This document shows, in pieces, positions 1 to 64,000 of a DNA stretch of 64,000 nt (the stretch's first letter is position 1; every line of letters starts with the position of its first letter). Source of the stretch: Acidobacteriota bacterium. Lineage in GTDB: Bacteria > Acidobacteriota > UBA6911 > RPQK01 > JAJDTT01. The notes below the pieces were generated by a model. That model had not been told where the DNA came from, did no database searches, and saw only the letters and a list, made by a program, of their open reading frames with translations. The stretch is from the NCBI GenBank assembly GCA_965209055.1, contig OZ242374.1, positions 3,616,001 to 3,680,000 of the forward strand. Direction: 5' to 3'. Position numbers and translations under genes: made by a program.

Positions 1-969
1 AACGTGGTCTTGCTCTGCCACGCACTCCCCATCTTCGCGGACACGGACCGGGCGACGTCCCAGATGGATGCCTCTCGAATCGAGGCCGCGGTCAGCGGCC
101 GGACCCGGGCGGTGATCCCGGTGCATCTGGGTGGGAACGTTTGTGACATGGACCGGATCCTGGAGGTCACGCGGCGCCGGGGGCTGAGGGTAGTCGAGGA
201 CGCCTGCCAGGCCCACCTGGCGGAGTGGAGGGGACGGAAAGTGGGAACCCTGGGGGATCTGGGCTGTTTCAGCTTTCAGGCGTCCAAGAATCTCAATTGC
301 GGAGAAGGTGGAGCGATTTCCGGTGACGACCCTGATCTGATGGCCACCTGCACCAGCTTCCAGGACGCCGGGCGGGGCTACCAGGCGACCGCCGAAGGAC
401 GCCTGGAGCGAGCGGCCGCACCGCTGAACCACGTGCGAAGCGGCGACAACCGGCGCATGACCGAATTTCAGGGGGCGCTGCTGCTGGGCCAATTGCAGCG
501 CCTCGATGCCCAGACCCGGCGCCGAAGAGAAAACGCCGCCTACCTGACTCGGATGTTCGACGAGATTCCCGGAATCGAACCTCCTGGGGAATACGAGGGA
601 TGCACCGGCAATGCCTATCACTTGTACATGTTCCGCTACCGGCCCGAAGCCTTCGCAGGAGTTTCGCGGGAACGTTTCCTGGAAGCGCTTCAGGCGGAAG
701 GGGTTCGCTGTTCCCCCGGCTACCGTCCGCTGAACCGGGAGCCGTTCCTGGAGCAGGCGCTCCGATCCCGGCACTATCGAAGAATCTATCCGGAAAAGGT
801 GCTCAAGGAGTGGCCCGAGCGGAACCATTGTCCCGAGAACGACCGGCTCTGCGAAGAGGCCGTCTGGTTGGGACAATCGGTCTTTCTGGGTTCGCGTTCC
901 GACATGGAAGAAATCGCGGCGGCGGTCCGCAAGGTCAGCCGGCTGGCGTCGACCCTGGTCGAGTCGTGA
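1..969 (+). CDS. DegT/DnrJ/EryC1/StrS family PLP aminotransferase (5' end outside window)
   Basis: [33 protein letters not shown] (PLP lysine motif); frame open to window start. Confidence 0.9.
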
Positions 970-1147
970 CCTGCACGGGGATCGTGACCGAAACTGCGGC
1001 AACGGTGGGTGGAAGGCTGTACATCCAGGAGAGGCTCAAGTAGACTCTGCGCTTGAACTCCCTGAAAGGTGCCCGCGAGCCCCTGTTGCCTGATTTGCTA
1101 ACGATGGAAATCGGCCGGCTGCCGCGCCCCATGATTAGGAAGCGCTC

Positions 1148-2671
1148 ATGAACATTCTTCTGTACAACCCCGACAACCAGGTGACGAAGAACTACATGCC
1201 GCATTTGTGGATGTTTGTTCTGCAGGCGGTGACGCCGCCGGGGCACCGGGTGTTTCTGATCGACGGAAACGCACAGCCCATGACCCGGGCGGACATCATC
1301 CAGTTCGTCAAGGACAATGACATCCAGTTGGCCGGCATCGGCGCCATGACCCGGATGGCCGCCCGCGCCTACCAGATGGCCGACGCCATCCGTTCGGCCG
1401 GGGCCAAAGTGGTGATGGGAGGACCCCATGTAACGGAGGTTCCCGACGAGCCCATCGGCCGGAGTGGCGAACCCCGGCATGCCGATGCCGTGGCGCTGGG
1501 TGAAGCGGATGATATCTGGCCCAAGATCGTGGCCGATGCGGAAGCGGGTCAGCTCAAGGAGGTCTACGAACCTGTCGACGAGACGGGCAAGGAAGTCAAG
1601 CCCTCTCTGGACAACTACCCCAGAATTCCGTGGGAGACGCTGGACCTGCGCCAGTTTGACCTCATGGCCAAGATCCCCAACTGGGGCCGCTACCTGCTGA
1701 GGAAAGCGGGAAACACCTGGAAGGGCCTCTACATCGTCCCCGTCGAGTCCGGCAGGGGTTGTCCTTACGGATGCGATTTCTGCACCGTCACCGGGTTCTT
1801 CGGCGATTCCATTCGCTTCCGAAGCGATCAGAGCGTCGTTGACGAGATGCTGCGGCTCAAGGCCCGGGCCCGAAAGGAGAACAGCAGAGTCGGCGTTTTC
1901 TTCATCGACGACAACTTCGCCCTCAATAAACGTCGGACCAAATCGCTGCTTCGGGAAATCATTGCCCAGGATGCCGTGATTCCCTGGGTGGCTCAGATCA
2001 GCGTGAACCTGCTGAAAGACGAAGAGCTGGTGGACCTGATCCAGGAGAGCGGCGGCCGGTGGATCTTCATGGGTCTCGAGTCCATCGACACTGAGAACCT
2101 CAAGGACGTGAACAAGGGCTTCAACAAGCCTGCGCAATACGCCGAGGTTCTGGATCGCCTCGCCAAGCGCGGCATCTACTCCATCACCTCCTTCATCTTC
2201 GGAATGGACGGCGATCGCCCGGGGGTTGCCCGGAAGACTCTGGATGTCATCGACAGTTGGCCTCCGGGGCTGCCCGTATTCGGTCTGCTGACGCCCTATC
2301 CTGCGACTCCGTTGTACGATCGCCTGCTGGCGCAGGATCGGCTGACCCGTCCCAAGCACTGGCTGGATTTCAGGCCATTCCGCATGGCCTTCACTCCCAA
2401 CAACATCAGCATCAAGGCGGCCGAAGCCGAGGTTCACGAAGCCTGGACCCGGTCCTACTCACCCCAGACCACGGCCATGGCGCTGAAGAAGATCGAGGGG
2501 CGTCCCTTCCACGAACGAACTTTGATGTTCTTTACGCGGCTGGCGTTCCGGGGCATCTACTTCCCCCAGATGAAGAAGCGGCATTGGATCCTGTTGCTCT
2601 GGCAGAACCGGTCCAGCTTTATGCGCATTCTGTCCGAGGGCATTCAAGAACTTCGCCGTTCGAGAGCCTGA
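1148..2671 (+). CDS. B12-binding domain radical SAM protein
   Basis: N-terminal GGPH motif, ESGRGCPYGCDFC (CxxxCxxC), FFIDDNF, GLES; AGGAAG RBS. Confidence 0.9.
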   Translation: MNILLYNPDNQVTKNYMPHLWMFVLQAVTPPGHRVFLIDGNAQPMTRADIIQFVKDNDIQLAGIGAMTRMAARAYQMADAIRSAGAKVVMGGPHVTEVPDEPIGRSGEPRHADAVALGEADDIWPKIVADAEAGQLKEVYEPVDETGKEVKPSLDNYPRIPWETLDLRQFDLMAKIPNWGRYLLRKAGNTWKGLYIVPVESGRGCPYGCDFCTVTGFFGDSIRFRSDQSVVDEMLRLKARARKENSRVGVFFIDDNFALNKRRTKSLLREIIAQDAVIPWVAQISVNLLKDEELVDLIQESGGRWIFMGLESIDTENLKDVNKGFNKPAQYAEVLDRLAKRGIYSITSFIFGMDGDRPGVARKTLDVIDSWPPGLPVFGLLTPYPATPLYDRLLAQDRLTRPKHWLDFRPFRMAFTPNNISIKAAEAEVHEAWTRSYSPQTTAMALKKIEGRPFHERTLMFFTRLAFRGIYFPQMKKRHWILLLWQNRSSFMRILSEGIQELRRSRA

Positions 2672-2845
2672 CCGCATCGCAGCGCCTCCTCCTGACGGGT
2701 GGCGGCGTTTCCGGGTCCCATGGCGCTCCTCGTTGACGAGCGACTGCCAACACCCATCCCCGGCACAAGGCCGCAGCAAAGGCCGTTCAGAAACGCAGAC
2801 TTGCAGAGGCTGTCTATCATTCCCTCCTTCGGGGTTTTTCCATGT

Positions 2846-2878
2846 GTCGTCGGGAGCGCCGGCCGACGACGTTTTTTT
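2846..2878 (+). terminator. Putative intrinsic terminator
   Basis: GTCGTCGG-N9-CCGACGAC stem followed by G-T7. Confidence 0.45.
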
Positions 2879-2999
2879 CGGAGGATAAGGGTACAATAGC
2901 GCCGTCCGAGTGAGAGTTGGCTGATCGACCGCTGTGGCGCCCCTCCAGAAGATCCGGTCGCCGGTACGGGGTAATCATTTTAACTATCGCCTGGGAGTC

Positions 3000-5534
3000 A
3001 TGAGCAACATGAAAACGGGGAATTCCGTCTCCGCACAATCCAATGTCACTATTGTTTCCGTAGATCTGGGCCGCTGGACCAAAACCGAGATTCCGTCCGC
3101 CCTGGTGCAGGCCGTCAGAGCGGAAGTGGACGCCTTGGGCCTCCAGGCGGGACTCCGCGGGTCCTGGGTACGGGGCTTCGGCGGGGACCTTCACATCCAT
3201 CTCTCCAGCCTGAACGGAGATTTCGCCGGCGGGAATGCGGTTGATGTCTCGGCCCGGATCGGACTGCGAGGTGGACTGAAGGGCCTGGAACACGCGTTGG
3301 CGGCCGGTCTGGCCGGACCCGAAGCGACGGAGGTCTTCTCTCTGGCCCCGGACGCCCAGCGGGAGGCTCTGGGCATCCGACTCCTGAATTTTCCCTATAC
3401 CGAGCGGGGTGCCGAACCCATCTTCTTGGCCAAGGCTCTGGACGGCGCATGGGGCTTCTTCAACCGGTCTCTCTTCAACCTCTTCTTCAACCCTGACAAG
3501 GGCTCCGGACGGAGGATCGAAGCCAACGACTATCTCGGAGTGGTCGAGTCCATCGAAGATCTGGCTGCGGGGCGGGACCGGATCCGGACCTACGAGTTCG
3601 GACCCGGTCAACTGAACGAGCTGGTGGCTCTCATCGCCGACGCCGAGCAGTGGCGTCTGAGCCAGGTCTATGCGGTCCGGGGCCGGTTCGCGGAGGGCGC
3701 GCTGCGGGATGAGCCGGCCGCTGTGGTGGGAGGGAGCTTCAATCCCATCCTGATTGGACGTTCCCAGTCGGGGCTGCCTGCCATCGGTGAATTCACGCAG
3801 GCGGCCGGCGAGTTTCATTTCGGTCCGGGTGGACACGGCGGGGAGTACCGGGTCGGGCTGGTGCCGGTGGACTTTCCCGGAAGCCGGGCCCTCCGTTCCG
3901 GGGAGGGAGCGGCCCGGATCGTGGCCTACGCCTACCAGTCGTTCGATCGGGGCCGCATCCCTTCCGACACCGACGTCGTGGACGTTTTCGATCAGAATCG
4001 GCCCGAAACCCGCTGCCTGCAGAGAGACGCGGCCGACCTGATCCGGCACATGGCCGGGCAAGGCCAGTTCGAACCGTATCTGAATCCCCAGGCATCGGAA
4101 TCCAGGGCTGCGGATCTGGCCGCACGACTCTCGGGACGGCTCGAGGACATTCCCGATGAGGATCCACTGATCGCAGGCGCCAACCAGCGGGCGCGTTTCA
4201 CCATCTCCGACATCAAGGCCGACGGCGGAGGCAAAGTGGGCCACACGACGCCGCCGAACCATTTCCGGTTCGTCGCCAAGGCGAGCCTCCAGGAAGCGAC
4301 GGAGCTGGGTCTCATCTCCTCGACCTCCGAGGTCATCGAGGTGGGCGACGACGAACACCTGCTCATGACCCATTCCCGCGGCGCCGACGACAACGCGGTT
4401 CACCTTTTCGCCTATCGAACCTTCTTTCGCCAGGTCTGGGTTGCCGGCACCCTGGGCTACAAGTGGTACGGTCTGGGCCAGGATCTCGTGGGAGACGCCT
4501 CTGCCGGCCGGGCCACGGAGGAGTTGGCTCACCTGACCGACCGGTTTCTGGAGTTGTTGGCCGATCACCTGCCCGATGCCGAGCGGTCTCAACTGGGCGT
4601 TCTCGAGAAGGCGTACGGGGACTGGAAAGCGGGGTTGGTGGAGGCCGGCGAGCCCGAACCGGTCTTTTCCGGCAACGTCTCGGGGCAGGGGCCCGGTTTC
4701 GCGGAACTGCCCCTCAACCGGACGCAGCGGGTGGGTCTCCTTTCCATCGACAAGGCGGGACCGTCGGCCTTCAACCTCCCCGTCTGGTGGGGTCTGAACC
4801 ACGCACGGACCAGCGGATCGCTGCAACGGCATCTCGAGTCCATTGGTGGCTCCGGAGCCGTGCTGGAGGTCTGGGACGTGGAGCACCATCGCCGGATCTT
4901 CCTGGACCTGGAAACCGAGTCGGGGCATTGTCAGACGCTGCTGGGCGCCGTGGAGAAGTTCAACGTCAAGCGCGTCTGGAGCCGGAACGGGGCGTTCGAT
5001 CCGGCGCATCCGCACCAATGCCTGGACGAGGTCCTGCTGTCGGCCTCCACCGAGAAACTGGCCGTCATTTCGGGCGGCGAGTACCTGGGCAAGGACGACC
5101 CGGTGCTGCTGTCGGTGGAGCCGCTGGCGGAGGGGCTCAACCTCTTCATGCGGGATCACTTCTACATGACTCAGGGAGACGGGCGGGGGTCCCACTACAT
5201 GTTTCCGACGCCCCTTTCTTTCCGGGACGCCATCGCCACCATCTCCAGCCGGGGAGTCGCCGTCTCCGCCTGGATCCAATTGGATGAATCGGGTCGCATG
5301 ACCGAGTTCCGGGACATGTTCGCGGATCCCTCCTACGAGGCGGCTCGAGAACGCGCCTATCGGGTGAACAAGGCCATTTGGGACGCGCACGGCGGCAACT
5401 TCATTCCGGTGGGGGTCGGGGCCTCCAAGGTGGAGAGTTCGTATCCCTTGGCGAAGACTCTGGCCCGCATCACGCGGCCCGATTCGGAATTTGCATCCAG
5501 CCGGGGCCAGGACCTCGTCCTGGTTCGGTCCTGA
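3000..5534 (+). CDS. Class V fructose-1,6-bisphosphate aldolase/phosphatase family protein with two tandem domains
   Basis: C-half TISDIKAD, VGDD, GQD, FSGNVSGQGPG, DK..PSAFNLP, YLGKDDP, RGSH; N-half ERGAEPI, RSQSGLPAIGE, GQFEPYL. Start uncertain (3000 or 3009). Confidence 0.8.
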   Translation: MSNMKTGNSVSAQSNVTIVSVDLGRWTKTEIPSALVQAVRAEVDALGLQAGLRGSWVRGFGGDLHIHLSSLNGDFAGGNAVDVSARIGLRGGLKGLEHALAAGLAGPEATEVFSLAPDAQREALGIRLLNFPYTERGAEPIFLAKALDGAWGFFNRSLFNLFFNPDKGSGRRIEANDYLGVVESIEDLAAGRDRIRTYEFGPGQLNELVALIADAEQWRLSQVYAVRGRFAEGALRDEPAAVVGGSFNPILIGRSQSGLPAIGEFTQAAGEFHFGPGGHGGEYRVGLVPVDFPGSRALRSGEGAARIVAYAYQSFDRGRIPSDTDVVDVFDQNRPETRCLQRDAADLIRHMAGQGQFEPYLNPQASESRAADLAARLSGRLEDIPDEDPLIAGANQRARFTISDIKADGGGKVGHTTPPNHFRFVAKASLQEATELGLISSTSEVIEVGDDEHLLMTHSRGADDNAVHLFAYRTFFRQVWVAGTLGYKWYGLGQDLVGDASAGRATEELAHLTDRFLELLADHLPDAERSQLGVLEKAYGDWKAGLVEAGEPEPVFSGNVSGQGPGFAELPLNRTQRVGLLSIDKAGPSAFNLPVWWGLNHARTSGSLQRHLESIGGSGAVLEVWDVEHHRRIFLDLETESGHCQTLLGAVEKFNVKRVWSRNGAFDPAHPHQCLDEVLLSASTEKLAVISGGEYLGKDDPVLLSVEPLAEGLNLFMRDHFYMTQGDGRGSHYMFPTPLSFRDAIATISSRGVAVSAWIQLDESGRMTEFRDMFADPSYEAARERAYRVNKAIWDAHGGNFIPVGVGASKVESSYPLAKTLARITRPDSEFASSRGQDLVLVRS

Positions 5535-5730
5535 ATCCGCGGGACGGGAATCATGGTCCACGGACAAGAGCAGTCGCGAGGATCATTGGGCGCTGAATCG
5601 CGCCCAACGGCGTTATGCTCCGTTCACATTCTGCCGGATGACGACGGGCGGGCACGAGACTGTTCCTCCCTCGTGAGGGCCGGCGCATCATTCCTCCGGC
5701 CGGCACGCCGGACCTGCGGCACGGACTCCC

Positions 5731-6048
5731 ATGTCTCCTGACTTCATCCGGGCGGGAGGCATTTCGGTGAATCTGGAGCAGTGTACGGCCCGGGCCGGAC
5801 GCCGCGTGCTCCGACTGACGCTCACCGAGTACAATCTTCTGGTCTGCCTGTTGCGAAATCCGGGACGGGTCCTGAGCCGCCGTCAGTTGCTGGATGCGGC
5901 ATGGGGAGAAAACTACCAGGGTGGCGAGCGGACCGTGGATACCCACATTGGACGGCTCCGGAAGAAGCTGGGCAAAGCGGGGCAACGGATCCAGACCCTG
6001 CGTGGAATGGGCTACAAGCTGGATGCGGTCCGGCGGCGATCGGTTTGA
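5731..6048 (+). CDS. Stand-alone OmpR/PhoB-type winged-helix DNA-binding protein
   Basis: LTLTEYNLL, LSRRQLLDAAWG, RTVDTHIGRLRKKL, IQTLRGMGY; no receiver domain. Confidence 0.8.
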   Translation: MSPDFIRAGGISVNLEQCTARAGRRVLRLTLTEYNLLVCLLRNPGRVLSRRQLLDAAWGENYQGGERTVDTHIGRLRKKLGKAGQRIQTLRGMGYKLDAVRRRSV

Positions 6049-6295
6049 TCTGCCTTCCTCGGTTCTTGACGGTTTGCGTGTCGCAAGTTTGTTCGCCACC
6101 GTGTTCTTCGCAGTGGGGTCCTGGTTTCGGATCGTAAAGCGCCTGGGCGTCTCCCATCCGGATGGCGAACCCGTACAAGCCGGACTCTGATGCCGGCCGG
6201 TGCCGGATCGTCCCGGTACTGGCGACTCCGTCTCGTACGGCGGTTTACAGATTCGATTCCAAGGTTCTTCCGATCTGGGAAAATACATTGAATTA

Positions 6296-6325
6296 TTGAA
6301 TAAACATCATTGTGAAAAGTATAAG
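6296..6325 (+). promoter_or_regulatory. Putative sigma70 promoter in an AT-rich patch
   Basis: TTGAAT-N18-TATAAG upstream of the RBS at 6331. Confidence 0.45.
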
Positions 6326-6340
6326 AACTAGGGGAGAGGA

Positions 6341-6502
6341 ATGGATAAGATACTGAAAATAAAGAACCTGCTAGGTCAGATTCGGCTGAATCGAAGTCAC
6401 TCGCGATTTCGGGTGGATGCCACCGCTCGGAAGTCCCGCTTTGGCCCAGTCCGAATTCGTGGCGGGTCGATTTCGAAAACGGTCCTGGATGATCGGGGCT
6501 GA
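6341..6502 (+). CDS. Small basic protein, 53 aa (absent from ORF track)
   Basis: GGGGAGAGGA directly before ATG; MDKILKIKNLLGQIRLNRSHSRFRVDATARKSRFGPVRIRGGSISKTVLDDRG*. Confidence 0.5.
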   Translation: MDKILKIKNLLGQIRLNRSHSRFRVDATARKSRFGPVRIRGGSISKTVLDDRG

Positions 6503-6563
6503 GGACGGCCGAAGAAGGACCGGCGGCGATGGAGTTGACCTGCGCGCCCACGAGCCAGAGAAT

Positions 6564-7226
6564 ATGCGCGTTGTGAGTTCCTTTGAGATCGAGTCGGACG
6601 CGGTGGAGCCGTTCTTCAAGAACGGCTACATCCTGTCGTGTCCGGCCAGCGGAAACGCCATCTACATCGACCCTGGGGACGAGGCTCCCCGCCTCCTGGC
6701 CCGCGTGCGGGAACGCCGTCTCAGCCTGATCGCCGTGGTGCTGACCCATGCCCACGTGGATCACATTACGGGCGTCGGACAAGTCGTGGAGGAATGGAGA
6801 ACTCCCATCTACCTGCATCCTGAGGATCGTTCCATCTACGACGCTCTGCCCGAGTGGGGCTATTGGTTCGGGCTCAACTGCGATCCTGCGCCGCCGCCGA
6901 CCGACATCCTGGAGGACGGACAGACGCTGAGCCTGGATTGTCTGCGGATCCGGGTGCATCACACCCCCGGCCACTCCCCGGGCAGCGTCTCGCTGGAGGT
7001 GGAGAATCACCTGTTCTGCGGGGACACCGTGTTCCAGGGATCCATCGGCCGGACCGATCTGCCCTTGGCCTCCTACGAAGTCCTGATCGAGACCATTCGA
7101 AACAGGATCCTTCCCCTGGGGGACGACGTCGTCCTCTACCCGGGCCACGGACCCGAGACCACGGTGGGCGAGGAACGCCTCGGCAACCCGTTCCTGACGG
7201 GGGCGGCCCGCCCCGTCGGCTTTTAG
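6564..7226 (+). CDS. MBL-fold metallo-hydrolase (GloC/YcbL-like)
   Basis: THAHVDH, HTPGHSPG, GDTVF.GSIGRTDL, YPGHGPETT. Confidence 0.9.
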   Translation: MRVVSSFEIESDAVEPFFKNGYILSCPASGNAIYIDPGDEAPRLLARVRERRLSLIAVVLTHAHVDHITGVGQVVEEWRTPIYLHPEDRSIYDALPEWGYWFGLNCDPAPPPTDILEDGQTLSLDCLRIRVHHTPGHSPGSVSLEVENHLFCGDTVFQGSIGRTDLPLASYEVLIETIRNRILPLGDDVVLYPGHGPETTVGEERLGNPFLTGAARPVGF

Positions 7227-7272
7227 CCGGGCCAGGCAACGACTCCGAAGGAACGACCGCTCCCGGAAGACA

Positions 7273-7995
7273 ATGATGGGGCCGCCCTGGAAGATACGGT
7301 GGGTCTTCTTCGACGCGGTGGGAACCCTGTTCCGCGTGCGCGGCTCGGTGGGCGAGGTCTACGGCCGGGAGGCGTTCCGTTACGGGTTCGAGGGCGATCC
7401 GGACCGTCCCGCGTACGCCGCCGTCGACCGTGCCTTCAAGCGAGCCTTTCGGAAGGTGCAGGCGGCGTCTCCTCTGGCGGGAAGATCGGGAGAAGCCGCA
7501 CAGAAAGAGTGGTGGAGGGAAGTGGTCCGGGAAACCTTCAAGGGCCTGGGGCCGTTTCCCCGGTTCGAGAGCTTCTTTGAATCGGTCTTCGATCTCTTCG
7601 CCACGGACGCCGCGTGGGTTTTGGAGCCTGGGTGCCGGCGGGTCCTGAATCGTCTCAAGCTCCAGGGGCGAAACCTGGGGATCATCTCCAACTTCGACAG
7701 CCGGATCGATTCGGTCCTGGAGGCATTGGAAATCCGGCAATTCTTCGATCTGATAGCAGTTTCCTCCCGGTCGCCTCACGCCAAGCCGGAGGAAGCGATG
7801 TTCCGGACGGCGGTCCGCCAGGCCGGGGCCGATCCGGGCCGCTGCCTTCATGTGGGAGACCATCCGGAGGAGGACTACGACGCCGGCCGGGCCGCCGGCC
7901 TGCACGCTCTTCTTTACGATCCCGGCCGGCGTTGGACGGGCCGCGCCGAACACCGCGTCGATGATTTGCAAGGCGTCGGTTCGTTTTTGCTATAG
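7273..7995 (+). CDS. HAD-IA family hydrolase
   Basis: FFDAVGTL, IISNFDSR, KP, HVGDHPEED. Confidence 0.9.
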   Translation: MMGPPWKIRWVFFDAVGTLFRVRGSVGEVYGREAFRYGFEGDPDRPAYAAVDRAFKRAFRKVQAASPLAGRSGEAAQKEWWREVVRETFKGLGPFPRFESFFESVFDLFATDAAWVLEPGCRRVLNRLKLQGRNLGIISNFDSRIDSVLEALEIRQFFDLIAVSSRSPHAKPEEAMFRTAVRQAGADPGRCLHVGDHPEEDYDAGRAAGLHALLYDPGRRWTGRAEHRVDDLQGVGSFLL

Positions 7996-8052
7996 TGCAG
8001 CCTCTTGACGGCACCGGCCCGGGCCGAACGGCCCACCAACAGGAGAACCCCA

Positions 8053-8892
8053 GTGAAAGACCAGGTGATTCACGTCGCTCATAGTCCCGATAGTGACGAT
8101 GCCTTCATGTTCTACGCCCTGGCCACCGGCGCCATGGACACGGGCGGGCTTGAGTTCGTTCACGAACTCAAGGACATCGAAAGTCTGAATCAAGATGCCA
8201 AGCAAGGCCGCTACGAGGTGACGGCGGTGAGCATCCATGCCTACGCCTATCTCGCCGATCGCTATGCGCTGCTGGACAGCGGGGCCAGCATGGGTGAGGG
8301 ATACGGGCCGGTCCTGGTGGCGCGCGAACCGTGGGGTGTGGAACGGATCTCATCGCTGCTGGTGGCGGTGCCGGGGGAGCGGACCTCCGCACTCCTGGCG
8401 CTCAAGCTGTTGGAGCCCAATCTGCGGTACCGCGTGATCGACTTCGACCAGATCATCCCCGCGGTCCAGGCAGGAGAGGTGGATGCGGGCCTGATCATCC
8501 ACGAGGGCCAGTTGCTGTACGAGAGCCTGGGCCTTCATTGTGTGGTGGACCTGGGCCGCTGGTGGAATCAAGGTACCGGTCTTCCGCTTCCTCTGGGGGG
8601 GAACGTGATCCGGAGGGACCTGGGAACGGAACGGATCCACCAGGTCAGCCGGCTCTTGAAGGAGAGCATCCGCTACGCCCTGGAACATCGGGACGAGGCC
8701 TTGGACTACGCTCTGAGTTATGGCAGGGGACTGGGACGCCGGCAGGGCGACCAGTTCGTCGGGATGTACGTCAACGAACGCACCCTGAGCTATGGCGAGA
8801 AAGGGCGGCGGGCGGTCCGCCTCTTCCTGGAACGCGGATACTCCGCCGGCCTGATTCCCCACAGGCCGGATATCGAATTCGTGACCTGCTGA
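8053..8892 (+). CDS. mqnD: 1,4-dihydroxy-6-naphthoate synthase (MqnA/MqnD family, futalosine pathway)
   Basis: HSPDSDDAFMFYAL, GYGP, IIHEGQ, LPLPLGG, MYVN; AGGAG RBS before GTG. Confidence 0.8.
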   Translation: MKDQVIHVAHSPDSDDAFMFYALATGAMDTGGLEFVHELKDIESLNQDAKQGRYEVTAVSIHAYAYLADRYALLDSGASMGEGYGPVLVAREPWGVERISSLLVAVPGERTSALLALKLLEPNLRYRVIDFDQIIPAVQAGEVDAGLIIHEGQLLYESLGLHCVVDLGRWWNQGTGLPLPLGGNVIRRDLGTERIHQVSRLLKESIRYALEHRDEALDYALSYGRGLGRRQGDQFVGMYVNERTLSYGEKGRRAVRLFLERGYSAGLIPHRPDIEFVTC

Positions 8893-8920
8893 CGGGAAGA
8901 TCTCAAACGCCGGGGGGTTC

Positions 8921-8950
8921 TTGACACCACCTCTCGGGCAATCTCATAAT
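8921..8950 (+). promoter_or_regulatory. sigma70 promoter of the rrf2-cysM operon
   Basis: TTGACA-N18-CATAAT. Confidence 0.65.
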
Positions 8951-8957
8951 GCCGGCG

Positions 8958-8982
8958 AAAGTTGACTAAAACAGTAGGGATT
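8958..8982 (+). promoter_or_regulatory. Putative Rrf2 (IscR/CymR-type) operator
   Basis: AAAGTTGACTAAAACAGTAGGGATT, an imperfect palindrome (ACT-N5-AGT core) resembling IscR type-1 sites, between the -10 and the start codon. Confidence 0.6.
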
Positions 8983-8993
8983 GTGGAGATTCC

Positions 8994-9410
8994 ATGAAGA
9001 TCACCGCGCGAGCCGACTACGCCATCCTGGCCATCTTCGAACTGGCGCTGCATCCTCCGACGACTCGCGTGCAGGCCCGGGAGCTGGCCGAGAGCCAGGA
9101 AATTCCGCTGAGGTTCCTGGAGCAGATTCTGATTCAGCTCAAGAAAGCGGGCATGGTCGAGAGTGTCCGGGGTGCCGCGGGCGGCTACAAACTGGCCTGT
9201 GCGCCCAGAGAGATCAGCCTGGCCCGGATCATGGAAGCGGTGGAGGGGGACGTGACCCTCCTCGATTCCAGAGTGAAGCCGACCTGTGTCTTGTACAAGG
9301 TCTGGCAGGAGATCGATCAGGAGTTCGTGGACAGGCTCGGGTCCATCACCGTCGAGGATCTGGTTCGCCGAAAGATCCGGGACGACCGAGTTCTGGTTTA
9401 CCATATCTGA
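8994..9410 (+). CDS. Rrf2 family regulator, CymR-like
   Basis: FLEQIL..LKKAG.VESVRGAAGGY; lacks the three-Cys Fe-S motif; C-terminus VYHI. Confidence 0.85.
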   Translation: MKITARADYAILAIFELALHPPTTRVQARELAESQEIPLRFLEQILIQLKKAGMVESVRGAAGGYKLACAPREISLARIMEAVEGDVTLLDSRVKPTCVLYKVWQEIDQEFVDRLGSITVEDLVRRKIRDDRVLVYHI

Positions 9411-9428
9411 GGAGCGCGCAAGAGACTC

Positions 9429-10352
9429 ATGGAAGTCGAACTGGAAGTCGAACCGAAAGAGAGTCTGCTGAGCCGGATCGGCAACACGCCGTTGGTGGAG
9501 ATCCGAAGGATTCTGCCGCCGGGCCGGGTCCGAATCCTGGCAAAGCTGGAGGGATTCAATCCCGGCGGATCGGTCAAGGACCGGGCCGCGTACAACATGA
9601 TCCGGACCGCCGAGGAACAGGGATTGCTGCGGCCGGGGCGCACGCTCATCGACTCCACCAGCGGAAATACGGGAATCGCATACGCCATGATCGGAGCCGC
9701 CCGGGGTTACGATGTCCTGTTGGCCATGCCCGCCAATGCCAGCATCGAACGGAAGAAGATTCTGCGGGCCTATGGCGCCAGGATTCGTCTGACCGATCCG
9801 TTGGAGGGCTCTGACGGAGCCATCCGGGAGATCCGCAGGCTCTACCGGGAGTCGCCGGAAAAATATTTCTACCCGGACCAATACAGCAATGACGCGAACT
9901 GGAAGGCCCACTACGAGACTACGGCGCTGGAAATCTACCGCCAGACCGGGGGCGAAATCACCCACTTCGTGGCGGGCCTGGGAACGAGTGGAACCTTTGT
10001 TGGAGCGACCCGCCGTCTCAAGGAGCTGAACCCTCGGATTCAGGCCGTCTCCTTCATGCCCGATTCCCCCTTCCATGGCCTGGAGGGCCTCAAGCACATG
10101 CCCACGGCGCTGGTTCCCGCCATCTACGATCCCGATCTGGCCGACTTGAATATGGAGATATCCACCGAAGCGGGGCAGCGGATGGTCCTGAGGCTGGCGC
10201 GGGAAGAGGGAATATTTGCGGGGATCTCCGCCGGCGCGGCCCTGGCGGCCGCGCTCGAGGTCGCTCGGAATCTGGATCAGGGCGTCATCGTGGCCATCTT
10301 CCCGGATTCGGGAGACAAGTACCTCTCGGAGGCATTCTGGGAGAGTGATTGA
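9429..10352 (+). CDS. cysM: Cysteine synthase (CysM/CysK family)
   Basis: IGNTPLV, KLEGFNPGGSVKDR, TSGNTG, GLGTSGT, PDSGDKYLS. Confidence 0.85.
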   Translation: MEVELEVEPKESLLSRIGNTPLVEIRRILPPGRVRILAKLEGFNPGGSVKDRAAYNMIRTAEEQGLLRPGRTLIDSTSGNTGIAYAMIGAARGYDVLLAMPANASIERKKILRAYGARIRLTDPLEGSDGAIREIRRLYRESPEKYFYPDQYSNDANWKAHYETTALEIYRQTGGEITHFVAGLGTSGTFVGATRRLKELNPRIQAVSFMPDSPFHGLEGLKHMPTALVPAIYDPDLADLNMEISTEAGQRMVLRLAREEGIFAGISAGAALAAALEVARNLDQGVIVAIFPDSGDKYLSEAFWESD

Positions 10353-10783
10353 TGCTCTATTTGAAACCGGAGGACCTGGAGCGCATCAAGGTTATTGCCG
10401 AAGCGGCCTATCCTCACGAGTGCTGCGGACTCCTGGTCGGTTCGGCGGGAACCGGCTTCAAGCGGGTATCGCGGGTAGTGGAGGCGCAGAACCAGAGGAG
10501 CGACAGCGCGGCCAATCGATACCTGATCGCGCCCGAGTTCCTGTTGGAATGGGAAAAGCGGCTCCGGGGGAGTCAATCGCAGATATTGGGTTTTTTTCAT
10601 AGCCACCCCGACGTGCCGGCCCGTCCGTCCCAGTATGATCGGGACCATGCGTGGCCCTGGTACTCGTACCTGATCGCTTCGGTGCGCCGCGGCAGGACGG
10701 CGGAGATATTGTCCTGGCTCCTGATGGAGGACCGCTCCAGCTTCGAGCCGGAAGAATGGGAATTGGAATCCCAGGGATCTTGA
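10352..10783 (+). CDS. M67/JAMM (Mec-like) metallopeptidase
   Basis: PHECCGLL and HSHPD...PS.YD JAMM motif; TGATG coupling to cysM. Confidence 0.9.
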   Translation: MLYLKPEDLERIKVIAEAAYPHECCGLLVGSAGTGFKRVSRVVEAQNQRSDSAANRYLIAPEFLLEWEKRLRGSQSQILGFFHSHPDVPARPSQYDRDHAWPWYSYLIASVRRGRTAEILSWLLMEDRSSFEPEEWELESQGS

Positions 10784-10814
10784 GATCTGTTCGTATCCGA
10801 TTAGGAGGAAAGCC

Positions 10815-12242
10815 ATGGCTGTCAAGGTGTTCATTCCCACTCCCCTGAGGCCCCATGTGGGCAACCGGGAGTCCTTGGAGTTGGAGGGAGCCACCATACG
10901 GGAGGTGCTGCAGAGCCTCACGGAGCAACACGGAACGCTCCGCAAGCACCTTTACACTCCCCAGGGGCGCCTGAGGAATTTCGTCAACGTCTATTTGAAC
11001 GACGAAGACATTCGATACCTGCAGAGGGAGGACACGGCCGTCAGCGACGGCGACACGGTCAGCATCGTTCCCTCCATCGCCGGCGGCAGTGTGGCGGCTG
11101 CCCCGCCAGGCCTCCTCACGCATGAGGAGATCCGGCGGTACAGTCGCCACCTGATCATGCCCGAGGTGGGTTTGGAGGGGCAGCGAAAGCTGAAGCAGGC
11201 CAGCGTCCTGTGCATCGGCGCCGGCGGCCTGGGGTCACCCCTGGCCATGTACCTGGCGGCGGCCGGAGTGGGCCGCCTGGGAATCGTGGATTTCGACGTG
11301 GTGGACGAGAGCAACCTGCAGCGGCAGATCCTTCATGGAACCGGCGACGTGGGGCGGCCCAAGCTGGAGTCGGCGCAGGAAACGTTGTCTCAAATCAATC
11401 CTCACGTCCAGGTGGAGACCCACCAGTTAAGACTCAGCTCCGAGAACGCCCTCGACCTGTTCCGGTACTACGACGTCGTCGCCGACGGAACCGACAACTT
11501 TCCCACCCGATATCTGGTCAACGACGCCTGTGTGTTGAGCGGAAAACCGAACGTCTATGCCAGCATCTTCCGGTTCGAGGGCCAGGCGTCGGTTTTCGCG
11601 CTGCCGGACGGACCCTGCTATCGCTGCCTCTACCCGGAGCCGCCACCCCCGGGTCTGGTGCCCTCGTGTGCCGAAGGGGGAGTCCTGGGGATTCTTCCGG
11701 GGCTGGTGGGGATCATCCAGGCGACCGAAGTCGTGAAGCTGATCCTGGAGCAGGGGGATCCCCTGGAGGGGCGGCTGCTCCTGTTCGACGCCCTGGGCAT
11801 GAAATTCCGGGAGCTGAAGCTGCGCAGAGACCCGGAATGCCCGGTTTGCGGTGATGAACCCACCTTGCACGATCTCATCGACTACGAACAGTTTTGCGGA
11901 ATCGAGCCTGAGTCAGCGACCGCAGTCGAGGAAATCTCGGCCGTGGAGCTGAAGCAGGAATTGGACCGGGGCGACGACGTCTTCATTCTGGACGTGCGCA
12001 ACCCGCCCGAGTACGAGATCTGCCGAATCGACGGGGCCCACCTGATCCCCTTGGGAGATCTGCTCAACCGGATCAACGAGTTGGACACCTCGCGGGAGAT
12101 CGTGGCCCAGTGCCGGTCGGGCGCCCGGAGCGCCCAGGCCGTGCAGCTATTGCGTCAGGCGGGCTTCCGGAAGGTCCGGAATCTGGAGGGCGGAATCCTG
12201 GCCTGGGCCCGGGACGTGGACCCCACCGTCCCAGCATACTGA
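10815..12242 (+). CDS. moeZ: MoaD/CysO-like sulfur carrier fused to MoeB/MoeZ adenylyltransferase and rhodanese
   Basis: Ubl domain ending SIAGG (aa 90-91), RYSRHL, GAGGLG, SNLQRQ, CYRC, CPVC, rhodanese CRSGARS. Confidence 0.9.
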   Translation: MAVKVFIPTPLRPHVGNRESLELEGATIREVLQSLTEQHGTLRKHLYTPQGRLRNFVNVYLNDEDIRYLQREDTAVSDGDTVSIVPSIAGGSVAAAPPGLLTHEEIRRYSRHLIMPEVGLEGQRKLKQASVLCIGAGGLGSPLAMYLAAAGVGRLGIVDFDVVDESNLQRQILHGTGDVGRPKLESAQETLSQINPHVQVETHQLRLSSENALDLFRYYDVVADGTDNFPTRYLVNDACVLSGKPNVYASIFRFEGQASVFALPDGPCYRCLYPEPPPPGLVPSCAEGGVLGILPGLVGIIQATEVVKLILEQGDPLEGRLLLFDALGMKFRELKLRRDPECPVCGDEPTLHDLIDYEQFCGIEPESATAVEEISAVELKQELDRGDDVFILDVRNPPEYEICRIDGAHLIPLGDLLNRINELDTSREIVAQCRSGARSAQAVQLLRQAGFRKVRNLEGGILAWARDVDPTVPAY

Positions 12243-12838
12243 CCCACGCCGTGTCCGGTTCGCCGGAGGCGATCCACCTGCTCCGGCAGGTTGATGTTGG
12301 TCACCACGCCCGAGTCCACAACGGACACCAGCAGCTGGGAACTCAACCGGCGCCTCACCACCCAGCGCGCTCCCTGGTTCATCGGGGCTTGCTTCAGCTC
12401 GGCAAAGAACCGTTGCGGGAAGAGCACCGGGTGTCCCTTCTTTCCACGGTGCCGGGGAATCAGGATGCAGGCGGGACACCGGGAATGTTCCCGGAGCAGG
12501 GCGCGGAGAGTGGACTGGGCCACGAGGGGGTGGTCCACGGCGTGCACCAGCGCGGCGTCGTAGCCATCGAGTTCCTTCAGAACCAGAAGGAGGCTGGAGA
12601 GGGGACCGCGGTCCGGATCGGGGTTCACCAGGACCCGGGCTGCCGCCGGTTCGAGCCGGCTCCGGATCTGGCGATGTTGCCGTCCCAGCACCACCCAGGG
12701 GTCAGTGCCGAGAGTCAGGTGGCAGTCGAGAACATGTTGCAGAAAGGTTTTACGCCCCAGTGGGAGCAGGGCCTTGGGGCGCCCCATGCGGCGGGAGTCG
12801 CCTGCGGCCAGAATCACGGAGGCGACCCGGTTCAGCAT
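12155..12838 (-). CDS. MocA/MobA-like nucleotidyltransferase
   Basis: ILAAGDSRRMGRPKALL, VDHP, GHPVLF; overlaps the convergent moeZ 3' end. Confidence 0.85.
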   Translation of the reverse strand: MLNRVASVILAAGDSRRMGRPKALLPLGRKTFLQHVLDCHLTLGTDPWVVLGRQHRQIRSRLEPAAARVLVNPDPDRGPLSSLLLVLKELDGYDAALVHAVDHPLVAQSTLRALLREHSRCPACILIPRHRGKKGHPVLFPQRFFAELKQAPMNQGARWVVRRRLSSQLLVSVVDSGVVTNINLPEQVDRLRRTGHGVGQYAGTVGSTSRAQARIPPSRFRTFRKPA

Positions 12839-13039
12839 GGGATGGTAGAATATCAGCCCGTGGCAAAAGTCGTCACGGCATTCGACCGTCCCTGCACAGG
12901 CGCGGACTGCGTTGCTATGGGCGCACATACTCCCGGTATGCGCGCCGTAAGCGCCTTGTCCGGCGGGCGCAGGAACGGTTTCGGTGCTCGCGGGACTTTC
13001 ACCACGGACTGATAGACGAAGCAGGAGTACCGGCAGGAA

Positions 13040-13366
13040 ATGTCCATCACGATCACAGAAGCGGCTGCGGACAGGATCAAGCAGGGCCTCCACCAGGAGG
13101 GGCTCAGCCGAGGCGGACTTCGCCTGGGAGTCCGCGGAGGCGGATGTTCCGGACTGAGCTACGTCATGCGGTTCGAGGAGGAGAAGAAGCCGGGTGACCG
13201 GATCTTCGAAGCGTATGGCGTGCAGGTCTTCGTGGATATGAAGAGCTATCTTTTCCTGAAGGGCATGGGCCTGGACTGGCAGGGGTCGATGATGCAGCAG
13301 GGGTTCACCTTCGTGAATCCCAATGCCTCCCGAACCTGCAGTTGCGGGCAGTCCTTCGGAATCTGA
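13040..13366 (+). CDS. HesB/IscA family A-type Fe-S carrier
   Basis: GGCSGLSY, NPNASRTCSCGQSF. Confidence 0.92.
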   Translation: MSITITEAAADRIKQGLHQEGLSRGGLRLGVRGGGCSGLSYVMRFEEEKKPGDRIFEAYGVQVFVDMKSYLFLKGMGLDWQGSMMQQGFTFVNPNASRTCSCGQSFGI

Positions 13367-13424
13367 CTGCCGCGGCGCCTCCGAACCCTTGCGTCGTCAC
13401 GGACCGCGGTGACCCGGCGGAGAA

Positions 13425-13781
13425 TCAGGCGGGCCGGGTCAGGGTCACGGCCACCTCACTCAGTTTTTCCTTCAGTTCTGCAGGCCGTTTTCTGACCGTC
13501 ACCTGAACCCGGTCAATAGGGTTTTCCTCCAGCACGCGCTGGCAGAGAGTCCGGGCCAGCGCCTCCACCAGAAGATACTCCCTCTTGGCGGCGATGGCCC
13601 GCACGCGGTCCACAACCTTCACGTAGTCCACCGTCAGGTCGATGGAATCGCTGTTGCCGGCCGCCTCCAGGTCCAGGCCCAGGTCCAGATCGACCCGGAT
13701 CGATTGGGGCCGCGCTCGTTCCTCGCGGGTCACGCCGATGCGGGACCGGCACTCGATGTCCAGCAGACGGAGGCTATCCAT
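13425..13781 (-). CDS. folB: Dihydroneopterin aldolase
   Basis: IGVTREER..PQ, TVDY, LLVEALA, VRK. Confidence 0.85.
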   Translation of the reverse strand: MDSLRLLDIECRSRIGVTREERARPQSIRVDLDLGLDLEAAGNSDSIDLTVDYVKVVDRVRAIAAKREYLLVEALARTLCQRVLEENPIDRVQVTVRKRPAELKEKLSEVAVTLTRPA

Positions 13782-13986
13782 GTCGGGCTTCGCATGCGAA
13801 CCGCCGGGGCGACCGGGCAGCCGCGGGCGTTCGGATGAGTCGGGCAACCGGCCGGGTTGCGATCGAGTCGCCGCGCCTTGGCCGGAAGCCGCTCCCGGTC
13901 GCGGCGTCACGCGGGATTCTCGCCGGCGGGGCGAGTTTACTCGATTCGCCGGGCCGAGTATATTGTGCCCCCAAGAGGAGGTCGCC

Positions 13987-14697
13987 ATGGGAATCGGTCG
14001 CGGAGTCGGGATCCAGTATCTGGGTCACAGTACGTTTCTGTTCACGTCACCGTCGGGACGGAAGGTGTTGATCGATCCCTGGACCGAAAACAACCCGGCC
14101 TGTCCCAAGGAGGCGGCGCAGATCGACTCGCTGGATGTCATCTTGGTGACCCACGGGCATTTCGATCATATTCAGGATGCCGTGAGTCTGGCCACCCGGC
14201 TGGAGCCGCAGGTCGTCTGCATCTTTGAGATCGCCAACTGGCTGGAAAACAAGGGCGTCTCCAACATCGTGGCCATGAACAAGGGTGGAACCGTGACCGT
14301 GGAGGGTCTCCGCGTCACCATGGTGGACGCCCGGCACAGTTCCGGGATCATGGCTGACGACGGCACCATGATCGAGGGTGGAGAGCCCGCCGGTTACGTG
14401 GTGGAGTTCGAAAACGGTCTCCGCATCTATTTCGCCGGCGATACCTGCGTCTTTGGCGATATGAAGATCATCGCCGAGATCTACCAGCCCGAGTTGATCT
14501 TCCTGCCCATCGGAGACCACTTCACCATGGGACCCGTGGAGGCGGCCTATGCGTGCCGGCTGCTGGACGCCCGCAAGGTGATTCCCATGCACTACGGGAC
14601 CTTTCCCATCCTCACCGGCACTCCGGACGAATTGGCCCGGCTGACCCGCGACCTGGGGACCGAGGTCATCGCCATGAGTCCTGGAGAGACTCTTTAG
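13987..14697 (+). CDS. UPF0173 metal-dependent hydrolase (MBL fold)
   Basis: YLGHSTF, THGHFDH, HSS, AGDT, IPMHYGTFP; GAGGAGG RBS. Confidence 0.9.
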   Translation: MGIGRGVGIQYLGHSTFLFTSPSGRKVLIDPWTENNPACPKEAAQIDSLDVILVTHGHFDHIQDAVSLATRLEPQVVCIFEIANWLENKGVSNIVAMNKGGTVTVEGLRVTMVDARHSSGIMADDGTMIEGGEPAGYVVEFENGLRIYFAGDTCVFGDMKIIAEIYQPELIFLPIGDHFTMGPVEAAYACRLLDARKVIPMHYGTFPILTGTPDELARLTRDLGTEVIAMSPGETL

Positions 14698-14781
14698 TCG
14701 TCGAATGCGCCGAGGCGGCCGGAGCCCGGAAGGCTCCCGATATGGGTGGAACCCTCGGTGCGCGCATCACTCCGGCTGAAA

Positions 14782-15786
14782 ATGAACCTTGAAAGTCGGA
14801 ACCAGTACCACTCGGTCCATGCCGGTGTCGGCTGGCGGGACCTTTCGGGCCGGGGAAAGCTCCTGGTGACGGGAGCGGACCGTGTCCGCTTTCTCCATTC
14901 CATGATCAGCAACGACGTCGAGGGTCTGGAGGACTACCAGGGCCGGTATGGCACCTTTCTGACCGCCCGCGGCAAGATGGTTGCCGATTTCTACTACTAC
15001 CGCTTGCCTCAAATGGTCCTCATGGACGTGGACCTTTCCCTGGCCGAGCGGACCCGGGAGGCGCTGGAGACCTACGTCATCATGGACGAGGTGGAGCTTT
15101 CGCTCAGCGGCCGCTTCAGCCACTTCTCGCTCCAGGGTCCGCGGACAGGGGATCTGGTTCGGGCGCTGTTTCAAGCCGAGGTCCCGGCCCAACCCCTTCA
15201 GGCCGTAGAGGCGGATTGGACCGGAGACTCCGCCTTGTTGGTCCATAAGGCGGATGTCGGGGTGGCGGGCTGCGAGATCATATTGTCCACCAATGACGCT
15301 TCGTCTTTTTCCCGGGCCCTGTCGGAGTGGAAGGGACCGTTCCCCGTCCGGAGGCTGGATCCCAAGGTGTGGAACCTGCTTCGAATCGAGGCCGCCATAC
15401 CGCAATTCGGCGTGGACATGGACGATGCCAACTACCCCATGGAGGCTCGCCTGGATTCGGCCATCAGTCTGACCAAGGGATGCTATCTGGGACAGGAGGT
15501 CGTGGCCAAGGCCACCCACATCGGCGGCGTCGGGAGATTTCTCATGGGCTTGGTCCTGGAAGGAGAAGAGACTCCAGAGCCGGGAGCCCGTGTGCTGAGT
15601 CCCGAAGGCAAGGCCATCGGTTCGGTCACCAGTGCCGTTGTTTCGAGGCGTCTGAGGGGGCCCATCGCCCTGGGGTACGTGAGGCGGGCCTTCGCCCGTC
15701 CCGGACAGGTTCTCGACGTGGAGCTGGGTCCCGGGAGTCAGGCCAAGGCGCGGGTTGTGGACCGCTTCACGGGTGAGGAAGCGTGA
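14782..15786 (+). CDS. YgfZ/GcvT family folate-binding protein
   Basis: KGCYLGQE motif typical of YgfZ; LRIEAAIP. Confidence 0.88.
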   Translation: MNLESRNQYHSVHAGVGWRDLSGRGKLLVTGADRVRFLHSMISNDVEGLEDYQGRYGTFLTARGKMVADFYYYRLPQMVLMDVDLSLAERTREALETYVIMDEVELSLSGRFSHFSLQGPRTGDLVRALFQAEVPAQPLQAVEADWTGDSALLVHKADVGVAGCEIILSTNDASSFSRALSEWKGPFPVRRLDPKVWNLLRIEAAIPQFGVDMDDANYPMEARLDSAISLTKGCYLGQEVVAKATHIGGVGRFLMGLVLEGEETPEPGARVLSPEGKAIGSVTSAVVSRRLRGPIALGYVRRAFARPGQVLDVELGPGSQAKARVVDRFTGEEA

Positions 15787-16634
15787 CTGAGGCGCGCGAT
15801 CCGGACAAACTGACCCGAATCGCACGCATGGACCTGAGGGAGATCGAAGAGGAGTTCGTCTCCCTGGCCGACATGCAGCGCCGCATCATGCCCGATCCGG
15901 GTCGGGTCACGGCGTATGCCGACTACGACATCTACGGCGTCACCCTTCCCACCGCAGTGGTCGGCGGAGATTTCTACGACTTCATCAACCTGGAAGGACG
16001 GTTCGACCTCAAGGACCGTTTCGGCGTCGTCATTGCCGATGCCGCCGGTCACGGCCTGGTGGCGGCGATGCTGATCCGCGATTTCAACACGGCCCTGTAT
16101 ACGGCCATCGCCTTCGAGGCGGCCTACGCCCAGGATACGACCAATCTCCTCTTCTCCAAGATCAACCGCCGCATGTTCCGGTCATCCCGACCCGACCAGT
16201 TTATCTCCGCGTTCTACGCAGAGGTTCACAAAGACGGCATCGTCCGGTACATCAACGCCGGCCACTTCAGCCCCCTGATCCTGAAGCGGGATCGAATCGA
16301 GACCCTGGACCTGGGCGGTCTGGTCCTGGGGGCCTTCTGGACGCCACCCATTGAGTACGAAGTGGGAGAAACGCGGATGGGGATGGGCGATGTGCTCGTC
16401 GGCTATACCGACGGCCTCATCGAGACTCGTAACGGGGAGGGCAGGGAATACGGCGTCGAGGCCCTGCGACGGCTGGCCTGGTCCAACCGGGGCCGTTCCG
16501 CCAAGGAGATGTGCGACACCATCATGGCGGATGTCGCGGCCTTCGGCGGCGCCGGCCGGCAGAACGACGACCGGACCATCATCGCCATCAAGAAAGACCC
16601 CATCAAGGAAGTCGGTCCAGCCAATCTGGATTGA
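15783..16634 (+). CDS. PP2C/SpoIIE family Ser/Thr phosphatase
   Basis: VGGDFYD, IADAAGHG, NAGH, YTDGLIE, DDRT. Confidence 0.9.
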   Translation: MTEARDPDKLTRIARMDLREIEEEFVSLADMQRRIMPDPGRVTAYADYDIYGVTLPTAVVGGDFYDFINLEGRFDLKDRFGVVIADAAGHGLVAAMLIRDFNTALYTAIAFEAAYAQDTTNLLFSKINRRMFRSSRPDQFISAFYAEVHKDGIVRYINAGHFSPLILKRDRIETLDLGGLVLGAFWTPPIEYEVGETRMGMGDVLVGYTDGLIETRNGEGREYGVEALRRLAWSNRGRSAKEMCDTIMADVAAFGGAGRQNDDRTIIAIKKDPIKEVGPANLD

Positions 16635-19600
16635 GCGTCGACTGATCCCAACTCGACAGAGGATTGGTGCCGAAGGTCTTGGGAGCCTCGGCGATATCCG
16701 CGAAGGGAACGGCAGCGGCTTTCTTACCTTCCATCCGGCCCTGCTTCTCCCCCGAATCGGAATCTCGTTTGGCCCCGGACGCAGGTGCTGCCGTTGATGG
16801 GTCAAAGTGCCGCCTTCGACAAGTCTGTCAAGAACGGTCTTGAAGCGTGACCGAATACCCGGACCGACCCTTTTGAATCCGAATAGTCGGGCAGCCTCGT
16901 TGATGGCGCCAGTTTCGTCGATTCCGTGGCTCGCCCGAACGGCGTGAAGTAGAGCTGCCCCGAGTTCCTGTGGTGAGATCAGATCGATTTTGCGCATCGC
17001 TGGGGGCAGGCCGTCACGGCGTCGAAGCGGAACCTGTTTGTGGTCGTGACGCCACAGGAAGTTGTCCAGCCGATAGATTTTTCCTTGCCGGACGGCTTCG
17101 TTGGCAGCAGTCCGGATTCGATTTCGAATTCGACTGCCGACCCGCTTCACACCGGCCGCGGTGGCAATTCGGCGCGCGACCTCTTGCAGGTGTACCGGAC
17201 TCTCCACTTGAACTACTTGGAGAATCCAGTTCATCACATGCCCGGACCACACTTCATGGAGTTCCTGACCCAATAGGCGGACCCCTGGTTTTCCCAGGAG
17301 GTATGGATCGGCAACCTGCTGTGCGGCCTCTGGGATCCGAACGCGAGAAATTGGAGCCGGGTGACGTTGGGGTCTCTTGGGAGCACGTTTGCTGAAGGAA
17401 TCGTCCCGCATGGCTCGCTGGATCGCATCTTCGACCTTCTCCATTTCCCGCTCGGGTTGATGGAACCAGTCGGTGCTCCAGATTCGATGAATCGTCCAGC
17501 CCAGGCCCTCGAGTACCTGCTGCCGGAGACGGTCTCGATCCCGAGCCGAGCGGGCGCTGTGGTAAGTGGCGCCGTCGCATTCGATTCCCAGCAGATAACG
17601 TCCCGGACGATCCGGGTCGATGATGCCCAGGTCCACGAAAAAACCGCTGGAGCCGATCTGGTGATCCACGGAGTGGCCGCTCTCTTTCAATCTGGCAGCG
17701 ACAGCCTCTTCGAATGGGGAGTCGGCCTCACCCCCCGATGGTCGCGGGACTTCAAGAATTCCACTCGCCGCGTACTTCAGAAAGGTCTGGAGTGCTTGGA
17801 CGCCGCGGGCGTTGGTTCGCCTCAGGTCCAGATCCTCGGAATTGAAGTTCGAGTAGACGACGCAACGCCGGCGGGCCCGCGTAATCAACACGTTCAGCCG
17901 CCTCTCGCCGCCGTCCTGGTTGAGCGGGCCGAAATTCATCGCCATGCGCCCGTCCTCGGTTTTGCCGTAGCCAATGCTGATCAAGATCACATCCCGTTCG
18001 TCGCCCTGGACGTTCTCAAGGTTCTTGACGAAAAACGGCTCGTCCGGGTGCTTGGCGAAGAATGATTCGCGTGAGGGATCCTGGCGGCGGAGAATCTCCA
18101 ACTCGTCTTCAATCCGTCGGGCCTGGGCAATACTGAAAGCGGCGACTCCCAGTGTCAGATCGGGTTGAGTTTGTGCATGATTCATCACCGCTTTGGCCAC
18201 CGCATGTGCCTCTCCTCGATTGAACCTCCGCCGGGCGCCTCGTTCGTAAAAGGTGTCGGGATCACACCGAAACTGAAGTCCAACCTCCCGCCTCTGCGCG
18301 TCCGGACTCGGAAAGATCACGAGCCGATTCTCATAGAACTCGTGATTCGAAACGGCGATCAGCGATTCATGACGGCTTCGGTAATGCCAACGCAGCATCC
18401 GCTCCGGGGCTCCTTGAGCGGCAAAAAGTCCCAATATGCTTTCGATATCGCTCGTGGCGAATTGATCCTCTTCTTCCTCCCCCTCGACAATCCGTTCGAA
18501 AAAACGAGTGGGAGGAAGCTGTTTGCTGTCACCAACTACAATCGACTGCCGGGCGCGGCGGATGGCGCCCATGGCTTCAACCGGCTTGACCTGACTGGCT
18601 TCGTCGAATATCACGAGGTCGAAGCGGACCGATTCCGGAGGTATGAATTTGGCGACAGAGAGCGGGCTCATCATGAAGATCGGTTTGATCTGTTGAATCG
18701 CGTTTCCGGCCATGGCCATGAGCCGACGCAGGGGAAGATGTCTCCTCTTCTTTTCGAACTCACGCCTCAGGACGGCGAGTTGTCCGCCGCCATGATGACG
18801 TGGTAGCCGCTCCCAATGAGCCTGAGCGACGAGAGCCCGATTGTGCTGGAAGAAATCCATGTCCAGCTTGCAGAATTCTTCGATGAACTTCTGATGCATG
18901 CCTCCTTCGAATTCGGTCAGAACCGGCCGTTCTTGGAAGGCTTTCTCAATCAGGGCAACGAACCAGCTTCGCTCGAAGAGATCGACCAGATGAACGCCGG
19001 CGTGTTTCCAGGAACCGGCCATTGAGATCGTTTCCTGAAGGCCGGCGTCGACCAGCCGTTTTTCGATGCTGTTGTAGCGGACGATTTCGCGAAGCGAGTC
19101 AATCTGGTTCGCGGCGGTATCGAGCCAGATTTCCAATTCGGAGAATGGACGATCCGTCGGTCCGGTTCCTGAGCGTGCGCCCGAAGCGTTGTATTCCAGA
19201 ACCTTGGCCACGGCTTCGAGGGCGCCGGAGAGACTTTCTGAGTCAGTATTGCAGGTCTCGACCAGGGAATCTGAATCCTCGCCGTCCAGATCGCGATCCA
19301 GCAGTTCGTGGATTCGCTCATCAACGGCTTCGCCCGCTATCTCCTGGTGAAGAACGAGTAGCCAATTGATCACCTCGCTCAGGTGACGATTCTTGGCCGG
19401 ATTCCGATCCAGCCTGACTCGGGGGAAGAGGCGTGCCAGGAGCCGGGAGCCCTCGATCCGTTGTCGGAGGCGCTGTTCACGGAGAATCGCCTCGACGATT
19501 CTCAATTGAGCCGATCCTTCGGAAGGGAGATCGCGCCGGCAAAGGCAGTACAATCCAGCGCGGGCAGCGCGGTAATTTCCGGATAGAAACCGCCACCACT

Positions 19601-21488
19601 TGTCGCCGAATTTCATCAGAGGCCGACGGTAGCTCAACACGTTCCGGCCCCAGGCTTCAGAAATCAGGATGGACTCGTACCGGGAATGAAGCTCGGAAAA
19701 CTCGAGAACCTCTCCGGCAATTTCCTTGATCTCGTCGTGCCGGAGCTTCCAATCCGGATGGCGGTGATCGACGTTGATGAGGCCCGGACATTCGATGGTG
19801 CGCGACACTGTGCGGGTCAGTCTGGCCACCTTCTGCAGATCCGGTTCCGGATCCTCCAAGTTTGCGGACCCCTGCAGCTTTGCGACCGATCCACGGAGCT
19901 TGCGGAGCGCATTGGAGGCGTTACGGAGTGCCTTCAAGATCCTCAATCGATCCGTCGGCAGGTACGATGTCCGGGTACTACCCCAGAAAACATGCTTTCT
20001 GGGCTTGCCGATTACACCTATGGTTTCCTGAAGCTCGGAGACCAATTCCCGCAACAGAAGAAAGTCACGCCGTCTGGACGAGGCCACGCCGTTGCCGGAG
20101 AGAAGTGGCCATTCTGTGCCGGGATCCAATTCCTGGAATCTGGCCAGTTTGCCGATGACTTCGTGCGGCGTGAAGCGACTTTCCCCGATGGGTGTATTGA
20201 CGGCGACCGAATAGTCGTCGAGTCGTTTTCGCCGCCTGGCCATCAGCTGCCGGTCTTCAGACACGTCCTCAACTTGGGGCTTTCCCAAATGAAGCGTGCG
20301 TCTCAGTTCATCGACGACAGTCTTTTTGTTGGCGGTATGGCTGTGCAGTTCGAGGCAGGCGTCTCCGATGTGAACGCTGTCGAGTCTCCGCTTGACGACT
20401 TCGAGAGCCGCCATCTTCTCGGCGACGAACAGGACCTTTTTGTCTTGGGCGATCGCTTCGGCGATCAAATTGGTAATGGTTTGTGACTTGCCCGTTCCAG
20501 GAGGGCCCTGAATGACCAGATTGCGGCCCTGCATGGCATCGATGACGGCGAGAGTTTGTGAACTGTCCGAATCGAGGATCTGGTGCGCATCCGGTGCGGT
20601 GAGCCGGGGATCGAGACCGTCTCCTTCAATATCGTCCGGCGCACCATTTCCGAAGCCTTGGTGGCTGAGAAGGGCTTCTATGACGGGATGATCCGAAGGC
20701 GCTGAATCTTCTGGCCACGATTCCGGGTCTAAATCCTTGTAGATCAACAGTTTGCTGAAGGAGAAAAAGCCGAGGAATATGGCGTTGGCGTCAACCGTCC
20801 ACCTCTCCTTTCCGGAAATCGCAACGCGGACCTTATGAAAATAGTCGTTGACGTCCAGGTCTTCCACGTCGGGAAGTTCCGGTAGCCCGATATCGAAGTC
20901 TGCTTTCAGTTTCGCTTCCAGAGAAAGATTGGCCCCGATCTCTTCGCCGGTGTAACCGAGCCGGTAGTGTGCCCGGATACTGGTGCGAGAAAGCTCGACC
21001 GGAACCAGGATAAGAGGAGCCATGCGGAGCAATTCGCTCGATTTGGATTCGTACCAATTGAGGGTGCCCAGAGCGAGAAAGAGAATGTTGACCCCTTGTT
21101 CTTCGATGGAGGTGTGGGCGGCCCTGAAGGTGTTCTTAAGCCGGATTTCCAACTGGGTCGCCGAGTAGGGTGTCTGGAGCTGGTTGTCAACGTGATGCGC
21201 CGCCGGCTCGGCGGATGGATCCTCGAAGTCGGTAATCGAGGACAGCAGTGCCTGGGGAATTTCCGCTTCGAGCGACCCGTCTCCGCCACTCGAACCGGTC
21301 GGCAGAAAATACATCAGACGTTCATTCCGGACGATGATCCTGAAGATCTCCCTTGGGATCTCGCCGGTGATCGTCAGTCCGCGCGTCTTGGACGGGCGAA
21401 AGTTCAGAAGGGGATTGCGCAGGGTGAGATCAAGAAGGTCCCTGCGAGACCTGTCGAGTTGCGTTGCGACAGAGGTAGAAGTACTCAT
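16182..21488 (-). CDS. DUF4011 - SF1 helicase - Vsr-like nuclease - DUF3320 protein (Hhe-like anti-phage protein)
   Basis: LLDLTLRNPLLNF, QGPPGTGKSQTI, IFDEASQ, WHYRSRHESLI, NLENVQGDERD, GIECDGATYHS..SARDRDRLRQ, RIWSTDW; the last ~200 aa look like read-through. Confidence 0.85.
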   Translation of the reverse strand: MSTSTSVATQLDRSRRDLLDLTLRNPLLNFRPSKTRGLTITGEIPREIFRIIVRNERLMYFLPTGSSGGDGSLEAEIPQALLSSITDFEDPSAEPAAHHVDNQLQTPYSATQLEIRLKNTFRAAHTSIEEQGVNILFLALGTLNWYESKSSELLRMAPLILVPVELSRTSIRAHYRLGYTGEEIGANLSLEAKLKADFDIGLPELPDVEDLDVNDYFHKVRVAISGKERWTVDANAIFLGFFSFSKLLIYKDLDPESWPEDSAPSDHPVIEALLSHQGFGNGAPDDIEGDGLDPRLTAPDAHQILDSDSSQTLAVIDAMQGRNLVIQGPPGTGKSQTITNLIAEAIAQDKKVLFVAEKMAALEVVKRRLDSVHIGDACLELHSHTANKKTVVDELRRTLHLGKPQVEDVSEDRQLMARRRKRLDDYSVAVNTPIGESRFTPHEVIGKLARFQELDPGTEWPLLSGNGVASSRRRDFLLLRELVSELQETIGVIGKPRKHVFWGSTRTSYLPTDRLRILKALRNASNALRKLRGSVAKLQGSANLEDPEPDLQKVARLTRTVSRTIECPGLINVDHRHPDWKLRHDEIKEIAGEVLEFSELHSRYESILISEAWGRNVLSYRRPLMKFGDKWWRFLSGNYRAARAGLYCLCRRDLPSEGSAQLRIVEAILREQRLRQRIEGSRLLARLFPRVRLDRNPAKNRHLSEVINWLLVLHQEIAGEAVDERIHELLDRDLDGEDSDSLVETCNTDSESLSGALEAVAKVLEYNASGARSGTGPTDRPFSELEIWLDTAANQIDSLREIVRYNSIEKRLVDAGLQETISMAGSWKHAGVHLVDLFERSWFVALIEKAFQERPVLTEFEGGMHQKFIEEFCKLDMDFFQHNRALVAQAHWERLPRHHGGGQLAVLRREFEKKRRHLPLRRLMAMAGNAIQQIKPIFMMSPLSVAKFIPPESVRFDLVIFDEASQVKPVEAMGAIRRARQSIVVGDSKQLPPTRFFERIVEGEEEEDQFATSDIESILGLFAAQGAPERMLRWHYRSRHESLIAVSNHEFYENRLVIFPSPDAQRREVGLQFRCDPDTFYERGARRRFNRGEAHAVAKAVMNHAQTQPDLTLGVAAFSIAQARRIEDELEILRRQDPSRESFFAKHPDEPFFVKNLENVQGDERDVILISIGYGKTEDGRMAMNFGPLNQDGGERRLNVLITRARRRCVVYSNFNSEDLDLRRTNARGVQALQTFLKYAASGILEVPRPSGGEADSPFEEAVAARLKESGHSVDHQIGSSGFFVDLGIIDPDRPGRYLLGIECDGATYHSARSARDRDRLRQQVLEGLGWTIHRIWSTDWFHQPEREMEKVEDAIQRAMRDDSFSKRAPKRPQRHPAPISRVRIPEAAQQVADPYLLGKPGVRLLGQELHEVWSGHVMNWILQVVQVESPVHLQEVARRIATAAGVKRVGSRIRNRIRTAANEAVRQGKIYRLDNFLWRHDHKQVPLRRRDGLPPAMRKIDLISPQELGAALLHAVRASHGIDETGAINEAARLFGFKRVGPGIRSRFKTVLDRLVEGGTLTHQRQHLRPGPNEIPIRGRSRAGWKVRKPLPFPSRISPRLPRPSAPILCRVGISRRSIQIGWTDFLDGVFLDGDDGPVVVLPAGAAEGRDIRHDGVAHLLGGTAPVGPGQPSQGLDAVFPALPVTSLDEAVGIADEHIAHPHPRFSHFVLNGWRPEGPQDQTAQVQGLDSIPLQDQGAEVAGVDVPDDAVFVNLCVERGDKLVGSG

Positions 21489-21579
21489 CGTCCGGCGGAG
21501 GCACGCACCATCGGTAGGCCTCTACAATAGGCGAACCGCCGCCGGGAAATCCATTACTTCATAGGGTCTCAACGCAAGG

Positions 21580-23460
21580 CTAGGAGACCAGGTCCCGCAC
21601 CGCCTCGACGATGGCGCGGGCTCCGATGCCGTGGCCGTCCATCAGCTCAGCCGAGGGTCCGGACCGGGGCAGGTCGGTCACGGCCAGCTTCCGGTAGCGG
21701 TACTGCCGTCCGGCCAGGGCGTCCACCACGGCGTCTCCCAGACCTCCGTCGGCGTAGTGGTCCTCCACGGTGACGATGGCTCCGGTCTCCCGCGCCGCCT
21801 GCGCCAGAGACTCGCCATCGACCGGCTTGACGGAGTACAGGTCGATGACGCGGATGTCGATGCCCTCGTCCTGCAGTTGCCCATGCGCCTTGAGGGCTTC
21901 GTGAAGGGTGATTCCGGCGCCTACGACCGTGGCTTGGTCGGAGGGGCTGGTTCGAACGGTCTTGGACCCGCCGCGGACGAAGGTCTCCGCCGCATCGTAG
22001 AGGCAGGCGGTCTTGGGACGGGTGGTTCGGATGTAGACGATGCCGGGTGTTTGGGAGGCCACCTCGACCAGGCGCTCCGTGGCGACGGCGTCGCTGGGAT
22101 AGAGGACCGTGGACCCTTGAATGGCCCGCATCATGGCCAGATCCTCCAGACCCATTTGTGAGGGGCCGTCCTCTCCGATGGAGACGCCGGCATGGGAGCC
22201 GCAGAGCTTGAGGTTGCTCTGGGAGATGGCCGCCATCCGAATCAGGTCGTAGGCGCGGGTCATGAAGGCGGCGAAGGTGGAGGCGAATGGGATCTTGCCC
22301 ACGGCGCCCATGCCCACGGCCGCCCCGACCATGGCCTGCTCCGCGATGAAGCACTCGAAGAACCGGTCCGGATGTTGCTCCATGAACCGCAGAGAATAGG
22401 TGGAGTTCTTGGTGTCGCCGTCCAGGGCCACGACCCGGGGATTGGCGTTTCCCAACTTCCGCAGTCCGGTCCCGTACGCGACGCGGGTGGCCACCCGATC
22501 CTGATCGGTGTAGCTGGGAGGCTCCATCTTCGCGTTCCCACCCGAATCGGCGGCGCCGGAATCGCCGTTCCCGGCCGGCAGCGCCACGCTCAAGGAATGA
22601 TCCGCCAACGCCTCCGGACCCAGCTCCTCCAGCGCCCGCTCCAGGTCTGCTCCACGGGGAATCGGTTTTCCGTGCCAGCCGTCCCGGTTCTCCATGAAGG
22701 AGACTCCCTTGCCCTTGAGGGTGCGGGCGACGATGACCGAGGGCTTGCCGGTCTGGTCGCATGCGTCCTGGAGCGCGGCCGCGATCTCCCCTACGTCGTG
22801 GCCGTCCACGGCGGCCGCGTGCCAGCCGAAGGCGCGAAAACGGTCGCAGTAGCCGTCCAGGTCGTGGTCGTACATGGTGTTCTGGCTCTGGCCGTACCCG
22901 TTCACGTCCACCACGCCGATGAGATTGTCCAGACCGTAGAATCCGGCCAGGGCGGCCGCTTCCCAAACCGCGCCCTCGGCCGTTTCTCCGTCCCCCATGA
23001 GGACATAGACCCGGTTTCCCGAAGGACGGTTTCTGAGGGCCAGCGCCATCCCCACGCCGATGGCCAATCCCTGGCCCAGGGACCCGGTGCCGACGTCGAC
23101 CCAGCGGCTTCGGGGTGTGGGATGCCCCTCCAACTCGCTGTCGATCCGCCGCAGAGTGAGCAGCCTTTCCACCGGAAAGGCTCCGCCTTCGGCCAAGGCC
23201 GCGTAAAGGACCGGTGCGGCATGTCCCTTGGAGAGCACGAAGCGGTCATTCGCCGGATGATCCGGCCGGTTGAGGTCGAAGCGCAGGAATTGGAAGAAGA
23301 TGGTGGAGACCAGGTCGGCACAGGAGAAGCAGGAAGTCGGATGTCCCGATCCGGCCTCGGTGGTGGAGACCAGCGAGTGGCGCCGCAAACGGTTGGCCAT
23401 TCCCTGGAGGGATCGGATTCGGTCGGGGGTGACCACGGTAGAATCTGGATTTGATGTCAT
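21580..23460 (-). CDS. tkt: Transketolase (short single-chain type)
   Basis: SGHPTS, LSKGHAAP, GSLGQG, GDGE..EG..WEA (ThDP motif), GEDGPSQ. Confidence 0.92.
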   Translation of the reverse strand: MTSNPDSTVVTPDRIRSLQGMANRLRRHSLVSTTEAGSGHPTSCFSCADLVSTIFFQFLRFDLNRPDHPANDRFVLSKGHAAPVLYAALAEGGAFPVERLLTLRRIDSELEGHPTPRSRWVDVGTGSLGQGLAIGVGMALALRNRPSGNRVYVLMGDGETAEGAVWEAAALAGFYGLDNLIGVVDVNGYGQSQNTMYDHDLDGYCDRFRAFGWHAAAVDGHDVGEIAAALQDACDQTGKPSVIVARTLKGKGVSFMENRDGWHGKPIPRGADLERALEELGPEALADHSLSVALPAGNGDSGAADSGGNAKMEPPSYTDQDRVATRVAYGTGLRKLGNANPRVVALDGDTKNSTYSLRFMEQHPDRFFECFIAEQAMVGAAVGMGAVGKIPFASTFAAFMTRAYDLIRMAAISQSNLKLCGSHAGVSIGEDGPSQMGLEDLAMMRAIQGSTVLYPSDAVATERLVEVASQTPGIVYIRTTRPKTACLYDAAETFVRGGSKTVRTSPSDQATVVGAGITLHEALKAHGQLQDEGIDIRVIDLYSVKPVDGESLAQAARETGAIVTVEDHYADGGLGDAVVDALAGRQYRYRKLAVTDLPRSGPSAELMDGHGIGARAIVEAVRDLVS

Positions 23461-23622
23461 GGCTGTCCTGTGATGTCTGGTTTTTCGAAACTATGGATTT
23501 GCCGCCCGCCCCGGACGGCAACAGTATCGCCCCGGGGGGTGACGCCAGTTTAACGCCCGCTCTCGGACCGGACCAGAAAACGGAACCAATCTGACCGAAT
23601 CTTCACGACCCGGCACGGACCC

Positions 23623-24645
23623 TTACCCACCGAGGGTGATCATCTCGATCTTCCGATGATCTTTCCGATGGTAGCCGTCGGTGCGAATCTGTTGCCAACG
23701 GCGATCGGAGAACCGGTCCTCCCGGACCGACCAGACCCGCTCCAGGAAGGAACGGATCTCCACGTCGGAACTTCCGCCTCGCAGCAGGCGCTTCAGATCG
23801 TGGCCCCCGGAGGCGAACAGGCAGGTGACCATCTGGCCGTCGGCTGTCAATCGGACCCGGCTGCAGGTGGAACAGAACGGTTCGGTCACCGATCCGATGA
23901 TTCCGATCTGTCCGGCACCGTCCAGGAAGCGGTAGTTGACGGCGGGCGCGCGGCTCTCCTCCCGTCCCACGGCCTCCAGGGGATACCGGGATCGGATCCG
24001 GTCCAGGATCTCCTGTTTGGTGACGGTTCTCTCGAGACTCCAGTCGTTGGCGTTTCCCACGTCCATGTATTCGATGAACCTGGCCTGCAGACCGTGCTCT
24101 CGCGAGTACTCCACCAAGTCCATGATCTCATCGTCGTTGATACCCCTGATCACGACGGTGTTGATCTTGATGGGAGCCATTCCGGTGTCCCGGGCCGCCA
24201 GGATCCCCTCCAGCACGTCTTCCAGGCGTCCCCGTTTGGTGATGGCACTGAACTTGTCCGGATCCAACGTGTCCAGACTGACGTTGATCCGGCGCAGGCC
24301 TGCCCGCCTCAACGCGGGAGCCAATCGGGCCAGGAACGAGCCGTTGGTCGTGAGGCTCAGGTCCTTCAAGCCTCCGATTGTGGAGAGGTCCCCAAGCAGA
24401 CGGTGCAGGTCGCGCCGGACCAGGGGCTCGCCGCCCGTAATTCGGATCCTCCCGACGCCCAGGTCGACGAAGAGTCGGGCCAGGCGGACGATCTCTTCGA
24501 AGGTCAGCAGCTCCCGCTTCTCGATCCAGACGTACTGGTCCAGCGGCATGCAGTACCGGCAACGGTAGTTGCACCGGTCCGTCACCGAGACTCGCAGATC
24601 CTTCATGGGTCTGCGGAATACGTCGGTCGTCTCCATGCCGCTCAT
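23623..24645 (-). CDS. moaA: GTP 3',8-cyclase
   Basis: LRVSVTDRCNYRCRYCMP, FCSTCSRVRLTADG..TCLF, C-terminal GG. Confidence 0.95.
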   Translation of the reverse strand: MSGMETTDVFRRPMKDLRVSVTDRCNYRCRYCMPLDQYVWIEKRELLTFEEIVRLARLFVDLGVGRIRITGGEPLVRRDLHRLLGDLSTIGGLKDLSLTTNGSFLARLAPALRRAGLRRINVSLDTLDPDKFSAITKRGRLEDVLEGILAARDTGMAPIKINTVVIRGINDDEIMDLVEYSREHGLQARFIEYMDVGNANDWSLERTVTKQEILDRIRSRYPLEAVGREESRAPAVNYRFLDGAGQIGIIGSVTEPFCSTCSRVRLTADGQMVTCLFASGGHDLKRLLRGGSSDVEIRSFLERVWSVREDRFSDRRWQQIRTDGYHRKDHRKIEMITLGG

Positions 24646-24739
24646 TATCTCGTTCAGGACGGAGGCGCTTCAAGGAAGGGCCGACCCGCCGTTGCCGAAT
24701 TCGGACGGCGGATCGAAAAAGCGTGGAGCGGAAACGGGT

Positions 24740-25063
24740 TCAGACGTGAAATGACTCGCCGCAGCCGCAGGAGCCGGACACGTTGGGATTCTTGAATTGA
24801 AACCCGGCGGCTTGAGTCGTCTCGATGTAGTCGATCTCGGTCCCGTCCAGGTAGAGCATGCTCTGAGGATCCACGAAGACCTTGAAGCCGTCGATCTCCA
24901 AGACGTCATCGCCCTCGCGGCCCTGCCGCTCCAGGTTCATGGCGTACTGGAAGCCGGAGCAGCCCCCACCCACCACCGCCACCCGGACACCGGAAAACCC
25001 CTGGGCCTGTTGCGAGATGACCTTCTGGACCTGGTTCACTGCGTCGTTCGTCAGGGTAATCAT
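24740..25063 (-). CDS. HesB/IscA/ErpA family A-type Fe-S carrier
   Basis: GGCSGFQY, NPN...SCGCGESF. Confidence 0.92.
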   Translation of the reverse strand: MITLTNDAVNQVQKVISQQAQGFSGVRVAVVGGGCSGFQYAMNLERQGREGDDVLEIDGFKVFVDPQSMLYLDGTEIDYIETTQAAGFQFKNPNVSGSCGCGESFHV

Positions 25064-25153
25064 GAGATTTTGTCTCCTGATTTGTGATTTTACGCGGGAG
25101 AGCTTTCGACTTCAAACGAAGGGGGGCGACTATCGACCCCCTGACCCCCCTGT

Positions 25154-25176
25154 CGGCGGTTGGAAACCGCCGCTCC
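25154..25176. repeat. REP-like palindrome
   Basis: CGGCGGTTGGAAACCGCCG hairpin; the minus strand starts GGAGCGGCG, like the repeats at 63214. Confidence 0.45.
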
Positions 25177-25189
25177 TGTCGCCGTTCCT

Positions 25190-27889
25190 CTAGTTCCTGG
25201 ACTGCCGGACCAATTGTTCCAGGACCTGTTTCAAACGCTCCTGTTCCTCTCCGTAGGCGGCCCAGTTTCCCTCTCGCAGGTGTTTCTGACTCTGATTGAA
25301 GTGCCGCAGTGCCCGGACCATCAGGGGGCTGCCGCGTCCCAGTTCAACCTCGGTATCGACGGAAATCCCCGGCGTGGCCGCGGCCCGGAATTTTCCAGGC
25401 GTCTCGTCGGGCCAGATGGCGGCTGCCAAAGCTTCGTCCAGCGTCTCTCCAAGGGCCACGCGGTTATCGAACACAACGATGATCCGGGTCAACTCGGGGA
25501 TCATGCTCTTTTCCGCCTGCAGGTAGAGCGGCTCGACGTAGAGCAGGGTGTCCTCAATGGGGATCACCAGCAGGTTGCCGCGAATCACCTCCGAACCTTG
25601 CTGACTCCAGAGTGTCAGCAGGGGAGAAATGGTCGGGTCCTGATCGATGCGGGCTTCGATCTGAAGCGGTCCGTAACGCAGCTCCTGCTTGGGGAACTGG
25701 TAGAGAACCAGGGTCCCGTAGTGTTCCCCATCCGACCGGGCGGCCAACCAGGAGATCATGTTGTTCTTGTTGCGGGGGGTGTAGGGGACCAGAAGAATGA
25801 ATTCCTCCTCCTGAGACCCGGGCAGGTTCATGATCACGTAGTAGCTCTCCATGACCTGTTCCTGGTCCCGGTAGATCTCGGTGGGGATGTCCCACACGTC
25901 CTCCTTGTTGTAGAAGACGCTGGTGTCCCGCATGTGATAGGTGCGGAACATCTCCCGCTGGACGTTGAAGAGGACTTCCGGATACCGCAGGTGCAGCCGC
26001 AGGCCTTCGGGCATCTCTCCCAAGGGGCGAAACGTGGAGGGGAAGATGGCGGAGTAGACCTGAATCAGGGGGTCGTCGGGATCGGAGACGTAGAAGGTCA
26101 CATCTCCCAGATAGGCGTCGACCACCACCTTCAGTGAATTTCGGATGTAGTTGAACCCGCCGCGGGTCGGCTCCGAATAGGGATAGCGGCTGGTGGAGGT
26201 GTAGCCGTCCTGAATCCAGAAGAGGCGCCCCTCGTGGATCACCAGGTAGGGGTCCGGATCGAAATCCAGTCCCGGCGGAGCGATCTTGGGCACGCGGTCC
26301 TGGATGCGCCGGTGCAGCAGGACGCGGCTCTCGGACGTGAAGTCGTCGGCGAACAGGATCTTGTAGTTTTTCAGTTCCCAGGCGAAGAGCAGCTTTCGTA
26401 CGAAGGAGCCGATGCCGAGACCTTTCTCGGCCTGGTAGGTGGTGAAGGCGTTCCGGTCGCCGATGGGATAGTCGAACTCCTCCTGAGCGGTTTTGACGAA
26501 GACCGGGTTGTCGGTCTTCTCGCCAAAGTAGATCTCGGGACGGGTGATCTCGAAGCTCCCGTTGCTCTGGGGCGGGATGTCCTTGATGAAGAACTCGGGA
26601 AGTCCCTCCGGCGTGACCTCGTTGACGGGGCTCAGGCAGAGTCCGTAGCCGTGGGTGTAGACGAAATACTCGTTGATCCAGGTCTGGGCCTGCTCCGAGA
26701 TCTTGCTGAAGTCCAGTTCCCGGGCCGACAGCATCACCTGCCGGTATTTCCCGTCGATGACGTAGCGGTCCAGGTCAACCCCCTGGAACTCGTAGTAGGA
26801 GCGGATCGATTGAAGCTGGTTGTAGGAGTCCATCAGGGGCCGCCAGCCCCAGAGGCGGATGTTCCCGATGGTGGTCTCGTTGGCGGCCATGTCCTCCCGG
26901 GAGAGGTCGCCGCTCCCGGAGAAGTCGTGCACTTCGATCTTGTCCAGGTTGTACGCCTTGCGGGTGAGGCCGATGTTGTGCGCCAGGTAAGGCGTCTCCA
27001 TCTGCAGCTCGTTGGGTTCCACGATGAAGGTCTGAATCACCATGGGGTAGAGATTCAGGGCCAGGTACGCGATGCCGAAGAAGACTCCCGAATAGACGGC
27101 CGTTCGAAGGTTCTTCCCGAAGATGGAGACGGCGAAGGCGATGGCGGTCAGGACGGAGACGCCGGCCAGGATCATGGTGCAGGGAAGGCGGGCGTAGACA
27201 TCCGTGTACCCGGCGCCGAAGATGACCCCCTCCCGGCTATAGAGAATCTCGTAACAATTGAGCCAGAACCGTCCGGCCAGCAGCAGGAATCCCGCGACGG
27301 CCAGAATCGTCAGGTGCACTCGCGCCTCCTGGCTCAGTTGCAGGCGCTGCAGGTAGGCCAGGTGGCCATGGGTCACGTAGGTGATGGCGGCGGCGAGCAC
27401 GGAAAGGACGACCAGAACCAGTCCCAGATGGACCAGGAAGCTCAGGACCGGCAGGGAGAATATAAAAAACGAGATGTCCTGGGAGAAGACGGGATCCTGT
27501 GATCCCGTCGGCACCTGGTTCCAGAACTGGAGGAAGGTCAGCCACTGGCTCTGGACCACCATTCCCATCAGAACCGACAGGACCAGAATGGCGACCCAGA
27601 AGACGAATTGCGTGCCCTTCCGGGCTGTCGCCTGGAGTTCGGGACTCATCCAGTAGATGCCGTGGTGACGCCGTCCGGCCAGATAGAGGTTGGAGCCCAG
27701 GATCAGAAAACTGACGCCGAACCCGGCCAGCCAGAACAGGAACTTGGAGGCGAGTGTGGTCTGGAAGACTTCCAGGTAGCCGACGGCATCGAACCAGAGA
27801 TAGTCGATGTAGAGGCTGATCCCTCCGGCGAGCGCACCCCAGACCGTCAGAATCAGCAGCAGGGGGATCATCGTGCGTATTCTTCCCAT
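25190..27889 (-). CDS. UPF0182 family membrane protein
   Basis: N-terminal TM helices, GAGYTDV, NIRLW, YTHGYG, P.IYFGE, NYIRNSLKVVVDAY.G, YVEPLYLQA. Confidence 0.92.
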   Translation of the reverse strand: MGRIRTMIPLLLILTVWGALAGGISLYIDYLWFDAVGYLEVFQTTLASKFLFWLAGFGVSFLILGSNLYLAGRRHHGIYWMSPELQATARKGTQFVFWVAILVLSVLMGMVVQSQWLTFLQFWNQVPTGSQDPVFSQDISFFIFSLPVLSFLVHLGLVLVVLSVLAAAITYVTHGHLAYLQRLQLSQEARVHLTILAVAGFLLLAGRFWLNCYEILYSREGVIFGAGYTDVYARLPCTMILAGVSVLTAIAFAVSIFGKNLRTAVYSGVFFGIAYLALNLYPMVIQTFIVEPNELQMETPYLAHNIGLTRKAYNLDKIEVHDFSGSGDLSREDMAANETTIGNIRLWGWRPLMDSYNQLQSIRSYYEFQGVDLDRYVIDGKYRQVMLSARELDFSKISEQAQTWINEYFVYTHGYGLCLSPVNEVTPEGLPEFFIKDIPPQSNGSFEITRPEIYFGEKTDNPVFVKTAQEEFDYPIGDRNAFTTYQAEKGLGIGSFVRKLLFAWELKNYKILFADDFTSESRVLLHRRIQDRVPKIAPPGLDFDPDPYLVIHEGRLFWIQDGYTSTSRYPYSEPTRGGFNYIRNSLKVVVDAYLGDVTFYVSDPDDPLIQVYSAIFPSTFRPLGEMPEGLRLHLRYPEVLFNVQREMFRTYHMRDTSVFYNKEDVWDIPTEIYRDQEQVMESYYVIMNLPGSQEEEFILLVPYTPRNKNNMISWLAARSDGEHYGTLVLYQFPKQELRYGPLQIEARIDQDPTISPLLTLWSQQGSEVIRGNLLVIPIEDTLLYVEPLYLQAEKSMIPELTRIIVVFDNRVALGETLDEALAAAIWPDETPGKFRAAATPGISVDTEVELGRGSPLMVRALRHFNQSQKHLREGNWAAYGEEQERLKQVLEQLVRQSRN

Positions 27890-28027
27890 GGTGTCGCCAC
27901 TTTACCCCAAAGGGGTGCCGGGCAGAAGGCGTTGGGCTGTCAACGCCGGACGACGCGGTTCCGGCGCGGAGAATCCGGCGTCATCCTGACGGCAACAGGC
28001 CGATTGAGAGGCGCGAGTGGACCGGGG

Positions 28028-28936
28028 CTACCAGGGCTCAATCCGGGTCACCGGTATGTTGCGGTAACCCAACTCCCGGTAGAGGGCCTGGACCTCGGGG
28101 CTCAGAAGGTAGTTCAGATAGCGTTCGGCCCAGGGATTGCTCACCCTCATCAGGGCGACGCCGTACCGGATCGGGACGCCCTTGAGCTCGGCCATGGAAT
28201 CGGGAACCTTGCCGGTGACCCGGAGAGTCGCCTGCGAGTAGGACGCGCCATAAAGGGTTTCACCCAGAGCGATTTGGGGAGGCAGGTCGAGAAAGGCCAG
28301 CCTGTTCTGGAGCGCCGTGGACCGGTAGAGAAAAGCCAGATCCAGGGCATCGGCCCGAAGCAGCGCCGCCAGCTCGCCCGACTCGGGACAGATCCAGCGC
28401 GAATCCAGCCCATTCAGGAGCCTCCGGTAGAGGCCGGGGCGTTCGTAGTGCATCTCCGCCAGCTTCCACACCATGTGGGCGCAGTAACCGGTCGGGTCCC
28501 GGTCGGGATCGGCGATGCCATAGGAGAAGTCCCGCTCCAGGAGAATCTCGTACCAGCGGCGATGGGACCGCCCGGAGAGCCGGGTCGCGCTCAGGAATTC
28601 GGGATCCCGGGTGGCCAGCACCATGTCGTTCCCCAGGAATTCGAAGGCGCGGGTCACGCTGCCGGCATCCAGGAGCCGCTCCAGCAGACGCCGGTCCGAA
28701 ACCGCCAGCAGATCCGGGCCCCGCGTCCGGCCCGGCAACTTGCGGATGAGGTCCAGGCCGGCCCCGGACTCGCGCACCACCACGACACCGGGATGCATGC
28801 TCTCGAACCGCTTGGAGACGGTCTCGACCAGGGGAGACAAACTGCCGGTGTGGAAAAAGGTGACGGTCTCGGTCGAAGTTTGGCACGAGGCCAGGAGTGC
28901 GGTGAGGATGAGCGTCGAAATTCGGCGGACGAACAT
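28028..28936 (-). CDS. Tungstate/molybdate ABC substrate-binding lipoprotein (WtpA/ModA-like)
   Basis: Lipobox LLASC, FHTGSLS, ADPDRDPTGY, AFLYRS.A.Q. Confidence 0.7.
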   Translation of the reverse strand: MFVRRISTLILTALLASCQTSTETVTFFHTGSLSPLVETVSKRFESMHPGVVVVRESGAGLDLIRKLPGRTRGPDLLAVSDRRLLERLLDAGSVTRAFEFLGNDMVLATRDPEFLSATRLSGRSHRRWYEILLERDFSYGIADPDRDPTGYCAHMVWKLAEMHYERPGLYRRLLNGLDSRWICPESGELAALLRADALDLAFLYRSTALQNRLAFLDLPPQIALGETLYGASYSQATLRVTGKVPDSMAELKGVPIRYGVALMRVSNPWAERYLNYLLSPEVQALYRELGYRNIPVTRIEPW

Positions 28937-29098
28937 GAATTGTGGGGGACGTCTCGGCAGCGTCCGGTCGTCGATTTTATCCCAGTGTTGCGGGATCATT
29001 GCAAATCTCCGGAAGCGGCCCGCTTCGGAGGCGCCGGAGCTTCAGCGCGGACTGTTATGCTTTCCGGAACGGGCACAACTCGGGGAATTGGGAATCCG

Positions 29099-29641
29099 AT
29101 GGGGACGGAAGCGGTGGATCGTTGGATGGAGGTCGCCTTGGAGGAGGCCCGGCAGGCCGCCCGTGAAGGAGAGGTGCCGGTAGGAGCCGTGCTGGTGCGC
29201 CATGGGGAGCTTCTGGCGCGGGACCACAACCGGAGCATCCAGAGATCCGATCCCACGGCCCATGCGGAGATCCTGGTCTTGCGAAGAGCGGGCGAGCTTC
29301 TGTCCAACTATCGATTGACCGGCTCGGACCTCTACGTGACGCTGGAGCCCTGCGCCATGTGCGCCGGCGCCCTGGTCTGGGCCCGGGTTGAGCGGCTGTT
29401 TTACGGCGCCCCGGACCTGAAGGCGGGAGCCGTATCCTCCCGGGTCGGCCTGTTGAAGCCGGGTCTGTTCAATCACGCCCCTGAGGTGGTGCCGGGCGTC
29501 CGGGAAGCGGAAGCGCGCCGGTTGCTGCAGGACTTCTTTTCCCGCCTCAGGACGAATCGCCGCGCCGGGGAGGGAGTCTCCCCCAGGAGAGCCGGAAGCC
29601 CCTTTACGGGACGGAAATCGGAGGATGTTCGTGCGGGTTGA
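29099..29641 (+). CDS. tadA: tRNA adenosine(34) deaminase
   Basis: GEVPVGAV, DPTAHAE, VTLEPCAMCAGA. Confidence 0.92.
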   Translation: MGTEAVDRWMEVALEEARQAAREGEVPVGAVLVRHGELLARDHNRSIQRSDPTAHAEILVLRRAGELLSNYRLTGSDLYVTLEPCAMCAGALVWARVERLFYGAPDLKAGAVSSRVGLLKPGLFNHAPEVVPGVREAEARRLLQDFFSRLRTNRRAGEGVSPRRAGSPFTGRKSEDVRAG

Positions 29642-30905
29642 GCTGGCGTACGGCAAGAACGGTCTTGAGGTGGAGCTTCCCGCGGAGGGGACGACGGTTC
29701 TGGAGCCCTCGTATCTCCCTGGGGTCCCGTGCGAAGAGGAGGCGCTCCGGCAAGCCTTCCGAAGTCCCATGGGCACACTCCCCCTGAGAGAGTTGGCGCA
29801 ATCCGGCCAGACCGTCGCCATCTCGGTATGCGACATCACACGCCCCATGCCCAGTTCCCGGGTTCTTCCCGTGCTGCTGGCCGAGTTGGAGCACGTGCCC
29901 AGGGATCAGGTCACCATCCTGGTGGCCACCGGCACCCACCGTTCCAACACCGTCGAGGAATTGGAGGGCATGTTGGGAGCGGAAGTGGTCCGCAACTACA
30001 GGGTCGTCAATCACCAGTCCTTCCGTCCCGAAACGCTCAGCTACCGGGGCGCCCTTCCCTCCGGGATTCCGGTTTGGCTCAACTCGATCTGGCTCGAGTC
30101 CGACGTGCGGATCACCACCGGCTTCGTAGAGCCCCATTTCTTCGCCGGGTTCAGCGGCGGACCGAAACTGGTGGCTCCGGGCCTGGCCGGGTTCGACACC
30201 ATCATGAAGCTCCACAGCGCTCCCCTGATCGCCCATCCGAGAGCCACCTGGGGGATCACCCGCGGCAATCCCATTCACGACGCCATCCGCGAAGCTGCCG
30301 CGCTCTCCGGCGTGGACTTCAGTCTGGACGTCACCTTGAATCGGGATCATGAGATCACCAGCGTGCATGCCGGCGAGATCTTCCGGGCCCACGGGTCCGC
30401 ATGCCGCTTTGCCAGGCAAACGGCCATGCAGCCGGTGGCCCGGCCCTTCGACGTGGTCGTCACCACCAACAGCGGTTATCCCCTGGACCTGAATCTCTAT
30501 CAATCGGTGAAGGGGATGTCGGCGGCGTCGCGAATCGTCCGCCGGGGAGGCGCCATCGTCTGTGCCGCGGAGTGCTCCGACGGGATCCCGGAACATGGCG
30601 AGTACCGCAGGCTTCTGGCCTCGACCACGGATCCCGCAAGTTTTCTGGATCGGATCCGCTGCGAAGACGTCACCACGCACGACCAGTGGCAGGTCCAGAT
30701 CCAGAGCCAGATCCAGCTCAAGGCCCGCGTCCTGCTGAAATCGGACGGGTTGACCCCCCACCAGGTTCGGAGCGCGCACCTGGAACCGGTTCGGGATCTG
30801 GAGGCCACCGTGCTGGGGTTGCTGGACGAAGCCGGTCCGGATGCCCGCCTCGGAGTCCTGCCCCAGGGCCCGCAGACCATTCCCTACCTGAGCACGCCAG
30901 GCTGA
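29625..30905 (+). CDS. larA: Nickel-dependent lactate racemase family (LarA)
   Basis: DITRP, ATGTHR, EPHFFAGFSGGPK, GYPLDLNLYQSVKG. Confidence 0.88.
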   Translation: MFVRVELAYGKNGLEVELPAEGTTVLEPSYLPGVPCEEEALRQAFRSPMGTLPLRELAQSGQTVAISVCDITRPMPSSRVLPVLLAELEHVPRDQVTILVATGTHRSNTVEELEGMLGAEVVRNYRVVNHQSFRPETLSYRGALPSGIPVWLNSIWLESDVRITTGFVEPHFFAGFSGGPKLVAPGLAGFDTIMKLHSAPLIAHPRATWGITRGNPIHDAIREAAALSGVDFSLDVTLNRDHEITSVHAGEIFRAHGSACRFARQTAMQPVARPFDVVVTTNSGYPLDLNLYQSVKGMSAASRIVRRGGAIVCAAECSDGIPEHGEYRRLLASTTDPASFLDRIRCEDVTTHDQWQVQIQSQIQLKARVLLKSDGLTPHQVRSAHLEPVRDLEATVLGLLDEAGPDARLGVLPQGPQTIPYLSTPG

Positions 30906-30932
30906 TTCGGGTGGAATCGGCCGGATGCCCGA

Positions 30933-32504
30933 TCAGCGGACGAACTGGAGGGCAAAGAGCTTCGTGTCCCTCATCACCAGGCGCAGGCGCACCGGCTGCC
31001 CGGCCAGGGAGGAAACGTCGGGGGAGCCTTTCCAGGAGGCCAGGTGGCGGACGCTGTTGCCGTTGACGCGGTGCGATTCGGCCAAGGTGAAGCCGGGGAT
31101 CGGAGCGCCGGCGGGATCCAGGATCTCGGTGCGGATGAAACCGCCGCCGCCGGTCTTGGCGTTGTACTGGAGCCTGGAACCGGTGAAGGTGAGGAGCGGC
31201 GTCGTAAGCTCTCCTCCCTCGTAGGCCGCGTCGGCCGAGACGAAACCGTCGAGGCGGAAGATGGCCCGGGCGGTCACGCAGGTCCAGTCGGCAGACTTGT
31301 CCATGGTCATATGCTCGCTGGGTAGACCGTTGTAGTAGAAGAAGAGCTGATCGCCGCTCTCGACCAGTCCGGCCCCATAGATCTGATGCTCCCAGGCCGA
31401 CCCTGGCGAACCCAGGGAGATCAGGGGCTGCCGGAAGGGCCGCTGCCAAACGATCCCGTCCCTCGAAAAGGTGAATTGGATCTCCAGGGTGTCAGTGGCT
31501 CCCGGGTCGACGCGATCGAAGTCGTCCGGGCGCCTGGAATACCACATGCTGGGAAACGCCACGTAGGCGTTCTGAGCCGGATAGTTGTAAGCGTAGATGG
31601 TGTAGACCTGCATGCCGTCGGGGTCCTGGAGATCCGGCTTGAGCACCACCGGAAGTTCGTCCAGCAGGCCGGTGACCGGAGATCCGGTCTGTCGCCCGAG
31701 CCGGCGGCGGGCCGGCGACATGAGGTCCAGGTCGAAGGCTTCACCGAGCCCGTGTTTGCCGGCGGTGGTCCGGCTGAAGACCCGCACCCGGTTGCGGGGA
31801 AGGTAGGCCCGGGGGTAGATGGCCCAGACGCCGGTGTCTTCGTCCCAGAAGACCGAGGTGGGCGCGCCCACGTAAAAGGGCATCACCGGCTCCGGGTCTC
31901 GCTGCCAGTAGACGCCATCGCCCGAGTACAGCAGGTAGACGCTCTGGGGATCGGCGTCCCGGGCCGGGGGCCAGGAGAACGAACTCGTATCGGGGGAGTC
32001 GTCCTGCATGATCCGATCGCGCTCTCCCCGGGCCCGCCCGACACGCGAGTAGAGCTTGTATCGCCGGTCCGGCGTGTCGAAAAGATCGATGAAGGGGCTG
32101 CCGAAGACGTCCAGGCCGATGATGTTCGTATCGAACCTCCCGGCGTACGGGACCAGGCCGAGATTCGGCTTGGTCCAGTGAACGCCGTCGTGGGAGACGG
32201 CCAGACAGAAATAACGGAGCCGGTAGGAGCGGTCGAAGCTGTTGTAGTACATGCGGTACAGGGCGCCGTCCCGAAGAACATGGGCGTACCCGCCCGCCCG
32301 CCCCTGTTCCCAGGGACGGTCCTTGAGGATGAGATTCTCCCGAGGTTGTTCGGGAAGGTTCAGCACCAGCTCCACGTTCCGGCTCGACTGGATCAGCCGC
32401 TGGTCCAGGAAGAGTTGTTTCTCGGAACCGATGGAAAGGGGAGCGGACTGGCCCGCCAGCGGCAGGGTGAGCAGGAAACCGATCAGGACAGTTGCGAGAA
32501 TCAT
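30933..32504 (-). CDS. Secreted hypothetical protein, glycosidase-like beta-propeller
   Basis: Signal peptide; S.DG..W repeats (SHDGVHW, SGDGVYW, SRDGIVW); RLDGFVS tail. Confidence 0.65.
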   Translation of the reverse strand: MILATVLIGFLLTLPLAGQSAPLSIGSEKQLFLDQRLIQSSRNVELVLNLPEQPRENLILKDRPWEQGRAGGYAHVLRDGALYRMYYNSFDRSYRLRYFCLAVSHDGVHWTKPNLGLVPYAGRFDTNIIGLDVFGSPFIDLFDTPDRRYKLYSRVGRARGERDRIMQDDSPDTSSFSWPPARDADPQSVYLLYSGDGVYWQRDPEPVMPFYVGAPTSVFWDEDTGVWAIYPRAYLPRNRVRVFSRTTAGKHGLGEAFDLDLMSPARRRLGRQTGSPVTGLLDELPVVLKPDLQDPDGMQVYTIYAYNYPAQNAYVAFPSMWYSRRPDDFDRVDPGATDTLEIQFTFSRDGIVWQRPFRQPLISLGSPGSAWEHQIYGAGLVESGDQLFFYYNGLPSEHMTMDKSADWTCVTARAIFRLDGFVSADAAYEGGELTTPLLTFTGSRLQYNAKTGGGGFIRTEILDPAGAPIPGFTLAESHRVNGNSVRHLASWKGSPDVSSLAGQPVRLRLVMRDTKLFALQFVR

Positions 32505-32527
32505 CCGGCAGAAGCCCGGCAACCGGT

Positions 32528-33274
32528 TCAGGCCATTCCGGCCTCTTGATGCTGTCTTCGAAGGTTGTCCCGGTAACGGCGGGCCGCGTCCTCGTCCATG
32601 CGGCAACTGACGCCTTTGTAGACCACTGCGAACGCGGGACGGTGCCGGTGATTGGAACGGTTGGGATCCGCACTGTGGATCATCATCCCGTGGTGGGCGG
32701 CCAGATCGCCGGGTTGCAGCACCACCCGGTGTTCACGGAGACGGTCCCGGGGGCCGTAGTCGGTGATTCCCTGGGAGAAGCCGATGACTTCCGTCGGGTT
32801 GTGCGGGCGGTAGCCTTCCAGGTGGGAGCCCGTGACGTATCGCAGGCAACCGTTTTCTTCGTCCACCGGCTGCAGCGGAAGCCAGAGGGTCACGACGTTG
32901 CAGGGGATCAGGCAGAAGTAGTAGTTGTCCTGATGAGGGGGCGTCGGGTGCCGGGTGTTGGGTGGCTTATTGAACCATTCCGTATTTCCTCTGACCGGCT
33001 CACCCACCAGCGTCTCGGCGAGAGAGACCAGCTTCGGATGACCGAGGAAATCCCGGAAGAAGGGGTCTTCCTCCATATCCTGGAGCTGTTTCAGGGTCTC
33101 GGGCTTTTCGGGGTCCTGGTAAAACGCCTTGCTGGGGGGCAATCCCGGCACGACGTCCCGGATGAAGCGGTTGACGTTGTCGGAAAGTTCCTGGAACTCG
33201 TCCTCTGTCAAGAACTGCCGGATGACGAGATGGCCATCCCGCTTGTAGTCCGCCCTGTATTCCTGGTAACTCAT
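32528..33274 (-). CDS. Phytanoyl-CoA dioxygenase (PhyH) family protein
   Basis: HQD, ENGCL.YVTGSH, IHSADPNRS; GGAGG RBS. Confidence 0.88.
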   Translation of the reverse strand: MSYQEYRADYKRDGHLVIRQFLTEDEFQELSDNVNRFIRDVVPGLPPSKAFYQDPEKPETLKQLQDMEEDPFFRDFLGHPKLVSLAETLVGEPVRGNTEWFNKPPNTRHPTPPHQDNYYFCLIPCNVVTLWLPLQPVDEENGCLRYVTGSHLEGYRPHNPTEVIGFSQGITDYGPRDRLREHRVVLQPGDLAAHHGMMIHSADPNRSNHRHRPAFAVVYKGVSCRMDEDAARRYRDNLRRQHQEAGMA

Positions 33275-33358
33275 GGACCCTCCTTGAAACCGCACCCGTC
33301 GTATGGCAAAAGGCAAATTTCATTATAGTGTGCTGCGTTGGGAAAGGCGCAAGCTCCA

Positions 33359-34357
33359 ATGTCCAAGCGACTCATCGTCACCGGTCCCCGAAACTCCCGG
33401 TTCCAGGAGGTTCCCGATCCTGACTGCCCGGCCGGCGCCCTGCTGGTCCGGGCGCGGATGACCGCCATCAGCACGGGGACCGAACTTCGCGTCTTTCGCG
33501 GGATTCCCGTGGACCGGGAGGGGAAGTACCTGTATCCGGGTTTTCCGCTGCAGTTTCCGGTGGAGAACGGATATTCCATGGTGGGAGAAGTCGTGGAAGC
33601 GGGATCCGGCGTCTCCGGTTTCCGGCCCGGCGACCGGGTCTTCGTTCCGCAGACCCACAAGCAGGCGGCAGTGTCGCCGGCCGATTCGGCCACTCGGCTT
33701 CCGGACGCCGTGCCGGACCATCTCGGAGTTTTCCTGAGCATCGTGGAAGTGGCTCATATCGCCCTGCGGCGAGGTGACGTCATGCCCGGAGAGAATGTGG
33801 CCATCATCGGATCGGGGCTCATCGGCCTCTCGGCGTTGGCCTACTGCCGCGTCTTCGGTTGCCGGACGGCGGTGGTGGACCTGGACCGGAGCCGTCTGAG
33901 GGTGGCCCGAACCATGGGAGCCGATTGGACCGGAAGCCCGGCCGAGGAGGGCTTCACGCATGGAATCATGGAATTTTTCGGAGGAGAAGGAGCCGACCTC
34001 GTGGTGGAGGCGGCCTCCACCTGGAAGGCCGTCGAGACGGGTTTGGACACCGCCCGTCCCGGGGGCAGGGTCGTCGTGGTGGCGCGCCACACCGACCAGC
34101 CCCATTTCAGTCCGGTGAACTATCCCTATTTGCGCAAGAACCTCTCCTTGAAGACCTCCTACGGACACCCGCCGGCAGGGCAACGCTGGGACCGCCGGCG
34201 GTCCATTGCTTTGACTCTGGATTACCTCTCCCGCGGACTTCTGCAATTTGCTCCCATGATCACCCACCAGTTCGAATGGGAGGACTTGCCGGACGTCTAT
34301 GCCAGGATGGACGCGGGAGAGGCGGAAATGATCGGCGTCTGCATCAACTGGACCTGA
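33359..34357 (+). CDS. Zinc-binding alcohol dehydrogenase family protein
   Basis: ISTGTE, GYSMVG, G.GLIG, ITH. Confidence 0.85.
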   Translation: MSKRLIVTGPRNSRFQEVPDPDCPAGALLVRARMTAISTGTELRVFRGIPVDREGKYLYPGFPLQFPVENGYSMVGEVVEAGSGVSGFRPGDRVFVPQTHKQAAVSPADSATRLPDAVPDHLGVFLSIVEVAHIALRRGDVMPGENVAIIGSGLIGLSALAYCRVFGCRTAVVDLDRSRLRVARTMGADWTGSPAEEGFTHGIMEFFGGEGADLVVEAASTWKAVETGLDTARPGGRVVVVARHTDQPHFSPVNYPYLRKNLSLKTSYGHPPAGQRWDRRRSIALTLDYLSRGLLQFAPMITHQFEWEDLPDVYARMDAGEAEMIGVCINWT

Positions 34358-34416
34358 TCACGCGGCGGTATTCCGTGAGACATGAAGTCGTCGGGCTTTT
34401 TGGCTCTCTTGGGGTA

Positions 34417-34444
34417 TTTACATTGGAAACCTCGTCTGTATAAT
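34417..34444 (+). promoter_or_regulatory. sigma70 promoter
   Basis: TTTACA-N16-TATAAT upstream of the OmpA gene. Confidence 0.55.
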
Positions 34445-34491
34445 TCCGACTGAGCATAGTTCTTCGAATTCATCCACAGGGGGGAAATGTT

Positions 34492-35745
34492 ATGGCTTGG
34501 AGAAAACGGTTCCTGGCGGTATCAGTGCTGGGTCTTGCGGTTCTGGTAGCGACGGGTTGTGTGAATCGTCCGCCCCAGATCGACTGCGGTGCCGGCACAG
34601 CTTCGGTAGTCGCGGGCAGTTCCGTGCAATTGACGGTTCAGGCCTCCGATCCCGACCGTTTCGGTTTCGGTGGAGACAGCGACAAGTTGACGCTTACGTG
34701 GTCCGCCACGCAGGGAAGGGTGTCGGGAGGCTCGTTGGACCAGGATGCCAACACACCGGTTTCGGTTTCCGCCACCTTCGACGCGACCGGCTTGGAGCCG
34801 GGCAAGGTCCAGGTCACGGCTGAGCTCGACGACCGGAAGCTGCAGGAGACCTGCTCTATCGACGTTACAGTCGAGAAGAACAAGCAGAAGCCCACCATCG
34901 CCTGCAACCCCAGCTCGGTGAGTGTGACCGAGGGGAAGAGCATTACGCTGAAGGCCAGCGCATCCGATGCCAACAACGATCCTCTGACCTACTCCTGGGC
35001 GGTTGACGGGAGTTCGGTGAGCGGCAACATGGCCAGCTTCCAGTTCGGGACCACCGGCCGTTCCGTCGGAGCCCACCGGGCCACGGTGACGGTCAAGGAC
35101 TCGGACAACATGACGGCCAGTTGCACCTTCAACGTGACCGTCGCGCGCAGGCCCAATACCGATCCCAAGGTGACCCTGAGCCTCGACAAGTCGGAGGTCA
35201 TGATGGGTGAGGCGGTCAAGGCCATGGCCAAGGCCAGCGACGCCGAAGGAGATCCCATCACCTACGCCTGGGCGGTGAACGGACGCAGCATGTCCGGTTC
35301 CGGCAGCAACTACACGGTCAACACCAGCGGAATGGGCGGCGGCTCTCACGCGGTTTCGGTCACGGCCAGCGACGATCGGGGCGGAAAGGGAATGGCCACG
35401 GCCTCCTTCAAGGTCCGCGAGAATATCGTCATTCAGGTCAACGGCCGACTGAACAACGTGGCCAAGGCCAAGCTGGACGAAATCGCCCTCAAGCTGCAGC
35501 AGAACCCGAGCCTGATGGCCACCATCACGGGCCACACCGACTCCGTGGGCAGCGAGAAGGGCAACATGAGGGCCGGAACCAAGCGCGCCGAGCGAGCGAA
35601 GGCCTATCTGACCACTCAGCACAGTGTCGGAGATTCCAGGATCGCCACCAAGAGCGCCGGCGAATCCATGCCCATCGCCGACAACAAGACGCGCGAGGGA
35701 CGCAAGGAGAATCGCCGGGTGGAAGTGGAACTCTACGTTCCGTAA
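34492..35745 (+). CDS. OmpA-domain lipoprotein with three Ig/PKD-like repeats
   Basis: Lipobox ATGC; three ASD..D.(L/I)T(L/Y).W repeats; GHTDSVG and NRRVE. Confidence 0.88.
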   Translation: MAWRKRFLAVSVLGLAVLVATGCVNRPPQIDCGAGTASVVAGSSVQLTVQASDPDRFGFGGDSDKLTLTWSATQGRVSGGSLDQDANTPVSVSATFDATGLEPGKVQVTAELDDRKLQETCSIDVTVEKNKQKPTIACNPSSVSVTEGKSITLKASASDANNDPLTYSWAVDGSSVSGNMASFQFGTTGRSVGAHRATVTVKDSDNMTASCTFNVTVARRPNTDPKVTLSLDKSEVMMGEAVKAMAKASDAEGDPITYAWAVNGRSMSGSGSNYTVNTSGMGGGSHAVSVTASDDRGGKGMATASFKVRENIVIQVNGRLNNVAKAKLDEIALKLQQNPSLMATITGHTDSVGSEKGNMRAGTKRAERAKAYLTTQHSVGDSRIATKSAGESMPIADNKTREGRKENRRVEVELYVP

Positions 35746-35801
35746 ACCCCAGACTCATGGGCTGGATGGAGTCCCGTCCGGTCCATGATCATAAAGTGAC
35801 G

Positions 35802-35840
35802 AAAATGCCTGCACCGCCTCCGGGTGGTGCAGGCATTTTT
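35802..35840. terminator. Bidirectional intrinsic terminator
   Basis: AAAATGCCTGCACC...GGTGCAGGCATTTT between convergent genes. Confidence 0.85.
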
Positions 35841-35921
35841 CATTTGAGATTCAGCCTCTTTACCGGTTTCCCGGGGGTATGAGGAACAAGGAGTCCTCGC
35901 CGGTCGGCGGCGAGAGGGCGG

Positions 35922-36524
35922 TCAGAGGTCCTGGCGCCCGGACAAAGCCCGGGTCAGGGTCAACTGGTCGGTGTATTCCAGGTCGCTCCCGATGGGGATG
36001 CCCAGCGCGATCCGGGAAACGCGAATCTCCAGGGGCTTGATGAGCTTGGAAAGATAGAGCGCCGTGGCCTCTCCTTCGGTGGTGGGATTGGTGGCCACGA
36101 TCACTTCCTTGACCTCGCCGTCGCGAAAGCGCTCGAAGAGGTTCCGCAACTTGAGATCCTCGGGGCCGATTCCGTTGATGGGAGAGATGGCTCCGTGGAG
36201 GACGTGGTAGAGGCCCCGGTACTGGCCCGTCTTCTCGATGGAGAGCACGTTGAAGGGCTCCTCCACGACACAGATGGTCTCCCGGTCTCGATTGACCTGC
36301 TTGCAGATGGAGCAGGGATCGGTTCCGCCGATGTGATTGCACACCGCGCAGAACACCAGGCTGCGTTTGAGTTCTCCGATGGCCTGGGCGAGCCGGTTGC
36401 ATTCGCTGTCGGGCTGACGGATCAGGTGGAAGACCAGCCGTTGCGCCGATTTGGGGCCGATGCCGGGGAGGCGCTTCAATTCGTCGACGAGTCTGTTGAT
36501 CGGGTCCGGGCGGTGTGTGTCCAT
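35922..36524 (-). CDS. recR: Recombination mediator RecR
   Basis: LPGIGPKSAQR, C4 zinc finger, YHVLHG, ATNPTTEGEATA. Confidence 0.95.
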   Translation of the reverse strand: MDTHRPDPINRLVDELKRLPGIGPKSAQRLVFHLIRQPDSECNRLAQAIGELKRSLVFCAVCNHIGGTDPCSICKQVNRDRETICVVEEPFNVLSIEKTGQYRGLYHVLHGAISPINGIGPEDLKLRNLFERFRDGEVKEVIVATNPTTEGEATALYLSKLIKPLEIRVSRIALGIPIGSDLEYTDQLTLTRALSGRQDL

Positions 36525-36547
36525 GACTCCTCCCAGTGAGATGCGGG

Positions 36548-36847
36548 TCAAAAAATTCCGCCGGTCAGATTGCTGACCCGGGAACTCATCATCTCATCGA
36601 CCTTGCGTCCCGCTTCGTTGACGGCAGCCAGGACCAGGTCCTGGAGCATCTCCACGTCTTCCGGATCCACGGCGTCGGGATCGATTACGATGGAATGCAT
36701 CTTCTTGGATCCGTCCATGACGACATGGACGGCGCCGCCGCCGCTGGTGGCCTCCACGCGGCTCTCGTGCATCTGGCGTTGCAACTGCTCCTGCATGATC
36801 TGAGCCTGCCTCATGAGGCCCTTGATGTTCTTTTTTCGCATCTTCAT
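36548..36847 (-). CDS. ybaB: YbaB/EbfC nucleoid-associated protein
   Basis: SGGGAV, DVEMLQDLVLAAVNEA; lies between dnaX and recR. Confidence 0.92.
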   Translation of the reverse strand: MKMRKKNIKGLMRQAQIMQEQLQRQMHESRVEATSGGGAVHVVMDGSKKMHSIVIDPDAVDPEDVEMLQDLVLAAVNEAGRKVDEMMSSRVSNLTGGIF

Positions 36848-36917
36848 GCGCGTTTACTCCTGTGAGCGTGTGGATCGAAACGCCATGGAATCGGCTGGAC
36901 GCGTTCCGTGAAGAGGG

Positions 36918-38561
36918 CTACGGGTTGCGTTCCACGATCACCTTGCTCGGAAACCGCTTCAGAAATGCCTTGACCTTCGGGTGCTCCGCAAGGTCCTCTT
37001 CCTCATCCTTCCCCGCCGGCTCCGCTTCCTGGAACCGGATCTGAAGCTTACAGGGGGATCCTGTCAACTGTCCCGACAGTTCGGCGAGGTGCTGCGCCTT
37101 TTCCTGAACCAAGCCGGCGTGGACCTGCTCGGAGGCGGGGAAGACGACGATCAGATCTCCGTCCTGAACCTGGCTGTCGGAGGAGTGCAGCAACGACGAA
37201 TAGAGTGCCGGAGCTTGATCCTGGACCGCGGCCAGGAGCCGGTCCCGAAATTCCTGCGGGTGTTGGACAGGCTCGGACCGGGCCGGTTCGGGGGCGGCGG
37301 GAGAGGTGGCCGGGGCGGGCGCGGCAGTCGTCTTGGCCGCTGGGTCCGGTCCGCTTGGAGCGGGTCGACCCCCGAACAGATCCCGGCTCTCCGGAGGATT
37401 TTCGGGTGTCCGCGCGGTTCCTTGGAAACGACCGGATTCGAGTTGTTCCAGGACGCTCTCCAAGCGGGGAAGTCCGGCCAGCTCGATGAGCTTCATGAAG
37501 GCCATTTCCAGGTGAAGGCCCGGATTGGGGTGCCACCGCATCTCTCCCCCACACCGGGTGAGCACGTCGAAGAACCGGATCAGGTCGGGAGTCGAAAACG
37601 CCTCCGCCTGCCGCGTCACCACCTCTTTCTGGCTGTCGGGAAGTTGGAGCAATCGTTCTTCCCAACCGCTGACCTGAAAGACCATGAGGTTGCGGACATG
37701 GGCCAGCATCCGGCCCGCCAGGTTCAACGGATCGACCCCGGACTCGACGGCATCCTGCATCCGCTGCAGCAGGGCCTGGGCGTCCCGCTCCTGAATGCAG
37801 TCCACGAGTCCGGCCACAAGTTTCTCGTCCACCACGCCCAGCAGTACGCGGACGTCCTCGTCGGAGACCTGCTTACCCGAAAGCGAAGTGATCTGCTCCA
37901 GAATCGACTGGCCGTCCCGCATGCTCCCCTTGGCGGCCGAGGAGATGGCCCTCAGGCCGTAATCGCTGATCTCGATCTCCTCGCTGGCGCAGATCCGTTT
38001 CAGGTGCTCCAGGATCAGCACGAAGGGGATCGGTTTAAGGTCGTATTCCTGGCAGCGGGAGGTGATGGTGACGGGGATCTTGGCGTGTTCCGTCGTGGCC
38101 AGGATGAACTTCACGTGAGGCGGAGGCTCTTCAAGGGTCTTGAGCAACGCGTTGAAGGCCGCGTTGGAGAGCATGTGGACCTCATCGATGATGTAGATCT
38201 TGAAGCGGTCGCGCGCCGGCGTGTAGCGGGCGCTCTCGCGAAGCTCCCGGATGTTGTCCACGCCGGTGTTGGAAGCGGCGTCGATCTCCAGGACGTCCAG
38301 GCTGTTGGCGGCGGCGATCTCGGTGCAGGAGACGCATCGGGAGCAAGGCTCCTCGGTCGGTCCCTTCTCGCAGTTCAGGGCCTTGGCCAGAATCCGGGCC
38401 GTGGTGGTCTTGCCCACTCCCCGTACGCCCGAAAAGAGGAAGGCATGGGCGATGCGTCCGCTGCGGAGGGCGTTCCGCAGAGCCCGGGTGACCGTGTCCT
38501 GACCCGCGACCTCATCGAAGGTCTGAGGGCGCCATTTCCGTGCCAGAACCACGTAGCTCAT
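36918..38561 (-). CDS. dnaX: DNA polymerase III gamma/tau
   Basis: LARKWRPQTF, GVRGVGKTT, IDEVHMLS, LLKTLEEPP, SRC. Confidence 0.96.
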   Translation of the reverse strand: MSYVVLARKWRPQTFDEVAGQDTVTRALRNALRSGRIAHAFLFSGVRGVGKTTTARILAKALNCEKGPTEEPCSRCVSCTEIAAANSLDVLEIDAASNTGVDNIRELRESARYTPARDRFKIYIIDEVHMLSNAAFNALLKTLEEPPPHVKFILATTEHAKIPVTITSRCQEYDLKPIPFVLILEHLKRICASEEIEISDYGLRAISSAAKGSMRDGQSILEQITSLSGKQVSDEDVRVLLGVVDEKLVAGLVDCIQERDAQALLQRMQDAVESGVDPLNLAGRMLAHVRNLMVFQVSGWEERLLQLPDSQKEVVTRQAEAFSTPDLIRFFDVLTRCGGEMRWHPNPGLHLEMAFMKLIELAGLPRLESVLEQLESGRFQGTARTPENPPESRDLFGGRPAPSGPDPAAKTTAAPAPATSPAAPEPARSEPVQHPQEFRDRLLAAVQDQAPALYSSLLHSSDSQVQDGDLIVVFPASEQVHAGLVQEKAQHLAELSGQLTGSPCKLQIRFQEAEPAGKDEEEDLAEHPKVKAFLKRFPSKVIVERNP

Positions 38562-38671
38562 GGATGAACCCGCCGTCTCGGAGAGGAGGCCGGAGTCCCG
38601 TTTCGAGGGCCGGAATCCGGGTCGATCCCGCCGCCGACGGACTCTCGAAGCCCCATACTATACCACTCCAA

Positions 38672-38833
38672 AACCGAGACGGGAGCGGGCTCGACGGCTG
38701 TCCGGAGCAGGCACCGTTCCTCGACTTGGAGCCGGCGGATTGGCTCCAATGAGCGGTGGAGGAGCACCGAATTGGACGTGCCGGGCCCGACTCGAAATCG
38801 GGGTGTTGTCCGATGATGAGCCGTCCACGCGGG
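38672..38833 (+). repeat. Degenerate direct-repeat copy of 43384-43542 (tRNA-Ser promoter plus 5' tRNA)
   Basis: Collinear by eye, e.g. CCGGCGGATTGGCTC and CCGGGCCCGACTCGAAATCGGG are identical in both copies. Confidence 0.9.
38758..38833 (+). pseudogene. Pseudo tRNA-Ser(CGA), lacking T-loop and 3' acceptor strand
   Basis: GGAGGAG start and intact anticodon arm, mutated D and variable arms, no GTTCGAATCC or CCA. Confidence 0.85.
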
Positions 38834-38968
38834 CTTGTACTCGAAACAACAGTTCCGAGTCGTCCTTCTGGCTGAATACCTCGCCAAAACATCTGATTAG
38901 AAAAAAATCTGGTTTATCATCGATAAGTCACGATATAGTCACTAAATCGGCCTTTTTGGGACTTGAAG

Positions 38969-38985
38969 TTGGCACCGATTTTGCT
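38969..38985 (+). promoter_or_regulatory. sigma54 (-24/-12) promoter
   Basis: TTGGCACCGATTTTGCT matches TGGCAC-N5-TTGCW, preceded by an AT-rich tract. Confidence 0.7.
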
Positions 38986-39086
38986 TGGTATTTCAAGGTT
39001 TCGTACGATCCTCCCAAACTGAGTACTGGTGACCCGAGTTGACCATCAACCTCAATGAGGAGAGCAAAATTCCGCCTTATCGAATT

Positions 39087-41864
39087 ATGGTTCGAAATGC
39101 TCTCCTGACTGCAGTGGCCATCGGTATTCTCCCTGGTCTCCAACTGGTGCCGGGCGTTGCCTCGGCCGCTCCCGGGAGTGACTTGACTCGAACCGGAGAG
39201 GCCTATGAACTCCGGCTGGCCCGGGCGCACCAACGTATGGAGAACACCATGTACGCATCCACCCCGGATCGTGCGGGTGCGCCCTCCATGTGTCCTGTCC
39301 TGAGCGACGGCCGGACCGGGCCACCGATTTCGCTGGACTTTCGCGGAGCGTTGCTGACGTCCGACCCCAGGAGGTATGCCGCAGCGGCAGATGAAACGGA
39401 GTCGGAGGCGGAGGCGGAATCGGCACTGGACTTTTTTCAGAACTACATTTCCGAATCCATCGTGCAGGCGAAGTGCGTCAACTGCCATGTCGAAGGGGGC
39501 GTGTCGGGCCACACCCGGCTGATTCTCCATCCGTCTTCGAACGCCGACCATGCGACCCTCAACCTAGGTGTTTTCGAGAATTTCCTGGCTGACGTCGAGG
39601 ACGGCGGCAGTCTGATCCTGAACAAGATCCAAGGCGTCGGCCACGGCGGAGGGATTCAGGTGGCGGCCGGATCGGACGACTTCGCCAACATGGAAACCTT
39701 CCTCAGCCTGCTGGGCTACGGTGACGATTCCGGTTCTGGCCTGTCTCCGGACACATTGTTCGACACGGTCACGATGGCGTCGCCGGGGAAGACGTTGTGG
39801 CGGGCCGCATTGATCTTCGGCGGAACGATCCCGACCCGGGAGGAACGCGAGGCCGTTGAGAACGGCACCGAGGAGGACCTGCGGGCGGCGATCCGGAATC
39901 TGATGACGGGACCTGGATTTCACGAGTTCCTGATTCGGACGAGCAACGACCGGTTGCTCACGGATTATTACCTTGGCAGGACCGTGATTTTTCCCTCCCA
40001 GAGGCAATTCGTCGATTTGACCAATCTGAATTGGGCGAAGCTCAAGGCGTTACGCGACAGAGGCGTCACCCACGAGCGGCGCGATCCGGAATATGCGCGA
40101 TGGCGGGGTTCAATCCAGTACGGACTCATACGCGCTCCACTCGAATTGGTCGCTCATGTCGTGAAGAACGATCTCCCATATACGGAGATTCTGACCGCCG
40201 ACTACATCATGGCGAACCCGATGACATCGGAAGCGTACGGCGCATCGACACAATTCGACGATACCGAAGATCGACACGAATTCCGGCCTTCGGAGATCGT
40301 CAGCTATTACCGGAACGACGATTCGAAAGTTGTTGAATCCGATGACGATCTCGGGGTCCGTGTTCTCGATCCCGGGAATCTGAGCACGGACTACCCGCAC
40401 GCCGGAATTCTCAATACGACCGTGTTCTTGGGGCGTTACCCCACGACTCCGACCAATCGCAACCGCGCCCGATCGCGTTGGACCTACTACCACTTCCTGG
40501 GCCTCGATATCGAAAAATCGGCGTCTCGGACAACCGACCCCGTCGCGCTGGCCGATACCAACAACCCCACCATGAACAACTCCGCGTGTACGGTCTGCCA
40601 TCGCGTCATGGATCCCGTTGCTGGTGCTTTTCAGAACTACGGGGAAAATGGGTTCTACCGGGATGAATGGGGAGGACAGGACTCATTGGACGGTTTCTAC
40701 AAGGACCCACCGGGTGGCGCGTACACGCCCTATCGATCCGGCGATACTTGGTATCGCGACATGCGCGAACCCGGTTTCGACGGATCAATCGCACCGGACG
40801 CGGAAAACAGTGTGCAGTGGTTGGCCGAGCAGATCGTGGCCGACGATCGGTTTGCCGAGGCTACAGTGAAGTTCTGGTGGCCGGCGATGATGGGTGTTGA
40901 GGTTACGGCGCCGCCGGAGGACGAAAACGACACCGGGTTTGAAGGGATGCTGCTGGCCTCCAATGCCCAAACCGCCGAGGTGGAGCGACTCGCCGAAGCG
41001 TTCCGGACGGGTATCGAGGGTGGGGACCCCTACAATCTGAAAGATCTTCTTGTGGAGCTCGTGCTTTCGCCTTGGTTTCGAGCGGAATCGGTCTCCGGCG
41101 ACGATCCGGTGCGGTCGGTGGCGTTGCGGACCGCCGGAGCCGAGCGGTTGCTCACGCCGGAAGAGTTGGCTTGGAAGACTCAAGCCATCACCGGATACCG
41201 TTGGGGCCGGAAGGCCACAAGACACGGGGACATCGATGATGGCTACTATGACGACTATATGGACTTGTTGACCCATCCTGAAGGCTACCGTTTGGTTTAC
41301 GGCGGAATCGACTCGGAAGCGGTCACGGAACGGACGTACGACGTGACGGCGACGATGGCGGCGGTCGCCCAGAGCCATGCGCTCGCATCCAGTTGTGCCA
41401 TCGTTCAACGCGAGTTCCTGCTTTGGCCGGATGAGGACCGACGTCTATTTGGTGGGATCGACCAGTATGTGTCGCCGAATTCGGGGCGCGGCGCCAAAAG
41501 AATTCGTGAAAAGCTGGTCGAACTGCACGAGAAGCTCCTCGGAGTGATCGTATCGGCCGATTCCCCCGATGTCGAGGCTGCGTTCCGCCTGTTCGTGGAG
41601 ACTTGGAGACACAAACGCAACACAAGGGAGTGGCGGAACGAATGGATTGACTGTGAAATTAATGACCATTGGTATTTCGAAGGAATCGCTGACGATGTTC
41701 TGCAAACGAACGAGGACGGAAACCTGGAATACGATCGGGGACGCGCGGGCGAAATATTGGACGATGCTGACTGGAGTGACCGAGGCGAGCGAGATCCTAT
41801 TGTCCAGACGTGGGTCGTCGTGCTTGCGTATTTGTTGACGGATTACCGGTACCTCTTTTTCTAG
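39087..41864 (+). CDS. Exported protein with two CxxCH haem motifs (DUF1588/DUF1592-like)
   Basis: Signal-like N-terminus, CVNCH, HAGILNT, TNRNRARSRW, CTVCH.VMDP; start uncertain. Confidence 0.7.
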   Translation: MVRNALLTAVAIGILPGLQLVPGVASAAPGSDLTRTGEAYELRLARAHQRMENTMYASTPDRAGAPSMCPVLSDGRTGPPISLDFRGALLTSDPRRYAAAADETESEAEAESALDFFQNYISESIVQAKCVNCHVEGGVSGHTRLILHPSSNADHATLNLGVFENFLADVEDGGSLILNKIQGVGHGGGIQVAAGSDDFANMETFLSLLGYGDDSGSGLSPDTLFDTVTMASPGKTLWRAALIFGGTIPTREEREAVENGTEEDLRAAIRNLMTGPGFHEFLIRTSNDRLLTDYYLGRTVIFPSQRQFVDLTNLNWAKLKALRDRGVTHERRDPEYARWRGSIQYGLIRAPLELVAHVVKNDLPYTEILTADYIMANPMTSEAYGASTQFDDTEDRHEFRPSEIVSYYRNDDSKVVESDDDLGVRVLDPGNLSTDYPHAGILNTTVFLGRYPTTPTNRNRARSRWTYYHFLGLDIEKSASRTTDPVALADTNNPTMNNSACTVCHRVMDPVAGAFQNYGENGFYRDEWGGQDSLDGFYKDPPGGAYTPYRSGDTWYRDMREPGFDGSIAPDAENSVQWLAEQIVADDRFAEATVKFWWPAMMGVEVTAPPEDENDTGFEGMLLASNAQTAEVERLAEAFRTGIEGGDPYNLKDLLVELVLSPWFRAESVSGDDPVRSVALRTAGAERLLTPEELAWKTQAITGYRWGRKATRHGDIDDGYYDDYMDLLTHPEGYRLVYGGIDSEAVTERTYDVTATMAAVAQSHALASSCAIVQREFLLWPDEDRRLFGGIDQYVSPNSGRGAKRIREKLVELHEKLLGVIVSADSPDVEAAFRLFVETWRHKRNTREWRNEWIDCEINDHWYFEGIADDVLQTNEDGNLEYDRGRAGEILDDADWSDRGERDPIVQTWVVVLAYLLTDYRYLFF

Positions 41865-41873
41865 GAGGGTGAA

Positions 41874-43172
41874 GTGAAACGGCGGACCTTTGTCAGAAGT
41901 CTGTTGGCCCCGGCGGTCGGTGCAGTGTCGGGATTCCATCTGCCGCTGGCGAACGCTGCCAACTACGACGGCAAGCTGTTCATCTTCGTTCAGGCGGAAG
42001 GAGGTTGGGACCCGACAAGTTTCTGCGATCCGAAGATGAATACGCCCGGCGAGAAGGTCATCAACCACTGGGCCGAGAACGGAGAGACTCGGCAGGCGGG
42101 CAATCTCTTCTACGCGGATTTTGCGAACAACGCGCCATTCTTCGAGAAATACTACGACCGGATGCTGGTCATCAACGGGGTTGACGCGCAGACGAATTCA
42201 CACACGGTGGGGGTCGCCCATAACTGGAGTGGCCGGGTCGCGGAAGGCTACCCCAGTATGACTGCATTGCTGGCGGCCCATCACGGACCGGAGTTGCCGC
42301 TTGCCTATCTCAGATTCGGGGGTTTCTCGTACACGGCCGGTCTGACCACCTTCACACTCATGAAAGAACCGGAACTGATTCGAAATATCGCGACCCCGAA
42401 TCTCAATCGGTGGGGTTCGACCCCGTATCTCCGCATGGCAGACTGGGAAAGGTTCCAGAGATTTCGGGCAGAGAATATCGCTCGGCTGAACGAGCCGTCC
42501 CAGCTTTTGCCCAGAGCAGCCCGCAACCGCGAGCTTTATGCAAAGGCGCTGTCGTCGGACTCGACCGATGGACTGAAACATTTTGCTTCCCTCATTCCAC
42601 CGGAGGATGAATTGGATCAACTGGAAGGGTTTCAAGGCCCGTTCAACAGCATCCCCAACCAGTTGCGGCGTCAAGCGCTGTTTACGATCCTTGCGTTCAA
42701 GGCGAAGGTTGCCGTGAGTGCCGATCTGCTCCTGCAAGGTTTCGACACGCACTTCGATCACGACGTGGAGCACACCGAGCGGTTGGGAATGTTGACGGAT
42801 TCCGTGGATTTTCTGTGGGATTTCGCCGAGAAGCATGAAGTCGCCGACCGGCTGGTCGTGGTGATGGGATCGGATTTCGGCCGCACCAACCACTACAACG
42901 TGGATGACGGGAAGGATCACTGGCCCATCGGCAGCTTCATCGTGATGGAAAAGAATCAGACCTGGACCAACCAGGTGATCGGCGAAACCGACGCCCTGCA
43001 CTTCGCGCACAAGATCCACCCGGCCACACTGCAGCGCGACGACGCCAACGGGACCATCATCCACCCGAAGCATATTCACAAGGCGTTGCGCCGGTACTTT
43101 GGAATCGAAGACTCACTGGGAGCCCAGGCATACCCCTTCCGCAACACCGAGGATTTCGCGTTCTTCGAATAG
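41874..43172 (+). CDS. DUF1501 family protein with Tat signal
   Basis: KRRTFV, GGWDPT..CDP, GFDTH, SDFGRT, GKDHW; AGGAGG RBS. Confidence 0.85.
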   Translation: MKRRTFVRSLLAPAVGAVSGFHLPLANAANYDGKLFIFVQAEGGWDPTSFCDPKMNTPGEKVINHWAENGETRQAGNLFYADFANNAPFFEKYYDRMLVINGVDAQTNSHTVGVAHNWSGRVAEGYPSMTALLAAHHGPELPLAYLRFGGFSYTAGLTTFTLMKEPELIRNIATPNLNRWGSTPYLRMADWERFQRFRAENIARLNEPSQLLPRAARNRELYAKALSSDSTDGLKHFASLIPPEDELDQLEGFQGPFNSIPNQLRRQALFTILAFKAKVAVSADLLLQGFDTHFDHDVEHTERLGMLTDSVDFLWDFAEKHEVADRLVVVMGSDFGRTNHYNVDDGKDHWPIGSFIVMEKNQTWTNQVIGETDALHFAHKIHPATLQRDDANGTIIHPKHIHKALRRYFGIEDSLGAQAYPFRNTEDFAFFE

Positions 43173-43299
43173 GTCACTCACCCGCATTTCCCGCCAAGGG
43201 GCGTGACGAGCGCGCGTCCGGCGCAGTCGGTTCTGGAGAAACCTCGGACAACAAGAACCAGACCTAGCGCGACGTGACCCGGACCTGAGCCCCGATCTT

Positions 43300-43392
43300 C
43301 AGCGCCAATCCCAGGAGGGAATCGGTCCCTTCCTCTTCGCACCATGCCGTCAGCTCATCGTTGCAGAATCCACTGTCCTCCCGAACCGTGAC
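43300..43392 (-). pseudogene. IS1380-like transposase fragment
   Basis: VREDSGFCNDELTAWCEEEGTDSLLGLA resembles the R.DSGF...WCE..G.D...GLA segment of IS1380 transposases. Confidence 0.55.
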
Positions 43393-43432
43393 GGTAGCGG
43401 TCACGAGGCCTGCCCGGAGCGGGCCCCGTTCC

Positions 43433-43462
43433 TTGACTTGGAACCGGCGGATTGGCTCTAAT
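43433..43462 (+). promoter_or_regulatory. Promoter of tRNA-Ser(CGA)
   Basis: TTGACT-N18-TCTAAT, 7 nt before the tRNA. Confidence 0.55.
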
Positions 43463-43469
43463 GAGCGGT

Positions 43470-43565
43470 GGAGGAGTACCGAAGTGGACGTACCGGGCCC
43501 GACTCGAAATCGGGTTGTCCGGTGATGAGCCGGGCACGTGGGTTCGAATCCCACCTCCTCCGCCA
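43470..43565 (+). tRNA. tRNA-Ser(CGA)
   Basis: GGAGGAG/CTCCTCC acceptor stem, CCCGA-CTCGAAA-TCGGG anticodon arm, long variable arm, GTTCGAATC, G73-CCA. Confidence 0.96.
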
Positions 43566-43693
43566 AGCTCTTTTCGTCCTTGCTTTCGCGAACGCACATC
43601 GAAGACACTTCCGGCGTAACCATCGCATTTCCCGCTGAGAAATAAGGGCCGGGGGCGTTTCCGGTTCTACGGAAGGCCGGACCCGTAGAGGCC

Positions 43694-44410
43694 ATGCTTT
43701 CCAGGTACGACAAATTCGCCGCCGTCTACAACGGGCACTGGGGCGAGGACTCCCTTGGCTGGTTCCCGCAACTGGAACGTCTTGTGTTGAGAAAGCTCGA
43801 TCCCGGCAGCTTCATCCTCGATGCCTGCTGCGGCACCGGCCAGTTCGCCCGGAAGCTGAGCGCAAGGGGCTTTCGGGTGGTTGGCGTCGACGCCTCTTTC
43901 GAAATGCTCCGCCATGCGGCCGTGAATGCTCCCGGTTGTGGGTTCTTCTGCGCGGATGTCCGATCATTTTGTCTGAGTCGCAAGTTTGCTGCCGCCTTCT
44001 CGCTCTACGATAGCCTCAATCATCTGCTGACGTTGGACGACCTGGAGTCGGCGCTCGCCGGCGTCTCAAGTTGCCTCGCTCCAAGAGGCGTATTTGCCTT
44101 CGATCTCAATACGGAAGTTCAATACCGGTCCACTTGGTCGGGCACTTGGACCATCTCCGATCCGAGTTCGACCACGGTGGCATCGACTTCCTATTGCGAG
44201 GACACTCGGCTAGCGGAATTCCGGGCGACGATATCGTCTCCGAATCGGATCCACGCCGAAGTTGTTCATCTGGTACAGACCTGGTATCCCGTTTCCACGG
44301 TTGTCCAGGCGCTCGAACGAAGCGGCTTCAGGGATGTCTCCTGTAGATCCCTTGACCGTAATCGAGGGATCGCAGAGGCGCGCCGCGTGCTCTTCGTCGC
44401 CGGGAAGTGA
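43694..44410 (+). CDS. Class I SAM-dependent methyltransferase
   Basis: ILDACCGTG, GVDAS.EML, DSLNH, GVFAFD. Confidence 0.88.
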   Translation: MLSRYDKFAAVYNGHWGEDSLGWFPQLERLVLRKLDPGSFILDACCGTGQFARKLSARGFRVVGVDASFEMLRHAAVNAPGCGFFCADVRSFCLSRKFAAAFSLYDSLNHLLTLDDLESALAGVSSCLAPRGVFAFDLNTEVQYRSTWSGTWTISDPSSTTVASTSYCEDTRLAEFRATISSPNRIHAEVVHLVQTWYPVSTVVQALERSGFRDVSCRSLDRNRGIAEARRVLFVAGK

Positions 44411-44597
44411 TTTATCGGCGGGACGGTGTCTGTTCGGTAGATACAGTGAGGCGCGCACCTTGACGGCAGCCTTCGGCCGCGTTGACAATGGACAAAGATT
44501 CTACGCGACTGATTCCATTCGGCGGTGTGGAAGCCATTCAGTTCGGGTATCTTCCGACGCCGCCGTCACCATGTTCGCTCCGGGAGGACGAGAACTC

Positions 44598-45887
44598 ATG
44601 AATCGAATCCGAATCTGGCCGACGTTGTTTTTGCTGATCTCTCCTGCCTGCCAGGAAGCACCCCAGGAAGCCATGAACGAAGCGATGGATCACCGGGTGA
44701 CGGTGAAGATCGACCGGCTGGTGAACATCGTCCCCGCGGGCGCGTCCAAGCGGGCCATGATGGCCATGTCGCGGCATCCCGACGGGACCATCTACCTGGC
44801 GCTTCAGACCGATCCGCCCGCCCTTTACTCGAGTGCGGACAATGGCGAGACCTGGACTTCCTCGCCGGTGGATCTCGGCCGGCCCCACCAGGTGGTCCAG
44901 GGGATGGGTGTTAACCGGAAGGGGAGGATCCTTCTGGTCCACCAGACCAGCGGGGAGCACCCGCCGAACCATAAGGAGTCGCGTCTCTACGGCCAGGACC
45001 TGTTCGTTTCCTACTCGGACGACAGCGGGAAGACCTGGACCACGTCGGAGACCGACTTCACCAAGTTCGGGCCAGGGACGCCAAACATCAAATTCCATGA
45101 GGACGGCAACCGGGCCGTCATCGAGCAGCCGGACGGGACCCTGCTCTTCAACACCACCGTTGTTTCCAGTGAAGAGTACAAGAAGAAACATCCACCCACC
45201 GATCCGGTGAGCCCCCCCAACTACATGTACGGCGGGACACCGGATGATTTTTTTGGGGATGTGGTCTTGCGTTCCACCGATGGCGGAGTCACGTGGGGGG
45301 AACCGGCCCGGGTCTACACCGATCTGAACGCCCACGAGTCGACACTGGCCATCGGTCCCGCCGATCCCGATCACATCCTGGTCATGACCCGGATCCAGCG
45401 CCTGGGCCGGCCCGAGGAGGACGGCGCCAAGATGATGATGGAGACGGGGAACCCCATGCACTACTACAAGCAGGGGGCGCTCTTCGAATCGAAGGACGCC
45501 GGCCAGACCTTCCGGTTGGCGCCCGGCGGAATGACCGAATGGTACGGTCACCGGGGGACGGTCGATTGGACACCCAGCAACGTCGTCGTGGTGACCCATG
45601 CCTGGGGGCACGCCGGAAATACGCGCAGAGCGGCGCGAATCAGCCTGGACGGCGGACAGACCTGGGTCGACGGCACCCGCTCCGGGACACCCCTCATGAA
45701 CCGGTCCAAGAAGTTCCTGCTGGCTCCCGTGGCCGGCTTCACGACCCCGACTGTCGAAATTTCCCCGGGACGCTTCATGACGGCCGTTTACCACTACTCG
45801 CACATCGATTCGGTCCCGGACCACCTCAAGGGGGTCGTCGCGGGAGTCTTCTGGACCCTCGAAAAGGCAGCCGGTGCCGAAGAATGA
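44598..45887 (+). CDS. Sialidase-like BNR-repeat protein, probable lipoprotein
   Basis: Asp-boxes SADNGETW, SDDSGKTW, STDGGVTW, SKDAGQTF, SLDGGQTW; signal ending PAC. Confidence 0.75.
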   Translation: MNRIRIWPTLFLLISPACQEAPQEAMNEAMDHRVTVKIDRLVNIVPAGASKRAMMAMSRHPDGTIYLALQTDPPALYSSADNGETWTSSPVDLGRPHQVVQGMGVNRKGRILLVHQTSGEHPPNHKESRLYGQDLFVSYSDDSGKTWTTSETDFTKFGPGTPNIKFHEDGNRAVIEQPDGTLLFNTTVVSSEEYKKKHPPTDPVSPPNYMYGGTPDDFFGDVVLRSTDGGVTWGEPARVYTDLNAHESTLAIGPADPDHILVMTRIQRLGRPEEDGAKMMMETGNPMHYYKQGALFESKDAGQTFRLAPGGMTEWYGHRGTVDWTPSNVVVVTHAWGHAGNTRRAARISLDGGQTWVDGTRSGTPLMNRSKKFLLAPVAGFTTPTVEISPGRFMTAVYHYSHIDSVPDHLKGVVAGVFWTLEKAAGAEE

Positions 45888-46720
45888 TCGTTGACGCCCA
45901 TCTTCACGTCTGGCGTGCGGCGCCCGATTACCCCAATCCCGGCGCCACCATCGTCAGTCCGACGTCGGACGTCCCCGTGGAACTGCTCCGGCAGTACATG
46001 GACGAGCACGGGGTGGACCGGGCCGTGTTGGTCCAACCTCTCTACCCCGGTGAGGACAACTCCTACGTGGCCGACTGCGCCGCCGCGGAACCGGACCGCC
46101 TGGCGGCCGTGTGCTACGTGGACCCGCGGCGGGAGGGGGCAGACCGGCGCCTCCGCTACTGGGTCGAGGAACGGGGTTGCCGGGGTCTGAGGATTCGTCC
46201 GAACGTTCCCGGCGAGGAAGTGACCTTTGGCCGGCCCGCTTCGTATCCGGTCTGGGCAGCCGCCCAGGACCTGGGAATCGCGGTCAACCTGCTCATGAGG
46301 ATGGACCATGTCCCGTCCCTGGCCGGACTGGCGGAGCGGTTTCCCCAGGTTCCCCTCCTCATCGATCATATGGCCTATCCCGACGTGACGGCCGGAACGG
46401 GCGATCCGGCATTCCAGGCGCTGCTGGCGCTCAGCCGGTATCCCCAGGTGTCGGTGAAGGTCAGTGGCTACTACTACCACTCGCGGCAGGCGTGGCCGAA
46501 CCTGGACTGCCATCCGTTCTTCCGGGCCTTCCACGATGCGTTCGGCGCGGATCGGCTGATCTGGGGAAGCGACTTCCCCCACGTTCTGCTCAAGTGCAGC
46601 TACGCCAGTGCTTTGGGGCTCCAGGAGCGCTTCTACACGGAACTGGAACCTGCAGAAATGGCCGCCGTCATGGGAGGGAACGCCGCCTCCGCCTACTGGC
46701 CGGATTCCGGTTCGGGGTAA
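45884..46720 (+). CDS. Amidohydrolase_2 family protein
   Basis: IVDAHLHVW, AVLVQP, IDHM, WGSDFP; ATGA overlap. Confidence 0.88.
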   Translation: MIVDAHLHVWRAAPDYPNPGATIVSPTSDVPVELLRQYMDEHGVDRAVLVQPLYPGEDNSYVADCAAAEPDRLAAVCYVDPRREGADRRLRYWVEERGCRGLRIRPNVPGEEVTFGRPASYPVWAAAQDLGIAVNLLMRMDHVPSLAGLAERFPQVPLLIDHMAYPDVTAGTGDPAFQALLALSRYPQVSVKVSGYYYHSRQAWPNLDCHPFFRAFHDAFGADRLIWGSDFPHVLLKCSYASALGLQERFYTELEPAEMAAVMGGNAASAYWPDSGSG

Positions 46721-46804
46721 GGTCCAGCCTGGGTTCCGACCGGGTCGCGGGCTTGTTCCGGAACCACCCAGGAAGTAAAATTCACGGCTTGTATTTTCCG
46801 GCCA

Positions 46805-46895
<91 letters not shown>

Positions 46896-47025
46896 TCTAT
46901 TCATGTAACTCTTTTTTTTAGAACGCTTTATCTGATAATTTGCAAAGGGATATCACGAATCATGCTGTATTTCGAACGGCATTAGTCTTTGCCGATCACA
47001 GTCGCGCATGCCTCCCCACGAAGTG

Positions 47026-47952
47026 TCAGCTGCTTTGAGGCCGACTATGGGGTACCACTATGGTGGGTGGGAGAGTGCTCACGGCTTGAATGAGGATGAA
47101 GACCTGATATGTCTGCGTGAATGACTCAGCGATGCACTCATGGCGCAGACCGTTGATGTCATTGAGAACAAGCGGTCGTTTCCCAGAAGACTTGCGGGTT
47201 CCGAGTGGAATTAGTGCTCCGAGCGGATCCGCTGGAGTAAAGACGGTACACCACGAGTACCCGCCGAAGGTCTTGAGGAACGAGTCAGACGAGATGACCC
47301 GACGAAGTGTGGCTCTGAATCCACCATTTGATAGTGTCGGAGGATTTAGGACCAGAACTACACAGCAGCGGTCGTTCTTTGAGACATACTGGCGTATCGA
47401 CGCGTACAGCGATGCGTCGAACTTCTTGGCCAGTCTTATCGGAGTCCAGATTTCGAACTTTTCGTCTGCCGCCATGCAGGCGAACGTATCGTTCTGGAAC
47501 AGCACCTCGGAAGCGAATACATTTGCTTCCCGGTCAAAGAGATCTGCGGCTGCGGGATCGAGTGCCTGATCGCAGTCCTCGACAAGATCGTACATGGCCC
47601 GCTGCCAAGGCATAAACCCATGCCCGGCTTCGTGAAGCATGACAAACCGTTTCCTGACGGGCTTTAGAAGATGGTCGACGAAGACTATGTTCGACTTTAC
47701 GTCGAAAACGCCGACCACCTTGGATAGGGCTCGCTTGAGCGCGTCGCCTGCTTTGGAGCGCAACTTCGACAGGAATTTCTCGTTGAGTACCTCGTCTTCG
47801 ACCTGCTCGACATTCGCCACGGCGAGGATGTGGTCAACGGGTGTGGGAAGATTGCCGAGAGCGCCGGCCTCAAGCAATGCTCTGCGGGCGTGGCGGCGTA
47901 CGTTGAGCAGCTGAGCGGGCGTTAGCGAGCTGTCGTCGGGTTTGTGCGTCAT
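47026..47952 (-). CDS. ImmA/IrrE family Zn metallopeptidase (CapP-like)
   Basis: RKRFVMLHEAGH (HExxH), DREANVFASEVLF, C-terminal GAF-like region; ATGA-coupled to the HTH gene. Confidence 0.85.
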   Translation of the reverse strand: MTHKPDDSSLTPAQLLNVRRHARRALLEAGALGNLPTPVDHILAVANVEQVEDEVLNEKFLSKLRSKAGDALKRALSKVVGVFDVKSNIVFVDHLLKPVRKRFVMLHEAGHGFMPWQRAMYDLVEDCDQALDPAAADLFDREANVFASEVLFQNDTFACMAADEKFEIWTPIRLAKKFDASLYASIRQYVSKNDRCCVVLVLNPPTLSNGGFRATLRRVISSDSFLKTFGGYSWCTVFTPADPLGALIPLGTRKSSGKRPLVLNDINGLRHECIAESFTQTYQVFILIQAVSTLPPTIVVPHSRPQSS

Positions 47953-48323
47953 CGTTTTCTACGCCATCGAATAAAGGCAAGGTGTTCTCGGAGAGCCTCC
48001 TCCTCTTCAGCCGTGAGGTCTTCGATGGAGTAGGTGGCGGCCTTTCCGTGTTTCGCGGCGTCTCCCCGTTGTGTCTGGGACACGATATAACCGGTCCGTT
48101 CCATCAATAGCTCATAGGGAATGGCAAGTGCTTGCGATAGAGCGTACAGAACATGCGGGGACGGTTTTCTGACCTTGCCGGTTTCAAGTTGGCTCAGGTA
48201 CGCATTACTGACCTCCTTTCCAGTCGCTTCCTCGACGTCCCGGAGAGAAAGGCCTTGAGCGGTTCGGGCGGCTCTTAGGTACTGCCCCAGTTTGTTGGGC
48301 TGATCTGGAGTTCCGTTGGCCAT
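47949..48323 (-). CDS. XRE family HTH repressor (CapH-like)
   Basis: GLSLRDVE, SNAYLSQLETG..KPS, C-terminal LTAEEEEALREHLAFIR; AGGAGAGG RBS. Confidence 0.88.
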   Translation of the reverse strand: MANGTPDQPNKLGQYLRAARTAQGLSLRDVEEATGKEVSNAYLSQLETGKVRKPSPHVLYALSQALAIPYELLMERTGYIVSQTQRGDAAKHGKAATYSIEDLTAEEEEALREHLAFIRWRRKR

Positions 48324-48379
48324 GGGCACCTCTCCTGTTCAACAAGGACAGCGTGTTGGCCGTAGTCTATTTATTGAAC

Positions 48380-48426
48380 GCTTGAGGTGTCAAGCATCGC
48401 TCGGGATATGCTTGATCTGTCAAGCA
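48380..48426. promoter_or_regulatory. Two palindromic operators GCTTGA-N4-TCAAGC
   Basis: GCTTGAGGTGTCAAGC (48380-48395) and TGCTTGATCTGTCAAGCA (48409-48426), 30 bp apart. Confidence 0.75.
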
Positions 48427-48441
48427 GTTGCATGGTATACT
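48412..48441 (+). promoter_or_regulatory. Promoter of the Ubl operon
   Basis: TTGATC-N18-TATACT with extended TG; the -35 lies inside operator 2. Confidence 0.6.
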
Positions 48442-48761
48442 GTGCAAAATGTTGATGGACGGTCCAAAAAAGGGTGAGGACGGAAGAAAAAAGAGAGGTG
48501 GAGGAAGAGGAGAATGTCCGCTACGACGACATCGGTCGTTTCTGTGGAGGACGGATTGCCGACGTCAACCACGCGGCGAGAGTACCGCCGACCGATCCAC
48601 CCGCAGTAAGCCTGCCGGACCCACCGGGCTCAGGCTGGACTTCGTCGCGGTAGGAAGAACGGAGGACGGGAGTCCGCTGCCTAGGAAAACATCAGTTTGG
48701 CGCACAATCGAGTCGAGTTGTTCGAATTACGCCTTAATTCCAACAATAGGAGAAGCAAACA

Positions 48762-49010
48762 ATGAACGGTGACACGCAGATTTACGTGAGCGGTCGAGAG
48801 TACAAGGTCCCGGGCCAAGTCGTGAGCTATGAGCAGGTCGTGGATATTTGGAACAAGCTGCACAAGGCGGAGAACAAGTACATCATCGGTACGCCCGGCA
48901 TCGACTACGAAGACAATTTGAAAGGCGAGGACGGCGTTCTCCTCCCCGGCAAAGATGTTGAAGTCAAGGACGGCACGAGCTTCTCGGTAGACCCCGAACA
49001 TGTCTCGTAA
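48762..49010 (+). CDS. Multi-ubiquitin-family ubiquitin-like protein (single domain)
   Basis: IYVSGREYKV, VSYEQVV, GVLLPGKDVEVKDGTSFSV pattern; AGGAG RBS. Confidence 0.75.
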   Translation: MNGDTQIYVSGREYKVPGQVVSYEQVVDIWNKLHKAENKYIIGTPGIDYEDNLKGEDGVLLPGKDVEVKDGTSFSVDPEHVS

Positions 49011-50187
49011 GGACCGCCTTTTTGGTTTCGCGAAACAGGCCGGCTTTACAGTCAGGATGGGCTCGGACGTTGTCGTGGCAAAGGACGTCCCATGTCTGCT
49101 TGTGAACGGGAAAGTCAGCTCTTGCACTATCGAAAAATCCTTCGATTCCGAGAGTGAGAAACCGAACACACGTATAGGAGGCGCAGCCCATGGCGTGCGT
49201 ATCACGCCTGATGAAGCCCACGACGGCTGCGTCTACAATGCGGACAGGACGCCTGTCGGGAACCGCATAGGCGGGGATGGGCGGACTTGGTCGAACATTT
49301 CCATTCGGAAGGGCGGCGGAGATTGCCCAGAGGACGACGTGTCAGCATGGGACACGGTCCACCGCTATGCGAAGCAGATCGTCGGCGCCGTCTCTGCGTC
49401 TGGTTTTTACGAACCCGATTCTCTCCGGGACCAAGGTCCGTTCAAGATTCCCAATACTTTCGAGGCACGAGCGGCAATTGGCCCGGTTCAGGATCGCATA
49501 CGCGATCAGCGGATTGCGATCATCGGGTTGGGTGGAACGGGCGCCTACGTTCTGGACCTAATTGCAAAGACGCCGGTGATCGAGATACATCTCTTGGACT
49601 CCGATCACGTTGATTGGCACAATCTCATGCGTGCACCGGGGGCACCTTCTACCGACGAGATTGAGTCCCTGCGGAGGGAGACCCTGCGCAAAGTGGAATA
49701 CTATCGTTCCAAATACTCATCGTTGCGAGAAGGGATCCACTTGCACGTTTCCCGTGTGGTTGGCTCATCTGAGTTTGCTAAGTTTTTGACGGCTTATCCC
49801 ATCGATTTCGCCTTCGTGTGCATCGACCAAGTGGCCGACTCCGACTCACCTCGTCAAGATGCTGTGTACTTTGCGCTCTCGGAAGCGGAGGTACCGTTCA
49901 TAGACTCGGGTGTGAGCATAACGCTGGAGGGCCGCGCGGTCAGAGGCGTCGTGACAACGAGCGTGTATGCCGGAGGCTCTCTGGCATGGAAGGAGGCCAT
50001 ACCGAATGCTAGAGTCCGGGGCAATGTGCCTGGTTATCGCAACGTTCAACTGCCGGAAGTGAACGCGTTGGCGGCGTCACTTGCCGTGATGGAGTGGCGG
50101 CGCCGCACGGAACAGTATGTTTCGGAGTCCACTTCGTTTCTCCATAAGTTCCGCCTTGAGGCGCCGCGGATTGTCAATGTGGGCTGA
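49000..50187 (+). CDS. ThiF/E1-family adenylyltransferase with N-terminal DUF6791-like domain
   Basis: IAIIGLGGTGAYVLDLIAKTPV.EIHLLD.D, HNLMRAPGA, FAFVCID, PFIDSG, NVQLPEVNAL. Confidence 0.82.
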   Translation: MSRKDRLFGFAKQAGFTVRMGSDVVVAKDVPCLLVNGKVSSCTIEKSFDSESEKPNTRIGGAAHGVRITPDEAHDGCVYNADRTPVGNRIGGDGRTWSNISIRKGGGDCPEDDVSAWDTVHRYAKQIVGAVSASGFYEPDSLRDQGPFKIPNTFEARAAIGPVQDRIRDQRIAIIGLGGTGAYVLDLIAKTPVIEIHLLDSDHVDWHNLMRAPGAPSTDEIESLRRETLRKVEYYRSKYSSLREGIHLHVSRVVGSSEFAKFLTAYPIDFAFVCIDQVADSDSPRQDAVYFALSEAEVPFIDSGVSITLEGRAVRGVVTTSVYAGGSLAWKEAIPNARVRGNVPGYRNVQLPEVNALAASLAVMEWRRRTEQYVSESTSFLHKFRLEAPRIVNVG

Positions 50188-50205
50188 CGTGCAGGAATAG
50201 AATCT

Positions 50206-50622
50206 GTGAAACTCCGGCCCATTTTTGTAGACGTATTGCCCGAGTTCAACACAATCAAAGCCGGCGAGCTCTGGATCAGCCACAAGTACCGGACCGTCAA
50301 CCTGCGTTGCCCCTGCGGTTGCGGCAATTTGACGGTGCTGTCGCTCCACCCCAGCCGGTGGCATGTTCACTTCGATGGGAAGTCGGTTTCCCTGGACGGT
50401 CCCACGGGCGGGTCGGTGTGGGCGAATTCGGGCTGCGGCAGCCATTACCTCATACGGAACAACGCTGTGATTTGGGCGGACAGGATCGATCCAGGTTGTC
50501 ATTATCAATATGCCGACATCGAGCGGGCCAGACTGCTTGGCTCGAAACCGAGCCACGAGACTCTTGGTTCACGGATCGGACGTGTATGGCGCCGTCTGTT
50601 GTCAGGGTGCAGGCGCAAGTAG
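50206..50622 (+). CDS. DUF6527-like Cys/His metal-binding protein
   Basis: GELWIS, RCPCGCG, SL....GSV, CGSHYLIRNNAVIW. Confidence 0.75.
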   Translation: MKLRPIFVDVLPEFNTIKAGELWISHKYRTVNLRCPCGCGNLTVLSLHPSRWHVHFDGKSVSLDGPTGGSVWANSGCGSHYLIRNNAVIWADRIDPGCHYQYADIERARLLGSKPSHETLGSRIGRVWRRLLSGCRRK

Positions 50623-50722
50623 CGCGCCTTCCACTCGGAGGCTAACCATTCGGTCCAACGAGCGCAGCCGTGCACGCAACTGGTGCCCGCGACGGAAAAT
50701 GTAAAGGGGCAAGTAGATGACG

Positions 50723-50965
50723 TCAGCCGAACCTCTTCAATCTTCTCGATTTCCCTCGCTCGCGCCTAAGCAATGAGACCATCTCCCGGGTGGAGATGTT
50801 CGCCTTGATTGAGGGAACGTTCAAGGGTGACGTGGGGGTCCCCTCCGGCACAAGAGCATTGGTCCTCCCGTCTCTTCGACGAATGTACACTTTGCCTGTT
50901 GAATCCGCCTCATCCAATACGGTGGAAAGGTCTTGTCTGGCTTCAGTGTGGGTAAAGATTTTCAT
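50723..50965 (-). CDS. Phd/YefM family antitoxin (orphan)
   Basis: MKIFTHTEARQDLSTVLDEA...GKVYIRRRDG. Confidence 0.75.
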   Translation of the reverse strand: MKIFTHTEARQDLSTVLDEADSTGKVYIRRRDGRTNALVPEGTPTSPLNVPSIKANISTREMVSLLRRERGKSRRLKRFG

Positions 50966-51037
50966 TTGAAACCTGCTGAGGCGCCGCTGGATCCGGCTGG
51001 TTTCAATTCCAGTGCCGAACACGACTGTCGGCACTAA

Positions 51038-52227
51038 GGAAGGTCTGATTAAGTCCTCATATGGGGCGAAACAGACCTTGTATCCCTCCCTTTTTCGGAT
51101 CCAGACGCTCTAACCTGGGATTTGCAACCCTGAATTGGTCTTGACCAAGCGATTGCGAGACGGTTTCCCCAGCCTCAAACACAGCCGTGCCGCATTCCGA
51201 TCAGGCGGTCACACCGGAGCGCTCGGCGATCATCAGATTGGCGAATCCCACCAGCAGATAGATCCGTTGGGTGTTTTTCGCCAGCCCGCGGTAGCGCACC
51301 TTGGCGTAGCCGAAATGCCGTTTCAGGTACCCGAACACATGTTCTGCCTTCGCCCGTACCGATGCCTTACGCCGCTCGGCCAACGCCGCCTCACTCTCCG
51401 GCGACAGCTGCCAACGCTTCCCGGGCTTCATCATCACCTGCCAATCCACCGGCCGATCTCGATTCTCCGACCGCTTCTGCACTCCCTGGTATCCGGAATC
51501 CCCCCAAACTTGCGACTCCGAGCCGTGCAGCAATTCGGAGGCCCGCGTCACGTCATGCTCGTTGGCCGGAGCCGTCACCACCGTGTGCGCCACCCCCGTC
51601 TGGGCGTCCACCCCCAGGTGGGCCTTCATTCCGAAATACCACTGTTTTCCCTTTTTCGTCTGGTGCATCTCCGGATCCCGCGCCCGATCCTTGTTTTTCG
51701 TCGAGGAAGGCGCCGCCAGGATACTCGCGTCCACGATCGTCCCCCGGCTCAGCCGCAGGCCTTGACGCTGCAGGTGAGAACCGATCTCCTCGAACAGCGC
51801 CTCCCCCAGACCATGCTCCTCCAGCCGATGACGGAACTTCAGAATCGTCGTCTCGTCCGGCAGCGGCCCTGTGAGCTTCAGACCCACGAACCGCCGCACC
51901 GACTCCACCTCGTAAAGCAGATCCTCCATCCCCGGATCGCTCAGGTTGTAAAACAACTGCACGCAGTGGATCCGCAGCATCGCCGAGAGCGGGTAGGGAC
52001 GCCGGCCCCGTCCCGCTTTCGGGTAAAACGGCTCAATCCGGGCTTCCAACTGCTCCCACGGAATCAACCCGTCCATGCGGACCAGAAACTTCTCCCGACG
52101 GGTCACCCGCTTCTTGGCGTCGTATTCCAGATCTGCGAACGTCCGTTGCGACATCGTCTTTCCCCCCACGCAGTGATGATGAAGGGATTATCGTGCAGAA
52201 CGCTGACTCGACTTAATCAGACCTTCC
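51038..52227 (-). mobile_element. IS5 family insertion sequence
   Basis: Perfect 18 bp terminal IRs GGAAGGTCTGATTAAGTC / GACTTAATCAGACCTTCC; flanks CTAA and CTAG (YTAR-type). Confidence 0.95.
51201..52154 (-). CDS. IS5 family transposase
   Basis: TRREKFL, PDETTI, IVDAS, WYFGMKAH.GVD, WGDSGY, RAKAEH.F, RYRGLAKN. Confidence 0.95.
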   Translation of the reverse strand: MSQRTFADLEYDAKKRVTRREKFLVRMDGLIPWEQLEARIEPFYPKAGRGRRPYPLSAMLRIHCVQLFYNLSDPGMEDLLYEVESVRRFVGLKLTGPLPDETTILKFRHRLEEHGLGEALFEEIGSHLQRQGLRLSRGTIVDASILAAPSSTKNKDRARDPEMHQTKKGKQWYFGMKAHLGVDAQTGVAHTVVTAPANEHDVTRASELLHGSESQVWGDSGYQGVQKRSENRDRPVDWQVMMKPGKRWQLSPESEAALAERRKASVRAKAEHVFGYLKRHFGYAKVRYRGLAKNTQRIYLLVGFANLMIAERSGVTA

Positions 52228-52590
52228 CTAGATCGCCAATGGAACAATCTTCGAGCCCTGTATGGTCCGGTCCCGGGTGAGGAGCGGTACGTTGTGGACG
52301 ATGCTGGTGGCGGCAATGAGCTCGTCCGCCGGATCGCCCTTGAAATCGAGGCGGGTTGACGTGACTGCGACGGCTAGATCGATCGGCCATACCTGCACAC
52401 GGTTCAATGCGCGCACCACTTCGCGATCATTCAGGTCAATATCCACCCGGCCCAGTTGAACCAGTTTGGCCAACTCCCATAGCACGATGGCGGATACAGA
52501 CCACCTGTTGCGTTTCAGCAGAGTCTGCTCGGACGGACGGAGTTCACCAGCGAGGGCACGGACAAGGATGTGCGTATCAAGATTGAGCAT
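52228..52590 (-). CDS. vapC: VapC/PIN domain toxin
   Basis: LDTHIL, SAIVLWE, DPADELIAATS, LLTRD. Confidence 0.88.
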   Translation of the reverse strand: MLNLDTHILVRALAGELRPSEQTLLKRNRWSVSAIVLWELAKLVQLGRVDIDLNDREVVRALNRVQVWPIDLAVAVTSTRLDFKGDPADELIAATSIVHNVPLLTRDRTIQGSKIVPLAI

Positions 52591-52801
52591 CGGCATCCCA
52601 GCGGAGACCGGTCGTCAGGAGGTCGCCCCGTATCTCGATCTTGTGTTCAAGGCTGCCGATCAGGTTGCCGCATTCCTGATCATAGGGAAGGACACGCGCG
52701 ACCGGTTTGCCATGCTTGGTCACGATCAAGCCCTCCGCATCCAGTCGCTCCAACAGGGCCAAGCATTGTTCCTTGAACTTTGCTGCTCCAATTGTCTTCA
52801 T
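52577..52801 (-). CDS. Phd/YefM family antitoxin
   Basis: IGAAKFKEQCLALL, VTKHGKPVARV; overlaps the vapC start. Confidence 0.88.
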   Translation of the reverse strand: MKTIGAAKFKEQCLALLERLDAEGLIVTKHGKPVARVLPYDQECGNLIGSLEHKIEIRGDLLTTGLRWDADAQS

Positions 52802-52818
52802 CGTTCAGCTCCCCGCAT

Positions 52819-52858
52819 AGTGGACATATATTATAACCAGTCATAATAAATGTCTACT
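52819..52858 (-). promoter_or_regulatory. TA promoter within an imperfect palindrome
   Basis: AGTGGACAT..TATTAT-N8-ATAATA..ATGTCTACT; the minus strand reads TAGACA...TATAAT. Confidence 0.6.
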
Positions 52859-52962
52859 TTTCGACTTGCCTTCCATGGCTCGAATCGCGGGGAATCTGCT
52901 AGACTGACGCTCGCCGGACGCCCCGGCCCTGGCCGGCGGCGTTTCTCCGGTCTTCCAGCCGT

Positions 52963-53035
52963 GGGCCGTTAGCTCAGTCGGTAGAGCATCTGCCTTTTAA
53001 GCAGAGGGTCGCTGGTTCGATCCCAGCACGGCCCA
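52963..53035 (+). tRNA. tRNA-Lys(TTT), CCA not encoded
   Basis: GGGCCGT/ACGGCCC acceptor stem, TCTGC-CTTTTAA-GCAGA, GTTCGATCC. Confidence 0.96.
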
Positions 53036-53126
53036 CCCCCGTTTCCGAGAGAAGAAGAGGAAAGCCCTCCCGCCGGTCGCCGGGTCCGCCTTGGTGCTTG
53101 AGCGGGGGACACGAGTGTCCTCTCTA

Positions 53127-53900
53127 CTATTCAAGAGGGGGACTGACAGTCCCCCCTCCCAGGGCTTCGAGGATCAGAACCTCCACCCTGTTCCAGACCT
53201 CGGGATCGCGGTCCATTTTGGCGTGGGCGATTCGGGCCAGGGTCTTGTACCAGGGGAGATCGGACACGTCGATGGGACTCTCCGCGTAGTCGAAGCGGAA
53301 ATTGCCGATAATCTCGGTGCGGCTCGGATCCACAGCCCGAATCGGCGCCTCCCCCCGGATCAGGCGTCCGTTGTCCTGGTAGATGTTGGCCGCGGCGCGG
53401 ACATTGGGAGGAATCATGCCGTCTCCGCGGCCGACGCTGTCCACTTGGACGGTGAGTAGGATCGGCACATTCAGCGCGTCGAGCTGGCGGGCGAACTTGA
53501 CGACGGCGGCTCCTCCGAAGCTCTGTCCGTAAACCACGATACGCGCCTGAAGGCGCTCGGCGGACTGGAGCCGGCCGTCGCGGTTCGCATCCAATGCGGC
53601 GCGGACCAGACGAAGGGCCAGATCCCGCTTCCGGTTCTCGACGGTCTCGATGTGTACTCCCGCAAGGCGTCGGTCACGTAGCCGCTGGGAGATGCGGCCC
53701 ACGCCGACCTCGGTGTTTTTCCAGGAGTCGCGGCCGCCCATGAAACCCAGAATCAGGGTGTCGCCCTGCTTGATGGGAGTGGTTGTGGCGAAGTGGCCAT
53801 ACTGTTGGCCGGAGCGCAGGATGCAGGATGCTGCCGTGGTGGCGGCCAGGAACAGGATTAGGAAGAGCCGGAAAAGCAAGGATCGGGTCATGCCTGACAT
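53127..53900 (-). CDS. Exported hypothetical protein with alpha/beta-hydrolase-like motif
   Basis: Hydrophobic signal ending AASC; YGQSFGG nucleophile elbow. Confidence 0.6.
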   Translation of the reverse strand: MSGMTRSLLFRLFLILFLAATTAASCILRSGQQYGHFATTTPIKQGDTLILGFMGGRDSWKNTEVGVGRISQRLRDRRLAGVHIETVENRKRDLALRLVRAALDANRDGRLQSAERLQARIVVYGQSFGGAAVVKFARQLDALNVPILLTVQVDSVGRGDGMIPPNVRAAANIYQDNGRLIRGEAPIRAVDPSRTEIIGNFRFDYAESPIDVSDLPWYKTLARIAHAKMDRDPEVWNRVEVLILEALGGGTVSPPLE

Positions 53901-55138
53901 CACACGTCCGGAGCCTTGGGCTTGATTTGAAGGTGGACCTGGGACGCCAGTCCCTGCTTGACCTCCAGCACGCGGGCCGTGACCTGTTCCAGCTCCAGCA
54001 CGTCGCCTCTTGCAGGCAGGCGCCCCAGATGGCTCACGATCAGGCCGGAGAGGGTGTCGACATGCGGAGCCTCCAGTTCCAGCTCCAGCTCCTGGTTGAG
54101 CCAGCCCAGAGAGATCTGACCCCGGACCCGGAATCGATCCTGGCCATCGGCCACAATGTCCGGCGCCTCCTGGTCGAACTCGTCCTGAACCGCTCCCACC
54201 AGTTCCTCCAGCACGTTCTCCAGGGTGATGACCCCCACCGCGGTCCCATGTTCGTCCACCACCAGGGCCATGTGGAGGCGTTCGGCCTGCATGCGCCGCA
54301 ACAGCTTGCTCAAGGGCAGGGTTTCCGGGATCGCCGGGAAGGATCGGGCCAGGGAGACCAGGTCCGGGCTCTGATCCCGGGGAACATTGAGGAGATCTTT
54401 GACGTGGATCAGGCCCATGGCGTCATCCAGTGAGGTCCCGCAAAGGGGATAGCGGGAGTGCCGCGTCTGGCGCGCCAGCGCCAGGGCTTCGTCCAGATGA
54501 TCGTCCATCCTCAGAAAGGCGACCTCGCGGCGCGGCACCATGGCTTGGCGGCAGACCATCTCGTCGAAGCGGAAGACGGAGTTCAACAGTTGCAGCTCGG
54601 TGGGGCTCAACTCTCCCGAACGGGCGCCCAACCGGATCATGGAGAGAATCTCCCCCTCGGTCGGCTGGCCCGCCGGGGCCCGGCGGGTCAGCAGCCGGGT
54701 CAGCCCCTCCAGAGACCGGATGACCGGGTAGAAGAGCTTCTCCATGCCCGCCAACGGCCAGACGATGAAGGGCCAGAGCCGGCGCCAATGAACGGCGCCG
54801 TAGGTCTTGGGCAGGATTTCCGACAACAGCAGAATTCCCAGGGTCAGGCCTCCTGAAAAGACCGGGACCCAGGACACCCCCAGGACCTGGGCGGCGTACA
54901 TTCCGGCGATGGTGGCTCCGCCCGTATTGGCGAGGGTGTTCAGGATCAGGATGGCCGAGGTGGGGCGGGCGATGGACGTCTTCATGGTCAGGAAGCGCCG
55001 CGCCAAGTGGCGTCTCCGGCCTTTGGCCCGGGCCGCCTCGAGGCTGGGGACCGTCGTCGAGTACAGAGTCGCCTCGAAGAGCGAGCACAATCCCGAAATA
55101 ATCAATGTGAGCGCGGCCACCGTGAGCAAGGTGCCCAT
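53900..55138 (-). CDS. Hemolysin/CNNM family protein (DUF21-CBS-CorC)
   Basis: SLFEA, SEILPKT, MVPR, HSRYP, VDEHG.AVGVITLENVLEELVG. Confidence 0.9.
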   Translation of the reverse strand: MGTLLTVAALTLIISGLCSLFEATLYSTTVPSLEAARAKGRRRHLARRFLTMKTSIARPTSAILILNTLANTGGATIAGMYAAQVLGVSWVPVFSGGLTLGILLLSEILPKTYGAVHWRRLWPFIVWPLAGMEKLFYPVIRSLEGLTRLLTRRAPAGQPTEGEILSMIRLGARSGELSPTELQLLNSVFRFDEMVCRQAMVPRREVAFLRMDDHLDEALALARQTRHSRYPLCGTSLDDAMGLIHVKDLLNVPRDQSPDLVSLARSFPAIPETLPLSKLLRRMQAERLHMALVVDEHGTAVGVITLENVLEELVGAVQDEFDQEAPDIVADGQDRFRVRGQISLGWLNQELELELEAPHVDTLSGLIVSHLGRLPARGDVLELEQVTARVLEVKQGLASQVHLQIKPKAPDV

Positions 55139-55172
55139 GCCGTAACTCCTTTCTGCGGAGATGAATAGCGGG

Positions 55173-56645
55173 TCAGGAGAGGATCGGTTTCACCAGGTGA
55201 CCATGCACGTCGGTGAGCCTGAAGTCCCGGCCCTGGTACTTGTAGGTCAAGCGGGTGTGGTCGATTCCCAGGCAGTGAAGGATGGTGGCCTGGAGATCAT
55301 GGATGTGGACCGGGTCCCGGGTGATGTTGTAGCTGAAGTCGTCGGTCTCTCCATGGACGATTCCCGGCTGGATGCCCCCTCCGGCCAACCAGATGGTGAA
55401 GCAACGGGGATGATGGTCCCGCCCGTAGTCGTCCTCGGTGAGACGCCCCTGGGAGTAGACCGTTCGTCCGAACTCTCCTCCCCAGATCACCAGGGTGTCC
55501 TCCAGAAGCCCTCGCTCCTTGAGGTCCTGAACCAGGGCGGCCGACGGTTGGTCCGTATCGTAGCACTGGCCCCGGATCTGCTTGGGAAGGCGGTTGTGCT
55601 GATCCCAGCCCCGGTGAAAGAGTTGGATGAACCGTACGCCTCGCTGGGCCAAGCGCCGCGCCAGCAGGCAGTTGGCCGCGAAGGTGCCCGGCTTCCGGGA
55701 CTCGGGGCCGTACAGTTCGAAGATCCGCTCCGGCTCGTCCGAGAGATCGGTCAGATCCGGGACCGACGCCTGCATCCGGTAGGCCATCTCGTACTGAGAG
55801 ATCCGCGTGTTGATCTCGGGGTCGTGGTACTCCCGGGCCTTGAGCTCGTTGAGGCGGCCCAGATCGTCCAGAAAACGCCGACGGCTGGCCCGATTCAAAC
55901 CTGGTGGATTCGAGAGGTACAGGACCGGGTCTCCCACCGACCGGAACTTCACTCCCTGGTAGCGCGTCGGGAGGAAACCGCTGCCCCAGAGCCGGTCGTA
56001 AAGAGGCTGACCGCCGGGTGCGCCCGTTCCCATGGAGACCATGACCACGAATGACGGCAGGTCCTCGGTGTCGCTGCCCAGACCGTAGGAGATCCAGGAG
56101 CCGATGCTGGGCCGGCCGGCCAACTGGGCTCCGGTCTGGAAGAAGGTGACCGCCGGATCGTGATTGATGGCTTCCGTGTGCATCGATTTCACGAAACTGA
56201 TGTCGTCGGCGATCCCGGCCGTATGGGGCATGAGTTCGCTGACCCAAGCACCAGACGGGCCGTGCTGGCCGAACTTGAACAGCGTGGGAGCCACCGGGAA
56301 GCTGGACTGGGTGGCCGTCATGCCGGTCAGGCGCTGCCCTTTGCGGATGGAGTCGGGAAGCTCCGTTCCTCGCAGGTCCTGCAGTGCCGGCTTGTAGTCG
56401 AAAAGCTCCATTTGCGACGGGGCCCCCGATTGAAACAGGTAGATCACCCGTTTGGCGGTGGGGGCGTAATGGGGAAGGCCGGGCAACCCGCCGGCCGTGT
56501 CTTCCGTGGAGGCTCTTCCCAGGGCCGCAGCGCCCAGGTCACGGTTCAGGAGCGTCGCCAGAGCCGCCGTCCCGATGCCTGTGCTCCCCAGCCCGAAGAA
56601 GTGACGCCGGGTCAGGAGCAGACCCATTTCAGGTCGTGGATCCAT
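55173..56645 (-). CDS. DUF1501 family protein with Tat signal
   Basis: [37 protein letters not shown]. Confidence 0.92.
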
Positions 56646-56648
56646 TTC

Positions 56649-59600
56649 TTATTCCTTGGAGATGGTCTCGTCCAGGTTCAGGATCAGACTGGCCACCGTC
56701 GTGTATGAGGCCAGCTCCGCCAAGTCCAACTCCGGATTTCGGGCTCTCTCTCCCTGGCTCACCAATTGGAGCGCCGCCTTTCGATCCTCTTCGTAATTTG
56801 ACAGATGATGGCGATAGCTCTCCAGGAGGATCGCCTCTCTCCGGGCGTCGGGTCGCCGGCCCGTGGCCAGCCGGTAGGCGAATCCGATCCGTTCCTCGGG
56901 CGAGGCGCCCCCCTCCAGCATCATCCGCTGAGCCAGAAAGCGGGCGGCCTCCACGTAGGTCACGTCGTTCATCAGGTTCAAGGCCTGCAGCGGCGTGTTG
57001 GTCCGTGTCTCCAGCACCTCGCACGCCTCTCTGCCCGACGAATCGAACGTGAGCATGAAGGGAGGAGCGATCGTGCGCTTCCAGTAGGTGTAGAGGCTTC
57101 TCCGATAGAGGTCCTCACCTTCACTCTGGTTGTAGAACTGTCCGCTGGTGAGCTCTTCCCACAGCCCGTCCGGCTGATACGGCTTCACGGACGGACCTCC
57201 ATTTCTTTCCACCATCAGGCCGGACAGGAACAAAGCCTGGTCCCGAATCACTTCGGCCGGCAGGCGGAAGCGCGGGCCCCGGGCCAGCAGGCGATTCTGG
57301 GGGTCCTGCGACCGGAGTTCCGGAGCGGACTGGGAAGACTGCCGATAAGTGGCGCTCAAGACGATGGCCCGTTGGAACGCCTTCACGTCCCAGCCTGAAT
57401 CCATGAACTCGGTGGCCAGCCAGTCCAGCAGGAGGGGATGGGTGGGCCACTCTCCCTGGGAGCCGAAATTCTCCGCCGTCCGGACCAGGCCCTGCCCAAA
57501 AAACATCTGCCAGAAACGGTTGACGGTGACGCGGGACGTCAATGGGTTGGCCGGGTCCACCAGCCAGCGGGCGAATTCCAGCCGATTGGCGGGCGCGCCG
57601 TTCCCGAGTCCCGAGAACAGGGCGGGGACGGCGGGACCGACCTTCTCCGTCGGGCTGTCGTAGGCTCCCCGGTCCAGGATGAAGGTCTCTCTGGGGTTGG
57701 TGCGCTCCTGCATCACCATGACGGTGGGAAAGCTCTGGACCAGCCGCTTTCGATCGGCCGCCAAGTCCAGGACCCTCCGCCAACTGTCCCGCATTTCCAC
57801 CGGTGCGTACTGGTCCAAAAAGCCGAGTCGCAGCTTTTCGATCTGCCCCGGAGTCCTTTCGCCCCGCGGGATCCTGGCGATCTGGTCCAAGCTCCGGCTG
57901 GTGGCAAGGACGGCGACGCGCTCCGGAGGAAGGACGCCACGGTAGATTCGAACGTCGTCGATCTGACCCCGGAACCGTTCCTCGGGACCGGCCGCGCCGA
58001 TCCGCAACGGATCCTTGACGTAGAAGTTCTGGTTCATGAAGTCCAGCAGGACCCGGATCGGCGCCGGCCTGCCGTCGATGTAGATCCGGATGCCCCCGGC
58101 CTGGAACGAGGCGTCGTAGGTCGCGGCCACATGGCGCCATTCGCCGGGCTTCAGCGCCTCGACGGTCTCGACGCGCAGGGCGTCATCCAGCCAGCGCACG
58201 ATCAGGTTCAACTGGAGCTTCCCGTCGCGCAAAAAGAGTCCGTAGCCGCGGGAGCCATGACCCTCTCCCTCGAACTCGGTCTGGGTCTTGGAGAGAATGG
58301 CGCCCTCGGTGGTCTCGGGCCGGACCCATGCCGCCAGGGTGAAGCGGTCGGTGACGCCGAAGGCGGCCACCGTGCCGGCGTCTACGTATCTCTTGTCGTC
58401 GAAGCTGGCCGCCGTCCCCATGGGACCCGGAACGAAGTGGGGCACTCCGTCCAGGAGACGGGCGACGGGCGGCTCCGCTCCCGGCGTCTCGGCCGTCAGG
58501 TGGCCGTCCAGGGAGTAGGCGACTTCCAGATCGTCGCGCAGAGTCCAGTTCACCAGGCTCGAGTTCGCGAGCGCTTCTTCCCACGATTTCTGGAGCCGGT
58601 CCAGTTCGGGTCCCTGCTCTTCGAATTTCTCTTTCGCCTCGGCCAGCTCCGCCTCCAACTCCTTCAACCGGCGCTGCTGAGCGTCCGTCGGCGCCGGGAT
58701 GTAAGGGGGAGAGTTCCCGTACTTGAGCGCGCGCCCTTTCTCCGGGATGTTGTTGAAGTAGGCGAACATCTCGTAGAACTCGCGCTGCGAAAGCGGGTCG
58801 TACTTGTGATCGTGACACCGGGCGCAGCCCATGGTCAGCCCCAACCAGACGGTGGAGGTGGTTTCAACGCGATCCACCACGTATTCCACCCGGTATTCCT
58901 CGGGAATGATTCCGCCCTCGCCGTTGCCCCGGTGGTTGCGATTGAAGGCGCTGGCGATCCGCTGACCCAGTGTGGCGTCCGGCAGCATGTCGCCTGCGAT
59001 CTGCTCGACGGTGAACTCGTCGAAGGGGAGGTTCCGGTTGAAGGCCTCGATCACCCAGTCGCGCCAGGGCCACATGGTGCGCTCGGCGTCGGTCTGGTAG
59101 CCGTTGGTGTCGGCGTAGCGGGCGGCGTCCAGCCAACGAATGGCCATGCGCTCGCCGTAGCGGGTCGAGTGGAGCAACCGGTCGACCGCCCGCTCGTAGG
59201 CGCCGTCGGTGGGGTCTTCCAAAAAGCGGTCCATGGCTTCCGGCTCAGGTGGAAAGCCGGTCAGGTCCAGCGAGACCCGGCGAAGCAGCGTGGCCGGATC
59301 GGCTTCGGGAGACGGCTTCAACCCGGCCGCATCCAGACGGGCCAGAACGAATCGGTCGATGGGATTCCGGACCCAGTCCGGGTCGCTGACACTCGGCGGT
59401 TCCGGCCGTCCGGGGGGATGGAACGACCAGTGGCTCTGCCACTCGGCCCCCTGCTCGATCCAGCTTCGCAGCAGATCTCTTTCCTGATCCGAGAGGGTTT
59501 TCCCCGAGTAGCTGGGGGGCATTCGGGTGACGCTGTCCGCGGAGTTCACCCGGCCGATGAGGCCGCTTCCTTCCGGGTCTCCCGGAACGATGGCGTAGCG

Positions 59601-59831
59601 CCCGCCCAGATCGGCCAGAGCGCCATCCCGCGTGTCCAGGCGCAACGGACTCATGCGCTTGTTTTCGTCCGGCCCGTGACAGGCGAAGCACTTGTCCGAA
59701 AGTATCGGCCGGATGTCCCGGCTGAACTCGACTGTCGGATCCGGACGCCTCGCGGTCGAGCCTTCCGCCGCGGAAGCCCAAATGATCGCCAAGGCTATGA
59801 CAAGTGGAATTGCGGATCTGGTAAACGCCAT
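56649..59831 (-). CDS. Planctomycete cytochrome c / DUF1549 / LamG / DUF1553 protein
   Basis: CFACHGPD, NPIDRF, WLDAARYADTNG, CARCHDHKYDP, LamG insert, RRSLY, TNTPLQAL. Confidence 0.92.
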   Translation of the reverse strand: MAFTRSAIPLVIALAIIWASAAEGSTARRPDPTVEFSRDIRPILSDKCFACHGPDENKRMSPLRLDTRDGALADLGGRYAIVPGDPEGSGLIGRVNSADSVTRMPPSYSGKTLSDQERDLLRSWIEQGAEWQSHWSFHPPGRPEPPSVSDPDWVRNPIDRFVLARLDAAGLKPSPEADPATLLRRVSLDLTGFPPEPEAMDRFLEDPTDGAYERAVDRLLHSTRYGERMAIRWLDAARYADTNGYQTDAERTMWPWRDWVIEAFNRNLPFDEFTVEQIAGDMLPDATLGQRIASAFNRNHRGNGEGGIIPEEYRVEYVVDRVETTSTVWLGLTMGCARCHDHKYDPLSQREFYEMFAYFNNIPEKGRALKYGNSPPYIPAPTDAQQRRLKELEAELAEAKEKFEEQGPELDRLQKSWEEALANSSLVNWTLRDDLEVAYSLDGHLTAETPGAEPPVARLLDGVPHFVPGPMGTAASFDDKRYVDAGTVAAFGVTDRFTLAAWVRPETTEGAILSKTQTEFEGEGHGSRGYGLFLRDGKLQLNLIVRWLDDALRVETVEALKPGEWRHVAATYDASFQAGGIRIYIDGRPAPIRVLLDFMNQNFYVKDPLRIGAAGPEERFRGQIDDVRIYRGVLPPERVAVLATSRSLDQIARIPRGERTPGQIEKLRLGFLDQYAPVEMRDSWRRVLDLAADRKRLVQSFPTVMVMQERTNPRETFILDRGAYDSPTEKVGPAVPALFSGLGNGAPANRLEFARWLVDPANPLTSRVTVNRFWQMFFGQGLVRTAENFGSQGEWPTHPLLLDWLATEFMDSGWDVKAFQRAIVLSATYRQSSQSAPELRSQDPQNRLLARGPRFRLPAEVIRDQALFLSGLMVERNGGPSVKPYQPDGLWEELTSGQFYNQSEGEDLYRRSLYTYWKRTIAPPFMLTFDSSGREACEVLETRTNTPLQALNLMNDVTYVEAARFLAQRMMLEGGASPEERIGFAYRLATGRRPDARREAILLESYRHHLSNYEEDRKAALQLVSQGERARNPELDLAELASYTTVASLILNLDETISKE

Positions 59832-60061
59832 CGTCTTATCTGCCCGTGCCGAGCAACCGTGTGGATTCGCCACGTCCTCCTGGACGAATTAGAATCAAGA
59901 ATACGCCCGCCGGGGCTTTTTTCGCAAGACCGGTATGCTAACCGATACCTCCGAAAAAGCCGCCGTGATTCACGTTTCTGCGAAGCAAGGGGTCACCCTG
60001 GGACGGGGGAATTCTTGTCTCCGGCCCGGAACCGCGGCTGACAAACCCCCGTTCCTGCCGC

Positions 60062-61324
60062 TCAGGGATAGATTCCCCGAAGCTGGGTGGCCCGGGCCAC
60101 CCGCTGGATGGCCAGGACATAGGCGGCCTGCCGGTGGTTGATCTGCGGACCGTGAAGACTTTGGAGCCGGCGCAGCTCGGCCGAAACGTCGCGGTAGGCG
60201 GCCGTCATGACCCGCTTCAGTTCACGGTAGACCCGGTCCTCGTCCCAGAAAAAGGAGCCCAGGTCCTGCACCCATTCAAAGTACGACACGGTCACGCCGC
60301 CGGCGTTGGCCAGTACGTCCGGGAGCACCGTTACGCCCCGTTCGTTCAGAATCCGGTCCGCCTCGGGAGTCGTGGGGCCGTTGGCGGCCTCGACCACGAT
60401 GCGGGCCTGAATCCGGTCGGCGTTGGCCTCGGTGATCTGGTCCTCGACGGCCGCCGGAATCAATATGTCGCAGGGTTGTTCCAGGAGCTGCTTCGGATCC
60501 ACCCGGTCCCCGTCCGGATATTCGGCCGCCGTCGTATTTTTCTCTTTGAGCCGCATCAGCCGGGCCACGTCCAGCCCGTTCGAGTTGTAGACGCCTCCGC
60601 GGGAGTCGCAAACAGCCACGATCCGGGCGCCGGCCCGGGCGAAGAGGGAAGCGGCGAAGCTGCCGGCGTTTCCGAATCCCTGAATGGCAACGGTCTTGCC
60701 CTCCAGCGTCTCCCCGCGCTCCTTGAGCGCTTCTTCGGCGACGTAGAGGCATCCCCGCGACGTGGCGTCCAGACGTCCCAGGGAGCCGCCGATCTCGATG
60801 GGCTTGCCCGTGACCACGCCCGTGTCCGAGAAACCGCTCCGCATGGAGAGCGTGTCCATGAACCAGGCCATGATCTGGGGATTGGTGTTGACGTCGGGAG
60901 CCGGAATGTCCTTCTCCCGGCCCACGATGATGGAGATCTCGGAAGCATACCGGCGGGTCAGGTTCTCCAACTCTCCCAGGCTCATGTGGTGCGGGTCGCA
61001 GATGACGCCCCCCTTGGCCCCGCCGTACGGAATCCGCACCACGGCCGTCTTCCACGTCATCCACATGGCCAGGGCCCTCACCTCGTCGAGGGTCACCTCC
61101 GGTGAATAACGAATGCCGCCCTTGGTGGGTCCCCGGGCCTGATTGTGTTGAACCCGGTAGCCTTCGAAGACCCGGATGGAACCATCGTCCATGCAGACCG
61201 GAAACCGGACGGTCAGGTCGCGGTTGCAATGGCTCAGGATCTCCTTCAGATCGTCGTCCAGATCGGTCAGCTCGGCCGCTTCGAAGAATTGCTGACGCGC
61301 CACATCCCAGATGGTTCTTTCCAT
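60062..61324 (-). CDS. Glu/Leu/Phe/Val dehydrogenase (glutamate dehydrogenase type)
   Basis: GPTKGGIR, YGGAKGG, DIPAPD, QGFGNAG, NAGGVTVSYFEW. Confidence 0.92.
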   Translation of the reverse strand: MERTIWDVARQQFFEAAELTDLDDDLKEILSHCNRDLTVRFPVCMDDGSIRVFEGYRVQHNQARGPTKGGIRYSPEVTLDEVRALAMWMTWKTAVVRIPYGGAKGGVICDPHHMSLGELENLTRRYASEISIIVGREKDIPAPDVNTNPQIMAWFMDTLSMRSGFSDTGVVTGKPIEIGGSLGRLDATSRGCLYVAEEALKERGETLEGKTVAIQGFGNAGSFAASLFARAGARIVAVCDSRGGVYNSNGLDVARLMRLKEKNTTAAEYPDGDRVDPKQLLEQPCDILIPAAVEDQITEANADRIQARIVVEAANGPTTPEADRILNERGVTVLPDVLANAGGVTVSYFEWVQDLGSFFWDEDRVYRELKRVMTAAYRDVSAELRRLQSLHGPQINHRQAAYVLAIQRVARATQLRGIYP

Positions 61325-61555
61325 GGTGCTCCGTTGCCTCCTGTTCCGGTCTGGATCTCTCACCGCGTCGTTGAGCGTTTCACGAGACAGTTCTCATCGT
61401 CAGGCTTTTCAATTCATTCTATTGAAGTTTCCCGGACTCTGGCGGTGCCGGGCGGGTCTTCGCAGGAGTGCGCATCCATAAACCGTGCGTTCCCGGTTTC
61501 GACCGGGAGCGCGCCGCGCAGCGGGATCAACTCGCCCGCGGTTGAGGCACGCCGA

Positions 61556-62569
61556 CTACGAGGCGATGGTGGCTCGGAGACTGGACCGGCCAAGGACGTC
61601 CGGATTCACGACCCAGTCCGGGACCTTGCCCGACAGGACGTCGGCGACTTGCCGGGCCGCCGTGGTCTGCAACTCCAGGAGCGACTCCTGGGAGTAGAAG
61701 GAGGCGTGGGGAGTGATGATGATCTTGGGATGGAGCACCACCGGGTCGTCCGGGTCCGGCGGTTCCTGGGGCAGCACGTCCAATCCGGCGCCTGCGATCT
61801 CGCCCGCATCGAGCGCCTCCACCAGTGCGGCCGTGTCCACCACGGCTCCCCTGGAGGTGTTGATGAGGAAGGCCTCGGGACGCATCCGCCGAAAGGCGTC
61901 GCGGTTGAAGAGGTGGTGCGTCTCGTCGTTGAGCGGGACATGGATGGAAATGTAGTCGCTGACCTCCATCAGGCGGTCCAGCTGCATCGGCTCCGCGCCC
62001 TGCTCCCGTACCGTGGCGTCGTCCAGGTAGGGGTCGAAGGCCGCGATCTTGAGACCCAAGCCCCGGGCCTTGCGTCCCAGCGTGCGCCCGATCTTGCCGA
62101 ATCCGACTATTCCCAAAGTCCGTCCGCGGATCCGGAAGATGGGCCGGCCCGGCGCCATTCCGTAGCGGCCTACCTTGGCCTCCCGGTCGAAGAGGACGAC
62201 CTTGCGGGCCGAGGCCAGAAGCAACGCCAGCGCCTGGTCGGTGACCTCTTCCAGGCAATAGGCGGGAACGTTGGTCACGATGACGCCCTGCTCCGTGGCG
62301 AACGGGATGTCGATGTTGTCCAGCCCGATCCCGTAGCGGGCGATGATCCGGCAGCGCGCGGCCTCCCGGATCGTCCGCGTCGACACCGCCTTCCAGCAGG
62401 TCAGGATGGCGTCGGCCCGGGGGGCCATCTCCACCAACTCGTCCTCTTCGCCGGTCGAAGCCACCATCAGAGAGGCTCCGATCCGCCCCAGGATCTCCTT
62501 TTCCGGATCGAGCGTCGGCCAGGCATAGTCCGTGACCAGGACACGCGGTCCCTGTCGTCCCTCGCTCAT
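61556..62569 (-). CDS. D-isomer 2-hydroxyacid dehydrogenase (CtBP-like)
   Basis: RYGIGLDNID, GFGKIG, INTSRG, EP, TPHASFYS. Confidence 0.9.
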   Translation of the reverse strand: MSEGRQGPRVLVTDYAWPTLDPEKEILGRIGASLMVASTGEEDELVEMAPRADAILTCWKAVSTRTIREAARCRIIARYGIGLDNIDIPFATEQGVIVTNVPAYCLEEVTDQALALLLASARKVVLFDREAKVGRYGMAPGRPIFRIRGRTLGIVGFGKIGRTLGRKARGLGLKIAAFDPYLDDATVREQGAEPMQLDRLMEVSDYISIHVPLNDETHHLFNRDAFRRMRPEAFLINTSRGAVVDTAALVEALDAGEIAGAGLDVLPQEPPDPDDPVVLHPKIIITPHASFYSQESLLELQTTAARQVADVLSGKVPDWVVNPDVLGRSSLRATIAS

Positions 62570-63174
62570 GTGCTGTCTCCTTCGACGGCCTTCTTCTCCA
62601 GCAGCTCGTTCAAAAAGCGGACGGACGATTCGTCGTCCCACCGGGCGCTCCCCACGTGGCGGAACACGATCCGGCCCGTCCGGTCCATTATGAAGGTGGC
62701 CGGGATTCCTCGACTCTCGAATGCAGAGGGTTTCTCGTCGTCCGAGACGTACAAGGGAAGTTTCCACCCCTTCTCATCCACGAACTCTTCCACCACGTCC
62801 GGCGGCTCGTCGGAGACCAGGAGGAACGCCACGTCTTCCTGCGGGAACTGTTCATAAAGGCGCTGAATTCCGGGCATTTCGACCACGCACGGCCCGCACC
62901 ACGTGGCCCAGAGATTGACGAACAGAACCTTCCCCTCGAACGCGGACAGTGAAGTCTCCTGTCCGTCGAGGCTCTGAAGCTTCCACTCCATGCCGGTAAG
63001 CGATTCCTGTTGGGGAAACGGCGGGGGAGGCAGGCCGAAATCCCGGTCTCCCAGGCCGCCCATCTGCTGCCTCGACAGCAGCATGAGCAACATGCCGGTG
63101 CCCAAGATCAGTGCGACCGTGAGTCCCACTCCTGCAGCCAGGCCGACGAAGAAGTACCGGTTGAAGAAACTCAT
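62566..63174 (-). CDS. TlpA disulfide reductase family protein
   Basis: N-terminal TM anchor, WATWCGPC..EMP, IPATF. Confidence 0.9.
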   Translation of the reverse strand: MSFFNRYFFVGLAAGVGLTVALILGTGMLLMLLSRQQMGGLGDRDFGLPPPPFPQQESLTGMEWKLQSLDGQETSLSAFEGKVLFVNLWATWCGPCVVEMPGIQRLYEQFPQEDVAFLLVSDEPPDVVEEFVDEKGWKLPLYVSDDEKPSAFESRGIPATFIMDRTGRIVFRHVGSARWDDESSVRFLNELLEKKAVEGDST

Positions 63175-63213
63175 CAGCTTCCTCCTATTCCGGTCAGCAT
63201 AACAAATGCCCAT

Positions 63214-63290
63214 GGGAGCGGCGCCCTTCTTGCGGCCGGGAGCGGCGCCATCCCAGTCGCCGGATGGGAGCGGCGACATCTCTGTCGCCG
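63214..63290. repeat. Three tandem GGGAGCGGCG REP-like units
   Basis: Units at 63214, 63238 and 63266; the third forms the GGCGACA-tctc-TGTCGCC hairpin. Confidence 0.55.
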
Positions 63291-63346
63291 AACTCTTCAG
63301 GGCGAACACGCGACAATTCAGCCACCCATCGCAACAAGGCGCCCTT

Positions 63347-64000
63347 CTACACCATGGGGCTCCGCCACAGCGCCTGTCCGACGAAAAACGGTCCCATCTG
63401 TTGCATGAACTCCGAGGTCTGCCGCGTCCGGCGCATTCGCTGGACCAGGTGGGAGAGCGGATGCAGTTCCTTGCCCACCAGGCCGATGACGAACTCGTTG
63501 TCGTTGGTGTCGATCCCGTGGCAGGCCAGCCGGATGTCGTGGGCGAGATTCTGTTGTCCGTAGAGCCGGCCGACCCCGCCGTGCTCCCGCAGTATGCTCT
63601 GCTGCACGTTCTGCGGCTGGGCATTGAAGGCGCCGGTGCGGCGCAGGGGATACCAGACGGCCCAGGGCCAATCCGGATTCAGGGCCGTGCGCTGAGGACG
63701 TCCGATAAGCCAGTCCTCGACATCGGGTTCGTAGCCGCTGGCGTAGCTCCGGCCCAGCATGGTGAACTCGGGCCGCAGCGTGAGGGAGCCGAAGGACCCG
63801 GAGTTGAGGAATGGACGCACCGCGGTGACGAAGTCGGCCGGATCCTCGGACATGGTCAGGAGTCCAACCCCTCGAGGGTGATTCAGATCCAGATAAAGTA
63901 CGGCCGGCCTCAGGCCGCTCGCCTTGAGCTGTTTGATCAGGGGTCGCGTATCGCGGCAGCCGCTGAAAACGTGAAGCTGCATGAAGAGCCGCCGGTCGGT
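63347..64000 (-). CDS. Chlorite dismutase / coproheme decarboxylase family protein (5' end outside window)
   Basis: WYPLRR, LREHG..G, GID.NDNEFVIG, MR, GPFFVG. Confidence 0.8.
   Translation of the reverse strand, partial: TDRRLFMQLHVFSGCRDTRPLIKQLKASGLRPAVLYLDLNHPRGVGLLTMSEDPADFVTAVRPFLNSGSFGSLTLRPEFTMLGRSYASGYEPDVEDWLIGRPQRTALNPDWPWAVWYPLRRTGAFNAQPQNVQQSILREHGGVGRLYGQQNLAHDIRLACHGIDTNDNEFVIGLVGKELHPLSHLVQRMRRTRQTSEFMQQMGPFFVGQALWRSPMV

Follow-up and report, generated by a model that had tools for sequence, protein, structure and literature searches.

Evidence for a Type II Bub operon under a divergent CapH+CapP-type regulator pair on an islet beside tRNA-Ser in an Acidobacteriota genome

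Results

A five-gene islet beside tRNA-Ser(GGA)

The window analysed is a stretch of 64,000 nucleotides of contig OZ242374.1 (Acidobacteriota bacterium, assembly GCA_965209055.1), and positions are counted from its first letter. The five open reading frames that a first-pass annotation had recognised here were borne out in coordinates and family by the ORF list and Pfam. The locus is laid out as follows:

46805–46894, plus strand: tRNA-Ser(GGA), left border of the islet (ARAGORN; Rfam tRNA, 58.7 bits)
46895–50711, no strand: islet of ∼3.8 kb with the five genes as its sole content, missing from same-genus genomes; right end between 50623 and 50711
47026–47952, minus strand: capP-like ImmA/IrrE (M78) zinc metallopeptidase, 308 aa (Pfam PF06114, 4.6e-8; PADLOC capP, 7.4e-14)
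47949–48329, minus strand: capH-like XRE helix-turn-helix repressor, 126 aa from GTG (HTH_3, 1.5e-12; PADLOC capH, 1.2e-10)
48380–48441, no strand: putative divergent promoter/operator region (two palindromes and promoter-like sites)
48442–48761, plus strand: long untranslated bubA leader, with an AGGAG ribosome-binding site at its 3' end
48762–49010, plus strand: bubA, single beta-grasp ubiquitin-like protein, 82 aa (PF14452 Multi_ubiq, 3.5e-6)
49000–50187, plus strand: bubBD, 395 aa (ThiF PF00899, 2.2e-13)
49000–49419, plus strand: N-terminal E2-like domain of BubBD, residues ∼1–140, with H64, S101, R103/K104 and Y123 (hhalign)
49420–50187, plus strand: E1 adenylation domain of BubBD, with G176xGGxG181, D200, D202, R211, K231 and crossover-loop Y346 (PF00899)
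50206–50622, plus strand: bubE, DUF6527 peptidase, 138 aa (PF20137, 3.4e-15)

The first-pass annotation had described a tight three-gene operon, directly behind the tRNA gene, that encodes a ubiquitin-like protein, a ThiF protein with an extra N-terminal domain and a CPCGC...CxSH protein, divergent from a coupled XRE helix-turn-helix repressor and HExxH IrrE-type peptidase. All of this held. The tRNA gene and the stop codon of the peptidase gene are 131 nt apart, the capH-like and capP-like frames overlap by 4 nt, bubA and bubBD overlap by 11 nt, and 18 nt separate bubBD from bubE. Pfam and PADLOC further agree with its description of a Ubl/E1 transfer module without JAB peptidase or separate E2, placed behind a CapH/CapP-type pair. 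The arrangement of the three genes is not due to chance, because tblastn found BubA at 46 and BubE at 47 of 50 related loci; at ≥85% query coverage and on the same strand the counts were 44 for BubA, 45 for BubBD and 42 for BubE.

Homology with same-genus genomes ends at 46894–46896. Among the genomes without the islet, one has the tRNA flank followed 85 nt on by a Phd-like gene (G007), and in another the flank is joined directly to vapC (G001). GC content is 0.53–0.58 in the islet, compared with 0.61–0.68 just upstream and 0.62–0.66 past 53000. This copy falls into a compact clade that extends over many phyla with BubBD identities of 56–76%. The module thus resides on a 3.8-kb islet that was acquired horizontally beside tRNA-Ser.

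A rival reading is that the genes are what is left of a mobile element in decay and no longer function. The islet contains no integrase, a direct repeat of the tRNA end was searched for and not found, an IS5-family transposase lies 580 nt downstream, and truncated copies occur at four related loci (L036, L042, L046 and L050). Against this, none of the five frames is interrupted or truncated, no catalytic residue has been lost, and the ribosome-binding site and likely operators are conserved; decay is a very improbable account of this copy.

The regulator pair and the intergenic region

The capP-like protein carries the motif H107-E-A-G-H111 and has 1216 homologues; in 30 sequences H107, E108 and H111 were invariant and E142 was conserved in at least 90%. 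The PADLOC capP match covers profile positions 50–162 of 242 and leaves the C-terminal 100 residues of the protein outside, and the capH match spans residues 11–116 of the repressor. The sole PDB match of the capP-like profile was Thauera CapP (7t5t), with a weak E value of 0.096, and the likeness to the solved protein is distant. Translation of the repressor more likely starts at the ATG at 48323 (124 aa) than at the GTG (126 aa), because a GGAGAGG site precedes this ATG, which L030 and L043 also have.

Two 6-4-6 palindromes with the half-site GCTTGA (48380–48395 and 48410–48425) are spaced by 30 bp and cover both −35 boxes. L030 and L043, the two loci that share this type of regulator, have the half-sites largely intact, and the palindromes are likely operators. 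Promoter-like sites were located on the minus strand from 48393 and on the plus strand at 48412–48441, a count of 2 against 1.9 expected in shuffles, that is, no excess. An M78 peptidase ORF lies upstream at 35 of 48 loci examined; all six sampled upstream ORFs matched Peptidase_M78, all four neighbouring ORFs were of the HTH type, and capP was the best PADLOC model for four of the six M78 ORFs. The bubA leader is single copy in the genome, has a fold z-score of −0.74 and gave no Rfam match; ∼295 nt of it are missing in L030 and L043, while its 3' 150 nt are common to L005, L008 and L045.

BubA is a single-domain ubiquitin-like protein

According to Ye, Gong, Chambers and Corbett (hereafter Ye et al.; bioRxiv 10.1101/2024.11.21.623953, which PMC13373217 cites as Ye et al. 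2026), Type II Bub consists of BubA, a BubBD E2-E1 fusion and the DUF6527 protein BubE, typically without a JAB peptidase. The 82-aa protein, for which a beta-grasp fold had been the point to check, is indeed modelled with this fold (pLDDT 86.5), and its top Foldseek match in the PDB was 9cd2, the multi-ubiquitin protein of E. coli ZDHYS365 (E 4.2e-5, TM 0.65). The Multi_ubiq match scored 27.5 bits against a cut-off of 24.5. BubA ends in Ser82, not Gly, and all 41 sequences compared are identical in its final 13 residues; a terminal Ser is also found in BubA of two plasmid operons, annotated as multiubiquitin, ThiF and DUF6527, from Rhizobium etli and Acinetobacter johnsonii. BubA of E. coli ZDHYS365 has three beta-grasp domains, whereas the present one has one. 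Single-domain Ubls are described as common, and the protein is therefore within the known range.

BubBD joins an E2-like domain to an E1 domain

The ThiF match spans BubBD residues 163–365, leaving ∼160 extra N-terminal residues, and the translation contains the motif G176-L-G-G-T-G181. The structure model has a pLDDT of 90.3, with low confidence confined to loop residues 344–346. Citrobacter BubCD (9ea5_A) ranked first in VIA (Z 21.9, rmsd 3.5, 222 aligned residues, residues 1–143 being barely covered), with a Foldseek score of 4.8e-12, and BubCD was also the best PDB match of the BubBD profile (1.3e-11). The E1 domain is structurally near MoeB (Z 21.0), MccB (Z 20.5) and ThiF as well, and BubA somewhat resembles the ThiS fold (3cwi, E 0.021), which speaks for a sulfur-carrier or peptide-modifying system (ThiS/ThiF, MoaD/MoeB or MccB) whose product would be a cofactor or small molecule instead of tagged proteins. 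Such a system is hardly credible here: BubA lacks a terminal Gly-Gly, neither the ORF list nor Pfam places sulfurtransferase or biosynthetic genes nearby, the operon includes an E2-like domain fused to the E1 and a member of a peptidase family directed at BubA, and BubCD is the top match of all E1s in both sequence and structure.

Conservation was assessed in 103 diverse full-length BubBD homologues. H64 and R211 were found in all 103, Y346 in 102 and S101 in 98; no cysteine is conserved across this set, the top column being C274 (64/103). In the close clade of 46 members H64, S101 and R211 were each invariant, and Y346 was present in 45. E. coli BubBD requires S106, R219 and Y342 (Ye et al.); from invariance and order, we infer that S101, R211 and Y346 are the equivalents.

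The N-terminal domain gave no Pfam match, and DUF6791 was missed even at E up to 10; PF20590 is above cut-off in 5 of 10 sampled mainstream Type II proteins. Alignments to the NCBIfam PRK06153 models begin only near residue 120 and score under the cut-offs of these models. Membership of the E2 domain therefore rests on profile-profile comparison and not on a curated model. Hhalign against 95 mainstream Type II BubBD N-domains gave a probability of 97.2% (E 4.4e-11, 121 columns), in agreement with the earlier suggestion that the ThiF N-domain is E2-like; the alignment places S101 on the Ser of the mainstream S-x-K-P motif and H64 on the mainstream invariant His.

The domain has features of its own that could point to a third, mechanistically distinct Bub kind, built from the same parts with a diverged E2-like domain and another active-site environment or hand-off, outside the published Type II scheme. 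In addition to the missing DUF6791 match and the late-starting NCBIfam alignments, few representatives can be aligned over their full length. The Lys beside the E2 serine is called invariant in Type II (Ye et al.), whereas position 103 is Arg here, followed by Lys104; it is Lys in 80 of the 103 homologues and Lys, Arg, His or Leu in the clade (22, 18, 5 and 1, respectively). Cys32 and Cys42 are invariant in the clade (46/46); the mainstream residues at these two positions are Tyr (81/103) and Gly (88/103). We nevertheless consider a distinct kind unlikely: the Ser, His, Arg and Tyr that Ye et al. showed to matter are all retained, hhalign joins both groups of N-domains, BubE and the order of the genes are both standard, and the secondary structure of the model puts both cysteines in the first beta-hairpin, away from the E2 active-site position. 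Assignment to Type II Bub is thus preferred.

BubE has the residues of a zinc-finger peptidase

The bubE product carries the motif C35-P-C37-G-C39...C77-G-S79-H80. Ye et al. describe this family as Ser-His peptidases with a Zn finger, which remove BubA conjugates, and list C57, C59, C61, C99 and S92/H102 for Citrobacter BubE. All six residues have counterparts here at a constant offset of −22, giving C35, C37, C39 and C77 as predicted Zn ligands and S70/H80 as the predicted dyad; the C-terminal extension is basic. Across 39 BubE sequences C35, C39, C77 and H80 never vary, and conservation of C37 and S70 is at least 90%. The earlier reading of the DUF6527 protein as an adaptor or effector is superseded by that of a probable peptidase, given its family and these six residues.

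The predicted BubE–BubA complex lends weak support to an interaction. It scored 0.46 (three runs: 0.46, 0.44 and 0.63) against 0.00 for the best control, with contact agreement between runs of ≥88% and partner pLDDT of ≥76. Of the 80 solved complexes used in calibration, 58 reached the mark, as did 2 of the 110 mismatched pairs; just 7 of the 80 did so at scores of ≤0.60, together with both mismatches.

Discussion

The locus is very probably a Type II Bub operon under a divergent CapH+CapP-type pair on a horizontally acquired 3.8-kb islet beside tRNA-Ser. It is an intact new example of a system already described, formerly 6E.2/DUF6527. The first-pass annotation had proposed a minimal, diverged module, and had itself named a full match to a characterised system as grounds against this. 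The locus fully matches Type II Bub (BubA, BubBD, BubE, and a CapH+CapP pair such as occurs in 168 of 544 catalogued Bub operons; Ye et al.), and the module is therefore not a new one.

The operon shares its three-gene order and the lack of a JAB peptidase with the Type II reference, BubA-BubBD-BubE of E. coli ZDHYS365. It has no catalytic Cys, keeps the Ser, His, Arg and Tyr, the C4 zinc site and the Ser-His dyad, has CapH+CapP upstream and lies by a tRNA gene on acquired DNA; the Bub operons studied are located in mobile elements at tRNA genes (Ye et al.). It differs from mainstream Type II in its E2 domain, as described above. Type I Bub (6E.1), represented by BubAB-BubCD-BubE of Citrobacter sp. 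RHBSTW-00271 (PDB 9ea4, 9ea5, 9ea8, 9eae and 9eav), provides the best E1 match, has the same BubE residues and uses the Tyr/Ser oxyester chemistry (Ye et al.) that is predicted here, but consists of Ubl-E2 and JAB-E1 fusions, whereas the present locus has an unfused Ubl and an E2-E1 fusion and lacks JAB. Bil (BilABCD) and Type II CBASS Cap2/Cap3 are likewise bacterial E1/E2-based conjugation systems, and Cap2 is also an E2-E1 fusion; the BubBD model aligns with Cap2 (7to3_A) over its whole length (Z 17.7, 312 residues), but with an rmsd of 14.5. Both systems work through Cys thioesters and have a JAB deconjugase and, in the case of CBASS, a CD-NTase substrate, all of which the present locus lacks. 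The regulators resemble the CapH+CapP pairs that control CBASS and further immune operons (Lau et al., bioRxiv 10.1101/2022.04.27.489752; see also Calloji et al., 10.64898/2026.05.16.725639) in the overlap of HTH repressor and HExxH peptidase, their divergence from the operon, the PADLOC matches and the palindromes in the shared promoter region.

The following model is drawn from the published biochemistry of the family and the residues found in this copy. CapH dimers would bind both GCTTGA-N4-TCAAGC palindromes spanning the divergent promoters and thereby silence both transcription units. Single-stranded DNA arising from DNA damage or phage replication would activate the CapP metallopeptidase (H107, E108, H111, E142), which would cut CapH and derepress the operon. 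The E1 domain of a BubBD dimer would bind ATP (G176xGGxG181, D200, D202, R211) and adenylate the C-terminal carboxylate of BubA (Ser82). BubA would then form an oxyester with Tyr346 of the flexible crossover loop, pass to Ser101 of the fused E2-like domain, helped by His64 and the basic residue 103/104, as in the Tyr and Ser oxyester chemistry of Ye et al., and finally reach lysines of target proteins. BubE, through its C4 zinc site and Ser70-His80 dyad, would cut BubA conjugates and restrain the reaction.

The neighbours of the operon are toxin-antitoxin genes and the IS element, not known defence systems (Pfam), and what sister genomes carry at this site has metabolic or signalling functions and is not defence-related; the neighbourhood therefore lends an immune role no support. 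The cassette is patchily and horizontally spread across phyla, as is usual for defence genes. A Type II Bub biochemistry that serves not phage defence but a general response to DNA damage or stress, or else competition among mobile elements, is a serious possibility, a little short of an even chance: regulators of the CapH/CapP type sense DNA damage and not phage as such, and in the accessible text of the Bub papers, up to the 2026 EMBO J paper, the authors report phage protection for no Bub operon, nor any target, and raise this alternative themselves. On the other side, CapH+CapP, CapW and CapK+CapS go with many proven immune systems, and the same papers describe the related Bil and CBASS-Cap2 systems as antiviral. 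The Type II Bub operon described here may, with about even odds, act as an inducible anti-phage or anti-mobile-element system; the alternative is a part in a broader DNA-damage response.

Gene content points to a Type II Bub operon

Five genes lie beside tRNA-Ser(GGA), which ends at 46894, and the stop codon of the nearest of them, a peptidase gene, is 131 nt away. A regulator-like pair is transcribed divergently from a compact three-gene operon, in which bubA and bubBD overlap by 11 nt and an 18-nt gap separates bubBD from bubE. All five ORFs of the first-pass annotation were recovered, with coordinates and Pfam families in full agreement.

Genes of the locus, in window coordinates
47026-47952, minus strand: capP-like M78/IrrE-type peptidase, 308 aa; Pfam Peptidase_M78, motif H107-E-A-G-H111
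47949-48329, minus strand: capH-like XRE-type HTH protein, 126 aa; Pfam HTH_3, 4-nt overlap with the peptidase gene
48762-49010, plus strand: bubA, Multi_ubiq protein, 82 aa; Pfam PF14452
49000-50187, plus strand: bubBD, 395 aa; Pfam ThiF match on residues 163-365 only
50206-50622, plus strand: bubE, DUF6527 protein, 138 aa; Pfam PF20137, 3.4e-15

The "6E/DUF6527" operons have been renamed Bub (Ye, Gong, Chambers, Corbett, bioRxiv 10.1101/2024.11.21.623953; PMC13373217 cites peer-reviewed versions as Gong et al. 2025 and Ye et al. 2026). In the part of the preprint drawn on here, Type II Bub combines the ubiquitin-like protein (Ubl) BubA, the E2-E1 fusion BubBD and the DUF6527 protein BubE, "typically" without a JAB protein, and conjugation runs through oxyesters, formed on a Tyr of the E1 crossover loop and then on a Ser of the E2. 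The traits that Ye et al. list for Type II recur at the window locus as far as genes and models show, with a reservation on the E2 domain. Gene, residue and fold tests place the locus in the Type II Bub family, and judged from sequence and structure models it would work likewise. The first-pass annotation had proposed a minimal, diverged module and named a full match to an already characterised system as an observation that would refute it; the locus matches the described Type II Bub, and the claim of novelty is refuted.

The E1 domain of BubBD retains the adenylation and crossover-loop residues

A BubBD alignment (n=103) was built from the window protein and 102 full-length representatives, the latter taken from the 779 matches at E up to 0.001 found among 1.84 billion cluster representatives. 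The G176xGGxG181 motif, D200 and D202 are kept in 103/103 sequences, as are R211 and K231; Y123, in the N-terminal domain, is kept in 100/103 and Y346 in 102/103, the latter also in 45/46 members of the clade formed by the close relatives of the window protein. Across 139 sequences, G176, G178, G179, G181, D200, D202 and R211 are invariant. E. coli BubBD is described as inactive when mutated to R219A, Y342F or S106A (Ye et al., 10.1101/2024.11.21.623953, in the portion consulted). We infer R211 to be the counterpart of E. coli R219 by means other than alignment, since the core found no counterpart by blastn in complete E. coli genomes, which left ZDHYS365 BubBD unaligned.

With a pLDDT of 90.3, the BubBD model from AlphaFold is uncertain only at residues 344-346, the loop carrying Y346, which fits the flexible crossover loop described for the Bub E1. 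Structurally the model comes closest to Citrobacter BubCD (VIA Z 21.9, rmsd 3.5, 222 residues aligned; 4.8e-12 by Foldseek), and the fold also matches UBA5 and MoeB. When the BubBD family profile was run against the PDB, BubCD again came out best of all E1 enzymes (1.3e-11). No Cys is conserved family-wide in BubBD, the best column being C274 (64/103), and no JAB/JAMM family was found by Pfam among the nine proteins scanned in 47026-52801. Both results bear on Bil (BilABCD), which differs from Type II Bub in having a separate E2, a JAB deubiquitinase and an E1 catalytic Cys domain; Bil is ruled out at the window locus, where a separate E2 gene, a JAB family and a conserved Cys are all missing.

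The N-terminal domain of BubBD is a probable, diverged E2-like domain

The Type II E2 domain is described as having an invariant Ser, Lys and His, and mainstream members, that is, the Type II BubBD proteins other than the clade, carry DUF6791 there (Ye et al., as far as the text drawn on goes). In the BubBD alignment H64 is kept in 103/103 and S101 in 98/103 sequences, and both are also kept in the clade. Comparison of the clade N-domains with 95 mainstream N-domains by hhalign gave a probability of 97.2% (E 4.4e-11, 121 columns), in support of the first-pass proposal that the domain in front of ThiF is E2-like; H64 aligns with the His that is invariant in the mainstream group, and S101 with the serine of its S-x-K-P motif. 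At the position of the motif Lys the window BubBD has Arg103, adjoined by Lys104. In the 46-member clade alignment position 103 is occupied by K (22), R (18), H (5) or L (1); at 104 most members have Lys.

Direct family searches were less telling. Residues 1-145 gave no PF20590 (DUF6791) match in Pfam, only an SDR match at chance level (E 0.15), and NCBIfam PRK06153 models align to BubBD from about residue 120 onward only. Among 10 sampled relatives, the N-region scored over the Pfam cut-off for DUF6791 in 5, below it in 1 and without a match in 4. For residues 1-140, the three best clusters in the ESM Atlas are DUF6791 at 0.76-0.78, under the level that the tool treats as more than a lead. 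The BubBD family profile matched E1 chains only in the PDB, with no E2 or solved BubB, and the VIA-align list for the whole BubBD model was filled by the E1 domain, so that residues 1-143 were barely probed. The E2-like domain is a diverged branch, and this is the reservation on Type II membership.

Two cysteines mark the domain in the clade. Cys32 (49093-49095) and Cys42 (49123-49125) are invariant in 46/46 clade members; the same columns in mainstream BubBD hold Tyr in 81/103 and Gly in 88/103 sequences, respectively. The secondary structure of the model assigns both to the first beta-hairpin, at a distance from S101.

BubA is a single-domain Ubl with an invariant C-terminal Ser, and BubE resembles the Bub peptidase

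BubA scores 27.5 bits against the PF14452 cut-off of 24.5 in Pfam. Its sequence found only chance-level matches in the PDB; its model (pLDDT 86.5) has as top Foldseek match the multi-ubiquitin protein of E. coli ZDHYS365, 9cd2 (E 4.2e-5, TM 0.65), followed by other beta-grasp proteins. According to the available text of a companion preprint (10.1101/2024.11.21.623966), Bub Ubls have one to three beta-grasp domains, three-domain forms being nearly as frequent as one-domain forms, and the 82-aa BubA is therefore inside the known range. Its 13 C-terminal residues are invariant in 41/41 aligned sequences. The chain ends ...E-H-V-S, with Ser as the last residue in 45/45 sequences, and Ser is likewise terminal in BubA of two plasmid operons, one in Rhizobium etli and one in Acinetobacter johnsonii, annotated by PGAP as multiubiquitin, ThiF and DUF6527. 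Because the clade and both plasmid BubA proteins end in Ser, a C-terminal Ser in place of Gly looks like a Type II trait rather than a defect. Part of the invariance of the tail may stem from the 11 nt shared with the start of bubBD. A sulfur carrier of the ThiS/MoaD type would differ in ending in Gly-Gly, in working with a stand-alone ThiF or MoeB and in having sulfur-transfer partners; it is ruled out here by the Ser end of BubA, the joining of E1 to an E2-like domain and the lack of biosynthetic neighbours.

BubE is the product of the one DUF6527 gene in the whole genome. Ye et al. describe, in the portion drawn on, BubE as a zinc-finger Ser-His peptidase that strips BubA conjugates, with C57/C59/C61/C99 and S92/H102 in Citrobacter. 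The corresponding C35, C37, C39, C77, S70 and H80 of the window protein are conserved in 39 sequences, and each lies exactly 22 positions before its Citrobacter counterpart. The view of the DUF6527 protein as an adaptor or effector is thereby superseded, the family being a peptidase that removes BubA conjugates. Complex prediction of BubE with BubA was weakly supportive, at 0.46 against 0.00 for the best control, passes at or below 0.60 being unreliable according to the tool; at least 88% of contacts agreed between the prediction runs, and the partner pLDDT was at least 76.

A probable CapH/CapP-like switch faces the operon

PADLOC identified the divergent pair as capH (1.2e-10) and capP (7.4e-14), the capP profile being covered at positions 50-162 of 242 only. 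For capH, the ATG at 48323 is the more likely start, as it lies 3' of a GGAGAGG site and is kept in two related loci. The CapP family search gave 1216 matches, ImmA/IrrE proteins about 305 aa long; in 30 CapP sequences H107, E108 and H111 are invariant and E142 is at least 90% conserved. No PDB entry was matched by the CapP sequence at E 0.01 or better, and the only match of its profile is Thauera CapP 7t5t, over residues 88-201 only and with a weak E of 0.096. As set out in the available part of Lau et al. [quoted passage not shown] CapP cleaves CapH under ssDNA stimulation and so derepresses the operon (Lau et al.; Calloji et al., 10.64898/2026.05.16.725639, in the portions used), and CapH+CapP accompany 168/544 Bub operons in the survey of Ye et al., as reported in its available text.

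A repeat search of the divergent intergenic region returned two candidate operators.

Candidate operators, perfect 6-4-6 palindromes GCTTGA-N4-TCAAGC
48380-48395: first palindrome
48410-48425: second palindrome

With a spacing of 30 bp, the two palindromes cover the -35 boxes of a divergent pair of promoter-like sites, matches of a kind whose frequency is not above chance. Their half-sites are largely kept in L030 and L043, the only 2/50 related loci with the regulator type of the window. A repeat element, a known RNA and a stable structure were each considered for the 295-nt bubA leader and ruled out by its single copy in the genome, the lack of an Rfam family and a fold z-score of -0.74. Near the 5' end of the leader, 48457-48498 form a tandem of two purine-rich 21-nt units that are 71% alike.

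The operon lies in an islet at a variable tRNA-Ser site

The tRNA-Ser flank is common to eight same-genus genomes at 87-97% identity, and in 6/6 same-genus regions compared beyond the tRNA the homology ends at 46894-46896. In one of these regions, G001, the flank joins vapC directly and window positions 46895-52227 are missing; in G007 a Phd-like gene follows 85 nt on, and the missing part is limited to the five-gene block of about 3.8 kb. Other genes occupy the site in G002 and G003 (an oxidoreductase and a FeoB-like GTPase), in G004 (signalling kinases, a hybrid kinase and a PP2C-kinase) and in G005 (an IS element and a symporter). The unpublished genome G014 underlies none of the statements made here. 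The site next to tRNA-Ser varies in content. The islet has a GC of 0.53-0.58, compared with 0.61-0.68 immediately upstream and 0.62-0.66 past 53000. The islet holds no integrase gene, and no flanking att-type direct repeats of at least 14 nt were found. Both Bub operons studied by Ye et al. lie in mobile elements at tRNA genes, according to the text drawn on; in the clade the tRNA association is not general, a tRNA or tmRNA occurring in the fetched flanks of 6/50 loci only.

On the 3' side of tRNA-Ser(GGA) (window 46895-52960, regions L061-L066), the six same-genus genomes have six different contents, from nothing to some 5 kb of genes for metabolism or signalling. A defence island is not evident, the cargo of the sister genomes at the site being without defence genes. 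Three further elements follow the bub operon.

Elements between bubE and tRNA-Lys(TTT)
50723-51034, minus strand: Phd/YefM-like antitoxin ORF, 25.9 bits against a Pfam cut-off of 29.8; no adjoining toxin gene
51201-52169, minus strand: IS5-family DDE transposase (DDE_Tnp_1 1.9e-28, DUF772), flanked by the orphan antitoxin and the VapBC pair
52228-52801, minus strand: VapC (PIN) and Phd-type antitoxin, directly before tRNA-Lys(TTT) (52962-53038, plus strand)

The 3' part of the Phd/YefM-like ORF has 78-82% DNA identity in G002, G003 and G007, and the ORF is thus part of the older flank rather than of the Bub islet. The transposase gene is unmatched in all six sister regions; the VapC/Phd-type pair is conserved in G001, G002, G003 and G007.

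The three-gene core is widespread and recombines with different regulators

Scoring of 8000 candidates yielded 1814 BubBD matches, the best 120 at 71-100% identity. Related loci were surveyed with one genome per species, giving 50 loci in metagenome-assembled genomes (MAGs) labelled Dehalococcoidia, Longimicrobiales, Vicinamibacterales, Latescibacterota, Alpha- and Gammaproteobacteria, Acidimicrobiales, Binatia, Saccharibacteria and others. Near-full-length BubBD matches were present in 45/50 loci at 56-76% identity. DNA homology to the window is confined to a 1.9-kb core, about 48700-50640, at 65-80% identity. Upstream of it, 35/48 loci examined have an M78 peptidase ORF adjoined by HTH ORFs; when such ORFs were sampled, 6/6 were Peptidase_M78 and 4/4 neighbours HTH. 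The upstream regulators of the clade take several forms, among them a fused HTH-M78 protein. The compact and highly mobile clade extends over ten or more phylum- or class-level lineages of uncultured bacteria, with the upstream regulator module swapped.

The cores closest to that of the window are in L029, L001 and L003, where the regulators are different or the window's type is missing; L030 and L043, which share its regulator type, have less similar cores. As the nearest cores and the matching regulators occur in different loci, core and switch have recombined. Judged by sequence comparison, the long bubA leader looks like the joint between them: its 5' part is absent in L030 and L043, and its 3' 150 nt are common to L005, L008 and L045.

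Several loci depart from the common layout. In L021, L023, L028, L032 and L039 the regulator is a single protein of 374-396 aa that clusters with M78 peptidases; L021, the only one of the five scanned, is a fused HTH-M78 protein with RmrA (2.9e-60) as best PADLOC match, not the CapH/CapP pair. One Latescibacterota MAG contig, CBDCJO010000002.1, bears three cassette copies (L005, L006 and L045), each 74% identical to the window BubBD; the BubA match of L006 is limited to residues 43-82. The copies in L036, L042, L046 and L050 are truncated or interrupted, with BubBD matches beginning at residue 78, 145 or 141, or ending at residue 49, and in L042 about 1.3 kb lie between BubBD and BubE.

Taken together, the 82-aa Ubl with its invariant Ser tail, an E2 missed by DUF6791, Cys32/Cys42 and the variable basic residue by Ser101 could be read as the marks of a third Bub type, set apart by an E2 chemistry or a choice of targets of its own. 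We regard this as improbable and keep the locus in Type II.

Discussion

The window provides a further intact example of a Type II Bub operon with a CapH/CapP switch, from a lineage that is represented by metagenome-assembled genomes only. The known working of Bub systems is unchanged by this copy, and the question of biological role concerns the whole Bub family rather than the window copy in particular. The relatives indicate that the 1.9-kb three-gene core is passed among distant phyla and is joined anew to various regulator modules. As its Ubl is as small as possible (82 aa, a single domain) and the borders of the islet are clean, the operon could serve as a convenient minimal system for asking what Bub tags, and to what end.
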